Position numbers and translations under genes: made by a program. From contig CAVPKN010000012.1 of NCBI GenBank assembly GCA_963705695.1, positions 12,702 through 76,701 on the forward strand: a DNA stretch of 64,000 nucleotides, in the 5' to 3' direction. The first letter of the stretch is position 1, and the number at the start of each line of letters is the position of its first letter. This DNA is from an uncultured Chlamydiales bacterium. Lineage in GTDB: Bacteria > Chlamydiota > Chlamydiia > Chlamydiales > JAAKFR01. Shown one piece after another: positions 1 through 64,000 of the stretch. A model generated the notes under the pieces. The model was given only the letters and a program-made list of their open reading frames with translations. It did not search any database and was not told the DNA's origin.

Positions 1-996
1 TCTCTCTTGCAACTCATAACACCGATCATAGAGCCAATGGATGAAGCCAAATAGGACGGGGCCTAAAATCGTCGCCCCATATTTCCAATAAAACCGCTCC
101 TCCTTTTTGATCGGTACAAGATCCTGAGAGTACGCCATCTGAGAGCGCAATGTAGTCAGAGCAAAATCTCCCTCCTTTTGATCGAGCAAACGCTCTTTGG
201 TCTCTACATTTTCTACCCATTCCCTTCCAAGAACCTCCTCCAATTCCTTCTCCATTTTAGGATAATGAAGTGTGGCAATTCCAACCTGTGCCGCAGCGGA
301 AACATCAGCTTCAAAGTGATCTCCAATATGGAGAATTTGATCTGGAGAAACGGCAAGTGTATTTACAACCTCGGAAAAAAGACCCTCTTGTTTATTCACA
401 CCATACTCTGAAGAGAGAAAAAGGTGGGCGATCTCCTCTCTTTTAAGGAGAGGGGACAAAAAATCGAGAAGCTGAATCTCTTCAAAATAGGTATTTGAGA
501 CCAACACGATGGGAATCTTGCTACGCTGAGCGGCACCGATCAAGGGCTCAAAAAATCGATTGTGCCGGATGATTTTTTTTTCGACTTCAATCTCAATTTG
601 AACTGCACTAGAGAGATCGGTTTCGTAAATCCCTGGGAGCGCCCCTGTTAGCATCTCCTTAAGCGTAAGCTTGACGAAGATCCCTTGCAGCTTCCAATAG
701 ATTTCAAGCAAGGTCAGCTCGGAGGTGCCCAGTAGGTATTTTTTCTCCTTTCTTGCAAGAAGCTCTCCCCTTTCTCGCAGTATGGCAAAGATCTGGGGTG
801 TGATCCCTGGGAGGAGCCACCCCTCCTCCTGGAATCTTTTCCCCAGTAGAAGGAAAAGATCTTGAGGTTGAGGCACCTTACGCCAGAGTAGCGTATCAAA
901 AATATCGAGAGAGAGGACCTTTACCTTCCCCGAGGCAATCTGTTCGAACGCCTTGTGAAGGCGGCTGTCATGAAATTCCCTCTGCCCAACGCTCAT
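1..996 (-). CDS. HAD-superfamily hydrolase (frameshifted, runs off window start)
   Basis: Manual translation across frames gives VLSLDIFDTLLWRKV (HAD motif I-like) and ILHIGDHFEADV (motif IV-like); several indels. Confidence 0.7.
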   Translation of the reverse strand, partial: MSVGQREFHDSRLHKAFEQIASGKVKVLSLDIFDTLLWRKVPQPQDLFLLLGKRFQEEGWLLPGITPQIFAILRERGELLARKEKKYLLGTSELTLLEIYWKLQGIFVKLTLKEMLTGALPGIYETDLSSAVQIEIEVEKKIIRHNRFFEPLIGAAQRSKIPIVLVSNTYFEEIQLLDFLSPLLKREEIAHLFLSSEYGVNKQEGLFSEVVNTLAVSPDQILHIGDHFEADVSAAAQVGIATLHYPKMEKELEEVLGREWVENVETKERLLDQKEGDFALTTLRSQMAYSQDLVPIKKEERFYWKYGATILGPVLFGFIHWLYDRCYELQER

Positions 997-1013
997 CTTC
1001 TCATGGTAACAAT

Positions 1014-1991
1014 TTAAGAAATTTTCTTTAATAATAATGCGGAGCAATATCCAATCAGAGCACAGACGGGAAATGTGATTAGCCAAGCGGAGACAATACG
1101 AAGGGTCACCCCCCATCTGACTGACGAAAGCCTTTTTGTGGCACCAACACCCATAATTGCCGCATTGATACTGTGGGTTGTGCTCAAGGGGACTCCCAAA
1201 AAAGTGGCGAGTGAAATGGTGGCACCAGCGGCGGTTTCCGCAGAAAATCCTTGTGGAGTTTCGAGTTGCGTAATGCGAAATCCCATCGTCTTTAAGATAC
1301 GCCATCCCCCTACAAGAGTTCCGATGGCCATCATTGCTGCACAGATCAACACCACCCAGAGTGGAATGTGAAAGGTATCGAGGCGATGTCCCATCACTAA
1401 AGCAAGAGTAAAGACACCCATGAATTTTTGCCCATCATTGGAACCGTGGCTAAACGCCATAAACGCAGAGGAGCACATCTGCAAATAATGGAAGACTTTT
1501 CTCATTTTACCCGGAGCGAATGCTTTAAATAGGTGGTAGACAAGGGTCATCAAAATGAGGCCGCCGATAAATCCGAGACATGTGGAGAAGAAGAGACCCA
1601 ATATGACCTTTTTCCACCCCTCCCATACCAAAACCCCCCATCCCCCTACAGCAACTCCTGCTCCTCCAAGACCTGCAACGAGAGCATGTGTCTCACTCGT
1701 TGGCAATCCGAGCCATGCTGTCACGCAACTCCAAATGATGATGGCGATCATACTGCTTGCCACTGTTGACAAATCGATCGTTGAAGGATTGACGATCTCT
1801 TTCCCTATCGTTTCGGCAACCGCCGTACCCATGAGGACTCCTAATAGGTTGAAGATCGCTGCCATAATGACAGCAGCTACAGGGGTTAAAACTCGGGTCG
1901 AAACGACTGTGGCAATCGCATTGGGCGCGTCGGTCCACCCGTTGGTGAACTCAGCAATTAAAACGAGGATCAAAACAATTAATAAATACAA
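1014..1991 (-). CDS. pit: PiT-family inorganic phosphate transporter
   Basis: NGWTDAPNAIAT and HGSNDGQK signature motifs, multiple TM segments. Confidence 0.93.
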   Translation of the reverse strand: MYLLIVLILVLIAEFTNGWTDAPNAIATVVSTRVLTPVAAVIMAAIFNLLGVLMGTAVAETIGKEIVNPSTIDLSTVASSMIAIIIWSCVTAWLGLPTSETHALVAGLGGAGVAVGGWGVLVWEGWKKVILGLFFSTCLGFIGGLILMTLVYHLFKAFAPGKMRKVFHYLQMCSSAFMAFSHGSNDGQKFMGVFTLALVMGHRLDTFHIPLWVVLICAAMMAIGTLVGGWRILKTMGFRITQLETPQGFSAETAAGATISLATFLGVPLSTTHSINAAIMGVGATKRLSSVRWGVTLRIVSAWLITFPVCALIGYCSALLLKKIS

Positions 1992-2008
1992 CTCGTGTCG
2001 AACCCCCT

Positions 2009-2175
2009 ATGAACCTATCTTACTATTGGCAAAAAGTGCTTTTTAAGTCTTTTTCCGCATCTTTTAGAGCCATTTCTCGGCCTACTTACCAAAGTATGTC
2101 CTTCGAAACGGCTCTAAAATCTGCAAAAAAAAATCCTTTATAAATCACATTTTTCGAATATTGAGATAGGTTCAT
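2009..2175. mobile_element. Family A palindromic MITE-like element, copy 1
   Basis: Ends ATGAACCTATC / GATAGGTTCAT; body matches 7154-7318, 20924-21111, 50961-51137. Confidence 0.9.
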
Positions 2176-2798
2176 CCATATTTGACAGCGATTCCCCAAA
2201 GGATGTCCGCAATATCTTCACATTTGTCAATGGCAAATTCGATAAAATCGTAGATCTCTTTCCATTTGATAATTTCTATTGCATTCGTTTCGTTTTGGAA
2301 GAGTTCCCCAAGCGCCTTTTCATAAAGTGCGTCCCCCTTGTTTTCCAAATCGTGAATATTAATGCAGAGGGGGAATAGGGCAGATATCTCTTTGAATCCC
2401 CTCATTTTATGAATGGCAAGATGGACCGAGTGGGCTGCTTGTTGGAAGAGATCAACCATCTCTTTCAAATACGTCTTGATCTCTACAATTCGAAACAAGA
2501 ACATCCGTTGGCTTAAATCGTTGACATGGTCGACAAGATCATCGATTTTTTTAGTCAGTTGATGGATCTCTTCCCGATCGATCGGCGTGATGAAGGTTTT
2601 ATTCAATTTGATCATGATCTCATGAACGATCTGATCACACTCATGCTCTAGGTCTCGAATCAGCTGTAAATGAGGATGGGTGATATGCCACTCAAGAACT
2701 AAAACCTTAAACGCACCGACGGCCTCCTCGCTTTTTGACGTCAGCCGTTCGAGCAGCCGGTAGAAAATATCACCCTTCGGCAATAAACTGAATCGCAT
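2172..2798 (-). CDS. DUF47/PhoU-like phosphate transport regulator
   Basis: LEHECD...FITPIDRE and ENKGD...KWKEIY...DKCED motifs; directly upstream of pit. Confidence 0.9.
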   Translation of the reverse strand: MRFSLLPKGDIFYRLLERLTSKSEEAVGAFKVLVLEWHITHPHLQLIRDLEHECDQIVHEIMIKLNKTFITPIDREEIHQLTKKIDDLVDHVNDLSQRMFLFRIVEIKTYLKEMVDLFQQAAHSVHLAIHKMRGFKEISALFPLCINIHDLENKGDALYEKALGELFQNETNAIEIIKWKEIYDFIEFAIDKCEDIADILWGIAVKYG

Positions 2799-2830
2799 CT
2801 TGAAAAAAAGTCACTTTATGTTTCCAGACA

Positions 2831-4054
2831 CTAGGGTTCTTTGATGGTTTTTTGCAATCTCTCTTTCGATAGCAAGAAAATAAAACCCGCCGTGCCTAGA
2901 GCGAGGGCTGAAGGGATCACAATCATCCCCGCAATTAAGGCATTGCTGTGTTGGGGGCCTCCAACCGTGTTGATAATAGCGCCGATGAGCGCATGAAACG
3001 CATAGCCGAAAATCATGATGATCATGTTAGCAATAGCAGTGGTCAATCCCACAACGTGTTCCCGGACATAGGTTGAGGCTTTGTAAATCGCTAAGATCTG
3101 GTAGGCACAGCAAATGCCGATTGCAATGAAGCTGATCATCAAAAGCGTTGAGGGCAATTGCCAGGTTAAAAAAGTGATAAAACCAATGGCCATAAGGGCG
3201 CCGGAGCCAACGATCGCTGCAAGATACCCCACTCTTTCCGCAATGAGACTCAAAATAGGTGCCCCAAAGCACATCCCCATGAAAATCAAGGAGGGCAAAC
3301 TGGCGGCAACGGTTCCATTAAAGTTGTAAACTTGCTTCAAGAAAGCAGTCGCCCACACATCGGCAAACCCCTCAAGGGGGCCCACCATAAGACCGGCACA
3401 GAAGCAACTGATGATCACTCCTCTATTGCAGATCACTTCCTTGATATCGGCAAACACCGTATTTTGGGACGGCGTTGTGGCATTGGGGACGATCACATAG
3501 GTTGTGGCGGCCAATGCAATTCCAATAATCGCTAAAATTTTGACAACAGCAAGATGACCCAACGTTTCACACAAATAGCTGACAGGACCCCCTCCATAAA
3601 TGGCCCCCAACAATCCAATCGTCACCGAAATGCTCAACATCCGGGTAAACAATTTCTCCTTAAAGGTCATCCGGATGATTTTAAAAACGCCTAAAATAGC
3701 GGCTGAGGAGCCAATCCCCGTCAACAATCGTCCGATAATCGGATAGACCCAATGCTCTGCAAAGAGAAGAGGAAGCATCCCTAGCACCGAGAGAAGAATA
3801 CATCCCGACATCACCCTCCTGAGGCCAAATCGGTCGAGCATCAATCCAATCGGTATATGAACCAAAGAGTAGCCGATATAATAAATTCCCGAAAATTGCC
3901 CAAAGGTTGCCGCATTGATCTGAAATTGCTCCATGATCTCACTGAGCATGATGTTGGGCATGACTTTTAATATGTACTGGTAAGCATAAAAGATCGAGGC
4001 GACCATCCAGACGGCCCACGCCACTGCCCTCGGCTTAGAAATGGAACTTGACAT
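2831..4054 (-). CDS. MFS transporter
   Basis: About 12 TM; motif A GLMLDRFGLRR. Confidence 0.88.
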   Translation of the reverse strand: MSSSISKPRAVAWAVWMVASIFYAYQYILKVMPNIMLSEIMEQFQINAATFGQFSGIYYIGYSLVHIPIGLMLDRFGLRRVMSGCILLSVLGMLPLLFAEHWVYPIIGRLLTGIGSSAAILGVFKIIRMTFKEKLFTRMLSISVTIGLLGAIYGGGPVSYLCETLGHLAVVKILAIIGIALAATTYVIVPNATTPSQNTVFADIKEVICNRGVIISCFCAGLMVGPLEGFADVWATAFLKQVYNFNGTVAASLPSLIFMGMCFGAPILSLIAERVGYLAAIVGSGALMAIGFITFLTWQLPSTLLMISFIAIGICCAYQILAIYKASTYVREHVVGLTTAIANMIIMIFGYAFHALIGAIINTVGGPQHSNALIAGMIVIPSALALGTAGFIFLLSKERLQKTIKEP

Positions 4055-4269
4055 AACAATCCTTAAAAATTTAATTTTCTATCAGACTTCATCTGAGTCT
4101 CTTTAATTTTACCTATAGTATGAAAGTAGAAAACAAAAATTTATTGTGCCGAAAGGCACAGCAGGAATTGGATCAGAATTCTAACAGGATAGCAACTCTT
4201 CATAGCAAATAGCATATACCATGATGACAATAAAAGGTAGCTTTAAAAAATTTCCTAACGAACCACAGC

Positions 4270-4971
4270 TCATTGCGATAATATAAAATTGCCATTGGCA
4301 TCAAGTTGCGGCGCGGTATTTGTAATGCCAACTCTACGGAACTCCGCAGTGAATGTACGCTGGTCATCTGGGGTCACATTCGCCAAGGGCCGTGGATTTT
4401 CACCGTCTAGTACTTCGCTAATACTTGGATCCCATACCAGGGTAAATCGAGCAATCCAGTAGTCATCTTCGCCTCGTTGTTTACCTAAAAGTGTAAATGA
4501 AACACATTCCAATTGATTCATATCTAATGGAGATTTCTTCATTTCATCCATAAACTTCTGCAAATGGAGCTTCGCCGAGCTGCGATCATGATAGACTTCT
4601 TCTTTTATTATGGGGGGAGAACCATTTTTGTATCTAATTTCAATCATACACTTTAGCCGGTCAATTTCATTATTCACGTATCGTAGTAACATATAAGACT
4701 TGTAAGCACGGTTGAATAGGGCTTGAGTCCCACGCTCATTTGCGGTTTGCCGGCGCCAGCAGCAACATGATACACACGTAATTAGTAAGGCAAATGCGCT
4801 GAATCCCGTGAAAAGACCCATACCTAGGGGAGGAAGCCCCAAGACGTTGGTTGCGGCAATGACGATCAGGGCAATTTCGATGACTTCGAAGATTAAATGC
4901 CCCGCACAAGCCCCCATATTCTCATCGATATTCGGACAACCTCTAAAAATAAGTGAAGCAGCCCCAGACAT
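4270..4971 (-). CDS. Inc-like membrane protein, tandem paralog 1 of 3
   Basis: Bilobed hydrophobic hairpin, SCCCWRR, C-terminal LDANGNF; SD GAAGGAG. Confidence 0.8.
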   Translation of the reverse strand: MSGAASLIFRGCPNIDENMGACAGHLIFEVIEIALIVIAATNVLGLPPLGMGLFTGFSAFALLITCVSCCCWRRQTANERGTQALFNRAYKSYMLLRYVNNEIDRLKCMIEIRYKNGSPPIIKEEVYHDRSSAKLHLQKFMDEMKKSPLDMNQLECVSFTLLGKQRGEDDYWIARFTLVWDPSISEVLDGENPRPLANVTPDDQRTFTAEFRRVGITNTAPQLDANGNFILSQ

Positions 4972-5195
4972 TGCACAATCTCCTTCTAAATAAAAGAATA
5001 CTAACAGGAAAGCTGTTTATAATTAACTTCAACCTTATACTGCCGCACAACGCTAGAAACGGTGCCTCATTCTGAATTGACCAGCGTCATTTTAACTTTT
5101 TCTATAATCTCAATCGTTTCTATTGTTAAATCGTTCCTGTCGTTAATAAAAGATAGCTTTAAAAAATTTCCCAATTAACTCAAAAGTCTTTGCGC

Positions 5196-5912
5196 TTACA
5201 CAAAATTGCCCTGGGCATCAAGTTGCTGCACACCATTTGTAATGCCAAGCATCTGGAACGGCTTAGCGAATGTACCCTGGTCATCTGGTAATGCATTCGT
5301 CATTTGCTGAGGATTTGGATCATCTACTACTTTTCCAGTATTTTGATCCAATCGCAGGGTAAACTTAGCGATCCAGTAGGTACTTGCGCCTTGTTGTTTA
5401 CCTATAAGTGTAAATTGAACAAATTCCAATCGATTAACATCATACTGGAAAAGTAGTAGATGATCCAACACAGATTTCTTCGTTTTATCCACAAACTCCC
5501 GCAAACTGGCCTGCAATGTGCCAAAGTCATTGAAGACTTCTTTTTTTCTGTCAGGTAAAGGATTGTCTCTATATTTAATATCAATCTTACACTTCAGCTT
5601 CTCCGTGTTAACATTCACGTGTTCTAACATATAAGCTGAGCGAGCATGGTTGAATAGGGCTTGAGCGCCGCCCTCATTTATGGCTTGCCGGCGGCGCCAG
5701 CAGCAACAAGATACACTCGTAATTAGTAAGGCAAATGCGCTGAATCCCGTGAAAAGACCCATACCTAGGGGGGGAAGCCCCAAGACGTTGGTTGCGGCAA
5801 TGACGATCAGGGCAATTTCGATGGCTTCGAGAATTAAATGCCCCGCACAAGCCCCCTTTTTTTCTTTGATATTCGGACAACCGCTAAAAATGAGTGAAGT
5901 AACTTGTGACAT
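5196..5912 (-). CDS. Inc-like membrane protein, tandem paralog 2 of 3
   Basis: Same N-terminal hairpin and SCCCWRR; C-terminal LDAQGNF. Confidence 0.8.
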   Translation of the reverse strand: MSQVTSLIFSGCPNIKEKKGACAGHLILEAIEIALIVIAATNVLGLPPLGMGLFTGFSAFALLITSVSCCCWRRRQAINEGGAQALFNHARSAYMLEHVNVNTEKLKCKIDIKYRDNPLPDRKKEVFNDFGTLQASLREFVDKTKKSVLDHLLLFQYDVNRLEFVQFTLIGKQQGASTYWIAKFTLRLDQNTGKVVDDPNPQQMTNALPDDQGTFAKPFQMLGITNGVQQLDAQGNFV

Positions 5913-5936
5913 CGTAATCTCCTTCTAAATAGAAGA

Positions 5937-5965
5937 ATAGTAACAGGAAAGCTATATATAGTCAA
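5937..5965 (-). promoter_or_regulatory. sigma66/sigma70-type promoter of paralog 2
   Basis: TTGACT-N17-TACTAT on the minus strand. Confidence 0.7.
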
Positions 5966-6073
5966 CTTCAACCTTATACTGCCACGGAACGCTAGAAATG
6001 ATATGAACGATGGTAGGAGAGAAGAAACTGCCTCATTCTGAATTGACCAGCGCCAATTTAATTTTTCTATCGT

Positions 6074-6290
6074 TAATTCCTGCCGACAATTTTATGCGGT
6101 TAATTTTTTACCACAGAGCTCACAGAGTTAATCGCTTGCGCGCAGTCGCGCACAAATGATAGCGCTCGGCCAAGGCCCGCGTATGCTGGTTTGGCCGGCT
6201 CTGCGCGCTCTGTATTCTCTGTGGTTATAAAAAAAAAGTTTAAGAAAACTTTTATCAAGCCTAGTCGATAGAATCGACCGGCGGGAATTA
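6074..6290. mobile_element. Family B nested palindromic element, copy 1
   Basis: Outer IR TAATTCCTGCCG/CGGCGGGAATTA, inner IR ACCACAGAG/CTCTGTGGT (6110-6225); inverted copy at 24588-24804; absent from the paralogous intergenic region near 5100. Confidence 0.88.
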
Positions 6291-6372
6291 GTTACTTACG
6301 CGAATTATGCAACGATCTCATGGTTAAACCGTTCATATCGTTAATAAAAGATAGCTTTAAAAAACTTCCTAA

Positions 6373-7083
6373 TTAGATGAAATTGCCCTGGGCATCAATT
6401 TTCGGCGGCTTGGTAACGGCAATTTCAGTCATAATAACTCCAAGAGCTGTGTATTGCTTAGCGAATGTTCTATCCTCATCCGGTTTCACATTCCGCATGT
6501 AGCGTGGATTTTCGCCTACTAATTTTTCAGTCTTTAGATCCCATCGCAAGGTAAACAGAGCGAGCCAATAGGTTTCTTCGTCCTGTTGTTTACCTGTAAG
6601 TGTAAATGAAACACATTCCAATTGATTCATATCTAATGGAGATTTCTTCATTTCATCCATAAACTTCTGCAAATGGAGCTTCGCCGAGCTGCGATCATTG
6701 AGGACGTGTCTGTCTATGTGGGGTAAATCAGAATAACGACCTAGATATTTAACATCAATCCTACACTCCAGCTGCTCCGTGTTATCATTCACGTAATTTA
6801 ACATAGTTGAGAGAGCATGTGTGTATAGGGCTTGAGTCCTTCCCTCAATTACGACTTCCTGACGGCGCCAGCAGCAACAAGATACACTCGTAATTAGTAA
6901 GGCAAGTGCGCTGAATCCCGTGAAAAGACCCACACCTAGGGGGGGAAGCCCCAAGACGTTGGTTGCAGCGATGATAATCAGGGCAATTTCAATGACTTCG
7001 AGAATTAAATGCCCCGCACAAGCCCCCATATTTTCATCGATATTCAGGCAATTTCTAAAAATAAGCGAAGTAGCTTGTGACAT
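6373..7083 (-). CDS. Inc-like membrane protein, tandem paralog 3 of 3
   Basis: Start MSQATS aligns with paralog 2 and follows SD GAGGAG; C-terminal IDAQGNF. Confidence 0.8.
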   Translation of the reverse strand: MSQATSLIFRNCLNIDENMGACAGHLILEVIEIALIIIAATNVLGLPPLGVGLFTGFSALALLITSVSCCCWRRQEVVIEGRTQALYTHALSTMLNYVNDNTEQLECRIDVKYLGRYSDLPHIDRHVLNDRSSAKLHLQKFMDEMKKSPLDMNQLECVSFTLTGKQQDEETYWLALFTLRWDLKTEKLVGENPRYMRNVKPDEDRTFAKQYTALGVIMTEIAVTKPPKIDAQGNFI

Positions 7084-7106
7084 CGTAATCTCCTCTAAAT
7101 AGAAGA

Positions 7107-7135
7107 ATATTAGCAATAAAACTATTTATAGTCAA
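7107..7135 (-). promoter_or_regulatory. sigma66/sigma70-type promoter of paralog 3
   Basis: TTGACT-N17-TAATAT, same position as in paralog 2. Confidence 0.7.
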
Positions 7136-7153
7136 AGAAACCATTAAGCCCTT

Positions 7154-7318
7154 ATGAACCTATCTCACTATTGGCAAAAAGTGCTTTTTAAGTCTTTTTC
7201 CGCATTTTTTAGAGCCTTTTCTCCGCCTACTTACCAAAGTATGTCCTTCGAAACGGCTCTAAAATCTGCAAAAAAATCCTTTAAAAATCACATTTTTCGA
7301 ATAGTGAGATAGGTTCAT
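7154..7318. mobile_element. Family A palindromic MITE-like element, copy 2
   Basis: IR ATGAACCTATCTCACTATT / AATAGTGAGATAGGTTCAT; 165 bp. Confidence 0.9.
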
Positions 7319-7353
7319 CGCAGCTGCGCTGACGAGTCAGTTAAAAAATTGAG

Positions 7354-7911
7354 TTATTGTTTCACGGTGATCTCTTGCTCAAGTTCGTCATTGATCCCTT
7401 GCTTAAAGAACTTTCCTTCAGCGACTTTTGTCAGCTTAATGTCAGCCCGTGCTTCTTCGTGGAGTGTTGTTTTTAACAGATCGTAAATTTCATCAAAATT
7501 GGCCAATTCGGGGCAGGCCGCATTCATATGTTCGATCAGGGTACAGGCGGAACCGTAAGCGGCGATCTCGTAATGTTCCACTTTTTGAGCGGCAATGATA
7601 ATAAAACAATCACGAACGGCAGATGTAATCCCCCGTCTTCTTAAGATTTCATCCCCCTCTTCCAGTAACCCAATAATACCGGAGCATGTTTTATTTTCCG
7701 CCCTAACTCCTAATAATTTGAATATTTTTTCCAATCTTTTAACTTGCTCTTTCGTTTCTTTTAAATGCTCATTGAGGTTCTTTTTTAACTCTTCGTGGCT
7801 AGCCTTTTGAATCATCTGTCCCAATGCCTTGGTAATACGGAGTTCTGAGTCGTAGAGGCTTTGAAGAAATTCAAGAAAAACATCAAAAAATGCGAGATTA
7901 TTATTGGCCAT
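7354..7911 (-). CDS. yciF: YciE/YciF (DUF892) ferritin-like stress protein
   Basis: LYDSE, HLKETKEQVKRLE and AAQKVEHYEIAAYG motifs. Confidence 0.88.
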   Translation of the reverse strand: MANNNLAFFDVFLEFLQSLYDSELRITKALGQMIQKASHEELKKNLNEHLKETKEQVKRLEKIFKLLGVRAENKTCSGIIGLLEEGDEILRRRGITSAVRDCFIIIAAQKVEHYEIAAYGSACTLIEHMNAACPELANFDEIYDLLKTTLHEEARADIKLTKVAEGKFFKQGINDELEQEITVKQ

Positions 7912-8027
7912 GGATTCCCCCTTTATTTAAACATTCATCTAATTATTATTTTTGGTGTTTTATTTTTTTAAATCAATAAAAAGGGGCCCATTTAAGAGCG
8001 CCCTAAAGTAAGCTGTCACATCCCACA

Positions 8028-8636
8028 TTAAGGGGTTTTTGCGCAAATTCCTCGCTTACATTTTGTAAGGCAACATGTTGCCATGATGATGCCGATGAAG
8101 TAGACCAGGATGCTAAGACCTTGCAATATGAGCCAAAGATTTTTTCCAGCCACAATCGGTGCATAGTAGAAACCAGGCCAGATATAATTGATAATGTAAT
8201 ACCCGATATAACCTGTAACGATCAAAGCAATAAGACCTACGATGCACAAAACCAAGGAGGTACAGCAATGGGTGTGTTTATGTTCCTTGAGATCACTCGT
8301 CCGATAGGAGGTTGCCTCCGTTGAGGTTGTATCTGTGATGGTTCTGCATTTCGAAATCATCATATATAGACCACCCACAATCGCCATTCCCAATCCCCCT
8401 ACTTGCAAAAACCCAGAGCTCAAGGCAAGAGGCGATCCGAACCACAGTGTGATATTAGATAGAAAATAAGGGGAATTATCGTAGGAAGAGCCGACCAAAT
8501 AATGGATTAAAACACCAAATCCTAAAAAAATACCGACAATAAAAAACCATAGTCCCCACCAAACAAAGCAAAGGCCGGCATGGCCGCAACCTTTATTTTC
8601 TTTATAATTTAATTGTTCTTGCATAACTTTCCCCAC
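8028..8636 (-). CDS. Cys/His-rich 4-TM membrane protein of unknown function
   Basis: Four hydrophobic segments; GCGH, HKHTHCC and CCLTKC clusters. Confidence 0.75.
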   Translation of the reverse strand: MGKVMQEQLNYKENKGCGHAGLCFVWWGLWFFIVGIFLGFGVLIHYLVGSSYDNSPYFLSNITLWFGSPLALSSGFLQVGGLGMAIVGGLYMMISKCRTITDTTSTEATSYRTSDLKEHKHTHCCTSLVLCIVGLIALIVTGYIGYYIINYIWPGFYYAPIVAGKNLWLILQGLSILVYFIGIIMATCCLTKCKRGICAKTP

Positions 8637-8672
8637 TTTTTATTTCGTTAAAATGATGATATCTACATTTTA

Positions 8673-8689
8673 AGCAATTTACGTGCCAA
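8673..8689 (-). promoter_or_regulatory. sigma54 (-24/-12) promoter
   Basis: Minus strand TTGGCACGTAAATTGCT matches consensus TGGCACG-N4-TTGC with GG-N10-GC spacing, about 37 bp before the ORF start. Confidence 0.8.
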
Positions 8690-8691
8690 CC

Positions 8692-8765
8692 TAATGCCCG
8701 ACCGCGTAAGTTTTTAGCATTTTGGCGAGCGTCAAAATGCTAAAAATTTGCGCGGTCGGGCACTA
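8692..8765. repeat. Family C long hairpin element
   Basis: 33-bp arms TGCCCGACCGCG...CGCGGTCGGGCA with 3 G-T mismatches, TA-flanked, abuts the TAG stop at 8763. Confidence 0.85.
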
Positions 8766-9215
8766 GCCACGCCTTTTGCGCGTGCCCCTGATCGTAACTA
8801 GACCAAAAGGACTCTCATTTTTTTCGACCGGCATTTTTCTTCGGGCTCCCTCCTCATAATTTCTTTCCCACCGCTGCTCTGCATCTCGCGTTCGGACCTG
8901 TTTTCCGGTGCGTTTATAAGGGACTCTACTTTTTTCCCACATGCTCTCCCAGCGCGCCTCAGCCCCACTTCTCCTATTAACAGGGCGTTCAAAATGCTTT
9001 TCTACATTCTTGCCATAACCAACGTCTTGATCACTCACCTCTATTTTGCGGCTTTTTCTCTTTGCTCGGACTTCTTTAGCCGCCACGCGGGGTTTACTTC
9101 CTCCTGCGCGTGTGGTTTTCTTACTCCGACTCCCGCTTTTTTTTCCCCCACGAGCCAAGGCCCCTTTGCGCCCTGCCGCCGAGCGCTTCTCACTCGTGGT
9201 TTTGCGAGTAACCAT
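8763..9215 (-). CDS. Highly basic histone-like/KGG-motif-like protein
   Basis: K/R-rich; EKRSAAGRKGALARG resembles the KGG stress motif; internal repeat AEARWE/AEQRWE. Confidence 0.7.
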   Translation of the reverse strand: MVTRKTTSEKRSAAGRKGALARGGKKSGSRSKKTTRAGGSKPRVAAKEVRAKRKSRKIEVSDQDVGYGKNVEKHFERPVNRRSGAEARWESMWEKSRVPYKRTGKQVRTRDAEQRWERNYEEGARRKMPVEKNESPFGLVTIRGTRKRRG

Positions 9216-9300
9216 ATCTTCCCCCTAATAATTAACGAATTGCGATCGCGTTCTATTATTATAATTATAATTAAATTTAAATTATTGCAAGTGTAAATAA

Positions 9301-9327
9301 AAAAAGCAGGTCAGATTGACCTGCTTA
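9301..9327 (-). terminator. Rho-independent terminator
   Basis: AAGCAGGTCA-loop-TGACCTGCTT with a U tract on the minus strand. Confidence 0.75.
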
Positions 9328-9356
9328 ATTTCTAAAAAGTTGGGGATTTTTTTAGA

Positions 9357-10055
9357 TTATAGTATGTGAGATTGATCGGTTAAGAACTCGAATCGCTCCT
9401 TCATATTAAAGTGGGCATCTTTCATGGAGAGGGAAGTGAGGGGTTTAGCAAAAATTTTGCTGCTGCCGAAATGGATATTTTGATTGATCTTCAATAATTT
9501 TAATGTGAAAGGGAAGAAGTTTAAATCGTATCCCGCATTCTTATATAGGGAAAGACCAAATTGGTCAGCCTCTCGCTCATGCAGTTTTTGCTGATAGATC
9601 GCAAAGGTAGTGCCACTGATCCCGAGAGGCGGTCCAGTGAACACCTTACCCATACTTTCATCCATTTTTTCATTATGATAGAGGTTCAAGTGGCCTAATT
9701 CATGGGCGAGTACAAAAGCCGCTTCCTCGTTGGAGCGAGAGGGAGCTAATGTTCCCTGATAAATAATCACCGTGGGCTTATCGGAAAAAACAAAAGGGGG
9801 GACCGCCTCGGCTCCTATAGAGGGGTGACTCGATAACATCAAATGATAACTTTGAGGATCAGGAACAAGGGTAGCAAGGATGTTTTCGGCCCGGACGAGC
9901 TTGATTTGGGCGCTTTTTGTATAAGGGGCCTTGAGATCCATGCGAGGTGGAGGGGGGCCCATCATAGGACTTGAGGGAACAGCAAATAAAGTAGAAACGC
10001 TTAATAAAAGAACCGAAAAAACATAAGTTAAATACTTAAACATAATTACCTCCAA
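9357..10055 (-). CDS. M48-family Zn metallopeptidase-like, secreted
   Basis: Signal peptide; EAAFVLAHELGH (HExxH) and EREAD motifs. Confidence 0.8.
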   Translation of the reverse strand: MEVIMFKYLTYVFSVLLLSVSTLFAVPSSPMMGPPPPRMDLKAPYTKSAQIKLVRAENILATLVPDPQSYHLMLSSHPSIGAEAVPPFVFSDKPTVIIYQGTLAPSRSNEEAAFVLAHELGHLNLYHNEKMDESMGKVFTGPPLGISGTTFAIYQQKLHEREADQFGLSLYKNAGYDLNFFPFTLKLLKINQNIHFGSSKIFAKPLTSLSMKDAHFNMKERFEFLTDQSHIL

Positions 10056-10381
10056 ATTAACATAAAATTATATTATAAAAATTTGTTTAAATCAAGTTCT
10101 TATTCCTTTCTTAATGATCTACCGAGTAAATAGCGCATAAAAAGAAGAAGCGTTTTTACAATTTCTAAGTCTTTGGTTTTTAAATAATTGGATAGCCTCC
10201 ATTCTCGGAACGGAGGCCAAGTTGTCTTTAAAAAAAATGTTAGTTTTAAGTTTGTTTAACAAGTTGCAATCAACTTGCAGAAAATAATTTAAAAAATATA
10301 TTATGTGCTTAAGTAAGTAAATTAAATCTTGATTCCTTGCTATAGAGATTAGGCAAGATTCGATTTAACAAAGGAGAAAGT

Positions 10382-10858
10382 ATGAAAAAGCTGTTCATTA
10401 TCGGCGCATCTTTACTCAGCATCTTTACAGCACAAGGAGCATTTGCTGGTTGCTGTGGGACAAGCGCTTGTGGAGATGTTGGATATGGTGGTGGAAATGA
10501 TTGTGGTGCTTGCCAAAGCGATTGCGGAAGCCCATGCGATCAGCCTACCAACAACTGCTACTGCCAGTATGTACGGTATCAGCCCTATTACTACAGCACC
10601 AAACGTTGTGTTCAGGAATGCGTTCCTTGCTCAAAAAAATGCTGCCGTTGGGTACCTCAGTACTACCAAGTACAAAGATGCCGTTACGTTCCAGAATATT
10701 ACTGCGAAACACGTTGCAAACAAGTTTGCGAATACTATGATGTACCAGATTGCAAATACTACAATAGAGTGATTTGCGAGCCACAGTGCACATATATTCC
10801 TCAGTACTATTGGAAATACTCCTGCGGTAATAACTGCGGAACAGGCTGCTGCCCTTAA
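10382..10858 (+). CDS. Secreted Cys/Tyr-rich repeat protein (envelope candidate)
   Basis: Signal peptide ending AFA; 25 Cys; SD AAGGAG; terminator follows. Confidence 0.85.
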   Translation: MKKLFIIGASLLSIFTAQGAFAGCCGTSACGDVGYGGGNDCGACQSDCGSPCDQPTNNCYCQYVRYQPYYYSTKRCVQECVPCSKKCCRWVPQYYQVQRCRYVPEYYCETRCKQVCEYYDVPDCKYYNRVICEPQCTYIPQYYWKYSCGNNCGTGCCP

Positions 10859-10882
10859 TCTCAGTTAATTGATTCTTAGACA

Positions 10883-10919
10883 GAAGGCGGGTGAACTCTA
10901 AGTTCACCTGCCTTTTTTT
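10883..10919 (+). terminator. Rho-independent terminator
   Basis: AAGGCGGGTGAAC-loop-GTTCACCTGCCTT followed by a T run. Confidence 0.85.
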
Positions 10920-10958
10920 CTATCCCTCTTATTCCCTTTCAAGGTAATATTAAGTAAG

Positions 10959-11852
10959 ATGTTGCAGATTTATGCCCACAGAGCTGGACGGGGACTGGCG
11001 GCAGAAAATACCCTTTTTGCCTGCGCTACGACACTGCAACATCAAATCGATTGGATCGATTTCGATATTGTAATGACTAAAGATGAGGAGTGGGTAGTTA
11101 CACACGACCTCGAGTTGAATCCCGATACAACCCGCGACTCCAGTGGAGAATTCATCTCAGAGCGACTTCCCCTCTCTTCTTTAAATTATTCGCAATTGAT
11201 ACATTACAATGTAGGAGGAATCAATCCACGCTCAGAATATTTCACCTATTTTCCCGATCAGAAAAGGATCGATTATGCACCCATTCCCCGCTTGGCCGAG
11301 GCGATCTCTTTTGTGACAACTTACAATCCTGCTGTTCGATTTCAGATCGAAATCAAAACGGACCTGGAAAAAAGACAGCTCACTCCTTCTCCAGAAATGT
11401 TGGCAAAAACGTTATCTGATCTTCTTAAAAAGCTAAATATCGTTGCAAAATGTGAAGTGCAATCATTTGATTACCGATGTCTTTATGCTCTTAAAAATGA
11501 AAATCAGGAGATCAAAACGACCTTCTTGACTCCCCCCTTCGAAGAGAAAAGATACGTTTCTTTATTACAAGCTGAATACTCCTTGAATGGCTTTGATCAA
11601 TCGCTTTTAAAAATGATCCATCGATTGGGAGGTGCATGTTGGGGTCCTTACCAAATGGATCTTGATACTCGAGCCATCGAAGAAGCCAGAAAATGGGGGC
11701 TAAAAATCGTTCCATGGGGCTATCCTGAAAAAGAGGGAACGGAGTTTAATATGGCTCAAATTCAGCGCCTGATTGAATGGGGAGTTGATGGGATCATCAC
11801 CGATCGACCCGATAAGCTGCATCACTTATTATTAAAACGGCACTCATTGTGA
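10959..11852 (+). CDS. glpQ: Glycerophosphodiester phosphodiesterase
   Basis: AHRAG..ENT, D....TKD...VVTHD, IEIK and GVDGIITDRP motifs. Confidence 0.9.
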   Translation: MLQIYAHRAGRGLAAENTLFACATTLQHQIDWIDFDIVMTKDEEWVVTHDLELNPDTTRDSSGEFISERLPLSSLNYSQLIHYNVGGINPRSEYFTYFPDQKRIDYAPIPRLAEAISFVTTYNPAVRFQIEIKTDLEKRQLTPSPEMLAKTLSDLLKKLNIVAKCEVQSFDYRCLYALKNENQEIKTTFLTPPFEEKRYVSLLQAEYSLNGFDQSLLKMIHRLGGACWGPYQMDLDTRAIEEARKWGLKIVPWGYPEKEGTEFNMAQIQRLIEWGVDGIITDRPDKLHHLLLKRHSL

Positions 11853-12451
11853 AAGACCTTTACGTATTCATTAAAGAGTTTTTCTCCAGCCCAACAGCTA
11901 TTGGATCATTAGTCCCTAGCTCTAAAAAATTAGCTCTTTGCATGCTGGAACAAAAAGGCTCTAACCCTAAACCAAAACGGTATCTCGAAGTTGGAGCAGG
12001 TTCTGGCGCGCTCACACACTATCTCATCGAAAAAATGGCTCCTTCAGATCACTTAGACATTGTTGAAAATGACCCCACCTTCTGCGCCCTTCTGCGACAA
12101 AAATTTGGAGATCTCAACCAAGTGGCGATTCATGAACTTTCCATTCTCGATTTTGAAGGGAAAAATTTTGATTTTCTTCTCTCCAGCCTCCCGCTAAATG
12201 CCTTCCGTGCAGAAACCGTGGGCAAAATTTTAAACAAATATGAGCAACTCGTGAGAAAAGGAGGTCGCCTCGCTTACTTCGAATATTTGGGAGTAGAGAC
12301 CCTCAAACAGCGTCTCCTTTTTGGCAAATCTGCCGCAGATTTTAAAAACATGATCTCATTGAAAAAAGAGTTCGCGGTTAAATACGGAAGAGAGATCGAT
12401 AAGATCTGGTGGAACTTTCCTCCCGCTCGCGTATTCCATTGCTTGATGTAA
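11849..12451 (+). CDS. Phospholipid N-methyltransferase-like SAM methyltransferase (PmtA/OlsG-type)
   Basis: IGSLVPSSKKLA, LEVGAGSG, SSLP and WNFPPARV motifs. Confidence 0.8.
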   Translation: MKDLYVFIKEFFSSPTAIGSLVPSSKKLALCMLEQKGSNPKPKRYLEVGAGSGALTHYLIEKMAPSDHLDIVENDPTFCALLRQKFGDLNQVAIHELSILDFEGKNFDFLLSSLPLNAFRAETVGKILNKYEQLVRKGGRLAYFEYLGVETLKQRLLFGKSAADFKNMISLKKEFAVKYGREIDKIWWNFPPARVFHCLM

Positions 12452-12612
12452 TACCAAATCCAAGTAATAACTTCATAAATTGAAGCCGTTTAATACGCCC
12501 TCTTTGAAAGATCCTTTCTCGCTCAGGTGCAAAACCATGGGCTTCGAAACGATCTGTCAAATCTATCGCATTACCCAACTTCACTTTATGAAGTTATTAC
12601 TTGGATTTGGTA
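12452..12612. mobile_element. Family D MITE-like element
   Basis: 28-bp perfect TIR TACCAAATCCAAGTAATAACTTCATAAA; flanked by TAA on both sides, the left TAA being the upstream stop codon. Confidence 0.9.
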
Positions 12613-12621
12613 TAAGATGGT

Positions 12622-14004
12622 TTACAGTTCTGATTTTCTTATTTTTATATAAATCCAAGTTGCAGCTGCCAGGATGAGTAACGCAAAGGCAATGTTGAAA
12701 GTAATCGCGCTTTGAAAAGCCGGTAAAAAAGAGCTTCTACTCTCTACTGCATGGAACACAACTGTGCTAGCTGCCAGTAGAATCGATCCTACAATATTCC
12801 AAATAGTCGCAATGGTACCCAAAGCTGCACCTATTTCATGGGTAGCAATGACTTGGTTGACAGCAGTAATCGCAGCTGAATTACTGATACCCCAATTAAT
12901 ACCCAAAAGGAAAAACGGCAAAATTAAGAAAAGTAGTGAACTATGAAGATCGATCATCCGATGGAGTGCAACAGCGCAAAAAGCGGCTATGACTGAAAAA
13001 AACAACAGATTAGCAACACCAAACAGTTTCACGGCACGATTAAAAATAAAAGAAATAATGGCCTGAGCAGCAGGGATCACTGCAATAAGAAGACCGATCA
13101 TGAAAGGAGATAATTTTCGGAGAATGCGCAGATAGAGAGGATCGAAAAACATAAAGACTGTTGAAACGACTCCCGCTAAGGCGCAGCTGAGAGCTGCAAG
13201 CACGATGAGCTTTTCCTTGAAGATATGGAGATCAAGCAATGGATCCTCCCTGAGTTTATCGATTATAATTAGCAGAGCAAGTGCGCAAATGCCTACTCCA
13301 ATAAATATCCATGCTATAATTGAAATCCAGTGGCTTTGTGCTCCCTCAACAATGCCATACATTAAGGCGCCTAAACCTATAATCAAAAGGGCAAGACCTA
13401 GCCAATCAATTTTGATTCCACGATCTTCATGGGAATGATCCCGTAAACTAAAAGAACAGGCACTCAATCCGACTGCAATAAGAGGAAGATTAATCCAAAA
13501 AATCCACCTCCAACCCAGAAATTGGATCAAGATTCCACCTAGAAAAGGGCCAATCATAAGTCCAAATCCAGTCATCCCACCATAAATACTGATAGCACGC
13601 ACCCTTTCATTCTCAGGAAACAAATCAGTTAACAAAGCGGAAGAAGCAATAAAAATAGTTGAAGCGCCAAGAGCCTGTAATCCACGAAAGAAAACGAGCA
13701 CATCTATAGACTGGCTTAAACCAGCTCCCAAAGCAGCAATAGCAAAAATAATCACCCCAATGTAGAAAATCCTTTTTCGACCCCATGAATCAGCAATTTT
13801 GCCAATAGCGATCATTGTCATACTGAGAATAATGGTAAAAATATTCGTGATCCATTGAAGCTGTAGAATATCTGCATTCAAAGCTGTTTGAATAAAGGGC
13901 AAAGCTGTATCTACAATCGTGGCATCTAAAAAAGCTGTGAAAGCTAAAAGAGAGACCCCAAAAAGTGCCCACCATTTAAATCGAAATCGATTCAGTTCAA
14001 TCAA
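12622..14004 (-). CDS. MFS DHA2-type drug:H+ antiporter
   Basis: LDATIV, GKIADSWGRKR and GWRWIFWINLP motifs. Confidence 0.9.
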   Translation of the reverse strand: MIELNRFRFKWWALFGVSLLAFTAFLDATIVDTALPFIQTALNADILQLQWITNIFTIILSMTMIAIGKIADSWGRKRIFYIGVIIFAIAALGAGLSQSIDVLVFFRGLQALGASTIFIASSALLTDLFPENERVRAISIYGGMTGFGLMIGPFLGGILIQFLGWRWIFWINLPLIAVGLSACSFSLRDHSHEDRGIKIDWLGLALLIIGLGALMYGIVEGAQSHWISIIAWIFIGVGICALALLIIIDKLREDPLLDLHIFKEKLIVLAALSCALAGVVSTVFMFFDPLYLRILRKLSPFMIGLLIAVIPAAQAIISFIFNRAVKLFGVANLLFFSVIAAFCAVALHRMIDLHSSLLFLILPFFLLGINWGISNSAAITAVNQVIATHEIGAALGTIATIWNIVGSILLAASTVVFHAVESRSSFLPAFQSAITFNIAFALLILAAATWIYIKIRKSEL

Positions 14005-14315
14005 AAAATGCCTCCTCTCTAATAATCCGACTTCGCCTCTTCATCGCGTTAAGCTCGTGATTCGAACATAGAAAATCTCTCCCCTTTGCAAAAACACCCG
14101 TTAAGTATAACAGCTCCCAAAAATTATTACAGTGCGGAGTCTACACCGTGCTTGACGTCGCCGCAAATTTTTTTTAGGAATAAATTTGTGCCATCTGTAC
14201 TATGCCCATTTTTTGGAGGCTTGAATTTTATGAGTACGCTTGTATGTCTAGATAGTATGATAAACCATTGGACTTGCCGTAGGTCTTACAGTTGGGTTAG
14301 TAAGGGTAGCGATAG

Positions 14316-14627
14316 ATGAGTTCAGGTAATCCGATTAAGATAAAGAATAAACAATCTAGTTGTTGTTCCAGATTTTACAATGTGGCGAACCGTGGCACAC
14401 CCCAGCAGGATGCTACGACTCTCGTAATATGTTCCATTATTACAGGCGTTTTAACCCTATTTGCATTATTTAATCTCTCTTTGCATTCAGTCTTTACTGC
14501 GAGCTTTCTAGGGAGCACCCATTTTTATATAATTATTGCAGTAACGCTTATAAGTGGAGGTATTTCCACTTTATCTTATAGTGCCTATAGAGAGAAAAAG
14601 AGTGAAATTGAAGAAACTCGGAAATAG
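14316..14627 (+). CDS. Small 2-TM Inc-like protein (may be fused to an upstream mini-ORF starting at 14230)
   Basis: Bilobed hydrophobic segment; an SD GGAGG precedes ATG 14230, whose TGA overlaps ATG 14316. Confidence 0.6.
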   Translation: MSSGNPIKIKNKQSSCCSRFYNVANRGTPQQDATTLVICSIITGVLTLFALFNLSLHSVFTASFLGSTHFYIIIAVTLISGGISTLSYSAYREKKSEIEETRK

Positions 14628-14634
14628 GGATCCC

Positions 14635-16671
14635 TTACGTGTTAGAGATCGCGTAGATGGGGACAAGATGGTCGATTCCCTTTAAGGGGATTGGGTTCCG
14701 TTTGATGATTTTGAATTTATGGGGATTGGGAAGCGCGCGGTAGGTGTCTTCTGAGATTAGGATCTCCATCGGTGCGGCGGCGGAGCAGAGTCTAGACGCT
14801 AAGTTTACATTGGCTCCCACTACGGTGTAATTGAGCCGGTTTTCGGCCCCCATATTGCCGGAAAAAGCGAGACCTGTGTGGATGCCAATCCCTACTTTGA
14901 TTTGAGGTTGCGTCACCCCCCTCTCTTCGTTCCACAATTTGAGATTTTCCATCATGTGGAGCGCAGCCTCCACTGCTTTTTCAGCATGGTGCTCTAAAGG
15001 AAGAGGAGCGCCATAGAGAGCCATAATCGCATCTCCTATAAATTTATCCACCACACCATTGGTTTCATCGATAATTCGGCACATCCGTGTCATATAGGTA
15101 TTCAGCAACCCGATTAGTGTTTGAGGATCCAATTTTTCCGATAGAGGGGTAAAGCCACGAATATCACTAAATAGAATTGTGAGATTTCTCTCCTCCCCTC
15201 CTAACTCGATGCTACTGCTTAAAATGCGGGAGGCGATCTCCTTTGAGACCACTTTGTTGAGAACTCCCCTAATTTTTTCCCGGTCGCGAAGCGCCCCCAC
15301 CATTTTGTGGAACGAGTGTGTTAATGTGGCTACCTCATCTTCTCTTTTTTCGACAGCAGGGAGATGAAGATCATCATACTTCCCCTTCCCAATTTCTTCA
15401 GAAGCCTCGGCCAAAAGAGCAATCGGTCGTGCAATCCGCTTTGAAATCCGCGCTAGAAGGAGAAGCGCCAAACCAAATACCCCTATCGATACCGCCAATA
15501 GATTACCTGAAATTTTGGCAATCAATGAATCGCGCAACTTTTTTAGAAAATTAGGAATCGCTTCAACTTCCGAGAGTGGAGTTAATATATCGATATCTAA
15601 ATCGGCAATCTGGACCGGAGACTGAGCGTAAATGGTGTGATCCCAGATGATTTTCCCTTGATCAAAAGAGAGTTCTTGCAAAGGAAGATCTTTTCCTTCA
15701 ATGGTGAAGGCTGCTATTAATTTGCCGTGGTAATAGAGAAGAATGGGCTTTTGAATCATCTTTCCGATTTCACTGCAGATAGTGGAGAGGGAAAACCCAA
15801 TGAGTATCTGTTGGGAAGGGGATTCCCCTGTTAAGACCCATTGTGCAAGATCGACATAGTCCCCCTCCTTCCGGTGCACAAGAAGGAATCCCTCCGTGCG
15901 AATCGGTTCCGCAAAAAGGTGATCTGAAAACAGTTCACGACTTAGCAACGCAATACCCTGTTTAAAATCAGCATCGACGCGTAAGATCCCTTCAGCTTTT
16001 TGGTGCCAAGGGAGCAGCTGTTCAATCAATTCGGTTTTTTGGAGCAACAAATTCTCCTTGACCCGTAACTGATCGTAGAGTCCTTGGGGCTGATCTTTGA
16101 GCGGGATCGTTTCAGATAAGGGTAAAAAAGAGATAAATTGTAGATCGGTCCTCTCCTCTCCATTTCTAGGTTTGTAAAGAAGAAATGTATTTTTCTGCCC
16201 CTCTAAAGGCGTGGCGAGAAAAATGTCACCAGGGCTCAATCGGATCCATAATTTGTCCCCATCACGTGCCCACGAAGGGAGATAGAGGGAGGCTCCTTCG
16301 GGAGTAATGATCGCGCTTTGTGTGGGACTGCTCACTTGGACAAAAGCGATTTCCGGGTCGGTTCGAATCGCCGTTGCTGCCATGTGCCAAGGATCGGCGT
16401 TAAATTCCGTTTTGGAATTTATATTTTTTAGCTCCAATGCATGAGAGGCAGCATTCAGCTGCGCTGCCATATTTAAAAAGCGATAGGTCACCCAGGAAGT
16501 AGTGAGTTTGATGATTTTTTTTTGGTACTCATCTGTTTTCCCTTTAAGGTATGCAGCACCTTTATCGACATCGTGAGTGACAAATATTTTTGGCAAAAAG
16601 TAATTGAGAATCGCAACGATGAGAAACACCCCACCGATGCTGAAAAAAAGTCTCGATCTCAGCGTTTTCAT
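14635..16671 (-). CDS. Membrane-bound class III adenylate/guanylate cyclase with HAMP domain
   Basis: Two TM segments, HAMP (REDEVATL), ILFSDIRGFT, DKFIGDAIMA, VNLASRL. Confidence 0.92.
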   Translation of the reverse strand: MKTLRSRLFFSIGGVFLIVAILNYFLPKIFVTHDVDKGAAYLKGKTDEYQKKIIKLTTSWVTYRFLNMAAQLNAASHALELKNINSKTEFNADPWHMAATAIRTDPEIAFVQVSSPTQSAIITPEGASLYLPSWARDGDKLWIRLSPGDIFLATPLEGQKNTFLLYKPRNGEERTDLQFISFLPLSETIPLKDQPQGLYDQLRVKENLLLQKTELIEQLLPWHQKAEGILRVDADFKQGIALLSRELFSDHLFAEPIRTEGFLLVHRKEGDYVDLAQWVLTGESPSQQILIGFSLSTICSEIGKMIQKPILLYYHGKLIAAFTIEGKDLPLQELSFDQGKIIWDHTIYAQSPVQIADLDIDILTPLSEVEAIPNFLKKLRDSLIAKISGNLLAVSIGVFGLALLLLARISKRIARPIALLAEASEEIGKGKYDDLHLPAVEKREDEVATLTHSFHKMVGALRDREKIRGVLNKVVSKEIASRILSSSIELGGEERNLTILFSDIRGFTPLSEKLDPQTLIGLLNTYMTRMCRIIDETNGVVDKFIGDAIMALYGAPLPLEHHAEKAVEAALHMMENLKLWNEERGVTQPQIKVGIGIHTGLAFSGNMGAENRLNYTVVGANVNLASRLCSAAAPMEILISEDTYRALPNPHKFKIIKRNPIPLKGIDHLVPIYAISNT

Positions 16672-16719
16672 TCAGTTGTTTTTTTAGAGCAAACATGAGA
16701 TGGAATAAAGAAGAATTTT

Positions 16720-17844
16720 ATGCGGGCTTTCATTCTTTATTTTGCGATTCTATTGTGGAGTGCCGGGTGCAGTAAGCCGACGGAAAAACCGCCGGTCAGC
16801 GTCGCGGCTTTTTGCGTAGAACCGTATACAGTTCCTGCTAAATTCCAGTTTGTCGGCGTCGCCAAAAGCTCCCATCCCGTTGAGATCCGAGCCCGAGTTG
16901 AAGGATATCTCATTGCGATCGACTATCTTGAAGGGAGTATGGTTGATAAAGATAAGCTCCTCTTTGAACTCGATCACCGCCCCTTTATAGCCAGCGTCGA
17001 TTCAGCCAAGGGGGCGCTTGCTAGAGAAGAGGCGATCTTGTGGCGAGCCAAAGAAAATCTCAAACGGATAGAACCTCTTTACAAGGAAAACGCGGCCAGC
17101 GAGAGGGATTTAGATAATGCAATTGCTCAAGTATTGGCAGCAGAAGCTGCGGTGATTATTGCAAAGGCCAATCTTTTCCAAGCAGAACTCAATTTGAGCT
17201 ATAGTTATATTACCTCCCCCATCCGAGGTTTAACACAAAGAGCGTTGTTTCGTGAGGGATCCTTAATCACACCCAACGTGAATGGCTTATTGACAGAGGT
17301 CTCCGTCATCGACCCAATCTGGGTCTATTTTTCGGTATCAGATAACGAATTGCTCGCTGCAAAATCTCAAGGCGCAACAGAGAGTTTGATCTTGCCAAAA
17401 GAGGAAAATTACACGGTCACTTTAGAGATGGCCGACGGCTCGCTCTATCCTCATCAAGGGAAAGTGAATTTTCTATCCCCCACTCTCGATCCAAAAACAG
17501 GAACGATGACAGTGCGTGCCGAATTTCCAAATCCCAAAAGTGAAATTTTACCAGGACAGTTTGTCCGCGCTTATGTCTCAGGAGCTTTACGCCCCAATGC
17601 TCTTTTAGTTCCCCAAGAATCGGTCTTTCAAGGAAACAATGGGAAGCACGTTTGGGTGATTGGTGCCGACCAAACGGTCTCCTTACGCTCAGTAGAGACG
17701 GGAAGCTGGTATCAAAATTATTGGGTCATACAAAAAGGACTGCGGCCAGGTGAACATGTGGTCGCTTCAGGTACAAATAAGGTGCAAAATGGCGCCCAAG
17801 TCAACGTGACAGCAACATCCACTTTTAAAGCGGAAGTGGAATGA
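16720..17844 (+). CDS. RND efflux periplasmic adaptor (AcrA-like)
   Basis: Lipoprotein signal AGC; VEIRARVEG, ITSPIRG, LPGQFV. Confidence 0.92.
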   Translation: MRAFILYFAILLWSAGCSKPTEKPPVSVAAFCVEPYTVPAKFQFVGVAKSSHPVEIRARVEGYLIAIDYLEGSMVDKDKLLFELDHRPFIASVDSAKGALAREEAILWRAKENLKRIEPLYKENAASERDLDNAIAQVLAAEAAVIIAKANLFQAELNLSYSYITSPIRGLTQRALFREGSLITPNVNGLLTEVSVIDPIWVYFSVSDNELLAAKSQGATESLILPKEENYTVTLEMADGSLYPHQGKVNFLSPTLDPKTGTMTVRAEFPNPKSEILPGQFVRAYVSGALRPNALLVPQESVFQGNNGKHVWVIGADQTVSLRSVETGSWYQNYWVIQKGLRPGEHVVASGTNKVQNGAQVNVTATSTFKAEVE

Positions 17845-20800
17845 TCTCTAAATTCTTCATCAACCGCCCCATTTTCGCCATCGTCATCTCCATTCTCATC
17901 ACATTAGCTGGGGGTGTCGCCTTTTTTAATCTTCCGATTGAACAATATCCAAATATTACGCCACCCCAAATTCAGCTTACTGTTTCATACCCAGGAGCTA
18001 GCGCCCAAACCATCGCCGACACAGTGGCAGCACCCCTCGAAGATCAAATCAATGGCGTCGAGAATATGATCTACATGTATTCTGAAAGCGCTTCAAGTGG
18101 TAATTTGACTCTCAATGTGTTCTTCGAAATCGGATCTGATATCAACCAAGCCCTCAATAATGTCCAAGATCGAGTCGATTTAGCGATGCCAGAACTTCCC
18201 GCAGAGGCTCAAAAAGAAGGTGTCACCGTCAAAAAGCAAACGCCTACGATTTTAATGCTGATTGTGCTTCAAGGGGAGGGAGAAAAATACACCGATCTCT
18301 ACATCAACAATTTTGCAACCATACAGATCGCTGATGCTCTTCAGCGTCTCCCCGGGATCACCAATGCCACTGTCATCAATGCCCGTAACTATGCGATGAG
18401 GGTCTGGCTCCGTCCTGATAAAATGGCACAGCTTGGAATTACAACAACAGATATAGCCGATGCCATCGAAAGCCAAAACACAGACTACCCGATCGGATTG
18501 TTGGGTTACCCTCCGCAAACGCGTCCCACTCCCCTTACGCTTCCAGTGACCGATTTGGGGCGTTTGAGCGAGCCGGCAGACTTCGATAATATCATTCTTA
18601 GAGCGACTCCAGATGGCGCCTCTGTCCTCATTAAAAATATTGGCCATACAGAACTGGGGGCACAAGACTATAGTGTCAGCGGGGCCATTGATGGGAAAAA
18701 CGGCGCTTTCATTGCCATCTACCAAGAGTATGGAGCCAACGCGCTTGACATCGCTAAAGAAGTGCGATCGACTTTAAAGACACTCTCTAAGAGATTTCCC
18801 CAAGGAATTACCTATTCTATACCGTATGACACGACAACCTACATTAAAATTTCGATCCGAGAGGTGGAAAAAACCCTCTTTGAAGCAGCCATTCTCGTTG
18901 CCCTTGTCGTTTTTATCTTCTTACAGAATCTAAGAGCCACATTGATCCCTGTCATTGCCATGGTGGTCTCTATTATTGGATCCTTTTCGGGGATGTATCT
19001 CCTTGACTTCACACTCAACACCTTGACACTGTTTGGACTGGTGCTTGCTATCGGCATTGTGGTTGATGATGCCATTGTCGTCGTAGAGAATGTCGAGAGA
19101 AATATGCATGAGAGGAACCTTTCGCCAAAAGAGGCAGCCCTAAAAGCCATGGAGGAGGTCTCCGGCCCTATTGTGGCTATTGTTTTTGTGCTCTGCGCCG
19201 TCTTTATCCCTGTTGCTTTTTTAGGTGGGATTGCTGGGGAACTCTACAAACAATTTGCCTTAACCATTGCCACCTCGGTGATCTTTTCAGGCATTGTCGC
19301 TCTCACGCTGAGTCCTGTATTGGCTGCACTGTTGTTCAAGCAACATCCGAAGCCAACCAAACTAGGGGCCCTTTTTAACCGTGGACTTCATCGAACGACC
19401 GAATACTACACTCGGGGATCCTCCTGGTTAATCAATCATTCCAAAATAGGTTTGACCATTTTTATACTCCTCATTATCGCCACCCTTCTCTTTTTTAAAA
19501 TGATCCCAACAAGCCTTGTTCCCCAAGAAGATCAAGGGTATCTTTTTGCGTTTGCAACAACTCCTGATGGTTCCAGTTTGGAGCGTGGGCAACAAGTCAC
19601 GGACCTAGTGGGCCCTCTGACCTTGAAACATCCCGCCGTTCGAAATCTGATCTCATTAACTGGTTTTAGCTTGCTTGAAAACCTCAATCGCACGACGGTG
19701 AACACCTATTTCATCATGCTCAAAGATTGGAGTCACAGGCACGCGACCGCTCTACAAGCCCCCGCTGTTTTAAAAAAACTTGGCGAGGAATACCGACAGA
19801 TTGCTGAAGCGCAAGTGTTCCCCTTTAACCCCCCAGCGATTCAGGGTCTTGGCACTGTCGGAGGATTCGAATTTTGGATCATCAATTCAGGTGAAGGGGA
19901 CAACGCCACTTTGGAAACGATCACGAAACAGTTTATAGAGGTGGGGAAAAAAAGGCCTGAGCTGAGTGGTTTAACAACGGCAATCCAGAGCAATTGCATG
20001 CAGATCTTTGCCGATGTAGACAGGACTAAAGCACAGGCACTCAAAGTCCCCATTAAAGAGGTCTATCAAACCCTCCAAAGCCAGCTCGGTTCCGTCTATG
20101 TGAATAATTTTAATAAATATGGCCATGTGTTCCAAGTGATGATCCAAGCAGACCCTGACTTCCGCTCCACTCTTGAGGAGGTCGGCAATATCTATGTCCG
20201 TTCCACCGATCAACACATGATTCCGATCAAAACACTTGTTAACTTCACACCCAGTCAAGGAAGTAATCTGATCAGCCGCTTTAATAATTTCCCTGCAGCT
20301 AAAATCAATGGAGCACCAGGGGAAGGATATAGCTCAGGAGACGCCATGAAAGCGATGGAAGAGATCGCTCAACAGATCCTCCCCGAAACAGTCTCCTATT
20401 CATGGAGTGGGGAAGCGTATGCTGAAAAAACAGCAGGGGGCGCCGGCCCTCTGGCAATCGTGTTTGCCCTCCTGCTCGTATTTTTGATCCTTTCCGCTCT
20501 CTATGAACGGTGGTCCCTACCCGTTGCCATCCTTCTGGGCGTTCCTTTTGGGATCTTAGGGGCTCTTTTTGCTGTCTGGCTCCGCGGCTTAGAAGACGAT
20601 GTTTACTTCCAAATTGGCTTAGTCACTCTCATCGCTCTAGCTTCAAAAAATGCCATTTTAATTGTCGAGTTTGCCATGCAAAAACGGAAGGAGGGGCTCG
20701 ATGCGCGTCAAGCAGCCTTAGATGGCGCCAGGCAGAGGTTCCGCGCCATCCTCATGACCTCCCTCACCTTCATCTTTGGCGTTCTTCCCCTAGTGATCAG

Positions 20801-20927
20801 CACCGGTGCAGGGGCCGCTAGCCGCCACTCCGTAGGCACCGGAGTCATGGGCGGAATGCTCTTTGCCACCCTTTTCGGCATCTTCTTCATCCCCCTTTTC
20901 TACATGCTCCTCGACCGCCGCAAATGA
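17841..20927 (+). CDS. RND efflux permease (AcrB/HAE1)
   Basis: FFINRPIFA, IGIVVDDAIVVVEN, KNAILIVEFA; 1028 aa. Confidence 0.95.
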   Translation: MISKFFINRPIFAIVISILITLAGGVAFFNLPIEQYPNITPPQIQLTVSYPGASAQTIADTVAAPLEDQINGVENMIYMYSESASSGNLTLNVFFEIGSDINQALNNVQDRVDLAMPELPAEAQKEGVTVKKQTPTILMLIVLQGEGEKYTDLYINNFATIQIADALQRLPGITNATVINARNYAMRVWLRPDKMAQLGITTTDIADAIESQNTDYPIGLLGYPPQTRPTPLTLPVTDLGRLSEPADFDNIILRATPDGASVLIKNIGHTELGAQDYSVSGAIDGKNGAFIAIYQEYGANALDIAKEVRSTLKTLSKRFPQGITYSIPYDTTTYIKISIREVEKTLFEAAILVALVVFIFLQNLRATLIPVIAMVVSIIGSFSGMYLLDFTLNTLTLFGLVLAIGIVVDDAIVVVENVERNMHERNLSPKEAALKAMEEVSGPIVAIVFVLCAVFIPVAFLGGIAGELYKQFALTIATSVIFSGIVALTLSPVLAALLFKQHPKPTKLGALFNRGLHRTTEYYTRGSSWLINHSKIGLTIFILLIIATLLFFKMIPTSLVPQEDQGYLFAFATTPDGSSLERGQQVTDLVGPLTLKHPAVRNLISLTGFSLLENLNRTTVNTYFIMLKDWSHRHATALQAPAVLKKLGEEYRQIAEAQVFPFNPPAIQGLGTVGGFEFWIINSGEGDNATLETITKQFIEVGKKRPELSGLTTAIQSNCMQIFADVDRTKAQALKVPIKEVYQTLQSQLGSVYVNNFNKYGHVFQVMIQADPDFRSTLEEVGNIYVRSTDQHMIPIKTLVNFTPSQGSNLISRFNNFPAAKINGAPGEGYSSGDAMKAMEEIAQQILPETVSYSWSGEAYAEKTAGGAGPLAIVFALLLVFLILSALYERWSLPVAILLGVPFGILGALFAVWLRGLEDDVYFQIGLVTLIALASKNAILIVEFAMQKRKEGLDARQAALDGARQRFRAILMTSLTFIFGVLPLVISTGAGAASRHSVGTGVMGGMLFATLFGIFFIPLFYMLLDRRK

Positions 20928-21111
20928 ACCTGTCCCATTATTAGACCTCTTGCGTAATTAAATGACGTCATTTAATTGCGCAAGAGGTCTATTCGAAAAA
21001 TATGATTTTTAAAGGCTTTTTTTGCAGATTTTAGAGCCGCTTCGAAGGGCATACTTGAGATGCGGAAAAAGAGCCAAAACGCATTTTTTGCCAATAGTGG
21101 GATAGGTTCAT
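20924..21111. mobile_element. Family A element, copy 3 (internal deletion, nested insertion)
   Basis: ATGAACCTGTC...GATAGGTTCAT; supplies the TGA stop of the RND gene. Confidence 0.85.
20942..20991. repeat. Family E 50-bp palindrome nested in Family A
   Basis: TAGACCTCTTGCGTAATTAAATGAC|GTCATTTAATTGCGCAAGAGGTCTA, one mismatch. Confidence 0.85.
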
Positions 21112-21118
21112 AATCCCT

Positions 21119-21628
21119 TTAATCTTCTTTTGCTTTCCTTAAAGTGACAAGAGGGAGAAATAAGTTTAAATCACAACCTTCTAAGGGAAGAAACGCGTAT
21201 TTTAAATAAAATTTCTTTGATTTCTCATTTTTTGCATCTACGATCAGAGAATGAATAGCCATGACACTATCAGCTTGAAGTACACGTTTAATGGCATCTG
21301 CCACCAGATGCTCTCCTATTTTCTTTCCTTGATGAGACTGATCTACAGCCAGCCTGCATAATCTGGATGCAGGAACAGGATATTTAGGCATTTTCTTTCT
21401 ATATTCTTGTGGCAGGTCATTCATGGAGATCTGGGCAGCGCTTAGAGTGTAATATCCAATAACGATAGCGTCATTCCGTAAAACAAAAGTACGCCCTATG
21501 CCCATCTTTTCGTGATTGATTGCATACCTCTTTATGTATTCATCAAGTGCAGGTTCTGTACAGGAAAAGCTTTTGTATTGGGATGGAGAAGTTTTTGTGA
21601 TTGAAACCGTAGGATTGAATTGAGTCAT
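21119..21628 (-). CDS. GNAT acetyltransferase toxin (TacT/AtaT-like)
   Basis: FSC..PALDEY, RLAVDQSHQGKKIG, VDAKNE...FY. Confidence 0.9.
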   Translation of the reverse strand: MTQFNPTVSITKTSPSQYKSFSCTEPALDEYIKRYAINHEKMGIGRTFVLRNDAIVIGYYTLSAAQISMNDLPQEYRKKMPKYPVPASRLCRLAVDQSHQGKKIGEHLVADAIKRVLQADSVMAIHSLIVDAKNEKSKKFYLKYAFLPLEGCDLNLFLPLVTLRKAKED

Positions 21629-21900
21629 TTTTTGACATTCTTTGAATGTCTGCGCATTGCTTCCTTGAGTTTTTCACTAGGCTCCGGTGGCTTTTCAAGA
21701 GCATTTAGAAATGCTATCCCTGCTTCCTTGGACAGGATGATATTTTGACGTTCCTCACGCACTTTTTTAACATAAAGATGCGTTGCAAATCGTATAAATT
21801 CACTTAACCCCATGTGAACTAGGGCAGCTGCTTCCTCAAATTCTTGTTTTTCCTCTTCAGAAGATCTTATTTCAATCCGCTTTTCTTTAAGTGTATCCAT
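21625..21900 (-). CDS. DUF1778 RHH antitoxin
   Basis: RIEIR...EEAAAL...LSEFI and FLNALEKPPEPSEKL; overlaps the toxin start. Confidence 0.88.
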   Translation of the reverse strand: MDTLKEKRIEIRSSEEEKQEFEEAAALVHMGLSEFIRFATHLYVKKVREERQNIILSKEAGIAFLNALEKPPEPSEKLKEAMRRHSKNVKK

Positions 21901-21915
21901 AACAGCCTTTTTTTT

Positions 21916-21944
21916 AATGTTACATTATATCCGTATTTCATACG
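21916..21944. promoter_or_regulatory. Putative TA autoregulatory operators around the -10 box
   Basis: Palindromes AATGT-T-ACATT and CGTAT-TTC-ATACG around minus-strand TATAAT (21924-21929). Confidence 0.5.
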
Positions 21945-21964
21945 TACAAAAATCTGATGAGAGT

Positions 21965-22627
21965 TCACACATCATTGTGTGGAGAATAGGGCTTTGCCTC
22001 TAAATCCTCTTTTGAGCGAAAGGTAGAAGCAATGAGTTTACCTAAAGAAAATAGGGCAATTCCTGAGGTAAAAGCGCCACTTGCCCCTAATCCAATGATC
22101 TCATCAAATTGGGTTTGAGAAATCATCATGACTCCTTCTACAACATGAGTATGGTAATCGTCATAAAAACCATAAAAATAGATGTGTCGGGTGTCTAGAT
22201 TTTGTAGGAGATGCGATGACAAGATAAATAAGGTGATTGAAATCGCGATCGAAATCAAAGCTACCGCAATAATAGGCTTATAATTTTGAAGATTTGTCTT
22301 TTGAGGGTCATTTTCCTTTGACTTGAAGTAGGCTGCGATTTTCTCTTTGATCAAATACACACTACAAATAAGCACTACAGATACCATTGTGGTTCCAATG
22401 ACCAGTGCAGAGAAGCCCCAAGAATTTAAAGAGAGTTGCTCAAGAGATATATAAGCAAAGCTGCTAATGGGGTGTTCCTCGACAGGGTTCCACCAATAAG
22501 TTGTACCTGACCATTGGGGAATGAAATGTGCAATGCCTATTGAAGCAAGCACGTATCCTACACTCAGTATAATACCTACTGCTATAGAAATTACTATTGG
22601 CTTCCTTTCCTCTGGAATTGAAGGCAT
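21965..22627 (-). CDS. Hypothetical 4-TM membrane protein
   Basis: Two hydrophobic hairpins, each opening KPI(V/I), suggesting an internal duplication. Confidence 0.7.
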   Translation of the reverse strand: MPSIPEERKPIVISIAVGIILSVGYVLASIGIAHFIPQWSGTTYWWNPVEEHPISSFAYISLEQLSLNSWGFSALVIGTTMVSVVLICSVYLIKEKIAAYFKSKENDPQKTNLQNYKPIIAVALISIAISITLFILSSHLLQNLDTRHIYFYGFYDDYHTHVVEGVMMISQTQFDEIIGLGASGAFTSGIALFSLGKLIASTFRSKEDLEAKPYSPHNDV

Positions 22628-22807
22628 ATAATTTTCTATTTTTCTTTTATTTTAATAAACATAATACAATTCCCATTTATAAAAAATTATATCAAGTAAA
22701 CATTAATTTCTGATAAAGATATTTTTAATATATGGCGATTCTCTCAAACCCCCGTCTATTAGTGGCTGTTTGCATTATTTCAGGGGGTTACTGTATGGTA
22801 GTGGGAT

Positions 22808-24526
22808 ATGAAAGCGTCCAAGCTGTTTTTTCGCACCTTTAAAGAAGCCCCTCATGAAGCTCATATTGTATCCCATCAGTTGCTGGAACGGGGTGGATAT
22901 TAAAAAGACTGGGGAAAGGAAGTTACACTTATACACCATTGATGTGGAAAGTGTTGAAAAAACTGATTGAAATCATCAGAGAGGAGTGTGATCAGGCTGG
23001 CGGTCAGGAAGTTTCAATGCGATTCCTCCATCCCGCTAGTTTGTGGAAACGAACGGGACGGTGGGAGGATTTTACCTCAGCAAATCTCCTTTATACTCTC
23101 GAAGATCGGGAAGGTCATTCCTTCTGCCTGGCACCCACTCCGACGAAGAGGTAGTGGTCTCTGTTGTGGCTAACTGGGTCTCTATTATAAGGAGCTTCCC
23201 TACAATCTCTACCAAATTGGAACAAAATTTAGAGATGAAATCCGCCCCCGCTTTGGCCTCATTCGCTGCAAAGAATTCATCATGAAAGATGGTTACTCTT
23301 TCTCGCAAAATCCTGAAGGGATGGAGGAGCAGTACACAAGCATGAAGATTGCCTATTCCAATATCTTCAAACGATTGGGACTCGATTTTGTGATTGGTAG
23401 AGTCCATGGCGGCAAGATTGGGAAAGGGAAATCGGAGGAATTCCAGGTCAAAGCCGCTATTGGTGAAGATGTGGTCATGGTGTGTGGCGATTACGCTTCC
23501 AATGTCGAAATGACCAAGTCGATCCCCCCCTCATTCCCCTACGCAACAAGTGTGAATAAAAGGGAGCGGATCGCAACGCCCTCCGTGACGACTATCGAAC
23601 AATTGGCCCGTTTTCTTAAAGTCGCGCCACAGCTCATTTTGAAAACGATCGTTTATAAATTGATCTTTGCCGATCATGAGAAATTTGTGGCGATTGGGAT
23701 CAGAGGGGATCGCACCATTAATGAAGTGAAAGTGCAGACCCGCTTTGGGGCCCTCGAGATTGCGTTAGCAAGTCCAGAGGAAGTGGTGCAACAAACAGGG
23801 ACAAAGATTGGCTTTATCGGTCCCGAAAAGTGTCCAATCCCCTTCTATGTGGACACAACGGCGCAGCCGATGACCAATTTTGTGGCAGCGATCAACCAGG
23901 AAGATCTTCACGATGTGAATCTCAATTGGGAAAGGGATCTGCCGCTGCCAGAATTCGAAGATTTTCTCCTTGCTGAGGAGGGAGATAGCTGTCCCCATAT
24001 TCCCGGGGGCACCTACAAAATCCAGCGCGGGATTGAGGTCGGGCATATATTCAATTTAGGCACCCGTTATACAGAGCAACTCGGCGCTCTCTTTCAGGAT
24101 GAACAGGGAAGAACCCAACCAATTTGGATGGGGACGTATGGACTGGGTGTGGGAAGGACAGCTGCGGCCTGCATTGAGCAAAAGCACGATGAAAAAGGGA
24201 TCATTTGGCCAATGGCCATCGCACCTTATAAAATTTGGATCACCGCGGCAACTCTCCAAGATCCAACCCTGATCGCCCAAGCCGAAAATCTCTATTACCA
24301 CCTCCAGCATGCTGGTTATGAGCCCCTCCTTGACGATCGCGATCTACGCCTAGGCTTTAAGCTTAAAGATAGCGATCTGCTCGGCATTCCCTATAAACTG
24401 ATCATCGGAAAATCATTCATCAGCGATGAGAAAGTCGAAATTGAATCTCGTCTTGGGGAGAAGGAGCTGATTCCCGCTTCAGAGATCCTCAACTGGGCCA
24501 GCCAAAAATTAACAATCCATAGCTAG
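22808..24526 (+). CDS. proS: Prolyl-tRNA synthetase (5' frameshifts)
   Basis: SHQLLERG, KFRDEIRPRFGLIR, MKDGYSF, GIEVGHIFNLG, MGTYGLGVGR. Confidence 0.93.
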
Positions 24527-24587
24527 AAACCTCACGATAAGCACGATAATAATTAACTCAATGTGCGACCCCACATCGTTCTTACAG

Positions 24588-24804
24588 TAATTCCTGCCGG
24601 TCGATTCCATCGAGTAGGTTTGATAAAAGTTTTCGTAAACTTTTTTATAACCACAGAGAACACAGAGCGCACAGAGCCGGCCAAACTCGCATACGCGGGC
24701 CTTGGTCGAGCGCTATCGCTTCGACTGACCACAAGCGATTAACTCTGTGTGCTCTGTGAGCTCTGTAGTAAAAAATTAACCGCATAAAATTGTCGGCGGG
24801 ATTG
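24588..24804. mobile_element. Family B nested palindromic element, copy 2 (inverted)
   Basis: Reverse-complement homolog of 6074-6290. Confidence 0.88.
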
Positions 24805-24880
24805 CTGTCGTTCTTACCGTTGTGTTGACATGAAAAGTATAAGTTGAATGGACAGTTACTGTTCTGGAGCCTACCCGGAA
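24805..24880. repeat. Family F dispersed repeat, copy 1 (continues at 24526-24587 on the other side of Family B)
   Basis: TTGTGTTGACATG-N20-CAGTTACTGTTCTGGA, identical in reverse complement to 41162-41210. Confidence 0.75.
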
Positions 24881-24892
24881 TCGGTATCACGG

Positions 24893-25270
24893 TTAAACGG
24901 GCACAGAGAGATGACGACTCCCATCGTCTGCGTAGGCTCCGTCGTAGCAACAAAATTGACTCGCTTGTCGACCTACCTGCAGATAGTTCAATTGTGTGAG
25001 CTGTGAATAGCGCCGCTGCCCCTCGGCGCGGATCGCTTCCTCTTCTGCCCTTCTTTTTGTCCTGCTCTGATGGGCTGCATCGTTTTCGTGGGCTATCGCT
25101 TTTTGCGTCTCCCCGAATTGTTTCCATGATTGCATGATCAGATAGTGGAGTTGAAACAGATAGAGCATCATCGATGCTGAAAAAAGCTTCTGCGGATCGG
25201 ACGCTCCGCCCGGTGCCATGGGTGGAAAAAGAGAAAATAGAACCGATTGTGGAATTGCTTTAATTTCCAT
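24893..25270 (-). CDS. Hypothetical protein
   Basis: 125-aa ORF divergent from hrcA; no recognised motif. Confidence 0.55.
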   Translation of the reverse strand: MEIKAIPQSVLFSLFPPMAPGGASDPQKLFSASMMLYLFQLHYLIMQSWKQFGETQKAIAHENDAAHQSRTKRRAEEEAIRAEGQRRYSQLTQLNYLQVGRQASQFCCYDGAYADDGSRHLSVPV

Positions 25271-25346
25271 ACGTTCTTAATTATATCTTATTTTCGCTGA
25301 GTAAATCAACAATAAAATATTAAAAATAAGGGGGTTGTTTGAAAAA

Positions 25347-25373
25347 TCAGCACTCTGGCAGCTTGAGTGCTAA
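25347..25373 (+). promoter_or_regulatory. CIRCE operator
   Basis: TCAGCACTC-N9-GAGTGCTAA upstream of hrcA, followed by TTGACC (25380) and TATTAT. Confidence 0.93.
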
Positions 25374-25535
25374 AAACGCTTGACCTCTTTTCCCCTCTCC
25401 GATTATTATTTTCGTAATTCATCTTACGCGCATTTTTTCTCTTTGCTAGAGGAATTGCAGCGATCAAGATGCAACTATCTCGACGAAGGTCAACTCCTTG
25501 CGAGTTGAGTCGAGGAGTGATAGGCACTATTGTAA

Positions 25536-26713
25536 ATGAAGTTAAAATCTATGCCTCCGAAGCAAGGAAGTTCAAAAAAACAGAGCCGTGAGTTAAGTGT
25601 TCTTTTGGGCCTAGTAGAGCTCTATTTGTCTACAGGGAAACCCATTGGTTCTAATACGTTAAGAGAACATGGGTTTGATCACTTAAGTTCCGCCACCATC
25701 CGTAACTACTTTGCCGAACTTGAAAAGGAGGGGTTTTTGCGTCAGCCCCATTCATCGGGGGGGCGGATCCCTACAAATGCAGCATTTAGACTCTATGCAG
25801 CCGACTGCCTTGAAAACCCCCTTCCCCCTATCCCTGATATCGAGGAGAAATTGACGCAACTAGAGCAATCAAACCCTCGCCATTTGATGCGCTACCTTCA
25901 GCTTGCAGCAGAGCAATTAAGTGAAATCACAGGGTATGCTACGTTTTTGACATCGGTCCGGTTTGATCACGATTTTATCTTCGAGATCAAACTAGTCACA
26001 CATTGACCAAGAGCGGATTCTGTGTGTGATGGTGACCGACTTTGGTCAAATCCTCACCGAAGTGTTACCCATTCACGATAAACTCAGCGCCTTTTCATGT
26101 AAACGGATGGAGAGCTATCTCCAATGGCGGGTTAAGGGGAGTGCTAAACCGGAAAATTTAACAGAGGAAGAGGAAAAATACGCCCAAGAAATTTATAACG
26201 AAGTGATGGTCCGCTACATTGTCCGGTATTCCAATTTCAGTGACGAAGATGTGTTTCGAACGGGTTTTTCTCAACTCCTCGCCTATCCTGAATTCAGCGA
26301 TCCTATCGCTTTAACAACGGGTCTTTCTCTCTTTGAAAATAGCGACCACATGCGTTTGTTATTGAATGACTGTGTCCGCGATGGGGGACTCCGCTATTGG
26401 ATCGGTAAAGATTTAGCCCCTTACGCCTCTGCTGCACAAGGGTGCTTCTGTCATCGCGATTCCTTACCGTTTAGGTCAGGTCCCTGCCGGCGCTGTCGGG
26501 ATCCTCGGTCCTTGTCGCATGCCCTATCGGAAGCTATTTGCAACGGTGACCCATTTCTCCCATTGCATCTCGCAATCACTGACGAAAAGTCTTGTTAAGT
26601 TCAAACTCTCTTTCCGTCAACCCCGAACGACTCCCCATATGCAGGAGAAAGACTTCTTAATTGTTGATCGCACGGCGCAAAAATTATTGGAAAATCAAGG
26701 AAAAAAAATATGA
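25536..26713 (+). CDS. hrcA: Heat-inducible repressor HrcA (frameshifted)
   Basis: [31 protein letters not shown]. Confidence 0.93.
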
Positions 26714-27263
26714 CGGATGAAACAGAACCGAGTGAGAACAAAGAGCCCTCAGAAGGGCAACAGGAGGCACGAGAAGATCCGGCACAACTTCTCCGAAAAG
26801 AATTGAAAGAGTGCCAAGAAAAATATATGCGGATGCTGGCGGAATCTGAAAATGTCCGAAAACGGATGCAAAAAGAGCGGCAAGAGATGACGAAATACGC
26901 CGTTGAAAATATGTTAGCCGAATTTCTCCACCCGATCGATAGTTTAGAAAAGGCTTTGCAATTTGCTGAAAGCATGTCGGATGAGGTAAGAAATTGGGCC
27001 ATAGGATTCGAAATGCTTTTAAATCAATTTAAACAAATTCTTTCAACCATGGAGTGCAAGAGTACCACAGTGTAGGTAAACAATTTGATCCCCATTTACA
27101 TGAAGCAGTTGAAATGGTTGTCACGACAGAATATCCACCAGGAGTCGTCGTTGAAGAGTTTGTGCGCGGCTATAAAATGGGCGATAGGCCGATCCGTGTT
27201 GCCCGCGTTAAAGTAGCTAAAGCTCCACGAAGAAGAAAAAGAAGAAAAAGAAAAATCGACTGA
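26710..27263 (+). CDS. grpE: GrpE (one frameshift)
   Basis: [34 protein letters not shown]. Confidence 0.93.
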
Positions 27264-27275
27264 AGGACAATAAAC

Positions 27276-29253
<1,978 letters not shown>

Positions 29254-29272
29254 CCTGACAAGTGCTCTGGCA

Positions 29273-29303
29273 GGTGCTCTGGGGAATCCAGGGCACCTTC
29301 TTC
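29273..29303 (+). terminator. Terminator-like hairpin after dnaK
   Basis: GGTGCTCTGG-loop-CCAGGGCACC-TTCTT. Confidence 0.55.
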
Positions 29304-30349
29304 TATCGAGGTGAGTGCGCCGCTGGATGCTCCCTTGTCGCTTGAATAAGCTCAGGGTGATTTTTCAATAAATATGCGGATCGTCCTCAAATTCGCTCAC
29401 ATCTCTCAGTTAACAAATGGGAAACCAGGCCTTCCTCCATGTTAACCCTTTTCTCCATTTTAGCCCCAGGGATGGGGGTAATGCTTTTTAGCTCCCCCCC
29501 TTCAAAATGCATATCTTGGTAGGGAAGCCACTCCCCGCAAAATAGAAGCCATTTTGCCCTAGTGTATCGGGTGACTCCCTCCCCCTTCCCACTCCCAATC
29601 TTCGAAGGCAGCTCCAGCCACCATCCATACCCCAGAGTTTCTCATTGGCAATCTATCATTCCAGTCAGATTCGATGGCTGAGCCTAATTTAATGCCATTC
29701 ATGGGATCGATAATGGCATAGAGAGCCGCAAAAAACATCGCAATGCCATAGAAGGGTGCTTGGATGGCCCGTAAGAGTGAGAGACCCATCTGCTTAAAAA
29801 TATCGGTAACTGTAAACTGAATTCCATGATCCCACATCCTCCCTTTGCCATCTGCATGAGGATGTAAAAAGGGATGATTATAAAGCGCAATAAATTATAA
29901 ACCACAACCACTGCAATGTAGAGTGGCATCAAGAGGGCAGCGCACACCCCAGTTTGAGTGGCATTTGCGATCGATTTTGTATAAAATCGGACGAACTGAG
30001 TGCCCCGTTTATTCAAATGGGAAAGATCGATGTGATATTCTTTGATTAACGCCTGATTCCAAACGTCTACAGCCGCAGCATAACATTTTCTCCAGTCGGA
30101 CACTACCGTTCAGGTGACCTGCGGCTAACCCCTGTTTGGCTCTATAGATGATCCCTGCTCGTGGTCCCCAAAAGAACCAACCGCAATACCTGCACCAATC
30201 ATCGGTTTCAATTGCCCCGTCAAAACCAAGATTGCGATAATCCCACCCACCACTGCCGCCACGACAGCAATGCGTACCGCATAGCCAGGCTCATAAGGAG
30301 CTAACGCAATAGGCAACTCTCCGCTTTTTAATACAATACTTGATGTCAT
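29303..30349 (-). CDS. Hypothetical Inc-like membrane protein (frameshifted fragments)
   Basis: Consecutive same-strand ORF fragments with hydrophobic hairpins; boundaries approximate. Confidence 0.55.
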
Positions 30350-30467
30350 ATTTACAAAATTTTAACACACATAATTGGCAATACGAAACTAAAAAAAAAT
30401 ATTTTTTGGTTGTTCAATAATTGATAAATGTATAAATCATTCTTCTATTCAACACAGGAGGAGTAAT

Positions 30468-30914
30468 ATGAAAAAATCTTTACTCGGATTAATTCTATTA
30501 ACAGCATGTTCCTTAGGAGCTGCTCAACTCTCATTAGAGGAAGCCAAAATGATGGCTTATGCCGCGTCGGCAAAAGCCGAAGAAATGGGTATCAAGGTAT
30601 CGGTATCTATTTTGGATCAACATGGTAATACTAAGCTATTTTTCAGAATGGATGGCACCTCAAAAGGGAGTACAGAAGTGGCCCATCTTAAAGCCAACAC
30701 ATCGGCATCGTTTCGGGTCTCTTCCCGCAAATTGGGAGAAAATAACCTAAACCAACCCAATTACGCCTACAACCATTTTCCTAATGTCATCCTGCTCCCT
30801 GAGCGAGTACCCGTTATCAAAGAGGGGGAATGTGTGGGTGGAATCGGTGTTAGCGGCGCGACTGGTGATCAAGATGAAATGGTCGCCCAGACCGCCATCG
30901 ACGCCCTCAGCTAA
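30468..30914 (+). CDS. GlcG/HbpS (DUF336) heme-binding protein
   Basis: Signal peptide; ILDQHG...RMDG, KANTS, GGIGVSGA...QD. Confidence 0.88.
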   Translation: MKKSLLGLILLTACSLGAAQLSLEEAKMMAYAASAKAEEMGIKVSVSILDQHGNTKLFFRMDGTSKGSTEVAHLKANTSASFRVSSRKLGENNLNQPNYAYNHFPNVILLPERVPVIKEGECVGGIGVSGATGDQDEMVAQTAIDALS

Positions 30915-30918
30915 TCTC

Positions 30919-31180
30919 ACGCCGTGTGCAACTTTTTTGCCACTCAGGAGCGGCTGCGGCTTTGCCATATCAATCCTCCCTCGTCGGACGTGGCCCAAGG
31001 CTATGCCACCCTACGCTTCGCTCCGGGCCGCCTCGGTGCCCTTCGGGCACTCTTGGACGATTTCCCTTAGCCAACCCCCACCGGAGGTTGGCTAAGTGTC
31101 CAACGTCCTCATTCGGAGCACTTCGTTTTGATCTGGCTTGGCCTCGCTCGCTCCTGAGTGGCAAAAAATTTTCACACGGC
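30919..31180. mobile_element. Family G MITE with 9-bp direct repeat
   Basis: 33-bp TIR CGCCGTGTG...GCCACTCAGGAGCG (2 mismatches); GCTAATCTC repeated at 30910-30918 and 31181-31189; internal hairpins. Confidence 0.88.
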
Positions 31181-31309
31181 GCTAATCTCCCATTAAATAG
31201 GAGGCACCTCTGCCTCCTCCTTACCCCGGTGTCGCCATACCGCTTAGTTTATGCAGCGATATTAATCTTTCTGTCGCCCAAACAAGCGGTGCCAAAACTA
31301 GAGTTGCTG

Positions 31310-33262
31310 TTACAAGAAGGAGAAGAGGCGAGAGATATCTTGGAAGGTGAGGAAGATCAGGAGGCCGATAAGTGCGGACAACAAAAGGGATGATGAGTCG
31401 CTCCATGGTTTTGGCTTTGAGTTTTCTCCGGGTGATCAGTTCCCAGAGGGAGAGACAGATATAGCCACCGTCGAGAATCGGGATGGGAAGAAGATTGAGG
31501 AAGCCGAGATTCACGCTAATGGCGCCGAGCCAGAAGAGAGCTTCCTTCACCCCCAATTGCCATCCATGATGGAGGACTTGAACAATGCCCACGGGGCCAC
31601 TGAGCCATTTGGGGTTAAGATACCCTGTGATCAATGCCTTTAAAGTTTGCCATGTCTCGGTAAAAACCGCTCCAAAAAGGGTCCAAGGAGCCGGATTATA
31701 ATTCACTTTTCGATCTTGTAGATAAACTCCCAGAAGCAGCTTTTTTTGGCTATATTCTAAAGCGCGATGCCTGTCATCCTTTTACTGGGATCACGCATCC
31801 TCTCTATTGTCTCCTTTTTCTTCTGATACGCTTCTCGGATTTGGGCCTGTGCTTCAGGGGACAACACAAAACGATCGACCGGCTTCGGCTCAACCGGTTT
31901 CAAAAGGGTGTAATGATTGGAGGTAGGTGATGCCTGAGAAGAGCCTATGGAGAGACTTAGATTCGCAATGAGCCTCTCATTCAGATGCTCTTCAAAAATT
32001 TGATCCTCCTGGGTCCATGAGGCTGTTTGATTGGCGGGCTGCTTCCTCTCAACGATGATTTGGATCTTATGCTGCTGCAACAAATCGAGAATTTGATACC
32101 CTTTGTTAACTGCAATGCCATCGACAGCCACGATCCGATCTCCCGCTTCAAGCCTCCGCTCCAGTTGAGAATAGGGATGCGCTTCAAAGGCCGTTTCTTT
32201 ATCACGGGAATCGATAAAATCGAGAGGTGCCTCAACATACCCTTCACTATTGAGAATATAGGGGAGCATGTAGAGATCTTGGGAGCGCCCCTCAAATGCA
32301 TTTCATACTGCCAATCGCAGTTGTCTCATTTTTGACATGGGAAGGCAAAATCAAATCGCTGACAATGACACGGGGTTGTCGTGTATTGAACCGCTCCCTC
32401 CCCTCATTACAGTGAGCAATGCTTTCCCCTGATTCATGATATGACTCAGCTGCTCCATCGAAAAAAGGAGTATCCCGTCAGCCCAAACGAGACGATCTTG
32501 GTATTCAATCCCACTGCCGAGCATGGGGGAGCCCTCCGGCATCGGATTATCTCTTCCGTTAGGGTAACGATCGTAGATCAAATAACTCGCTGTGGCTGTA
32601 ATCCCTGTTGTCAAGATGCCCTCTAATGCCTGGGGGGCTTAATTCCTTGATGGTATAATTAAAGGGCTGCTTTATCCCTTTGACATAATCGACATGGTAA
32701 CCAGATAACTGAATATCCTTTCCACTGAGCATGGCTGCATAGAGGAGATCTTTCGAATTTGTATAGGGCTTTCCATTATACGCCATGAGTAGATCACCTG
32801 GTCTCACTCCTAATGCGTAAAGCTCTGATTGGGGCTCCACCCAGCCGATAATATGGGTAAATTCACTAAACGGTTTCCCCGCCCCCCCATCGCCCAAATC
32901 GCAGCGAACAAAAGGAAAGCCAAAATAAAATTAGCAAAAGGGCCGCTGCAGGCAACCAATATTCTTCGCCAGGGAGACTTGGAGAAAAAACCATTGGGAA
33001 TGGAGTAGGGGTCGTTGTAGGTAAATTTATCCTTTTTACCAAACTCCATTCCGGCAATTTTGACATACCCTCCAAAGGGGAGCCATGCCAGCTGCCAGTC
33101 GACTTGATGCCACCGCCATTTGAATAATGGCTTGCCAAAACCGATGCTAAAGATCTCTACGTTCATCCCCATTTTTTTGGCGACGAAATAATGACCGAGC
33201 TCATGTATAAAAACGAGAATTCCAAGGCCGATCGCGGCTAAAATGAAATAAAGAATGGTCAT
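31310..33262 (-). CDS. rseP: RseP site-2 metalloprotease with PDZ domains (frameshifted)
   Basis: IHELGH, PFGGYVKI, GPFANF, NLLPIPILDGG. Confidence 0.92.
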
Positions 33263-34395
33263 GCGACGTGCGCCTCCCTTCTCGCTTCGTAATCAACCTC
33301 CAAAATAGTCTCTAATGAGTTCGCGGTAATCACACGGTGTTTATTTAAAAGTGTTTCCAAGAGGGTGGCAATTGCGTTCCAGGAGATCTCTTTTTTCAAA
33401 AAGCGTGCCACCAAAACCTCATTGGCTGCATTCAAATAAGCCGGACTACTTCCCCCTCTCTTCATCGATTCCTGCGCCAATCTCAGAGCAGGAAAACGAT
33501 CGGTATCGGGGGGAAGAAAAGTAAACTGGTGGTTTTTCAAAAAATCAAATGGAGGGAAGATCCCCTTTTTTCTTTCCGGGTAAGTCATCGCATATTGGAT
33601 CGGGTAGATCATATTTGGCTCATTGATTTGCGCTAACATGGAGCCATCAATAAATTCCACAAAACTATGGATTAGGCTTTGTGGGTGAATCACGACCTCA
33701 ATTTTTTCCGGAGGAAGGTTAAAGAGCCAACGGGCTTCCATCATTTCAAGCCCTTTATTGAGAAGGGTGGAGCAATCGATCGTCACTTTTGGCCCCATGT
33801 TCCATGTGGGATGGGAAAGCGCCTGTTCCACTGTAACGGCAGCGAGTTGCTCTTTTGCCAATTGACGGAAAGGGCCTCCCGATGCCGTAAGGATCACGCG
33901 GTGGACCTCCTCCATTCTCCTTCCCTCCAAACATTGAAAAAGAGCGCTATGCTCACTATCGATTGGGAGAAGGGACACCTGTTTTTCTTTCGCAAGATTG
34001 CTGATGTATTCACCCGCTGAGACTAAGACCTCTTTGCTGGCCAGGCCGATCGATTTTTGCGCTTTAAGGGCATGGATCGTAGGTCGCAATGCTGCCATCC
34101 CCACAATGGCCATGACCACGAAATCAACTGATGGGGAGGAAACAATCTCCTCTAATCCCTCCTCACCAGAAAGAATTTTGACATGGGGAAAATGCCCCTT
34201 CAACCAGCGCGCCTTTTCAGGAGAAGAGATCGCCACCATCTCTGGATGAAATTGTTCGATCTGTTCACTCAGGAGTTCCACATTTGAGTGTGCCGCCAGT
34301 GCGGTCACTTTAAATTCAGTGGGGAGATGCGCCACGATTTGAAGCGTGCTTTTACCAATTGAACCCGTGCTACCGAGTACAGCAATTTTTTTCAT
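33259..34395 (-). CDS. dxr: 1-deoxy-D-xylulose 5-phosphate reductoisomerase
   Basis: MKKIAVLGSTGSIG, LPIDSEHSA, TASGGPFR, NKGLE. Confidence 0.96.
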   Translation of the reverse strand: MKKIAVLGSTGSIGKSTLQIVAHLPTEFKVTALAAHSNVELLSEQIEQFHPEMVAISSPEKARWLKGHFPHVKILSGEEGLEEIVSSPSVDFVVMAIVGMAALRPTIHALKAQKSIGLASKEVLVSAGEYISNLAKEKQVSLLPIDSEHSALFQCLEGRRMEEVHRVILTASGGPFRQLAKEQLAAVTVEQALSHPTWNMGPKVTIDCSTLLNKGLEMMEARWLFNLPPEKIEVVIHPQSLIHSFVEFIDGSMLAQINEPNMIYPIQYAMTYPERKKGIFPPFDFLKNHQFTFLPPDTDRFPALRLAQESMKRGGSSPAYLNAANEVLVARFLKKEISWNAIATLLETLLNKHRVITANSLETILEVDYEARREAHVA

Positions 34396-35386
34396 GTCCC
34401 CCTGGCATTTTTTCGAGGAAATTTTTGGAGTTTGGATCATACCGGTATCGGTAGCAAATGTCAATTAACGAGTTCACGGCCAATGTCACTAGGTAGAAGA
34501 TTCCCAAGACGATGATCACTAAACCACCGGTAGAGAGCCCGATGCCCCAAAAAGTTAAAATATGTCTTGACAGAGCAACACCCACAACAGCCGCACAGAG
34601 TCCAATGAGTGCCGCACCGGCAATCATGTAGGGAAGGCGGTGGGTCATGCGACGCGCTGTCAAGGGAGGGAAAATCAGAAAAGCAAGGACCATGATCACC
34701 CCAACCGCCTTAAAGGCGGCGATGGCGGTTGCCGATGTTTGCACCATGAGCAAATAATTAAATAGGATGGGGGAGAAACCAAAAGCGCGCGCCAAATTGG
34801 GATCAAAGGTGGTGATTTGAAATCCGTAATAGAGGAGCAGAAAGAGAGTCGCATTGATTCCTAATACAGTAGCGACGATCTTAATATCCCCCTTTTGCAA
34901 CGCATCTACACTTCCCATGACCAGCTCTGTCCCCACATGCACATTGCGACTCAACAAAGAGAGAAGGATAATGCCAAGAGCAAACAGGAGAGAGAAAACG
35001 AGTCCTATGCTGGCATCCTCCTGCAGCTTCATGATTCGACTGAGGAACTCCGTCATGAACGTTGTGGCGATACCCGTGATGAGTGCGGCTACCATCAAAA
35101 CAGAAATGGTCAACTCTGGCGTTATCCAATAGGCGATTACAATGCCTAGTAAAATCGTATGGGAAAGAGCATTGGCTAACATTGCCATCTTCCTGAGGAT
35201 AAGGAACGATCCCACCATTGCAGCCGTTATCGCCACCGCTGAGAGCACAATGATTTGAATTTCATCGGTAGCCCACTCATTCCAGGAAAGACGCCCACAC
35301 AGAAAGGCAAAGAGCCGGTAGAAAAAAAGGGGAAAAAACTCTAAAAAATTCAGATCTGTATAGGGATTATGATAGAAGGTTGACAC
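34370..35386 (-). CDS. ytgD: Metal ABC transporter permease (TroD-like)
   Basis: ANALSHTILLG, FSLLFALG; last gene of the ytg operon; 3' end uncertain. Confidence 0.88.
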   Translation of the reverse strand: MSTFYHNPYTDLNFLEFFPLFFYRLFAFLCGRLSWNEWATDEIQIIVLSAVAITAAMVGSFLILRKMAMLANALSHTILLGIVIAYWITPELTISVLMVAALITGIATTFMTEFLSRIMKLQEDASIGLVFSLLFALGIILLSLLSRNVHVGTELVMGSVDALQKGDIKIVATVLGINATLFLLLYYGFQITTFDPNLARAFGFSPILFNYLLMVQTSATAIAAFKAVGVIMVLAFLIFPPLTARRMTHRLPYMIAGAALIGLCAAVVGVALSRHILTFWGIGLSTGGLVIIVLGIFYLVTLAVNSLIDICYRYRYDPNSKNFLEKMPGGHEKNCCTR

Positions 35387-36700
35387 TCTCCTCCAATGCA
35401 GGGATCGGTTGGTGGTGGGGATCTCGCTGTGGATTATCCAACAGATCGGTTAATTCTTTTTCGAGCGCTGGCGTGAGAATGTGCTCCATCTCCTCAGCGC
35501 TTTTGTGAACTCGCTCCACTTTCAACCCTAAAGAATTGACCAAATAGACCTCCCATAAACGGTGGAGACGGAACGATTCTTGCCCCCTGTTTGCTCCCTG
35601 TAGCCGTTAAAAGATATCTCCCCTCTTTTTTTTCAATGAGCTTGCGGGCAGATCAACCGATAGAGGAGGAGGTGAACAAAAAAAGAGGAGAATCCTAGCC
35701 TTGAGGCAATTTTTGTCCCCTCAACCCATTTCTCCCCACTTTGGTTCAGTCGCCACAATGCCTTCAGTAGATTGTCTTCGATACAGAGGATTCTAAATTT
35801 CAAAATGCGCATATAACGGATAGCCAACCCCCTTTTGGGGGCAAAAAATAGAGCATAGAGAGCCAGCAAGCCGCTGACTAAAACAATCGTTGGGCCTGTA
35901 GGAACCGAGTAGTGACCCGTTATTTTTTCCGTGAGAAGCACCGAGAGATAGACTCCAAAAAAGCCACTCATGGCACCAAAGAGTCCCGCCAAAGCGAACA
36001 TATGGGAAAACCGATTGGTAAATTGCCGTGCCGCCACTGCTGGCGCAATCAGCATCGCCGACATTAAAATCACGCCAACACACCGAATGCCAATGACTAA
36101 CGCTAAAACAATCAGAACAAAAATAAGAGGCTCCAAAACCTTGGAAGCAATTCCAATGGCTTGAGCAAATGGCCGATCGAAAGAGAGAATGAAGATCTCT
36201 CGATAAAAAATGATAATAAACAAAAGAATCACTCCCGCCAGAGCACCATAGATCACGATATGAATATCGGTCATTGTTGCAGCTTGTCCATAGAGATAGG
36301 CCTGCATTTGCCGAAAAAGGTGGGCGTAGGCATTTTGTGCGAAACTGGCTATCGTAATTCCAATGGCAAAAAAGAGAGCGAGAATTGCAGTGAGAGCAGA
36401 GTCGGCTGGTATTCTAAACCTTCTCTCTAATTTTTCGATGGCCCAAAATCCAATCAAGGCGGAAACAAACCCTCCTGCAAGCACCAAAAGGGGCATCTCC
36501 CTCTCGAGAGAAAAAAAACCTCCCATTACAAGAGCAGCTGTCACTCCTGGATAAGTTGCATGTGCCAGAGCCTCTCCAAGTAAAGAGCGCTTCCTCACAA
36601 AGACAATCACACCCATTAGAGCTGCCACAAAGCCCATCAACATCGAACCTAAAGTGGGCGCTCGCAAGATAGGATCTGTGAAAAAAAGAAAAAAGTTCAT
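35367..36700 (-). CDS. ytgC: Metal ABC permease fused to a DtxR-like repressor (YtgC/YtgR, frameshifted)
   Basis: ALAHATYPG permease; downstream frame RLHRLWEVYL...AEEMEHIL...DPHHQPIP. Confidence 0.9.
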
Positions 36701-37470
36701 GCGCTTGCAAAGCCACCCACTTTTTCTTGGGAGAGGCGAGCGGCTTCGTCGAGTAGCAGCGATTCATTCCCATACGTTTTTCGTATCATCTCTTGCGTGA
36801 AGATCTCCTCAACAGAGCCAGAAGCCACGAGTCGCATGTTAATCAACACCACCCAATCAAAGATCTCCCGCACTGTTTCCAAATCATGGTGGACAACAAG
36901 CAGTGTTTTACCCTGATCCCTCAGTCCGTGTAAAATAGAAACCATCATTTTTAAAGAGGAGATATCGATCCCGACAAAGGGTTCATCCATAAAATACAGG
37001 TCTGCCTGTTGAACGAGGGCTCTTGCTAAAAAGGCTCTCTGTTGTTGCCCTCCAGAAAGTTGACTGATTTGCCGCCCTGCTAGCGACTCTAGTCCGACTA
37101 ACTTAAGATAGGTAAACACATCGTCACGATCTTGACGGGAGGGGCGACGAAACAGACCTCCTCTCCCATATCTTCCCATCAAGACAAGGTCGAAAACCGT
37201 GATAGGAAAATCCCAATCCACTGTTTCTCTTTGCGGAATATAAGCGATTTTCCGCCTGACCTTCTTTAAAGCTTTTCCAAAAAAAGTGACAGTGCCCGTA
37301 ATCGGTGTGATCAAACCAAGAGAGGTTTTTAAAAGCGTACTCTTCCCTGCGCCATTGGGCCCCACAATGGCGACCATTTTTCCTGAGGGAATCGCTAAAG
37401 AAAGATCCCACAAAATGGGTGTTTTCTCGTAGTTGACCGTGAGTTGGTGGATCTCTACAGCTGGATTCAT
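36697..37470 (-). CDS. ytgB: Metal ABC ATPase
   Basis: GPNGAGKST, LSGGQQQR, MDEP, VVHHD. Confidence 0.93.
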   Translation of the reverse strand: MNPAVEIHQLTVNYEKTPILWDLSLAIPSGKMVAIVGPNGAGKSTLLKTSLGLITPITGTVTFFGKALKKVRRKIAYIPQRETVDWDFPITVFDLVLMGRYGRGGLFRRPSRQDRDDVFTYLKLVGLESLAGRQISQLSGGQQQRAFLARALVQQADLYFMDEPFVGIDISSLKMMVSILHGLRDQGKTLLVVHHDLETVREIFDWVVLINMRLVASGSVEEIFTQEMIRKTYGNESLLLDEAARLSQEKVGGFASA

Positions 37471-38429
37471 TGTGTGAGTTCCTGGGCAATGATTTTCACA
37501 TTATGATTCACCATCTCAAGGTAGGAGGTGGCGCTACCCATAGAGTCACTGAACAACGTGTCTTTGCAGAGGCGGAGCTCAAAACCTTTCTCCCGACAGG
37601 CGTTCACAATTTTTCTAAGCGAATCTTTGCAGACATTCGATTCGGGAAAGAGGACGTGGATTTGGTACGCTTCGATATGCGCCATAATCGCAATGATATC
37701 GCTCACACTCATGTGGGCTTCCGGAGCTAACCCTTCAGGTGCCATACATCGACGCTGCCAATCATCCTCCCCCTCAACCGCTAGATAGTGTCGGGTAAAA
37801 TAATGGAAAGCATCATGGCTCGTGACCAAATATCTTTTACCCTCATCGATCCTTTGGAGCATGGAAAAAGCCTCCCTATCAGCCTGCTGCATCATCTGCT
37901 TCACTTTCTCCCCGCGGAGTCGATATGCAGTCGCATGGGAAGGATCTTTTTCACAAAGGGCTGCCACTATCGGATCCGCGGCAGTGGCCCATAGGGCAAT
38001 ATCCATCCAAACGTGAGGATCGTACTGCCCGTCGACTTCGACCACAGCCCCAGGTATGTTGAGCAGAGGGTCGGCGACAGCAATTGCTTTCCCATTATGT
38101 TCCAGATTTTGTCTGAGACTAAGTCCATGCTCCAATCCCAGTCCGTTGTAGAAAATGAGATCAGCACGTGCAAATTTCTCATCGTCCCCTTTGACCAGTT
38201 CATAAGAGTGGGGATCGAGTTCCCCCCGAATGAGAGGAAGGGAATCCACATCCTCTCCACCGATCATCGCCACTAAGTCGTGGATCATCGCCGTGGTGGT
38301 CAGTATTTTTATTTTCCCATTGTCACTGTACCAAAGTCGGTCGCTCCTCTCCCGCCTTGTGCACCCCAAGAAAATGACCACGCACAATAAACTGACAACA
38401 AAAAATTTAAAACTAAACATGTGATTCAT
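37467..38429 (-). CDS. ytgA: Metal ABC substrate-binding lipoprotein
   Basis: LGC lipobox, DPHSYE, DPHVW, SHDAF. Confidence 0.93.
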   Translation of the reverse strand: MNHMFSFKFFVVSLLCVVIFLGCTRRERSDRLWYSDNGKIKILTTTAMIHDLVAMIGGEDVDSLPLIRGELDPHSYELVKGDDEKFARADLIFYNGLGLEHGLSLRQNLEHNGKAIAVADPLLNIPGAVVEVDGQYDPHVWMDIALWATAADPIVAALCEKDPSHATAYRLRGEKVKQMMQQADREAFSMLQRIDEGKRYLVTSHDAFHYFTRHYLAVEGEDDWQRRCMAPEGLAPEAHMSVSDIIAIMAHIEAYQIHVLFPESNVCKDSLRKIVNACREKGFELRLCKDTLFSDSMGSATSYLEMVNHNVKIIAQELTQ

Positions 38430-38570
38430 AAGTAGCAGTTTATTCTATTCCGATTTTTCCAGCCAATTGATTTACCGACAGAACAGCTTCTTAATTGCGC
38501 AAAATAGCTTACTTCCATAAAATGCCACAAAAATAGAAACAAGACACTTTAAAAAGTATGAGGGCAAAAA

Positions 38571-39047
38571 ATGGCACTGATGGAAAAAAATCGAGAGGAA
38601 CTAGAAAAACTCATTGATAAGGCGATAAAAAAAGTTCATGGGAAGCGGGAGAATGACCTCTGTAAATATCTTCCAGGTCCAGGTGGCGGTTATATGCATC
38701 ACTTCACACTCCGCAAGCTTAAAAATGCTGACCCCAGTCAACTTTTCTCACTCCTACAAACGTTTATCATTGATAACGATACTCCCCGCGTACTAAATCC
38801 AAAGACCCGAGCTCCACGGGGCTCCCGCAAACAATACGACTCCATCAATTTTAGTCGCGCCGATATGGAAAAAGTCCTTGAATTAGCCAGGCAAACTGGG
38901 GATCAAGATTTAATTTCAAGATTAAGTCCAAAACGGTCCTTGCCCGCTTTAAAAAAAGAACTTATTCGTTCCATTCGAGCTAACCTCGTCCATCATGATC
39001 TATGGAGTACCTATATTGAATTGGTGGGTGCGGTTACGAATATGTAA
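38571..39047 (+). CDS. Conserved chlamydial hypothetical protein (CT066-like by synteny)
   Basis: KENDLCKYLPG..GGYMHHFTLRK; lies between ytgA and the nucleotide transporter. Confidence 0.75.
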   Translation: MALMEKNREELEKLIDKAIKKVHGKRENDLCKYLPGPGGGYMHHFTLRKLKNADPSQLFSLLQTFIIDNDTPRVLNPKTRAPRGSRKQYDSINFSRADMEKVLELARQTGDQDLISRLSPKRSLPALKKELIRSIRANLVHHDLWSTYIELVGAVTNM

Positions 39048-39053
39048 GCCGCC

Positions 39054-39079
39054 ATCCCGGTCTTAAAAGACCGGGATTT
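39054..39079 (+). terminator. Terminator hairpin
   Basis: ATCCCGGTC-loop-GACCGGGAT-TT. Confidence 0.7.
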
Positions 39080-39168
39080 CTGTAAATTTCTCTTGCAAAA
39101 CGATTTCGCTAGTTTTATAATCCCTTCTCTTAGATTTTGCGATTAAACAAACATTGAGGATTGCCTAT

Positions 39169-40716
39169 ATGTCCAGTGAAACTAAAACGTTTGGGAAATG
39201 GCGCTCCTTTTTTTGGCCCATCCATGCTTTTGAGCTAAAAAAAGTGCTGCCCATGTTCCTAATGTTCTTTTGTATCTCTTTTAACTACACAATTCTGCGC
39301 GATACAAAAGACACTCTCTTAGTGACCGCTCCAGGTTCAGGCGCAGAAGCGATTCCTTTCGTCAAGGTGTGGCTTGTAGTCCCCTGTGCTGTGCTGTTCA
39401 TGCTGATCTATGCTAAACTCAGCAACATCTTAAACAAACAGAAATTGTTTTTTGCAGTGACAATCCCTTTCCTCATCTTTTTTGCTCTGTTTGCAATGGT
39501 CCTCTACCCTAATCGGGATTTCCTCCACCCAACAGTGATGGCTGATAACCTTCAATCGGCCCTTCCACAAGGTTTAATGGGAATGGTGGCGATTTTCCGT
39601 AACTGGACCTATGCTCTTTTCTATGTGCTTGCCGAATTGTGGGGAAGTGTGATGCTCTCATTAATGTTTTGGGGCTTTGCCAATGATATTACCCGTGTCG
39701 GTGAAGCAAAACGTTTTTATGCCCTTTTCGGAATTGGTGCAAACGTAGCGCTTCTCTGCTCTGGCCCTGCAATCGTTCTCGTATCGATATCCGCCGCAGA
39801 GTTCCTGAAGGGATCGACGCATGGGGAATTTCCTTGAATCTCTTGATGAGCATGGTTGTTATTGCTGGGATTGTTATGCTTGGGACCTACTGGTGGATCA
39901 ACCGCAACGTCTTCACTGATGCCCGTTTCTACGATCCCAATGAACAAACGAAGAAAAAGAAAGAGAAACCCAAATTAAGCATGGGCGAAAGCTTCAAATA
40001 TTTGGCAAAATCTCCTTACATTCTTTGCCTCGCTATTCTCGTTATCGCTTACGGTATTTCGATCAACATCATCGAAGTCACCTGGAAGAGCCAGCTGAAA
40101 TTGCAATACCCTAATGCAAATGATTACAGCACCTTTATGGGTTATTTCTCTACCTTCACAGGTGCCATTACTGTGTTGATGATGCTCTTTGTCGGTGGTA
40201 ACGTGATCCGCCGTTTTGGCTGGGGGACAGCTGCTCGATTACCCCTGTTGTTCTTTTGATCACAGGAGCCATTTTCTTTGCGCTTGGTGCTTTTCCGTGA
40301 CAATTTAGGAGGATGTTATTGCCGCATTAGGAACAACTCCTCTCATGTTGGCCGTTGTTGTCGGGATGGTTCAAAACATCATGAGTAAATCGGCAAAATA
40401 CTCTCTCTTTGATCCTACGAAAGAGATGGCTTATATCCCACTTGATCAGGAACAAAAGGTCAAAGGGAAAGCGGCTATCGACGTCGTCGGCGCCCGCCTT
40501 GGCAAATCGGGCGGATCCTTGATCCAACAAGGTCTCCTTGTGGTCTTTGGAACCATTGGCGCTATGACTCCATACCTCGCGGTTGTCTTAGGCGTCATTG
40601 TCTTCGCCTGGATCATTGCTGCAAGAGGGCTGAACAAACAGTTCCTCAATCTCACCTCTTCAAAAGAGACAGAGAAGGGGATCGAAACCAAAGAGGCAGC
40701 GAAAGCAGCCTCTTAA
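39169..40716 (+). CDS. npt1: ADP/ATP translocase (NTT/TLC family, frameshifted)
   Basis: WPIHAFELKK, FNYTILRDTKD, KYSLFDPTKEMAYIPLD, RLGKSGG. Confidence 0.93.
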
Positions 40717-40743
40717 GGTGGCAAAGAAAGTCACTCTCTTGTC

Positions 40744-40773
40744 AAAAAAGGAAGTCCTTAGGGACTTCCTTTT
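40744..40773. terminator. Bidirectional terminator
   Basis: AAAAAGGAAGTCC-loop-GGACTTCCTTTT between convergent genes. Confidence 0.85.
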
Positions 40774-40778
40774 TGTTA

Positions 40779-41078
40779 TTATTTCGTTTCAGTAGGCTCG
40801 TGGAATTCAAGATTCACCTCTTCCTGCTGCTCTCCCCCGCGTGCGGAGGGTCCATAGATCACATCGACAATCACCTGAAATCGATTTGTTGTTAGAACAT
40901 AGCCACTTGGTATCCTTCTGATATCGAGAATCACCTCTGTAGGTGGAAGCATACGCCTTAATTGAGGATTGCGAACAATATCACTGATCTCCTTGCTGCT
41001 CCGATCGAGTGGAGAGAGAGCAAACCCCGTTTGCAACAAAAGAAGAGCACTTAACGTAGAAAAAAGTATTTTTTTCAT
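40779..41078 (-). CDS. Small secreted hypothetical protein
   Basis: Signal peptide MKKILF...GFA. Confidence 0.7.
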   Translation of the reverse strand: MKKILFSTLSALLLLQTGFALSPLDRSSKEISDIVRNPQLRRMLPPTEVILDIRRIPSGYVLTTNRFQVIVDVIYGPSARGGEQQEEVNLEFHEPTETK

Positions 41079-41151
41079 ATAATACCCCCAAGTCTCTCTT
41101 ATTTTATCATCTTCAAAATTAAAATTTTACATATTTCATCCCCTCTCGTAA

Positions 41152-41280
41152 ACGGCAGGTGTCCAGAACAGTAACTGCCTATTCAATTAATATAATCCAT
41201 GTCAACACAATGATAACAACGATTTAACGATATAAGCGATAAATCGTTGTTATCGTTGTATCATTCTTATCGTTTTGCTA
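41152..41280. repeat. Family F dispersed repeat, copy 2
   Basis: TCCAGAACAGTAACTG-N20-CATGTCAACACAA, then an AACGAT/ATCGTT palindromic array. Confidence 0.75.
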
Positions 41281-41320
41281 ATCTGTTTTAACCATAAAGT
41301 GACTACTTAATTTTGAAACA

Positions 41321-42268
41321 ATGTTAGAGATTATTGACGGGGAAGACAAATCTTCCCCATTTAAAAACCGGATTCGGAAAAATTACCAACATCTTCGGAA
41401 GTGGGGTAAAAGAACGAATACCGATTGTTTCCGCATTTTTGACAGAGATATCAAAGAGTATCCCTTAACTATAGATTATTATGCAGGGCATTTCTTAATT
41501 CATCTTGTTAGCTTCAATGAGAGCCGCGATGACTTGCTTCTCGAGACTGTGGCGGTTCTTCACGCATTATTCGGCGTCCCCCCTGAGAAAATCATATCGC
41601 GTGCGCGGGTCAGGCGAAAAAAAACAGAGCAGTATGAAAAAATCGACTCGAAAGGGGGCGCGCTCGTCGTTCAGGAGTATGGCATTAAATTTTTAATCAA
41701 TTTAACAGATTACATCGATACGGGACTTTTTTTAGATCACCGTGAGATCCGCCGTTATGTCGCTACGATGGCCAATGGGAAAAGAGTACTTAACTTATTT
41801 GCCTATACCTGCTCGTTTAGTGTCCATGCCGCAGCCGCTGGCGCTCGATCTACGACTAGTATCGACCTTTCTAATACCTATACGCGGTGGGGAAGAGAAA
41901 ATTTTCTCCTCGATGCATTGCCGGAAGAATCGAATTCGATTCTCCGTGCCGATTGTTTGAAATTTCTCGATTCTGCAGGGGAAAAAGAGGCGCTCTACGA
42001 TCTGATTATCATCGATCCACCCACCATCTCCCGTTCTAAAAAAATGGATTCGTTTTTCGATCTACAGAGAGATTATGCTCAATTAATCACACAAGCCCTA
42101 CCCCTTCTCTCTTCGCAAGGGCTCCTCTTGTTCAGCACCAATTCCCGCCAGTTTAAATTCGATACCACCCTTTTCCCTTCAACGACTATCAAAGAGATCA
42201 CAGAACAAACCATGCCTGCCGATTTTAGGAATCGAAAAATCCATCGGTGCTGGCAAATCAAAAAGTAA
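41321..42268 (+). CDS. Stand-alone RlmK/RlmI-type rRNA methyltransferase
   Basis: NRIRKN, DTGLFLDHR, LNLFAYT, IIIDPPT. Confidence 0.85.
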   Translation: MLEIIDGEDKSSPFKNRIRKNYQHLRKWGKRTNTDCFRIFDRDIKEYPLTIDYYAGHFLIHLVSFNESRDDLLLETVAVLHALFGVPPEKIISRARVRRKKTEQYEKIDSKGGALVVQEYGIKFLINLTDYIDTGLFLDHREIRRYVATMANGKRVLNLFAYTCSFSVHAAAAGARSTTSIDLSNTYTRWGRENFLLDALPEESNSILRADCLKFLDSAGEKEALYDLIIIDPPTISRSKKMDSFFDLQRDYAQLITQALPLLSSQGLLLFSTNSRQFKFDTTLFPSTTIKEITEQTMPADFRNRKIHRCWQIKK

Positions 42269-42290
42269 TAGCCTGAGCTTTGTGTTGAAC

Positions 42291-44093
42291 TTATTCAGCT
42301 TTTAAGACTTCCATGAAGGCGCTTTGGGGAATGGTGACTTTACCGATCTCCTTCATCTTTTTTTTCCCTTTCTTCTGTTTCTCCCACAGTTTCCGTTTCC
42401 GGGTGATATCCCCTCCATAACATTTCGCCGTGACATTTTTTGAGAGGGCGCGGATCGTCTCACGCGCAATGATTTTGCCACCAATGGCAGCCTGGATAGG
42501 AACACGAAATAACTGTTGTGGAATCACCTCAACCAATTTTTCGCAAATGGCCTTCCCCTTCGATTGTGCCTTCGATCGATGGACGAGACAAGAAAAAGCA
42601 TCTACTGGCTCCTCATTGACTTTGATTTCCAGTTTTATGATATCCCCTTCTTCATAATGGTCAAATTCGAGTCGAACGAACCATACCCTTTTGTGATCGA
42701 CTTCAGCTTATCGTTGAAATCGGTGATGATTTCGTTTAAGGGGAGCTGATAAGTTAAAACAAGACGGCGCGCGTCGAGGGTCTCTGTTTTGGAACAGATT
42801 CCCCGCTTCTCCATTCCTAAATTCATGACCGCTCCTAAATATTCACTGGGGATCATGATATGGGCGACCACCCAAGGCTCTTCCACTGAATCGACCATTG
42901 AGAGATCGGGAAAATGGGCCGGATTGTCGATATTTAAGGCAGTCTTGTCGTTTAAAACGACCTTGTAGACAACACTTGGCGCCGTTGTGATCACATCGAC
43001 ATCAAATTCCCTATAATCCGCTCGAAAACAATCTCCAAATGGAGAAGTCCCAGAAAACCGCAACGGAAGCCAAACCCTAAAGCCGTGCTGCTTTCCTGCT
43101 CTACGAAAAGGGCCGAGTCATTGAGCTGAAGCTTCACCAGGGCATCGCGCAACGCCTCAAAATCGGAGGAATCGATCGGATAGATCCCCGCAAAAACGAC
43201 GGGGCGGATCTCTTTAAAACCTGGAAGGGGGCAGGAGCTTGTTTTTTTTGGTGTGACGGTGTCCCCAATTTTAATATCTTTCACAATCTTAATATTGGCA
43301 ATGAGATAGCCCTACTTCACCAGCGCGGAGAATCTCCGCTTCGTTGCCTATCTGGCTGGAAAACACCGACCTCCATCACTTCGAATATTTTGCCCGTTGC
43401 CATAAACAAAATCGGTGTACCCGCTTTGATCTCGCCAGAAAAGAGACGGATATAAACCATGACACCACGAAAGGGGTCATATTTGAAGTCGAATACTAAA
43501 GCTCTAAGAATTTCATCTTCAGGCACCTTTGGAGAAGGAATCGTAGAAATGATTTGATCGACAATCTCTTTGATACCGATCCCCGCCTTTGCCGAAGCTG
43601 AAACTGCGTTCGAGGTGTCGAGTCCTATAAATTCTTCAATTTGCCGCTTTACCTCAGGAATGTCCGCAGCGGGAAGATCGATTTTGTTGAGGACAGGTAA
43701 AATTTCCAAATTGCGTTCGAGCGCAAGATAAACATTGGCCAAACTTTGAGCCTGCACACCCTGCACAGCATCAACAACTAAAAGTGCCCCTTCACAAGCA
43801 GCCAACGACCGAGAGACCTCATAGGTAAAATCAACATGGCCAGGTGTATCGATCAGATTAAGTTGATAGACCTCCCCATCTTCAGCATGGTAATACATGG
43901 TCACTGGATGGGCTTTAATCGTGATCCCCCGCTCCCGTTCCAGCTCCATTGCATCGAGAACCTGCTCTTGCATCTCCCGTTGTTCCAGTGTCTTCGTCAA
44001 TTCGAGGAGGCGATCGGCAATGGTCGATTTTCCATGATCGATATGGGCAATAATCGAAAAATTTCGAATATTTTCACGCTTATACGCAGGCAT
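42291..44093 (-). CDS. lepA: Elongation factor 4 (frameshifted)
   Basis: [37 protein letters not shown]. Confidence 0.96.
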
Positions 44094-44150
44094 CATCTAA
44101 GCACCATACCCCATTGCAGATATAAGTTTAAAGACTTGTGATAACATATT

Positions 44151-44222
44151 TCCGGAACGAGCCTGAACCCGAGCCCGTGACCGAACTCAAAAAATCGGGC
44201 ACGGGCTCGGGCTCGTTCCCGA
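44151..44222. repeat. REP-like hairpin built from GGGCAC/GGGCTC hexamers
   Basis: GGAACGAGCC...CCCGAGCCCGTG / CACGGGCTCGGGCTCGTTCC. Confidence 0.75.
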
Positions 44223-44321
44223 CGATAAAATAATTAAGATACGGTAAAAAAATGCTTATTTATCCGCACTTAATAATAATGAGGTAAAATAGAAGTAATA
44301 TTTTGAAATACGTCGTGTGTT

Positions 44322-44591
44322 ATGTATCCTATTTTAGAGGTGGAAAATTTTTGCAGGGCACGCCAATCGGAGAGTAACGTACTCTTTGTTTTGGGTTTTT
44401 GTATCGCCATTATCGTGAGTGCCGGGGCGGCCCTAGCGGGATACTATCTAGGGCATGTGCCACTCTCGTTCACAGTCATTCTGGGATTTGGGCTGTTTAT
44501 TCTCTCTTTTAGCGGGTTCCTTTTCAATTATCAAACCTTGCGGATCCTAAAATGGAGCTCTCTACACCGAAAAACCTTGCAATCAAAATGA
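44322..44591 (+). CDS. Small 2-TM Inc-like protein
   Basis: Bilobed hydrophobic segment. Confidence 0.55.
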   Translation: MYPILEVENFCRARQSESNVLFVLGFCIAIIVSAGAALAGYYLGHVPLSFTVILGFGLFILSFSGFLFNYQTLRILKWSSLHRKTLQSK

Positions 44592-44596
44592 GCTCT

Positions 44597-46046
44597 CTAC
44601 ACAGAATAGGAAGAGGAGCTGACTTTGCCACCCGTCCCTGTCCAGTTGGTGTGGAAAAATTCACCACGGGGCTTGTCGATCCTTTCATAGGTGTGAGCTC
44701 CAAAATAATCACGTAGAGCTTGCAATAGATTAGCAGGGAGGCGCTCCAGCGTATCCGTCATAGAAGGAGAGGGCTGTGCAAAAACAGGGGGTCGGCACCC
44801 CATTGAGGGCAGCTGTTGACACGACATGGCGCCACCCTTCTTGACACTTCTTCAATTCAGTGGCAAAAAAGTTATCGAGGAGAAGGTTATAAAGATCGGG
44901 ATTTTCGTCGAATGCCTCCTTGATTTTCCCAAGAAAATGCTCCTGATGATGCACCCACCCCGCCACATGAGAGCGATCCCACCATAGTTGAGGTGCCAGT
45001 TATAATCGTGAGAGGCTTGTCGCATCAACATATAGCCTTGGGCATAGCTAATGATTTTTGAGGCATAGAGGGCATAGAAAATCGCTTCGATAAATTGCTT
45101 TTGATCCCCTTTAAAAGCGGGCTTGGGCCCTGTTAATTTTTGACTCGCTGCTACTCTCTCCTCTTTTAGCGCGGAGAGGCAGCGCAAAGACAGCTTCCAC
45201 GATCAAGGTGACTGGGATTCCCATCTCCACCGAATTGATCGCTGTCCATTTCCCCGTCCCCTTCTGCCCTGCGACATCGAGGATCTTATCAACCAGTGGC
45301 TTTCCATCAGTATCATCTGTGCGGAAAATGTGACTCGATATTTCAATGAGATAGCTATCCAGCTCTCGTGTGTTCCAATCTGGCAAAAGTCGATGCCATT
45401 TGCTCGTATGATAGATCTAAGAGATTGTGCATCAAATGCATACGCTTCACAAATCAATTGGATATCGCCATATTCAATCCCATTGTGGACCATCTTGACA
45501 TAGTGCCCGGCCCCTTCATCCCCTACCCAATCGCAACACGGCTCTCCACTCTCTACTTTCGCAGCGATATCCTGAAAGATTTTTTTAACATGAGGCCACG
45601 CTTCGGGATGCCCTCCAGGCATGATCGAAGGACCATGGCGCGCTCCCTCCTCTCCACCTGAGATCCCTGTCCCGATAAAAAAAAGTCCCTTACTTTTTAA
45701 ATACTGACATCGGCGTGTGGTATCTGGAAAATGACTATTGCCACCGTCGATGATGATGTCCCCTCTTTTCGAGAAGAGGGTCTAGATGTTTGATAAATTC
45801 ATCTACCGGATCCCCGGCCTTCACCATCAACATCACTCGCCGTGGCTTCTTTAGCTTTTGGACTAACTCTTTGAGATCTTTACACCCAATGACTCGACTT
45901 CCCTTGGCAGGCCCCTGCAAAAACTCATCCACCTTTGAAACCGTCCGATTGAAAACAGCCACCACGTAGCCATGATCATTCATGTTCATCACAAGGTTTT
46001 GTCCCATTACAGCCAGACCGATCAATCCAATATCTGCTTGCGCCAT
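44597..46046 (-). CDS. gnd: 6-phosphogluconate dehydrogenase (frameshifted)
   Basis: [38 protein letters not shown]. Confidence 0.96.
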
Positions 46047-46161
46047 TGAATCCTCTCAAATAAATTATTTACCTAACGCCGATCATATCACGATCCTAAA
46101 GAGTGCGTCTAGAAAATCCTTAATTTTAACTCGCAATTCGAATAGACTAGCTTCTATTTTT

Positions 46162-46235
46162 GTTCTCGTAGCTCAGGTGGATAGAGCGGTCGCCTCCTAA
46201 GCGGCAGGTCGCGCGTTCAAGTCGCGCCAAGAACG
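46162..46235 (+). tRNA. tRNA-Arg(CCT)
   Basis: Cloverleaf: D arm GCTC/GAGC, anticodon arm GTCGC-CTCCTAA-GCGGC, T arm GCGCG-TTCAAGT-CGCGC; one C-A mismatch in the acceptor stem; CCA not encoded. Confidence 0.93.
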
Positions 46236-46302
46236 TATTTGACATTCAACGTTTTACTAATTATAATGCTCTCCTCAATCAATTTAATTTAGGAGAAGCA
46301 TA

Positions 46303-47065
46303 ATGGCATCTCGTCCCGATCAAGTCAAAGGACAACTTTTCTTTGAAGGTTATACAATCGGACCTCGCTGTGTTGCCGGCCATGTATGTACCCCTGCCAT
46401 CGCCCTCGCCATCTTAATCATTGGCTGCCTTGGAGCTGCTGGCGTGATTCCAGGATCGCAGATGGGTTGGATTACAATGGGTTTAGCAGCTAGCGGTGGG
46501 GTTATCTTTTGTTGTGCTGGGACATTGCGTCACAGGAAAATCGAACTGCTCCATGTCACCTTAGCGACTGCCGCCTTCGTGACGTTGGGGGTTCTTGGGG
46601 GACAGAAGTCCTTTCCCATGTGGAGCTAGGATGGGCTCTGATTGCAATCTCAATTGGAAATGCCATCATCTACGTGTGCAAGACTAGACAACTCAAAGTC
46701 CTTCAAATGAAAGCAGAAAGTGAACAATTTGGAAAGTCCCAACGTGCTTCCGCGCGATCATATGGTCAACCGCAACAAAAGGATTCTGACGGCGGCGGAG
46801 CAGGAGAAGAACATGCAGAGATACTGGATCTAATAGTTATGACCAACCGCCAATGCAGACAAACACTCGAAATACTGGGGATTCTACAGAGTTGCACTAC
46901 AGAAGAGGAAACTTTGATGGTCCTAACGACGATGTCGACTATGGTAGCCGAATGAGGAGCGCTCCTTGTTGGAAAGTACTTCCTACATATACAGGCTGGG
47001 ATCCTAACGCTTTCGGTTATGGCGGGGCATATGCCGATCTTATCAGGGGATATTTCTTTGGATGA
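46303..47065 (+). CDS. Gly/Cys-rich 4-TM membrane protein, paralog 1 of 4 (frameshifted, C-terminal extension)
   Basis: IIGCLGAAGVIPGSQMGW motif shared with downstream paralogs. Confidence 0.65.
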
Positions 47066-47165
47066 TCCGTGCACATCATTTAAACGGGTATATCTCTAGA
47101 TATTTATACAGTTTTAATATATACTTGGGGAAAAATTTACAAATCAAACAAAAGGGGTTAAAGCA

Positions 47166-47595
47166 ATGGCAATTTCAGGCATTGTCAATAAGATATGTGA
47201 AACAGTTAATGGCTATACTAAAAGATTTGGCGTAGAGTTGGATTCCAAATGATCTGTATTGCTAGCTGCTCAGCAGGATGCATTACAATGGCACTGACAA
47301 TCATTGGCATTTTCGGACTTTGCGGAGTTTGGAGGTCTAACGGCATTGGGTTGGATTGCTGCTTGGTATAGGTGGCGGGACAACGATGCACTTTGAGCAC
47401 AGGAAAATTGAAGGAGCGTCTATTTTATATCATTCCTCAATTACTGATTGCAGCGACATTGATAGGGTTAGGTATAGCGGGTGGCTTGGGCTCGTGTCTA
47501 CGGCAGAAATTAAGTGGAGCCCTCTTGGGTGTGGGACTTGGGGCAGGATGTTTTCTGATGTCTGGTATCAGCGCCCAATTCCGAAAAAAAAGTGA
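47166..47595 (+). CDS. 4-TM paralog 2 of 4 (frameshifted)
   Basis: Near-identical DNA to 47767-48183. Confidence 0.65.
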
Positions 47596-47766
47596 TAAGA
47601 CTATACCGTCCAGGCTGATGAGTCAGTCTTCTCAGGTGATATTTGTTTTGAATGATCCGCGCCATCAAGCAAAATATTTAAACTGGTGTATCTCTTCGGT
47701 CCTTAACGGTTTAATATATACTTTCAGGGGGAAAAATTTACAAATCACACAAGAGGAGTTAAAGCA

Positions 47767-48249
47767 ATGGCAATTACAGGCTATCTCAGCGATTTATTTG
47801 ATGAAGTTAATGACTATACTGCACGATATGGCGTAGAGTTCGATTCCAAATGTATCTGTACTGCTAGCTGCTCAGCAGGATGCATTACAATGGCACTGAC
47901 AATCATTGGCATTCTCGGACTTTGCGGAGTTTTTGGAGGTTCTAGCATGGGTTGGACTGCTGTTGGTTTAGGTGGCGGGATACTCTTATGCACTTTAAGC
48001 ACAGGAAAATTGAAGGAGCGTCTATTTTATATCATTCCTCAATTACTGATTGCAGCGACATTCATAGGGTTAGGTATAGCGGGTGGCTTGGGCTCATTGT
48101 CTACGGCAGAATTAAGTGGAGCCCTCTTGGGTGTAGGACTTGGGGCAGGATGTTTTCTGATGTGTGGTATGAGCGCCCAAATTGCAAGAAAACAGTTCTT
48201 TAAGCAGGAAGAAAATATTACAGGTCATCTTATGGTGGATCCTGACTAA
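47767..48249 (+). CDS. 4-TM paralog 3 of 4
   Basis: IIGILGLCGVFGGSSMGWTAVGLGGG...GKLKERLF. Confidence 0.8.
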   Translation: MAITGYLSDLFDEVNDYTARYGVEFDSKCICTASCSAGCITMALTIIGILGLCGVFGGSSMGWTAVGLGGGILLCTLSTGKLKERLFYIIPQLLIAATFIGLGIAGGLGSLSTAELSGALLGVGLGAGCFLMCGMSAQIARKQFFKQEENITGHLMVDPD

Positions 48250-48276
48250 CATAGATTGTTGTAAGTATGTAATTAA

Positions 48277-48310
48277 AGAGGTCGCTTTCGAAGCATAGCG
48301 ACCTTTTTTA
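48277..48310 (+). terminator. Rho-independent terminator
   Basis: AGGTCGCT-loop-AGCGACCT followed by a T run. Confidence 0.75.
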
Positions 48311-48348
48311 TTAATTGAACTTCTGTATTTTTTTGAGAAAATGGAATT

Positions 48349-48819
48349 ATGGCGAGTATTAATTGGAGCGATCCTTTGGGGACACTAAGGAATTTTGGTT
48401 TAGAAACCGATACCCAATGTGCCTCAAGTCAATTTTGTATTACCATCGCACAACAAGCTCTTTTCGTCATTGGCCTTATCGGGGGCTTAGGCTTGTTTGC
48501 GGGCGCCTCACTGGGTTGGACTGCAATTGGGTTAGGGGGAGGGGTTCTCCTATTCACTGCGTTCACTGGTGGTAAATGCAAGGAACGCCTATTCCTCCAT
48601 ATTCCATCCGTATTACTGACACTGACCTTGGTTTCACTCGGTGTTATGGGATGCCAGGGAATCTTATCCGGAAGCCAACTCGGATGGGGAATGTTTGCCT
48701 CTTCATTGATTGCAGGCTGTATATGTGGTCATGGTATTAGCTGTCGAATTCTTAATAGTCCGAACGGGAGGATTGTACAACAATCTATAGCGAACTGGGT
48801 GGGTCTCATCGTTGCCTAA
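48349..48819 (+). CDS. 4-TM paralog 4 of 4
   Basis: VIGLIGGLGLFAGASLGWTAIGLGGG...GKCKERLF. Confidence 0.8.
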   Translation: MASINWSDPLGTLRNFGLETDTQCASSQFCITIAQQALFVIGLIGGLGLFAGASLGWTAIGLGGGVLLFTAFTGGKCKERLFLHIPSVLLTLTLVSLGVMGCQGILSGSQLGWGMFASSLIAGCICGHGISCRILNSPNGRIVQQSIANWVGLIVA

Positions 48820-49520
48820 TGCCGTTTGAGAAGCAGATAATTGTCGATTCCTTGAGCGATGGCTTGCGAGAGGGAATGGAGGTAATTGCCATCTTTAATC
48901 CGCTCCAATTCTTGGGGATTAGAGAGAAAGCCTGCTTCGATTAAGATGGCCGGCATTTTGGTTTCACGAACCACCGCAAAATTGCCCTCTTTGACACCGC
49001 GTGACTCAGCACCCGCTTTTACAATTTTTCTTAGGACCTCTTGTCCCAGTTGCTTCGATTGCGCAATCCGCTGTGACGGAGGTTTCTTGTTCTCTTTGTA
49101 ATAAAAAACTTCGATCCCTTCAACCTCTTGATCGGGACAATAATTGTAGTGGATACTGACGAAAAGATCCCCCTCTGCTTCATTCGCAATCTCGGCCCGT
49201 GCAGCAAGAGGGACAAAAATATCATCTCTCCTCGTTAAGGTCGTTCGGTAACCTAGTTTTTTTAACTGCTCAACCACTAAAAAGGCCGTTTCCAGTGTGA
49301 GCTTCTTCTCTTCATAGTGATTTTTTTTGCTGCTGGCGCCCGCATCTTTCCCTCCATGACCCGCATCGACAATGATCAGTTCTGGCTTTGTCAGTGTGTA
49401 CGGCTTGCTCGGAAGCTCATGGAGGATCGAAATTTCAGGAGGGATTCCAGTTTGGCGAACGCACGCGGCAAACAGTAGTGCAACTGTTAAAAATAGAAGT
49501 GTCCTCTTTACGATTCTCAT
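48816..49520 (-). CDS. amiA: N-acetylmuramoyl-L-alanine amidase
   Basis: IVDAGHGGKD, FVSIHYN, PAILIEAGF. Confidence 0.93.
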   Translation of the reverse strand: MRIVKRTLLFLTVALLFAACVRQTGIPPEISILHELPSKPYTLTKPELIIVDAGHGGKDAGASSKKNHYEEKKLTLETAFLVVEQLKKLGYRTTLTRRDDIFVPLAARAEIANEAEGDLFVSIHYNYCPDQEVEGIEVFYYKENKKPPSQRIAQSKQLGQEVLRKIVKAGAESRGVKEGNFAVVRETKMPAILIEAGFLSNPQELERIKDGNYLHSLSQAIAQGIDNYLLLKRH

Positions 49521-50962
49521 AAATACGCCAACTCTTGAGCTATTTTCCGATCATCAAAGGGAATTGTCTGATAAGAAAAATGTTGGTATGTTTCATGCCC
49601 TTTTCCCGCAATTAAGATCAAGTCTTTAGCATTTGCCATGCCGATTGCTCTCTCAATGGCTTCTTTCCGATCGAGGACAATGGTATAATTACTTTGAGAA
49701 AAGCCCGTTGCAATCTCATCACATATTTGCTTAGGCACTTCCGATCGAGGATTGTCAGAGGTGATGATGGTAAAGTCACTCCCCTCTTCAGCGGCCTTCC
49801 CCATTTTTGCCCGTTTCCCCCGATCTCGGTCTCCACCACAGCCGAACACGGTGATAATCTTTCCTTGTTTGATCTCCCGTAAACAATGGAGCACCTTCTC
49901 CAAGGCATCAGGGGTATGGGCATAATCGACAAAGATATTGAGATTCCGTCCGTTTTTAACTCGCTCTAGCCTGCCTGGGACTGAATAAAATGTCTCCAGC
50001 AGTGGAGGAAGGGAAGAGAGTGAGATTCCCCTTGCTAAGCAAACTGCTAGGGCACCGAGAACATTGAAAATATTATATCTCCCAATCAAGTGAGAGTGGA
50101 ATAGAACCCGCTCCGAGCGATAATTCACATAGAAGGTGGTGTCGTGATCGCTCAATGTGATCGTGTCGGCATAAAGATCATTTTGAGCACTCAATCCATA
50201 GCGTAAAACAGGGGCTTTACACCCCTTAATCATCACGTCTGCCCATGGCGAATCTCCGTTGACGATCGCGAAACTATCTCCGTCGAGCATTTTGAATAAT
50301 TTGGCTTTCTCCTCTGCGTAGGCCTCAAGTGTCAGATGGTAGTCGAGATGGTCTTGCGTCAAGTTGGTAAAGAGCGCCACATCGTAGGCAATTTGCTGGC
50401 ACCGCCCTTGTGCCAACCCTTGAGAAGAGGTCTCCATGACCGCCGCCTTACACCCATGTCGCACCATCTCCCTTAATAGCTTTTGATTTGTAATGGCGTC
50501 GGGCGTGGTTAATTTGGCCTCTAGGCGCAGCTCCCCAATCAGATATTCGATCGTACCGATCAATCCACAAGGGGAGCCGGCAAGATCGAAAAAGTGTTTA
50601 ATGAGGTAGGTGGTTGTAGTCTTTCCATTTGTCCCAGTCACTCCTATAGTGAAGAGCGATTCTGAGGGGTGGCCGTAGAAGCGGGCAGCTAAATGGGCTT
50701 CAACTTCAGAAGTAGCGGGGTGAATCAACTGGGTCACTTTTTTTAAGAAGGGGTTGGGAAGATCTGTTAAAATGGCCACGGCTCCGGCATCGATCGCCTC
50801 GTCGATATATCTGCTTCCATCATCAACCCTCCCTTTTTTTGCGATAAAAAGATCGCCGGGGGCAACTAACTTTGAATGGAGAGAAAGACCAGTGATCTCA
50901 AGATCTTGTGCTCCTTTGTATAGTTCGATCGGCAAGTCGGCAATTAATTTTTTTAGTTTCAT
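49517..50962 (-). CDS. murE: UDP-MurNAc-tripeptide synthetase
   Basis: GVTGTNGKTT, VDYAHTPD, DNPR, AGKGHE. Confidence 0.96.
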   Translation of the reverse strand: MKLKKLIADLPIELYKGAQDLEITGLSLHSKLVAPGDLFIAKKGRVDDGSRYIDEAIDAGAVAILTDLPNPFLKKVTQLIHPATSEVEAHLAARFYGHPSESLFTIGVTGTNGKTTTTYLIKHFFDLAGSPCGLIGTIEYLIGELRLEAKLTTPDAITNQKLLREMVRHGCKAAVMETSSQGLAQGRCQQIAYDVALFTNLTQDHLDYHLTLEAYAEEKAKLFKMLDGDSFAIVNGDSPWADVMIKGCKAPVLRYGLSAQNDLYADTITLSDHDTTFYVNYRSERVLFHSHLIGRYNIFNVLGALAVCLARGISLSSLPPLLETFYSVPGRLERVKNGRNLNIFVDYAHTPDALEKVLHCLREIKQGKIITVFGCGGDRDRGKRAKMGKAAEEGSDFTIITSDNPRSEVPKQICDEIATGFSQSNYTIVLDRKEAIERAIGMANAKDLILIAGKGHETYQHFSYQTIPFDDRKIAQELAYL

Positions 50963-51137
50963 GAACCTATCCCACTATTCGCAAAATGTGATTTTTAAAG
51001 GATTTTTTTGCATCTTTTAGAGCCGCTTCGAAGGGCATACTTTGGTAAGTAGGCCAAGAAGCGGCTCTAAAAGATGCGGAAAAAGAGTTTAAAGCCGAGG
51101 TTAAACAGCCTTTTTGCCAATAATGGGATAGGTTCAT
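50961..51137. mobile_element. Family A element, copy 4, between ftsI and murE
   Basis: ATGAACCTATCCCA...TGGGATAGGTTCAT; overlaps both the ftsI stop and the murE start. Confidence 0.92.
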
Positions 51138-53119
51138 AGGTTCCAGGCATCGTAGAGGAGTTTGAGCTCCTTAAGTTCTTTCAACCAATCTGCTTTTTCT
51201 GGGCAAGAGCGGGGATCACCTGTGGGGTAGCCATAGGGATCATCGGGAGAGACTCCTAGATATTGGAGCGTTCTTCTGGCGATCTCTTTAAACACCGGCC
51301 CCGCACACCGCCCCCCCATCTGATTTTTGGCTCCATTTTCCAAGACCATGGCTTTTGGCTCATCGATCGACACAATCAATACAAACCGCGCAGGGATCAC
51401 CTCTTCCTCTACAACTGCAGGAATAAATCCGATGAAAGAGGAGATGTGGAGTTTTTTATTGTACTCTCCATTGACAATCTTCTCTGCTGTCCCCGTCTTT
51501 CCCGCTTTGGTGTAGCCATTGATATCTGCCAAATGGCTATCGCCCCCCGGTTTCGTCGAATATTTCATCGCTTTAACCACTTCTTTGACAATTTCATTCT
51601 CCAATACACGGGGAAAATCTTCACGCCGCATTTTATTCTCATAAAGTACAGTATCGCCTGCGACAATTTTACGCACTAATGTAGGTCTTGTTAGATATCC
51701 GCCATTGGCAAACACAGCATACGCCCTGAGCATTTGAAGGCTCGTTGCCAAAATATTGTAGCCGATGGCTAATGAGTAAGGAGTTGGTACAGACCACTCT
51801 AATGCGCCGCTAGGATGGAGCTTTCCTGGCCTAGGGACTAATCCCACAGCCTCTGCGGGGAGCTCAATCCCCGTTTTTCCTCCAAATCCAAATGTTTCAA
51901 CAAGTTGTTTCCGATACCATTCATTACCTAGGGAAGCAATCACTCGGTCCACAATCTGCGCAAAATAAACATTGGAGGATTTTTGGATCGCCATGTACAT
52001 ATTCATGGCACGGTGTTGCCGAGGCCTATCGATCAAAGGGCGGCTTGCCCGACCTGGAAAAATACTCCGTGTCGTATCGATTTTATCTGAAGGCTCAAAA
52101 AGGGTTTTTTTTCCCTGCTTCTTGAGCTCCTCATTCGCTTTTAAACCGATAGCCACCGTGATGGGCTTCATGATCGAACCGATCTCAAATGCGTCGGTGA
52201 TCGCTTTCACTTTGGCGTTCTCTATCTTATCAGGATCATTGAAATATTCCCGATAATTTGAGGGGTCAAAAAAGGGGTACTGCGCCAAGGCTAAAATTTC
52301 ACCTGAAGCAGGATCCATCATCACGGCCCACCCTCCCTTCGCCTGCGCTGTGAGGACCCCCTTTTCGAGCTCCTCTTCAGTTATCGATTGGATGCAGTGG
52401 TTGATGGTGAGGTAGAGATCGGCGCCATCTTCAGGCCGGACGAGAATGTGATCGCTATCGAGTTGATTGAGTGGGGAGCGGAGCAGTTTCCGTTTCCCTT
52501 GCCGCCCTTTAAGATACTGATTGAAGTAGGCTTCGAGCCCTCCTGTGGGCAAACCTTCCGCAGTTTGCTCATCTTTCATCTCCCTTATTGTATGGAGCAC
52601 TTGTCCCAGCGATTGCCCAAAAGGGTAGCAACGGCGGTAGTCGGAGATAAAATAAAGGGCATTGGAGGCAATTTTATGTTGCCGCGCGTAAGGGGACCAC
52701 CAACGCAAGATCGCTTCTTTACATTCTTGATCGAGCCACGGCATGATCTTCCGGCTCCGGCTTTTTAAGGCAAACTCCTTACCGATCTCTGGTCCCAGAG
52801 GGAAAAACGAGCCCAATTTGCGGATGATCTCCTCTCGACACCGTGCAGGAATTGAGAGTGGGTCGACGTAGAGATGAAATTTAGTGACATCGATAGCAAG
52901 AGGTTGTGGGGACTCGGGATGCCCCTTTTTAATCGCGGTATTACTGTAAAAGGTCCCCCTTCGAAATGGCTCTTTCACAACCACTTCATGTTGTCCGTGT
53001 GCTTCCCGCTTCCATTTCTCAGTTTCTAGAACTTGAATTTTAAAATATTGAGCAATTAGCAAAGAGTAGAGAAAAAAGAGACTTAAGGCAACGATCAACA
53101 CCCTTTTTTTCTCTCTCAC
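51134..53119 (-). CDS. ftsI: Penicillin-binding protein 3
   Basis: GSIMK (SxxK), SSN, KTG motifs. Confidence 0.94.
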   Translation of the reverse strand: MREKKRVLIVALSLFFLYSLLIAQYFKIQVLETEKWKREAHGQHEVVVKEPFRRGTFYSNTAIKKGHPESPQPLAIDVTKFHLYVDPLSIPARCREEIIRKLGSFFPLGPEIGKEFALKSRSRKIMPWLDQECKEAILRWWSPYARQHKIASNALYFISDYRRCYPFGQSLGQVLHTIREMKDEQTAEGLPTGGLEAYFNQYLKGRQGKRKLLRSPLNQLDSDHILVRPEDGADLYLTINHCIQSITEEELEKGVLTAQAKGGWAVMMDPASGEILALAQYPFFDPSNYREYFNDPDKIENAKVKAITDAFEIGSIMKPITVAIGLKANEELKKQGKKTLFEPSDKIDTTRSIFPGRASRPLIDRPRQHRAMNMYMAIQKSSNVYFAQIVDRVIASLGNEWYRKQLVETFGFGGKTGIELPAEAVGLVPRPGKLHPSGALEWSVPTPYSLAIGYNILATSLQMLRAYAVFANGGYLTRPTLVRKIVAGDTVLYENKMRREDFPRVLENEIVKEVVKAMKYSTKPGGDSHLADINGYTKAGKTGTAEKIVNGEYNKKLHISSFIGFIPAVVEEEVIPARFVLIVSIDEPKAMVLENGAKNQMGGRCAGPVFKEIARRTLQYLGVSPDDPYGYPTGDPRSCPEKADWLKELKELKLLYDAWNL

Positions 53120-53397
53120 GGAACCTCTATGGTAATAATCTCTTCAAGGAGAGGGTGTTTTAAATGACTAAATTGAGGTTGTCTGGCGATCTCCATCAGA
53201 TGTTGCGGGCTTTCAAATTGGTCTATTTCAAATTGAAGGCGGGTATTTTCCTGTACAATCTCCTGCAATTTCATCATCGCAATAGGGATATGTAAACGGA
53301 GCTCCGTAATGGAATTTTGTTTGCCAATATATGCGTAGAGAAAACAGACCACAATGGAGATACAAAATAGAACTCGGACAAAGATGGCGCGGCTCAT
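53116..53397 (-). CDS. ftsL: FtsL-like division protein
   Basis: TM plus coiled coil, between rsmH and ftsI. Confidence 0.8.
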   Translation of the reverse strand: MSRAIFVRVLFCISIVVCFLYAYIGKQNSITELRLHIPIAMMKLQEIVQENTRLQFEIDQFESPQHLMEIARQPQFSHLKHPLLEEIITIEVP

Positions 53398-53412
53398 GAA
53401 CCTATCCCACTA
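53396..53412. repeat. Solo end of Family A element at the ftsL start
   Basis: ATGAACCTATCCCACTA, identical to 50961-50977. Confidence 0.75.
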
Positions 53413-53421
53413 CATATGCAA

Positions 53422-54312
53422 TCACACTTTTTCAACAAAACGCATCTTAGCAGATCGGCTTCTTGGATTTCTTCTGATTTCCTCATCTGAGGCGATAATC
53501 GGTTTTTTGGTCAAAATAACTATTTTTTTCTCCATGGCACCGCTTCGAAAGGTATTTTTCACGATTCGATCTTCAAGACTATGGAAGGAGATCACGCCAA
53601 GGCGTCCACCAGGCGCCAAAAGCTCAATAGCTTGCGGCAGTGCTGCTTCAAGAGCACCCAATTCATCATTTACATAAATCCGTAGCGCCTGAAAGATGAG
53701 TGTCATCGGATGAATTTTTTTATTTTTTCTCCCACTCCAAGTCAAAGCATGCTTTAGCGCCTCTCCCAATTCAAAAGTCGTTGTGATCCTTTTTTTTCTC
53801 CGCGCCTCAACAATCGCTTTAGCCGCTCGTCGCCATCTTTTTTCCTCCCCTAATTCGAGAAAAATGCGGCCCAGCTCTTTTTCGGAAAATGTGTTCACCA
53901 CCCGCTCTGCATCTAAATGCTGATCGGGATCCATCCTCATATCGAGAGGACCCTCCCTATAGATACTAAATCCTTTCTCAGCTTGATCGAGCTGCATCGA
54001 GGAGACACCCAGATCTAAAAAGATACCATCGAATCCAACCTCGGGAACCTTCCTAGAGATCAGTTGCTCCATATTTCGAAAATTGCCATGGAGAAGGTGG
54101 GTTTTATCCAAAAAACGATTCAGCGTGTGAGCGGCGATTTTCAGGGCACTTTCATCCTGATCCAAACCATAAAAATGTTCCATTTCAGGATGCGCTTCGA
54201 GAAGCGCCGCCCCATGCCCCCCCGCACCCACTGTCCCATCAATAAAATTCCTAACCTCTTTATTTTCAAAAAAAGAGAGGAAAGAGGCCACTAGAATCGG
54301 TTCATGCAACAT
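53422..54312 (-). CDS. rsmH: 16S rRNA m4C1402 methyltransferase
   Basis: DGTVGAGGH, DLGVSSMQLD, FHSLEDR, NPRSRSAK. Confidence 0.96.
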   Translation of the reverse strand: MLHEPILVASFLSFFENKEVRNFIDGTVGAGGHGAALLEAHPEMEHFYGLDQDESALKIAAHTLNRFLDKTHLLHGNFRNMEQLISRKVPEVGFDGIFLDLGVSSMQLDQAEKGFSIYREGPLDMRMDPDQHLDAERVVNTFSEKELGRIFLELGEEKRWRRAAKAIVEARRKKRITTTFELGEALKHALTWSGRKNKKIHPMTLIFQALRIYVNDELGALEAALPQAIELLAPGGRLGVISFHSLEDRIVKNTFRSGAMEKKIVILTKKPIIASDEEIRRNPRSRSAKMRFVEKV

Positions 54313-54468
54313 CGTTTCAAATCCACCTGCAAAAGCTGTGCAAAATAGAGATATTATAACGTCCGCTTTTTTCTTTCTCCTTAGAAGCTTAAATTGTGTT
54401 CAAAAAATCGCAATTTATAGCTAAAGTGGTGTTGCATTTTTATGCGGTGTCTTTCCAAGGAGGTGCTT

Positions 54469-54789
54469 ATGACCGTAAATCCTGTTTTTCAAAACTCTAC
54501 CGTTAACACTCAATTATCAGAGTGGATACCACAATTTCAAAAGCCGATAATGGACAATCAGAGTCTTCAGGAAATGGAAAATTACTACTTCAAAGAGCTT
54601 GAGCGTTTTGGGCCTCTTACTTATGTGATTATTAGAGAGTCTATGGGTAATAGATATCTTTATAAAGATGAAAGTGGCAGTAATAAAACATTACGTACAT
54701 ATATGGATGATTATTATAATACGGATGCAGAGTTAGATGAACAGCGATGGATTTGCGCCCATTGTCGATCAATTAGAATTTTTAAATAA
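54469..54789 (+). CDS. Hypothetical protein
   Basis: SD AGGAGG before ATG 54469; AT-rich; C-terminal CAHC. Confidence 0.55.
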   Translation: MTVNPVFQNSTVNTQLSEWIPQFQKPIMDNQSLQEMENYYFKELERFGPLTYVIIRESMGNRYLYKDESGSNKTLRTYMDDYYNTDAELDEQRWICAHCRSIRIFK

Positions 54790-55012
54790 AAAAATTAGCT
54801 TTGAAATTTTCCGAAAGCGCCTTCAAGGATAAGTCTAGGATCGGCTGAGGAAAAGATCTATTGGCTTCTCTGCTTTCTCTGTGTTTTCCGAGCTTTCACG
54901 TAGGTCAAAATGTGTCATTTCAAGTAGAATCGACTATAAGAGGTTGCCATACCTTGCTCTCCCTCTGTCGATGATTTTTTGCACAAAATGAGTTATGAGT
55001 TAATATAATCCT

Positions 55013-55534
55013 ATGGTCGAGATTTACAGTTACGATATCACGACAAGCGAGCGATTCGCCCGTGATCAGCAACAAGTTGAGGCGTTTCGCAGGCAATACC
55101 ATATCCCTCCAAGTGGTGCAAGGCAGGTAGCCGTTCAGACGACGATTTTGGATTTTATTCCAAAACATCCGGCGATCGCTTTGCTGATGCAAACCTATCA
55201 AAGGAAAATTTGGGCGCGCTTTATGATTCCCAAAAATTATTATATGCAACGCTTTGCCTCTTCTTATGTCGCCCCCTCTTTAGGCACCCAAGAAAAGCAA
55301 GAAGCCGATATTCATCGACTTGAGGCGTATTTAAAAAGAAAAACGCATGGAAGGTTTGTCCGTCGGAAGGAGCGAGAGGAGAAGGGAGATGAGGAACGGA
55401 GAGAACATACCGAAGAGGAGGAGATGGTGGAAGAGGGAGAGACGTTGATCACTCTTCTCGAAATAGGGGTGAAAGAGACGAATGATTTAATAGATTATAT
55501 CGTCGCTCGAATGCACCAATTTATTCAGGCTTGA
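55013..55534 (+). CDS. Conserved chlamydial protein (CT273-like by synteny)
   Basis: MVEIYSY...WARF..P...RMHQFIQ; directly upstream of the TPR chaperone. Confidence 0.75.
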   Translation: MVEIYSYDITTSERFARDQQQVEAFRRQYHIPPSGARQVAVQTTILDFIPKHPAIALLMQTYQRKIWARFMIPKNYYMQRFASSYVAPSLGTQEKQEADIHRLEAYLKRKTHGRFVRRKEREEKGDEERREHTEEEEMVEEGETLITLLEIGVKETNDLIDYIVARMHQFIQA

Positions 55535-55546
55535 TCTGAGGTTCCA

Positions 55547-55942
55547 ATGGCAAAAGTAAATTGGCGAGAGATTTTAGGGTGGTCTAATGAACAACTTGAA
55601 GAGCTCCGCTTTTCTGGTTTCTCTTTCTTACGTGAGGGTCACTACAATAAAGCGTTGATTTTCTTCGAAGCACTGGTCATCCTTGATCCGGAAAGCTCCT
55701 ACGACGCTCAAACTCTCGGCGCCCTCTATCTGCAATTAGGGGATTCTCAAAAAGCGTTGCAATCGCTCAATACGGCGCTACAATTAGAACCCACTCATGA
55801 GCCCACTCAGCTCAATAAAGCAAAGGCGCTTGTTGCCCTCCATCAAAGGAATGAAGCGTTCAACCTCTTGAAAAATCTTGAACGGAGCGGCGATCCTCAA
55901 ATTGCTGGCGACGCCGCCGCTCTCCTCACTACTTACTCATAA
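55547..55942 (+). CDS. TPR / SycD-LcrH-type chaperone (CT274-like)
   Basis: GHYNKALIFFEALVILDP...YDAQTLGALYLQ TPR pattern. Confidence 0.85.
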   Translation: MAKVNWREILGWSNEQLEELRFSGFSFLREGHYNKALIFFEALVILDPESSYDAQTLGALYLQLGDSQKALQSLNTALQLEPTHEPTQLNKAKALVALHQRNEAFNLLKNLERSGDPQIAGDAAALLTTYS

Positions 55943-56004
55943 TTTATCCTCCATAAATTCCTGCCCTTGCCTAAATCCAGCGCAAGCATAGGGATTTTTT
56001 AACC

Positions 56005-56059
56005 AAAAGTGTTACCTATGTGGGTGAATCAGATGTAACCTATGTGACCGATCGGACCA
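56005..56059. mobile_element. Probable IS481-type solo end remnant
   Basis: Tandem TGTTACCTATGTG / TGTAACCTATGTG 24 bp apart. Confidence 0.5.
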
Positions 56060-56206
56060 GTGAATTTATCAAAATGCGGGCAGGGGCAAGCGCAAGGAAT
56101 TGAATCAGGCAAGGTGGTTCATTAGATCAATTTGGGTGTAAAGGGGTTATCAGCTAAGGATGAAATTTCCTTGCGGGCTTTGCTGACAGATGCTAAATTC
56201 TCGACC

Positions 56207-56260
56207 TTGTTCACAATCCAAAGAATGCCCGACAGGCTATTGTGGAAAGCTTTGTTCATA
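56207..56260. promoter_or_regulatory. Degenerate DnaA-box-like sites upstream of dnaA
   Basis: TTGTTCACA (56207), TGTGGAAAG (56241), TTGTTCATA (56252). Confidence 0.35.
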
Positions 56261-56300
56261 AATTGGGCAGCTCTGATTTTTTCGCTAAGGAACGGTAGAT

Positions 56301-57641
56301 ATGTTGACTTATGATGCAGTGGAGACATGGACCCAATTTCTCGAATGTGTAAAGAAAAAAACGTCTCCCATCGCTTTTGAAAACTGGCTCGCGCCCATTA
56401 AAGTTCTTGCTTCTTCTGATGATAAGTTCTGCTTAGAGGTCCCTAATATTTTTGTAAAAGCCTATCTTTTAGATAATTACAAGAAAGATCTCGCCGCATT
56501 TTTGCCCCTGAGTGCAGAAGGGGAACTGGCGATTGAGTTTATCATTGCCGATCAACCTGCACGGAAAACACCTATTGCGCCACGACCTACACCGCAACCT
56601 GCTGCGGAAGAAAATATTGAATATGAACAAAAACTAAATCCTGGTTATCGCTTTGATAATTTTATCGAGGGGGCATCGAACCAATTTGTGAAATCGGCAG
56701 CAATGGGGATCGCTTTCCGCCCAGGTCGTTCCTACAATCCTCTATTCATTCATGGTGGCGTAGGCTTGGGCAAAACCCATCTCCTTCACGCTATCGGCCA
56801 CTACGCCAAGGAAAATCATAAGAAATTGCGAGTACAATGTATTACAACTGAGGCGTTTATTAACGAACTTGTCGAGAACCTCCGCAGCAAATCGGTCGAC
56901 CGGATGAAACGGTTTTACCGCTCATTAGATATCTTATTAGTCGACGATATCCAATTTCTCCAAAACCGATTAAACTTTGAGGATGAGTTTTGCAATACGT
57001 TTGAGAGCTTGATTAACCAGAATAAGCAGATTGTGATCTCAAGCGATAAAGCCCCTGGACAATTAAAACTCTCTGAACGGATCGTCGCCCGTATGGAATG
57101 GGGTCTTGTAGCCCATGTCGGCGTGCCCGATTTAGAAACGCGTGTAGCCATTATCCAACATAAAGCGGGGCAAAAGGGATTAACGATTCCCAATCCGATT
57201 GCATTTTTTATCGCCGAACATATTTTCAGCAATGTGCGTCAGTTAGAAGGGGCCATTAACCGTTTGACGGCTCATTGCCGCCTCCTAGGTGAAGAGATCA
57301 CAGAAGCAGTCGTTGAAAAGACACTGAGTGAACTCTTTCAAACGGCGCCTAAACAAAAGGTTTCAGCCGAAAGCATTTTAAAAAGTGTAGCTACTGTATT
57401 TCAAGTCCGTGTCACTGATTTAAAAGGAACATCTCGTACGAAGGAGATCGCGTTGGCCAGGCAGGTAGCGATGTTCCTTGCTAAAGAGCTTATCCAAGAG
57501 TCGCTAATGATGATTGGCGCCTCCTTTGGCAAAACCCACTCAACCATCTTGCATGCATGTAAGACTATTGAAAATAAAATAAAAAAAGACGAAGCTCTTA
57601 AACGACAGATTGCGTTATGCCGACGCAATATTGATGTATGA
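56301..57641 (+). CDS. dnaA: Replication initiator DnaA
   Basis: [40 protein letters not shown]. Confidence 0.97.
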
Positions 57642-57673
57642 CTTTGTAGACCCCTTTTTAGCCTGGAGATTTT

Positions 57674-58252
57674 ATGTTTCGCAGATCGGGAAAAAATTCA
57701 CAAGACGATGAGGAGACCCCCATCCCCTCCCCTTTTACTAAGTACAGTGCCAAGAAAAATGAAGGGCCAGATGTGACGCAACGGATCTTCGATACACCGA
57801 TCGCGCGCCCTACTCCTTTAGAGGGGCACGATGAGCAGTGGAGCAACCCAAAGACCGCCACATTGCCCCACCATTTTGAAGGGATGTTGAATGAAGATGC
57901 CCCAGAGACTGTTTTAGGAGCTGGAGTGACCTTCCGTGGACAGCTCAGTTTCGAAAGGTTTTTGCGGATCGACGGCTCCTTTGAAGGAGAACTTCTCTCC
58001 CAGGGTAAGGTCGTCGTTGGCCCCACAGGAAAAGTAAAGGCGAATCTCAATTTACGAGAAGCCATTGTTGAGGGATTGGTCGAAGGGGATATTACTGTTC
58101 AGGAAAAACTTGAGCTGCGAGGGGAAGCCATCATCAAAGGGAATATCCGTGCGCGATCACTCTGCGTGGATGAGGGTGTTTCCATTTTCGGTCACGTGGC
58201 GATCCCTGCCCCTACAGTGGAAGTGGCTCACCCCCCAACTGAAAAAAAATAA
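57674..58252 (+). CDS. bacA: Bactofilin
   Basis: TVLGAGVTFRGQL...LRIDG...VEGDI beta-helix; N-terminal extension. Confidence 0.9.
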   Translation: MFRRSGKNSQDDEETPIPSPFTKYSAKKNEGPDVTQRIFDTPIARPTPLEGHDEQWSNPKTATLPHHFEGMLNEDAPETVLGAGVTFRGQLSFERFLRIDGSFEGELLSQGKVVVGPTGKVKANLNLREAIVEGLVEGDITVQEKLELRGEAIIKGNIRARSLCVDEGVSIFGHVAIPAPTVEVAHPPTEKK

Positions 58253-58259
58253 CATTATT

Positions 58260-58433
58260 AACTCACCTTACGCAGCCACTGGTCCATGTAAGCAGGCTGC
58301 ATTCTGATCTGAGAGAGTCTCTCTCGTCGGCCATAGCGCTTTGGCTATGATCTCCTCCAGATCGCTGCGCCTCCTCTCTCATATCAGAGTTCGCTTCTGC
58401 TTCCATTGGACCATTGACTGCGTAAGGTGAGTT
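58260..58433. mobile_element. Family H palindromic element, copy 1
   Basis: 16-bp TIR AACTCACCTTACGCAG; inverted homolog at 62584-62750. Confidence 0.9.
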
Positions 58434-58438
58434 CTTGA

Positions 58439-59133
58439 TCAGATGGAGCGCGCGAGGCTTAAACCGAATATTTTTTGAGGAAAGGCACTCTCTAACGTTT
58501 CGGCACAACGGAGGAGAGTGGTCCCCGTAGTCATAACATCATCGACGATTAAGATGATTTTGTTATAAATTTTATCCTTTTTTTTGAGGGAGAAGCCGAA
58601 AGAGGGAGTTTCTCTCTTTGCTGCATGGCAAGGCGGGCTTGGGAAAAATCGCCCGCCTCCCTTCTAATCAGGGGAAGTGCCCGTGTCCCTAACCTCACAG
58701 CAAGGTTCTTTGCTAAAAGGTGGGCGTGATTTTCCCCTTGAAACCATTGCCTTCTTGGCACTGGAATAATGAGGTCTGGGGTAGGCCACTGAAGATGGAA
58801 GAACTGCGCTGCCATAAAGGCACCTGCTGTCTTAGCCAAGTAGGGCATCCGCCCATATTTAATCCCTTTGACAAGTGAAGTGACAGCTCCCAAGTAATCG
58901 AGTGAAGCGGCCAGCTTGGTTCCCCATCTTTTTTTTCTGACACACTCTGTGCAAGGGGCTCTTCCCTCATTTTCAGCAAAACAATAAATACAGCGGCTCC
59001 CCGGATCGATCAGTTCGAAGAAAGTCGCACACGCCGTGCAAAAGAGCCTCTCCCCATGATTTATTCGCTCATCGCAATGTAAACAAAGTGGGGGGAAAAT
59101 GAGGTGAATGCCCGATTTGATGAGCCAGTTCAC
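58439..59133 (-). CDS. comF: ComF-family phosphoribosyltransferase (one frameshift)
   Basis: Double zinc-ribbon CxxC motifs, IIPVP, downstream frame IVDDVMTTGTT. Confidence 0.88.
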
Positions 59134-62100
59134 CCGCCGCTCATCAGTGTATAGGATGGGTGAAGCAGGGTACCTTTGACGGTGATCGTCAGAAACTCAG
59201 CCAGCTTCATGAGAAGATTGTATTGCTTCATTTTCACTTTCATATTCAAATTACCCTTAAAATCCACATAAGCAGAGGACCCCTCGGCTAAATAGAAACG
59301 GGAGCGTTTCCCTTCGCTATACATCTCTTTAAATTCATTGAGATAAATTTTCCCATTTTCGATCTCATAATCAATTTTCCCTCGCACGGGAACAAAATTG
59401 GTCAAATCGAGACCAATGCGGGCCGAAATTTCCTGTGGGAAGAAGCATCAATTGAGCCAGCAAATTTCTCTTAGGTAACTGATTAAATTCGATCTCCCCA
59501 TCGCCGATAAAACTGTGAGGATTCCCAATCTCACCACTTATTTTATTAACTATTCCATGCGGGACATAGAGGGAGTGGAAAAATGATTTGGAGCGGGGTT
59601 GGGGGGTTTTCCACACATTTTTAACAAAGGAGGGGCGGAAATTAGAAATCGATAATTTATTCAGTGAAAAAAACCACCCTTTATCGCTGTTTGTTACGGT
59701 AGCATCCTGGATATGGATCTGCCTGCGGAGTCCTTTAAGCTCACATCACACAATTGAATTGTTTTTGGGAAAAAAGAGGGGGATTCCCCTTTTTCCTCTG
59801 GCAAGAGGATCAACGCTCCATCGAGAGAAGCGCATTCAAGGCCTTTCACTTGGCACCCATGACCCACAATTTTCCCCATATAGTAAACATTGAAGGGAGA
59901 GTTTGGGTCGATCAGCCACTGGCCATCGAGTTGGTAATCACCCTTAAATTCATATTTTGCCACGAGCTCTTTCCCTATTGCTGGAAATAGGCGATGGGCG
60001 ATTTGAGGTGAAAAATGGATTTGCCCCTCCAAAACAAGCTTTTCCTGTTTTTCTCCTTGACTGACAAGAGAGCCTTGTAAATGGGAAAAATTTCCTTCCA
60101 CAGCATGCATGTGCCATTTTCCTCCATTGCCTTTCCAGGTGACGCGGAAATGTTCTTTCTCTTGCAACTTGAGATCAAACCCGTGGTAATTCACATGAGT
60201 AAAATCACTCTGAATCTCATTGTTTTCAAAGTCGTATCTGCCAGAAAGGGAAAATGCCAAGTTCTCTCCTGCAGAACAGGCGATGTTATGCAGTAAAATT
60301 GTTTTCCCTATAAAACTTACAGAGCCGCTCCCTTTTCCATTCTCCCCATAAAAACTGCTCAATCTCAATTTTCTCTTCGGTTTGCCGAGCGTTCATGAAA
60401 ACAGTTTTTTCAGATAAACCCTCATGCCCCTTGAGCAGCAATTTTTTTCCCCACTCCTTGCGAGCCGTTTTCCGATGTGTAACTGAGTTCGAAGAGCGGG
60501 TTGTTTCCATCATTCGCATGGCAATATAGCCCACCTGTTTTGCAATCATAATTGAAAGAGGCATAGCAGTGGGGAATTTCGAAATAACTGGGTAATGAGG
60601 TGCAATAAAGATCACCGTGGACCCGTCCCTCAATTAAAGTGGCCTCTGGAGTCAATCTGTAGTGAAAAAGAAGAGGCATGTCATGACAATAGATGTGCCC
60701 ATCAAGAGGGAGAAAGCAGATGGGGGAATGGTTAAAATGGGAGAGAAATTGTTGCCCCGCACTGATCGTTCCAGAAAGGGAATCGGCGGCAATCATTAAA
60801 TCTACATGATCACAAGATGCAGTCACAATTTCCACTTTTCCCTGCAATTGGAGCCCAGCTGACTCGGCAGAAAGTTCTTTAATCGAAATCTTTCCGTTTT
60901 CGAAGATCGCCATAGCTGTTGCATGATCGAGTTCAAAACCGTAGTTTTTTTGCCAATAGGTTCCCTGGATCAAGGGGAGCACTCCCAGGTACTCTCCTGT
61001 CAAAACATTGATCTCGTACGTTCCTCCTTGTGGAGTGCCTAGTGCTCCAAGTTTGAACTTTGAACCCTCAAGTGAAATAGAAGGAACTTGGCAGGCGATC
61101 TTTAAATGGTGATCATTAAACGACCCTTCAAAATCGGCACTTCCTGTTAGCGATAGGGATTGGTTTTCAAAAAGAAAAGGGGCAAGAAATCTCTCTAAAG
61201 GAACTTTCTCCCCACGAAAATGACACGCTAGACCGGGAGTCCCTCTTGTTAGCAAACAATCAAAAGGGAAATGGTAAGCGCTATTTGAGTGATTAGAGAT
61301 CATCGCTTCTCCATGAAGAGCCGCTTCCCCCCGCATTAGCAATCAAACAGGCATCGATCGAAAGGCTCTCTTCACAAAAGGCGCTCTTAACTCCCCGTGC
61401 GATCCGTTGAGGAAGAAAATCCTCTAATTTTTTGAGGGGACCGAAACAATGCAGATTGAGGTAGGGGCGATAGGAATGCCACGTAATGTGAGTTCCCCTC
61501 TAAGCCGAATACGATTCCTTTCCAGAGTGCCTGAGTGAGTCTCCCCTCTTGAATCGCAAATGTTCCGCAGAGATGGTGAATCGAACGTACGTGCTCCCAA
61601 TGTTCCACACGATGAGAACACCGACCACAGCTACCTTCAGTAAGTGCAAGAAAAGCGTTAAATGATTCCTGTTTTCTAAAATCGATATCGAACTCGGTGA
61701 TCAACTCTTCACAAGAAAGAAGAGGTTGGGAGTCGATTTAGAGATTTGAGCAAGCGCTTCCTCTAAGTGGAATTTTCCTTTCATGGTACCTGGCACGCCT
61801 TTGATAAATACCATTTCACACTCTCCTTGAGCCCTACCGTTTAAAATTTCCCACTCAATGGCAGATTCGGGCAAATAGTTGTGGAAGAAGTAGGTCGCCA
61901 AATAAGACAATATAGGTAAAGGGCAAGAGTCAATAGAATAACCATCAAGAGACCTTGTATCCCCTGTCGTTTTGAAGTGAGTCACCATGGGGGCGGTATT
62001 GTGTTCCCACTCGCAGACGAGTGTCCCACTTGCTTGATCATCGCACACATGGTGTGTGAGATCAAAACGCGCATGGCGGAAAAAATGATTTTTCCGATGT

Positions 62101-62567
62101 AGTCGTAAAGAAAAAAGTTCCCCTCCTTCCAAATAGGTATCGAATTGCAAGGTGAAAAATTGAAAACAGGGTGGTGACGGCGTTAAGATCGGAAGGGAAA
62201 CCTTTTTTTTGTGAATAATTTTCAAACCGTCTACTTTGAGAGTGCCGCTGATCATTCTTTTTTTCCAATTGATATGAGGCACTAAAGAGGCTACATCGAA
62301 AGAAGCGTCTATCTGATCTTTCCTATAGAGTTTACCTCCCTTAATAACGATCGTTCCCTCGTTCCAAGTAATGGAATCGATCAAGAGATGGGCTGCAAAG
62401 GCTTCGAGACAGTAACTCTTTGCCTTCCAAGCCACATATTTAAGAACGATCTGTTTTGGAAAAAGAAGGAGAAAAACAATAAAGAGAGCCAATGATGCGA
62501 GGAAGAGCTTCTTAATCCAGCGATGGGTAATACCCTGATCATGATGCAGCTGATTCCACCTTTCCAT
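59130..62567 (-). CDS. Large N-anchored beta-rich protein, AsmA-like candidate (frameshifted)
   Basis: Six consecutive fragments, single N-terminal TM, C-terminal ITVKGTLLHPSY. Confidence 0.6.
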
Positions 62568-62583
62568 AAAGCGAGTTTAAGTT

Positions 62584-62750
62584 AACTCATCTTACGCAGT
62601 CAATGGTCCAATGGAAGCAGAAGCGAACTCTAATATGAGCGAGGAAGCGCAGCGATCTCGAGGAGGTCATAGCCAAAGCGCTATGGCCGACGAGACTCTC
62701 TCAGATCAGAGTGCAGCCTGCTTACATGGATCAGTGTCGTTGAGATAACG
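62584..62750. mobile_element. Family H palindromic element, copy 2 (inverted, right end degenerate)
   Basis: Reverse-complement homolog of 58260-58433. Confidence 0.88.
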
Positions 62751-62841
62751 TAACAAGAAGTAACTTGCCGCCAATCAAAATTGTTTTCCTTTTCCCATGC
62801 TTTTGTTAGAGTGTGTGTTCTCAAAGTCGGGTTTTTTTTGC

Positions 62842-64000
62842 GTGCTCCGTAAATTTCTCGATTTTCAACTCTCTTTCTTTGAAAAGGGCAAACCTCTCCA
62901 GCGTTTTCGTCCCCTGATTTCAGCTGCCGACACATTTTGTTATGAACCCCCTATCAATACAAAAAGAGCTCCTTTTTAGTGATGCGATCGATGTCAAGCG
63001 GTGGATGGTCTTGGTTTTGTTGCCCTATTGCCAACTATTTTAATGGCCATTTGGAATACAGGCCTTCAAAAAATGGTCTATGCAAGCGGCGATTCACATT
63101 TGATGAAAGACTATTTAAAGCCTCTAAATCCTTCCGAGGCTATTTTGATTTTGTTTTTTCCCAGGGGCGTATCTGACGATTTTAAAAGTAGGAGCTCTTG
63201 CTTTTATTCCCGTGATGGTGATTAGTTACCTCGTGGGAGGCATCTGTGAAGGGATTTTTGCCTCTCTTTATGGGCATGAAATCGCTAGAAGGATTTTTAG
63301 TCACAGGGATGCTCTATCCCTTATTCTTCCTCCTACCATTCCCTATTGGATGGTCGCACTTAGGTGTTGCTTTCGGTGTGGTCGTGGGTAAGGAGCTGTT
63401 TGGTGGGACAGGGATGAACATTTTAAATCCGGCACTTGACAGCTCGCTGTTTTTTATTTTTCACGTTTCCTGGAAAAATGACAGGGGATGTCTGGGTAGG
63501 AACCAACCCCACGACAATCAGTACGAGTTTGCAAACAAATGAATAGCCAAGCGGGATTAAGTGAGATCGACGGCTATACACAAGCTACTCCTCTACAAGG
63601 TTTTAATGCAGCCATTCCGGAAATCAAACAGATCCACATCGATGCGATTGCTAGCCACACACTCGGGAGTAAAGCTTCCCATTATCGATCTCATCCAAAC
63701 CCATTTTGAACAGTGGAAGAGCGCATCTGTATCAGCCGGCGATTATGCCCAGTTGACTGCCGAGCAGCTACACAGCTTTGTCACAGCCTCTGTCGAACAA
63801 GGGGGCTTAGGCGCTCATTCCTGGCAACTATATTGCTGCTCACCACGCTGCTGAGTCTATTTATGGATTAGGTACATTTCACGGATGGGAACCTATTTTG
63901 GGGAAACATTGTCGGCTGCATGGGTGAAACCTCAAAGTTAGCCTGTCTCCTCGGCGCCCTTTTCCTGATTTGGACCGGGATTGGTTCTTGGCGAACCATG
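62842..64000 (+). CDS. nqrB: Na+-NQR subunit B (frameshifted, runs off window end)
   Basis: [41 protein letters not shown]. Confidence 0.92.

Follow-up and report, generated by a model that had tools for sequence, protein, structure and literature searches.

The 64,000-nt stretch of chlamydial DNA analysed here (hereafter the window) contains eight occurrences of the sequence GAACCTATC, compared with 0.33 expected in a window of this length. These occurrences form four inverted pairs and one solo end (Table 1). The inverted pairs delimit four full copies of a hairpin element that we refer to as family A, and all four are flanked by AT on both sides. Copy 4 is located between an ftsI-like PBP gene and murE, with its 'right' end placed on the murE ATG. 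It contains an ORF, here called the relay ORF, whose ATG overlaps the ftsI stop TGA and whose TAG lies 4 nt ahead of the murE ATG. The relay ORF matches no Pfam family, and a promoter scan of copy 4 found no sigma-70-like promoter. The predicted fold of copy 4 (-91 kcal/mol, z -12.7) pairs both ATGs.

Copy 2, which is near the family consensus, is intergenic and lies off any start or stop codon. Its ends are identical over 17 nt (terminal inverted repeats) and its hairpin has a folding energy of -70.9 kcal/mol (z -9.6). The right end of copy 1 gives a convergent DUF47 (PhoU_div) gene its TGA stop, and a PHO4 phosphate-transporter ORF begins 20 nt past the left end. The right end of copy 3 likewise provides the TGA stop of an AcrB-family RND gene, and a nested palindrome interrupts this copy and breaks its relay frame. 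Judging from the ORF ends, the stops of the DUF47, RND and ftsI-like genes are all TGA codons composed of the flank T and the element's GA. The solo end abuts the ATG of a 93-codon ORF between rsmH/mraW and the PBP gene. At gathering score, Rfam 15 yields no match to the element, and the sole match in the whole window is one tRNA. Parts of the window are present in short soil Logan contigs from three DNA runs of one study. None of these contigs spans the element and none shows a joint, and no RNA run was listed as containing the window.

Table 1. Family A copies and adjoining features in the 64,000-nt window.
Feature	Position	Strand	Description
Copy 1	2011..2173	+	163 bp; relay frame broken
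DUF47 (PhoU_div) gene	2172..2798	-	
Copy 2	7156..7316	+	161 bp; relay frame intact
AcrB-family RND gene	17841..20927	+	
Copy 3	20926..21109	-	184 bp
Nested palindrome in copy 3	~20942-20991		~50 bp
Native murE start codon	50960..50962	-	directly abuts copy 4 right end
Copy 4, including both AT flanks	50961..51137	-	core 50963-51135, 173 bp
Relay ORF of copy 4	50967..51137	-	56 codons (ORF list)
Relay ORF TAG	50969-50967	-	
ftsI-like PBP gene	51134..53119	-	
ftsI stop TGA	51136-51134	-	
Relay ORF ATG	51137-51135	-	
ATG of 93-codon ORF	53397-53395	-	
Solo right-end-type remnant	53398..53421	+ (as read)	~24 nt; single GAACCTATC end

This arrangement agrees with a first-pass annotation of the window, which had described the AT flanks of the four full copies and the 56-codon ORF of the ftsI-murE copy, with its ATGA start and its end just before murE. 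It had also reported that removal of the core plus one AT restores GGA TAG, AAA TAA and the ftsI/murE ATGA overlap, as our own reading bears out, and that the frame stays open despite copy 4 being 12 bp longer than copy 2. We count 56 codons in copy 4 and 52 in copy 2.

We identified 69 BLASTN clusters of family A in the source genome (a 1.87-Mb assembly, 75% complete), well beyond chance. Both ends are present at 30 loci. The modal length is 161 bp, both in the source genome (21/30 loci) and in other chlamydial metagenome-assembled genomes (MAGs; 47/56). AT flanks 35/41 right ends and 27/30 left ends in the source genome, and the ends co-vary between sub-families. No tandem arrays were found among the loci read, which are single hairpin units with inverted ends. 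The element holds no transposase gene, and its only ORF lacks a Pfam match and protein-like conservation. Together, these features support the assignment of family A as a MITE-like, non-autonomous, 161-bp hairpin element of environmental chlamydiae. The flanking AT may represent a target duplication, of which one AT must be the host's because murE needs its ATG; no empty allele of near-identical sequence was found. A complete same-genus genome contains only 10 matches to family A ends.

Genome-wide, family A marks the AT of ATG start codons, in one orientation only, and not stop codons. We counted as a start site any end that abuts an ATG opening an ORF of at least 80 codons, a crude gene model without a gene finder. 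By this measure, 20/41 right ends and 0/30 left ends in the source genome lie on start sites (Fisher 1.5e-6). The chance expectation is 3.3% over all oriented AT sites (binomial p=2.5e-19) and 2.3% over oriented AT sites with a non-coding upstream base (p=3.5e-22). Other chlamydial MAGs show the same pattern (32/56 right ends versus 3/56 left ends), and an ATG follows the right end in 11/15 copies first fetched from relatives, which overlap the 56 MAG copies. Right ends thus face gene starts in half of the cases and left ends of the source genome never do, which constitutes a start-codon signature.

No stop interrupts the frame that begins at the rebuilt left ATG (frame +0) in 42/56 and 22/29 copies, whereas the other five frames are uninterrupted in 0-5/56 and 0-2/29 copies. 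It is a separate cistron with its own ATG and stop, not continuous with the host ORF. Codon-phase bias is absent (p=0.92), which implies that openness is kept and the peptide is not. Whether the frame is intact varies with location: 41/47 start-located copies retain it, compared with 20/38 other copies (Fisher p=0.0006), which leaves six of the 47 start-located full copies without it. Since 20/38 copies off starts keep the frame, part of its openness has been inherited from recent master copies. Where start-located copies change in length, they do so by +12 and -12, and five of the six left-truncated start-located copies keep a TAG-ending frame open (52-74 codons).

The relay stop lies 4 nt ahead of the ATG in 46/61 relay-competent copies. 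In the remainder it lies 10, 16 or 17 nt before the ATG or overlaps it by 4 or 11 nt; an ATGA overlap of the relay stop with the native ATG occurs in 2/61 copies, both 162-bp variants. The deficit of stop gains in the source genome is not significant and has no power (2 seen versus 3.3 expected). Simulated frame retention in four lineages (0.47, 0.26, 0.40 and 0.27; joint ~0.013) is suggestive only, the lineages being related. Shine-Dalgarno-like 4-mers are found upstream of the left ATG in 14/48 start-located and 4/38 other copies. Two right-end remnants on start codons, the 24-nt one at 53398 and one of ~37 nt that abuts the start of a 372-codon ORF, carry no frame at all and count against a relay.

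We propose that a translational relay through the hairpin probably allows family A to sit on start codons without harm. The proposal draws on directly observed features: where and in which orientation the copies lie, the translation signals that they rebuild, an open frame associated with start sites, a hairpin whose pairing is conserved, and orthologous sites that lack the element. From these we infer translation of the relay frame, re-initiation and the weight of target choice versus selection. Entry would occur at an AT dinucleotide, preferably preceded by pyrimidine-pyrimidine-T, and would leave AT on both sides. In about half of the surviving copies this AT belongs to the ATG of a gene, and it is invariably the same end that faces the gene. 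The left AT and the element's first G form a new ATG that follows the ribosome-binding region of the gene itself, and the same letters, read as A-TGA, supply a stop to an upstream gene that formerly overlapped by ATGA. From the new ATG, a frame of ~52 codons runs across both hairpin arms to a TAG 4 nt ahead of the native ATG, or, in sub-families, to a stop 10 or 16 nt before it or in an ATGA overlap with it.

Ribosomes would initiate at the rebuilt ATG, either afresh or after finishing the upstream gene, and translate across the element. Their passage may keep the very stable hairpin, which would otherwise pair both start codons, from closing. Termination beside the native ATG followed by re-initiation would amount to termination-reinitiation coupling. 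As a consequence, an insertion at a start codon may be tolerated and hard to lose, even in essential genes and inside operons, and copies elsewhere would decay. No frame other than the relay frame is open, and it is kept preferentially on start codons, so the comparative evidence favours a translation relay. The rebuilt left ATG is itself paired in the hairpin; fresh initiation there should be hard unless it is co-transcriptional.

It is also conceivable, though doubtful, that family A, as a mobile translational-coupling cassette, actively homes to translation starts and is not just filtered by selection. Either a transposase or some process tied to translation or single-stranded DNA would then read YYT-AT-G in an oriented way. 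The hairpin and relay frame would form a portable gate through which the captured gene, which may be an essential one such as dnaB, murE, asnS or nadE, is expressed only with ongoing translation. If true, the element would be a natural, self-spreading version of an engineered bicistronic design.

A simpler account, in which the element merely prefers targets that resemble its own end (for example YYT-AT-G), genic insertions are lost and the frame is incidental, is unlikely. It draws support from the target context: T precedes the hit ATG in 36/48 cases versus a 39% background (p=6e-7), C is enriched at two positions before that T, and the flank of copy 4, as read, repeats the first 8 letters of the element. 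Moreover, 6/11 of the youngest copies are already on starts. Oriented targeting of TATG combined with the loss of coding hits nevertheless predicts only 18% of right ends on starts, compared with the 20/41 observed (p=9.5e-6). The identical 17-nt terminal repeats offer no obvious orientation cue, yet orientation in the source genome is absolute (20 versus 0), and a purely incidental frame would not be expected to vary in integrity with location. Sibling MITE families in the same genome, with the same 11-nt termini, have 0/21 and 0/25 ends on an ATG with an ORF (0/46 combined), although the GATAATCA-type sibling is also AT-flanked (13/21 ends, often with T or YT before). Selection alone is insufficient to place half of the copies on starts, because these siblings occupy ordinary intergenic sites. 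The excess over 18% remains and implies some further targeting or differential loss.

Could the element instead be a domesticated regulatory leader, whose hairpin and upstream ORF give the host a useful control such as an attenuation-like tie to ribosome supply? We consider this improbable. Start-located copies tend to be older (median nearest-copy identity 0.963 versus 0.988 for other copies), a difference that is not significant (p=0.19). Compensatory changes at 27/54 consensus hairpin pairs indicate that the hairpin is maintained, but pairing could equally be kept for transposition. The genes hit do include dnaB, murE, asnS and nadE. Against domestication, the insertions are lineage-specific, and no locus shows long-term retention: the ftsI-murE junction lacks the element in all three same-genus genomes examined (the first-pass annotation had suggested a check for empty sites in relatives), and genes that are filled in relatives are empty in the source genome.

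The first-pass annotation had favoured stop codons as the target, with insertion at the A|T junction of the last sense codon and the stop, replacement of the stop by the element's own TGA, and starts hit only through overlap. This reading fits the window, in which three of the four copies sit at such junctions, but the window is not representative of the genome, and stop targeting as a rule is very unlikely. In the source genome, the junction TGA closes an ORF of at least 80 codons at 10/71 family ends, and the start sites hit include more ATGA overlaps than the background (7/20 versus 9.7%, p=0.002). Upstream stops are thus rebuilt because 7/20 of the start sites hit are ATGA overlaps. Stop-only junctions account for just 2/41 right ends, compared with 20/41 on starts and a 1.0% background (p=0.064). 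In addition, 13/20 start-located ends have no upstream gene ending at the junction, the 8/8 upstream-stop cases in other MAGs are also start sites, and only right ends face gene starts in the source genome. The further suggestion that the element rebuilds translation signals and relays coupling holds up in that the signals are present and the frame is kept on starts, with the amendment that starts, not stops, are the sites marked.

That the junction ATGs are artefacts, belonging to the element itself or to spurious ORFs with the real genes starting further downstream, can be set aside as extremely improbable, even though 6/26 right-end ATGs in the source genome open ORFs shorter than 80 codons and the gene model is crude. 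NCBIfam full-length models begin at most 5 residues from the ATG for seven proteins (MurE, DnaB, AsnS, NadE, HldE domain I, an RNase RNM-like protein and Asd), and the MetI model begins no more than 12 residues from it. Residues 1-478 of MurE align to positions 1-481 of the 486 in the NCBIfam equivalog model, and its orthologues in three same-genus genomes begin with the same residues, MKLKKL. Of ten genes with an element in relatives, five have an element-free orthologue in the source genome that starts at the same Met. Finally, an in-frame stop can be read inside the element 12-15 nt upstream of the host ATG. These alignments identify the junction ATGs as the genuine start codons of MurE, DnaB, AsnS, NadE and others.

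A transposase with matching terminal inverted repeats, which the first-pass annotation had proposed to look for, did not emerge from the source genome: no inverted end pair 400-4000 bp apart encloses a transposase in this 75% complete assembly. What lies between pairs at this spacing is ordinary gene content, for instance EngA-like and PHP-domain genes. In the MAG loci fetched, no transposase lies between end pairs, and the enclosed ORFs are DUF3857, F-box-like or unassigned. Loci encoding rve, DDE_Tnp_1, DDE_3 and DDE_Tnp_1_2 domains (the best matches per search in the source genome, in G041-G044 and in relatives) are not bounded by family A ends, nor do family A ends lie at the borders of the PF13586, PF00665, PF01609, PF13358 and PF01797 loci fetched. 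An IS5-like element adjoining a solo end was rejected as a partner, as its terminal repeats differ. The Y1 transposase domain was found in 1/5 family-carrying genomes, but in neither the source genome nor G041, which has many copies.

MIRUs (mycobacterial interspersed repetitive units) are direct, often tandem units of ~46-101 bp that occur in Actinobacteria, are not known to have terminal inverted repeats or a long hairpin, and couple with a spacing of -4 nt. Family A, in contrast, is a single 161-bp hairpin of Chlamydiae with 17-nt terminal inverted repeats and AT flanks, and its stop mostly lies 4 nt before the ATG. In the available text on MIRUs, these repeats 'insert themselves at start codons' and have a coupled internal ORF (PMC12548453, citing Supply et al. 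1997). Family A resembles them in being a short repeat that occupies start codons or the space between cistrons, and in having an internal ORF that connects with the stop and start of the flanking genes.

MITEs with ORFs include RPE of Rickettsia, ERIC/IRU, YPAL and the 107-bp Correia/NEMIS (PMC2229807). Going by the portions of that review at hand, family A shares with these elements a length of 100-200 bp, long stem-loop transcripts, terminal inverted repeats, a two-base flank and contiguous open frames. The elements described there are co-transcribed with neighbouring genes, have TA as their flank, and either are fused in frame into host ORFs or affect mRNA stability from downstream of genes (PMC2229807). 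The family A frame, in contrast, is a separate cistron, the flank is AT, and half of the copies lie exactly on starts in one orientation. Unlike RPE, the frame adds no residues, and alignments of the host proteins with full-length models begin at residue 1. The same portions of the review make no mention of start-codon parking of this type (PMC2229807). MITEs have hardly been described in Chlamydiae, and our literature search found no paper on chlamydial MITEs.

Synthetic bicistronic designs and translational couplers are the known engineered counterpart, as far as the available text covers them (PMC12548453). In these designs, as proposed for family A, a short leader ORF ends at or beside the gene start, and arriving ribosomes melt RNA structure and re-initiate. 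They differ from family A in being engineered and immobile, with a Shine-Dalgarno sequence inside the leader; family A is transposon-borne and its candidate internal Shine-Dalgarno, GGGATAGG, is weak.

Family A is also similar to IS200/IS605-derived palindrome-associated elements and REPINs, which are hairpin-rich and have a fixed orientation at a short asymmetric target, as the conserved left YYTAT might suggest here. Those elements are not known to have full-length terminal inverted repeats or target duplications, and they require a Y1 transposase.

If the proposed relay is correct, family A would be the second case, after the structurally unrelated MIRUs, of a mobile repeat that renders itself harmless by relaying ribosomes to the gene it interrupts, with a classic inverted-repeat hairpin transposon as the carrier. 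It would provide a natural test bed for termination-reinitiation and for ribosome melting of RNA structure. It would also carry a warning for annotation, as 'hypothetical proteins' of ~52 codons immediately upstream of chlamydial genes would be transposon frames. More broadly, a selfish element would be able to settle in essential genes of a compact genome, at their most sensitive base pairs.

We located eight occurrences of the nine-letter end motif of family A, a 161-bp hairpin MITE, in the window (0.33 expected), and these resolve into four inverted pairs, with one end left solo. The first-pass annotation had reported AT on either side of all four full copies, which is confirmed. ORF ends and Pfam matches place the ends of the DUF47/PhoU_div, AcrB-type RND and ftsI-like PBP genes each at a TGA composed of the flank T and the element's GA, and removal of the core plus one AT regains GGA TAG, AAA TAA and the PBP/murE ATGA overlap. 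The 56-codon ORF described in copy 4 (50967..51137, minus strand) shares an ATGA with the PBP stop at its start, its own TAG stop lies 4 nt short of the murE ATG, and the 12-bp excess of copy 4 over copy 2 preserves the open frame. Since motif pairs, flanks, gene context and ORF all check out, the initial observation stands. Only the solo end lies between the stop of rsmH/mraW and the ATG that opens a 93-codon ORF; this ORF has no Pfam match and occupies the usual ftsL position. With the copy at ftsI-murE, the dcw cluster has therefore been struck twice. Separately, the interior of copy 3 contains a nested ~50-bp palindrome (20942-20991) from a different small repeat family, and BLASTN finds similar pieces elsewhere in the assembly (e.g. 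contigs C12, C20, C15 and C37).

Family A copies in the window and sibling MITEs with the same 11-letter termini elsewhere in the assembly (C, contig)
Feature	Position	Remark
Family A copy 1	2011-2173	AT on both flanks
Family A copy 2	7156-7316	AT on both flanks
Family A copy 3	20926-21109	AT on both flanks
Family A copy 4	50963-51135	AT on both flanks
Family A solo end	53398-53421	right-end remnant, ~24 nt
Sibling MITE	e.g. C16:88364-88613	lengths in the order of these four rows: ~250 bp, ~175 bp, 69-70 bp, 36 bp
Sibling MITE	C31:16532-16707	
Sibling MITE	C26:18552-18620	
Sibling MITE	C15:23628-23663	

BLASTN with the four window copies identified 69 family A clusters in the assembly containing the window (G000; 1.87 Mb, 43 contigs, 75% complete), with both ends present at 30 loci. 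All copies were oriented as copy 2; the ends are identical for 17 letters and then diverge, so that left and right can be distinguished. Among 41 right ends, 35 have an AT flank, 26 an outward ATG and 20 an ATG opening an ORF of at least 80 codons. The corresponding counts for 30 left ends are 27, 1 and 0 (right versus left on ATG plus long ORF, p=1.5e-6). Such ORFs are opened by 3.3% of all oriented AT sites in G000 (binomial p=2.5e-19) and by 2.3% of those with a non-coding upstream base (binomial p=3.5e-22; coding status from a crude ORF-based gene model). Because same-genome copies are related, p-values here and below overstate independence. At seven of the 30 loci with both ends, a long upstream ORF also terminates at the left TGA, and all seven reconstructed targets are ATGA overlaps.

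The earlier proposal that stop codons are targeted as a rule is not supported: stop-only junctions number 2/41, with 1.0% as the background at comparable AT sites (p=0.064). Among the start sites used, ATGA overlaps are in excess (7/20 versus 9.7%, p=0.002). The stop pattern is thus a by-product of the start-codon habit where gene pairs overlap, and a couple of convergent-gene cases supply the remainder.

Three individual loci in G000 deserve mention. The copy at C3:4846-5006 has right-type sequence in both arms, with a more perfect palindrome, and lies at an ATGA site between 197-codon upstream and 226-codon downstream ORFs. Behind a truncated copy, the aspartate-semialdehyde dehydrogenase ORF at C17:8337-8612 spans 91 codons versus ~350 model positions, which could mean a broken gene or an assembly fault. 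Contig C40 begins one base ahead of a family end motif (2-18); it is therefore likely that repeats of this superfamily cause assembly breaks.

Beyond G000, family A occurs in each of the three remaining genomes of the genus and in several further genera of the family (9/40 relatives). A pattern taken from the hairpin tip, by which columns 72-100 of the later alignment are held fixed, was scanned over one genome per species and returned 74 stretches, all in MAGs whose label is chlamydial or, for a few, Verrucomicrobiae. Both ends are present in 56/76 matches from other MAGs, and 47 of these 56 copies are exactly 161 bp long. An ATG with a long ORF adjoins 32/56 right ends versus 3/56 left ends, in a set that overlaps the same-genus copies examined before (11/15 of those with ATG). 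Upstream ORFs ending at the left TGA were at start sites in 8/8 cases.

In seven proteins, the match to a curated full-length NCBIfam model starts no more than five residues from the junction ATG: MurE (residues 1-478 on model positions 1-481 of 486), DnaB, AsnS, NadE, HldE domain I, an RNase RNM-like protein and Asd. For MetI, the model starts within 12 residues. The ftsI-murE junction lacks family A in three same-genus genomes, where murE has the same first residues and starts 2, 4 or 9 nt past the PBP stop. Conversely, for element-bearing genes of relatives, 5/10 G000 orthologues have an ordinary leader and begin at the same Met; the five remaining alignments were uninformative, and one further gene had no G000 orthologue found. 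On these alignments, the junction ATGs are real gene starts.

The relay frame, which runs from the rebuilt left ATG to a stop near the native ATG, is stop-free (disregarding the final 16 nt of the element) in 42/56 copies from other MAGs and 22/29 in G000. The five alternative frames are open in just 0-5/56 and 0-2/29. Column variability is independent of codon position (means 0.73, 0.71 and 0.70; p=0.92), and consensus peptides of different species are only 50-60% identical. These patterns indicate that what is kept is openness of the frame, not a protein.

We scored copies as relay-competent if they had a left-junction ATG, a minimum length of 45 codons and a stop within 17 nt before to 12 nt after the native ATG. 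This class comprises 41/47 start-located versus 20/38 other copies (Fisher p=0.0006), with 13/15 versus 6/14 in G000 alone and 28/32 versus 14/24 in other MAGs alone. The stop lies 4 nt before the native ATG in 46 of the 61 relay-competent copies, and 10, 16 or 17 nt before it in 6, 5 and 1; it overlaps the ATG as ATGA in 2 and ends 11 nt past its A in 1. Length-changed start-located copies differ by +12 or -12 bp, and 5/6 left-truncated ones retain an open frame of 52-74 codons that ends in the TAG. In two weaker tests, simulated relay-frame retention in four related lineages gave a joint value of ~0.013, and stop-gaining variants within G000 showed no significant deficit (2 versus 3.3 expected). 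In three 162-bp variants (loci L051, L066 and L007 from other MAGs), the relay frame bypasses the usual TAG and runs on to a TGA that overlaps the host start as ATGA, which is the -4 arrangement reported for MIRUs in the text available.

Start location could arise from targeting or from selection. T precedes AT in 36/48 start-located reconstructed targets versus 39% of start codons generally (p=6e-7), with an excess of C at both positions preceding that T. This makes the target, YYT-AT-G, similar to the element's own terminus. The host flank of copy 4 (51137-51145) repeats the element's first eight letters (GGAACCTAT before GAACCTATC), and a second such flank, GGAACCAAT, lies upstream of 21064 on C15. 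These repeats suggest that the transposase inserts at sites similar to the end it binds. A preference for oriented TATG, minus all coding hits, predicts 18% on starts; 20/41 were observed (p=9.5e-6).

In two sibling MITE families of G000 with the common 11-letter termini, 0/21 and 0/25 ends lie on an ATG with ORF. One has mostly AT flanks, often with T or YT before; the AAAAGT-type family has AT flanks in only 5/25. The start-codon habit therefore tracks family A content (the relay frame), not the termini alone. The minimal 36-bp sibling element consists of the two ends alone. Orientation at starts is absolute in G000 despite identical terminal 17 letters, which fits selection after insertion. 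That half of the surviving family A copies lie on starts, with siblings in ordinary spacers, may mean that copies elsewhere are lost faster; start-located copies look older (nearest-copy identity 0.963 versus 0.988, p=0.19). It may also reflect a ratchet, with imprecise deletion being lethal where it hits a start codon, or possibly extra targeting. No partner transposase with family A ends was found in G000 (at its 75% completeness) or in the fetched loci of other MAGs and relatives, and a link to IS5/IS427 was not supported for these termini. Short contigs from three soil DNA sequencing runs yielded no allelic empty site.

In the mRNA sense, copy 4 is predicted to fold into a single long hairpin (-91 kcal/mol, z -12.7) that pairs the rebuilt ATG with the region through the murE ATG inclusive; the predicted fold of copy 2 has -70.9 kcal/mol. 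RNAalifold on 48 copies predicted 54 pairs, 27 with compensatory changes. Comparison of the element with Rfam and Pfam gave no match, and no sigma-70-like promoter was found in copy 4.

Family A copies rebuild an ATG, a TGA and a TAG, carry an open frame linked to location, share a conserved hairpin and are lineage-specific. We propose that ribosomes would begin at the rebuilt ATG from the leader native to the gene or, where an upstream gene overlaps, would re-start there after translating it. Reading through both arms would keep the hairpin from closing, and ribosomes would then halt beside the native ATG and re-initiate. One difficulty is that the left ATG is also paired in the hairpin; initiation would have to occur co-transcriptionally, ahead of right-arm synthesis. 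Right-end remnants without any frame (the solo end at 53398 and one of 37 nt) adjoin start codons. They fit a relay needed only while the hairpin exists, and show that the right end by itself can apparently serve as a leader.

According to one review (PMC12548453), the mycobacterial repeats called MIRUs insert at start codons and carry a coupled internal ORF. In the available text of the Delihas review (PMC2229807), the ORF-bearing MITEs RPE, ERIC, YPAL and Correia are in-frame fusions or mRNA-stability elements with TA flanks. Our literature search linking MITEs to start codons, stop codons and ORFs returned only these reviews and unrelated papers; that on MITEs in chlamydiae found nothing relevant, and the accessible part of a Cardinium MITE paper has no bearing. 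Going by the portions of these sources at hand, family A would follow a MIRU-like logic, with an inverted-repeat hairpin MITE as its carrier. This logic is already known in MIRUs; its presence on an inverted-repeat hairpin MITE would be new.
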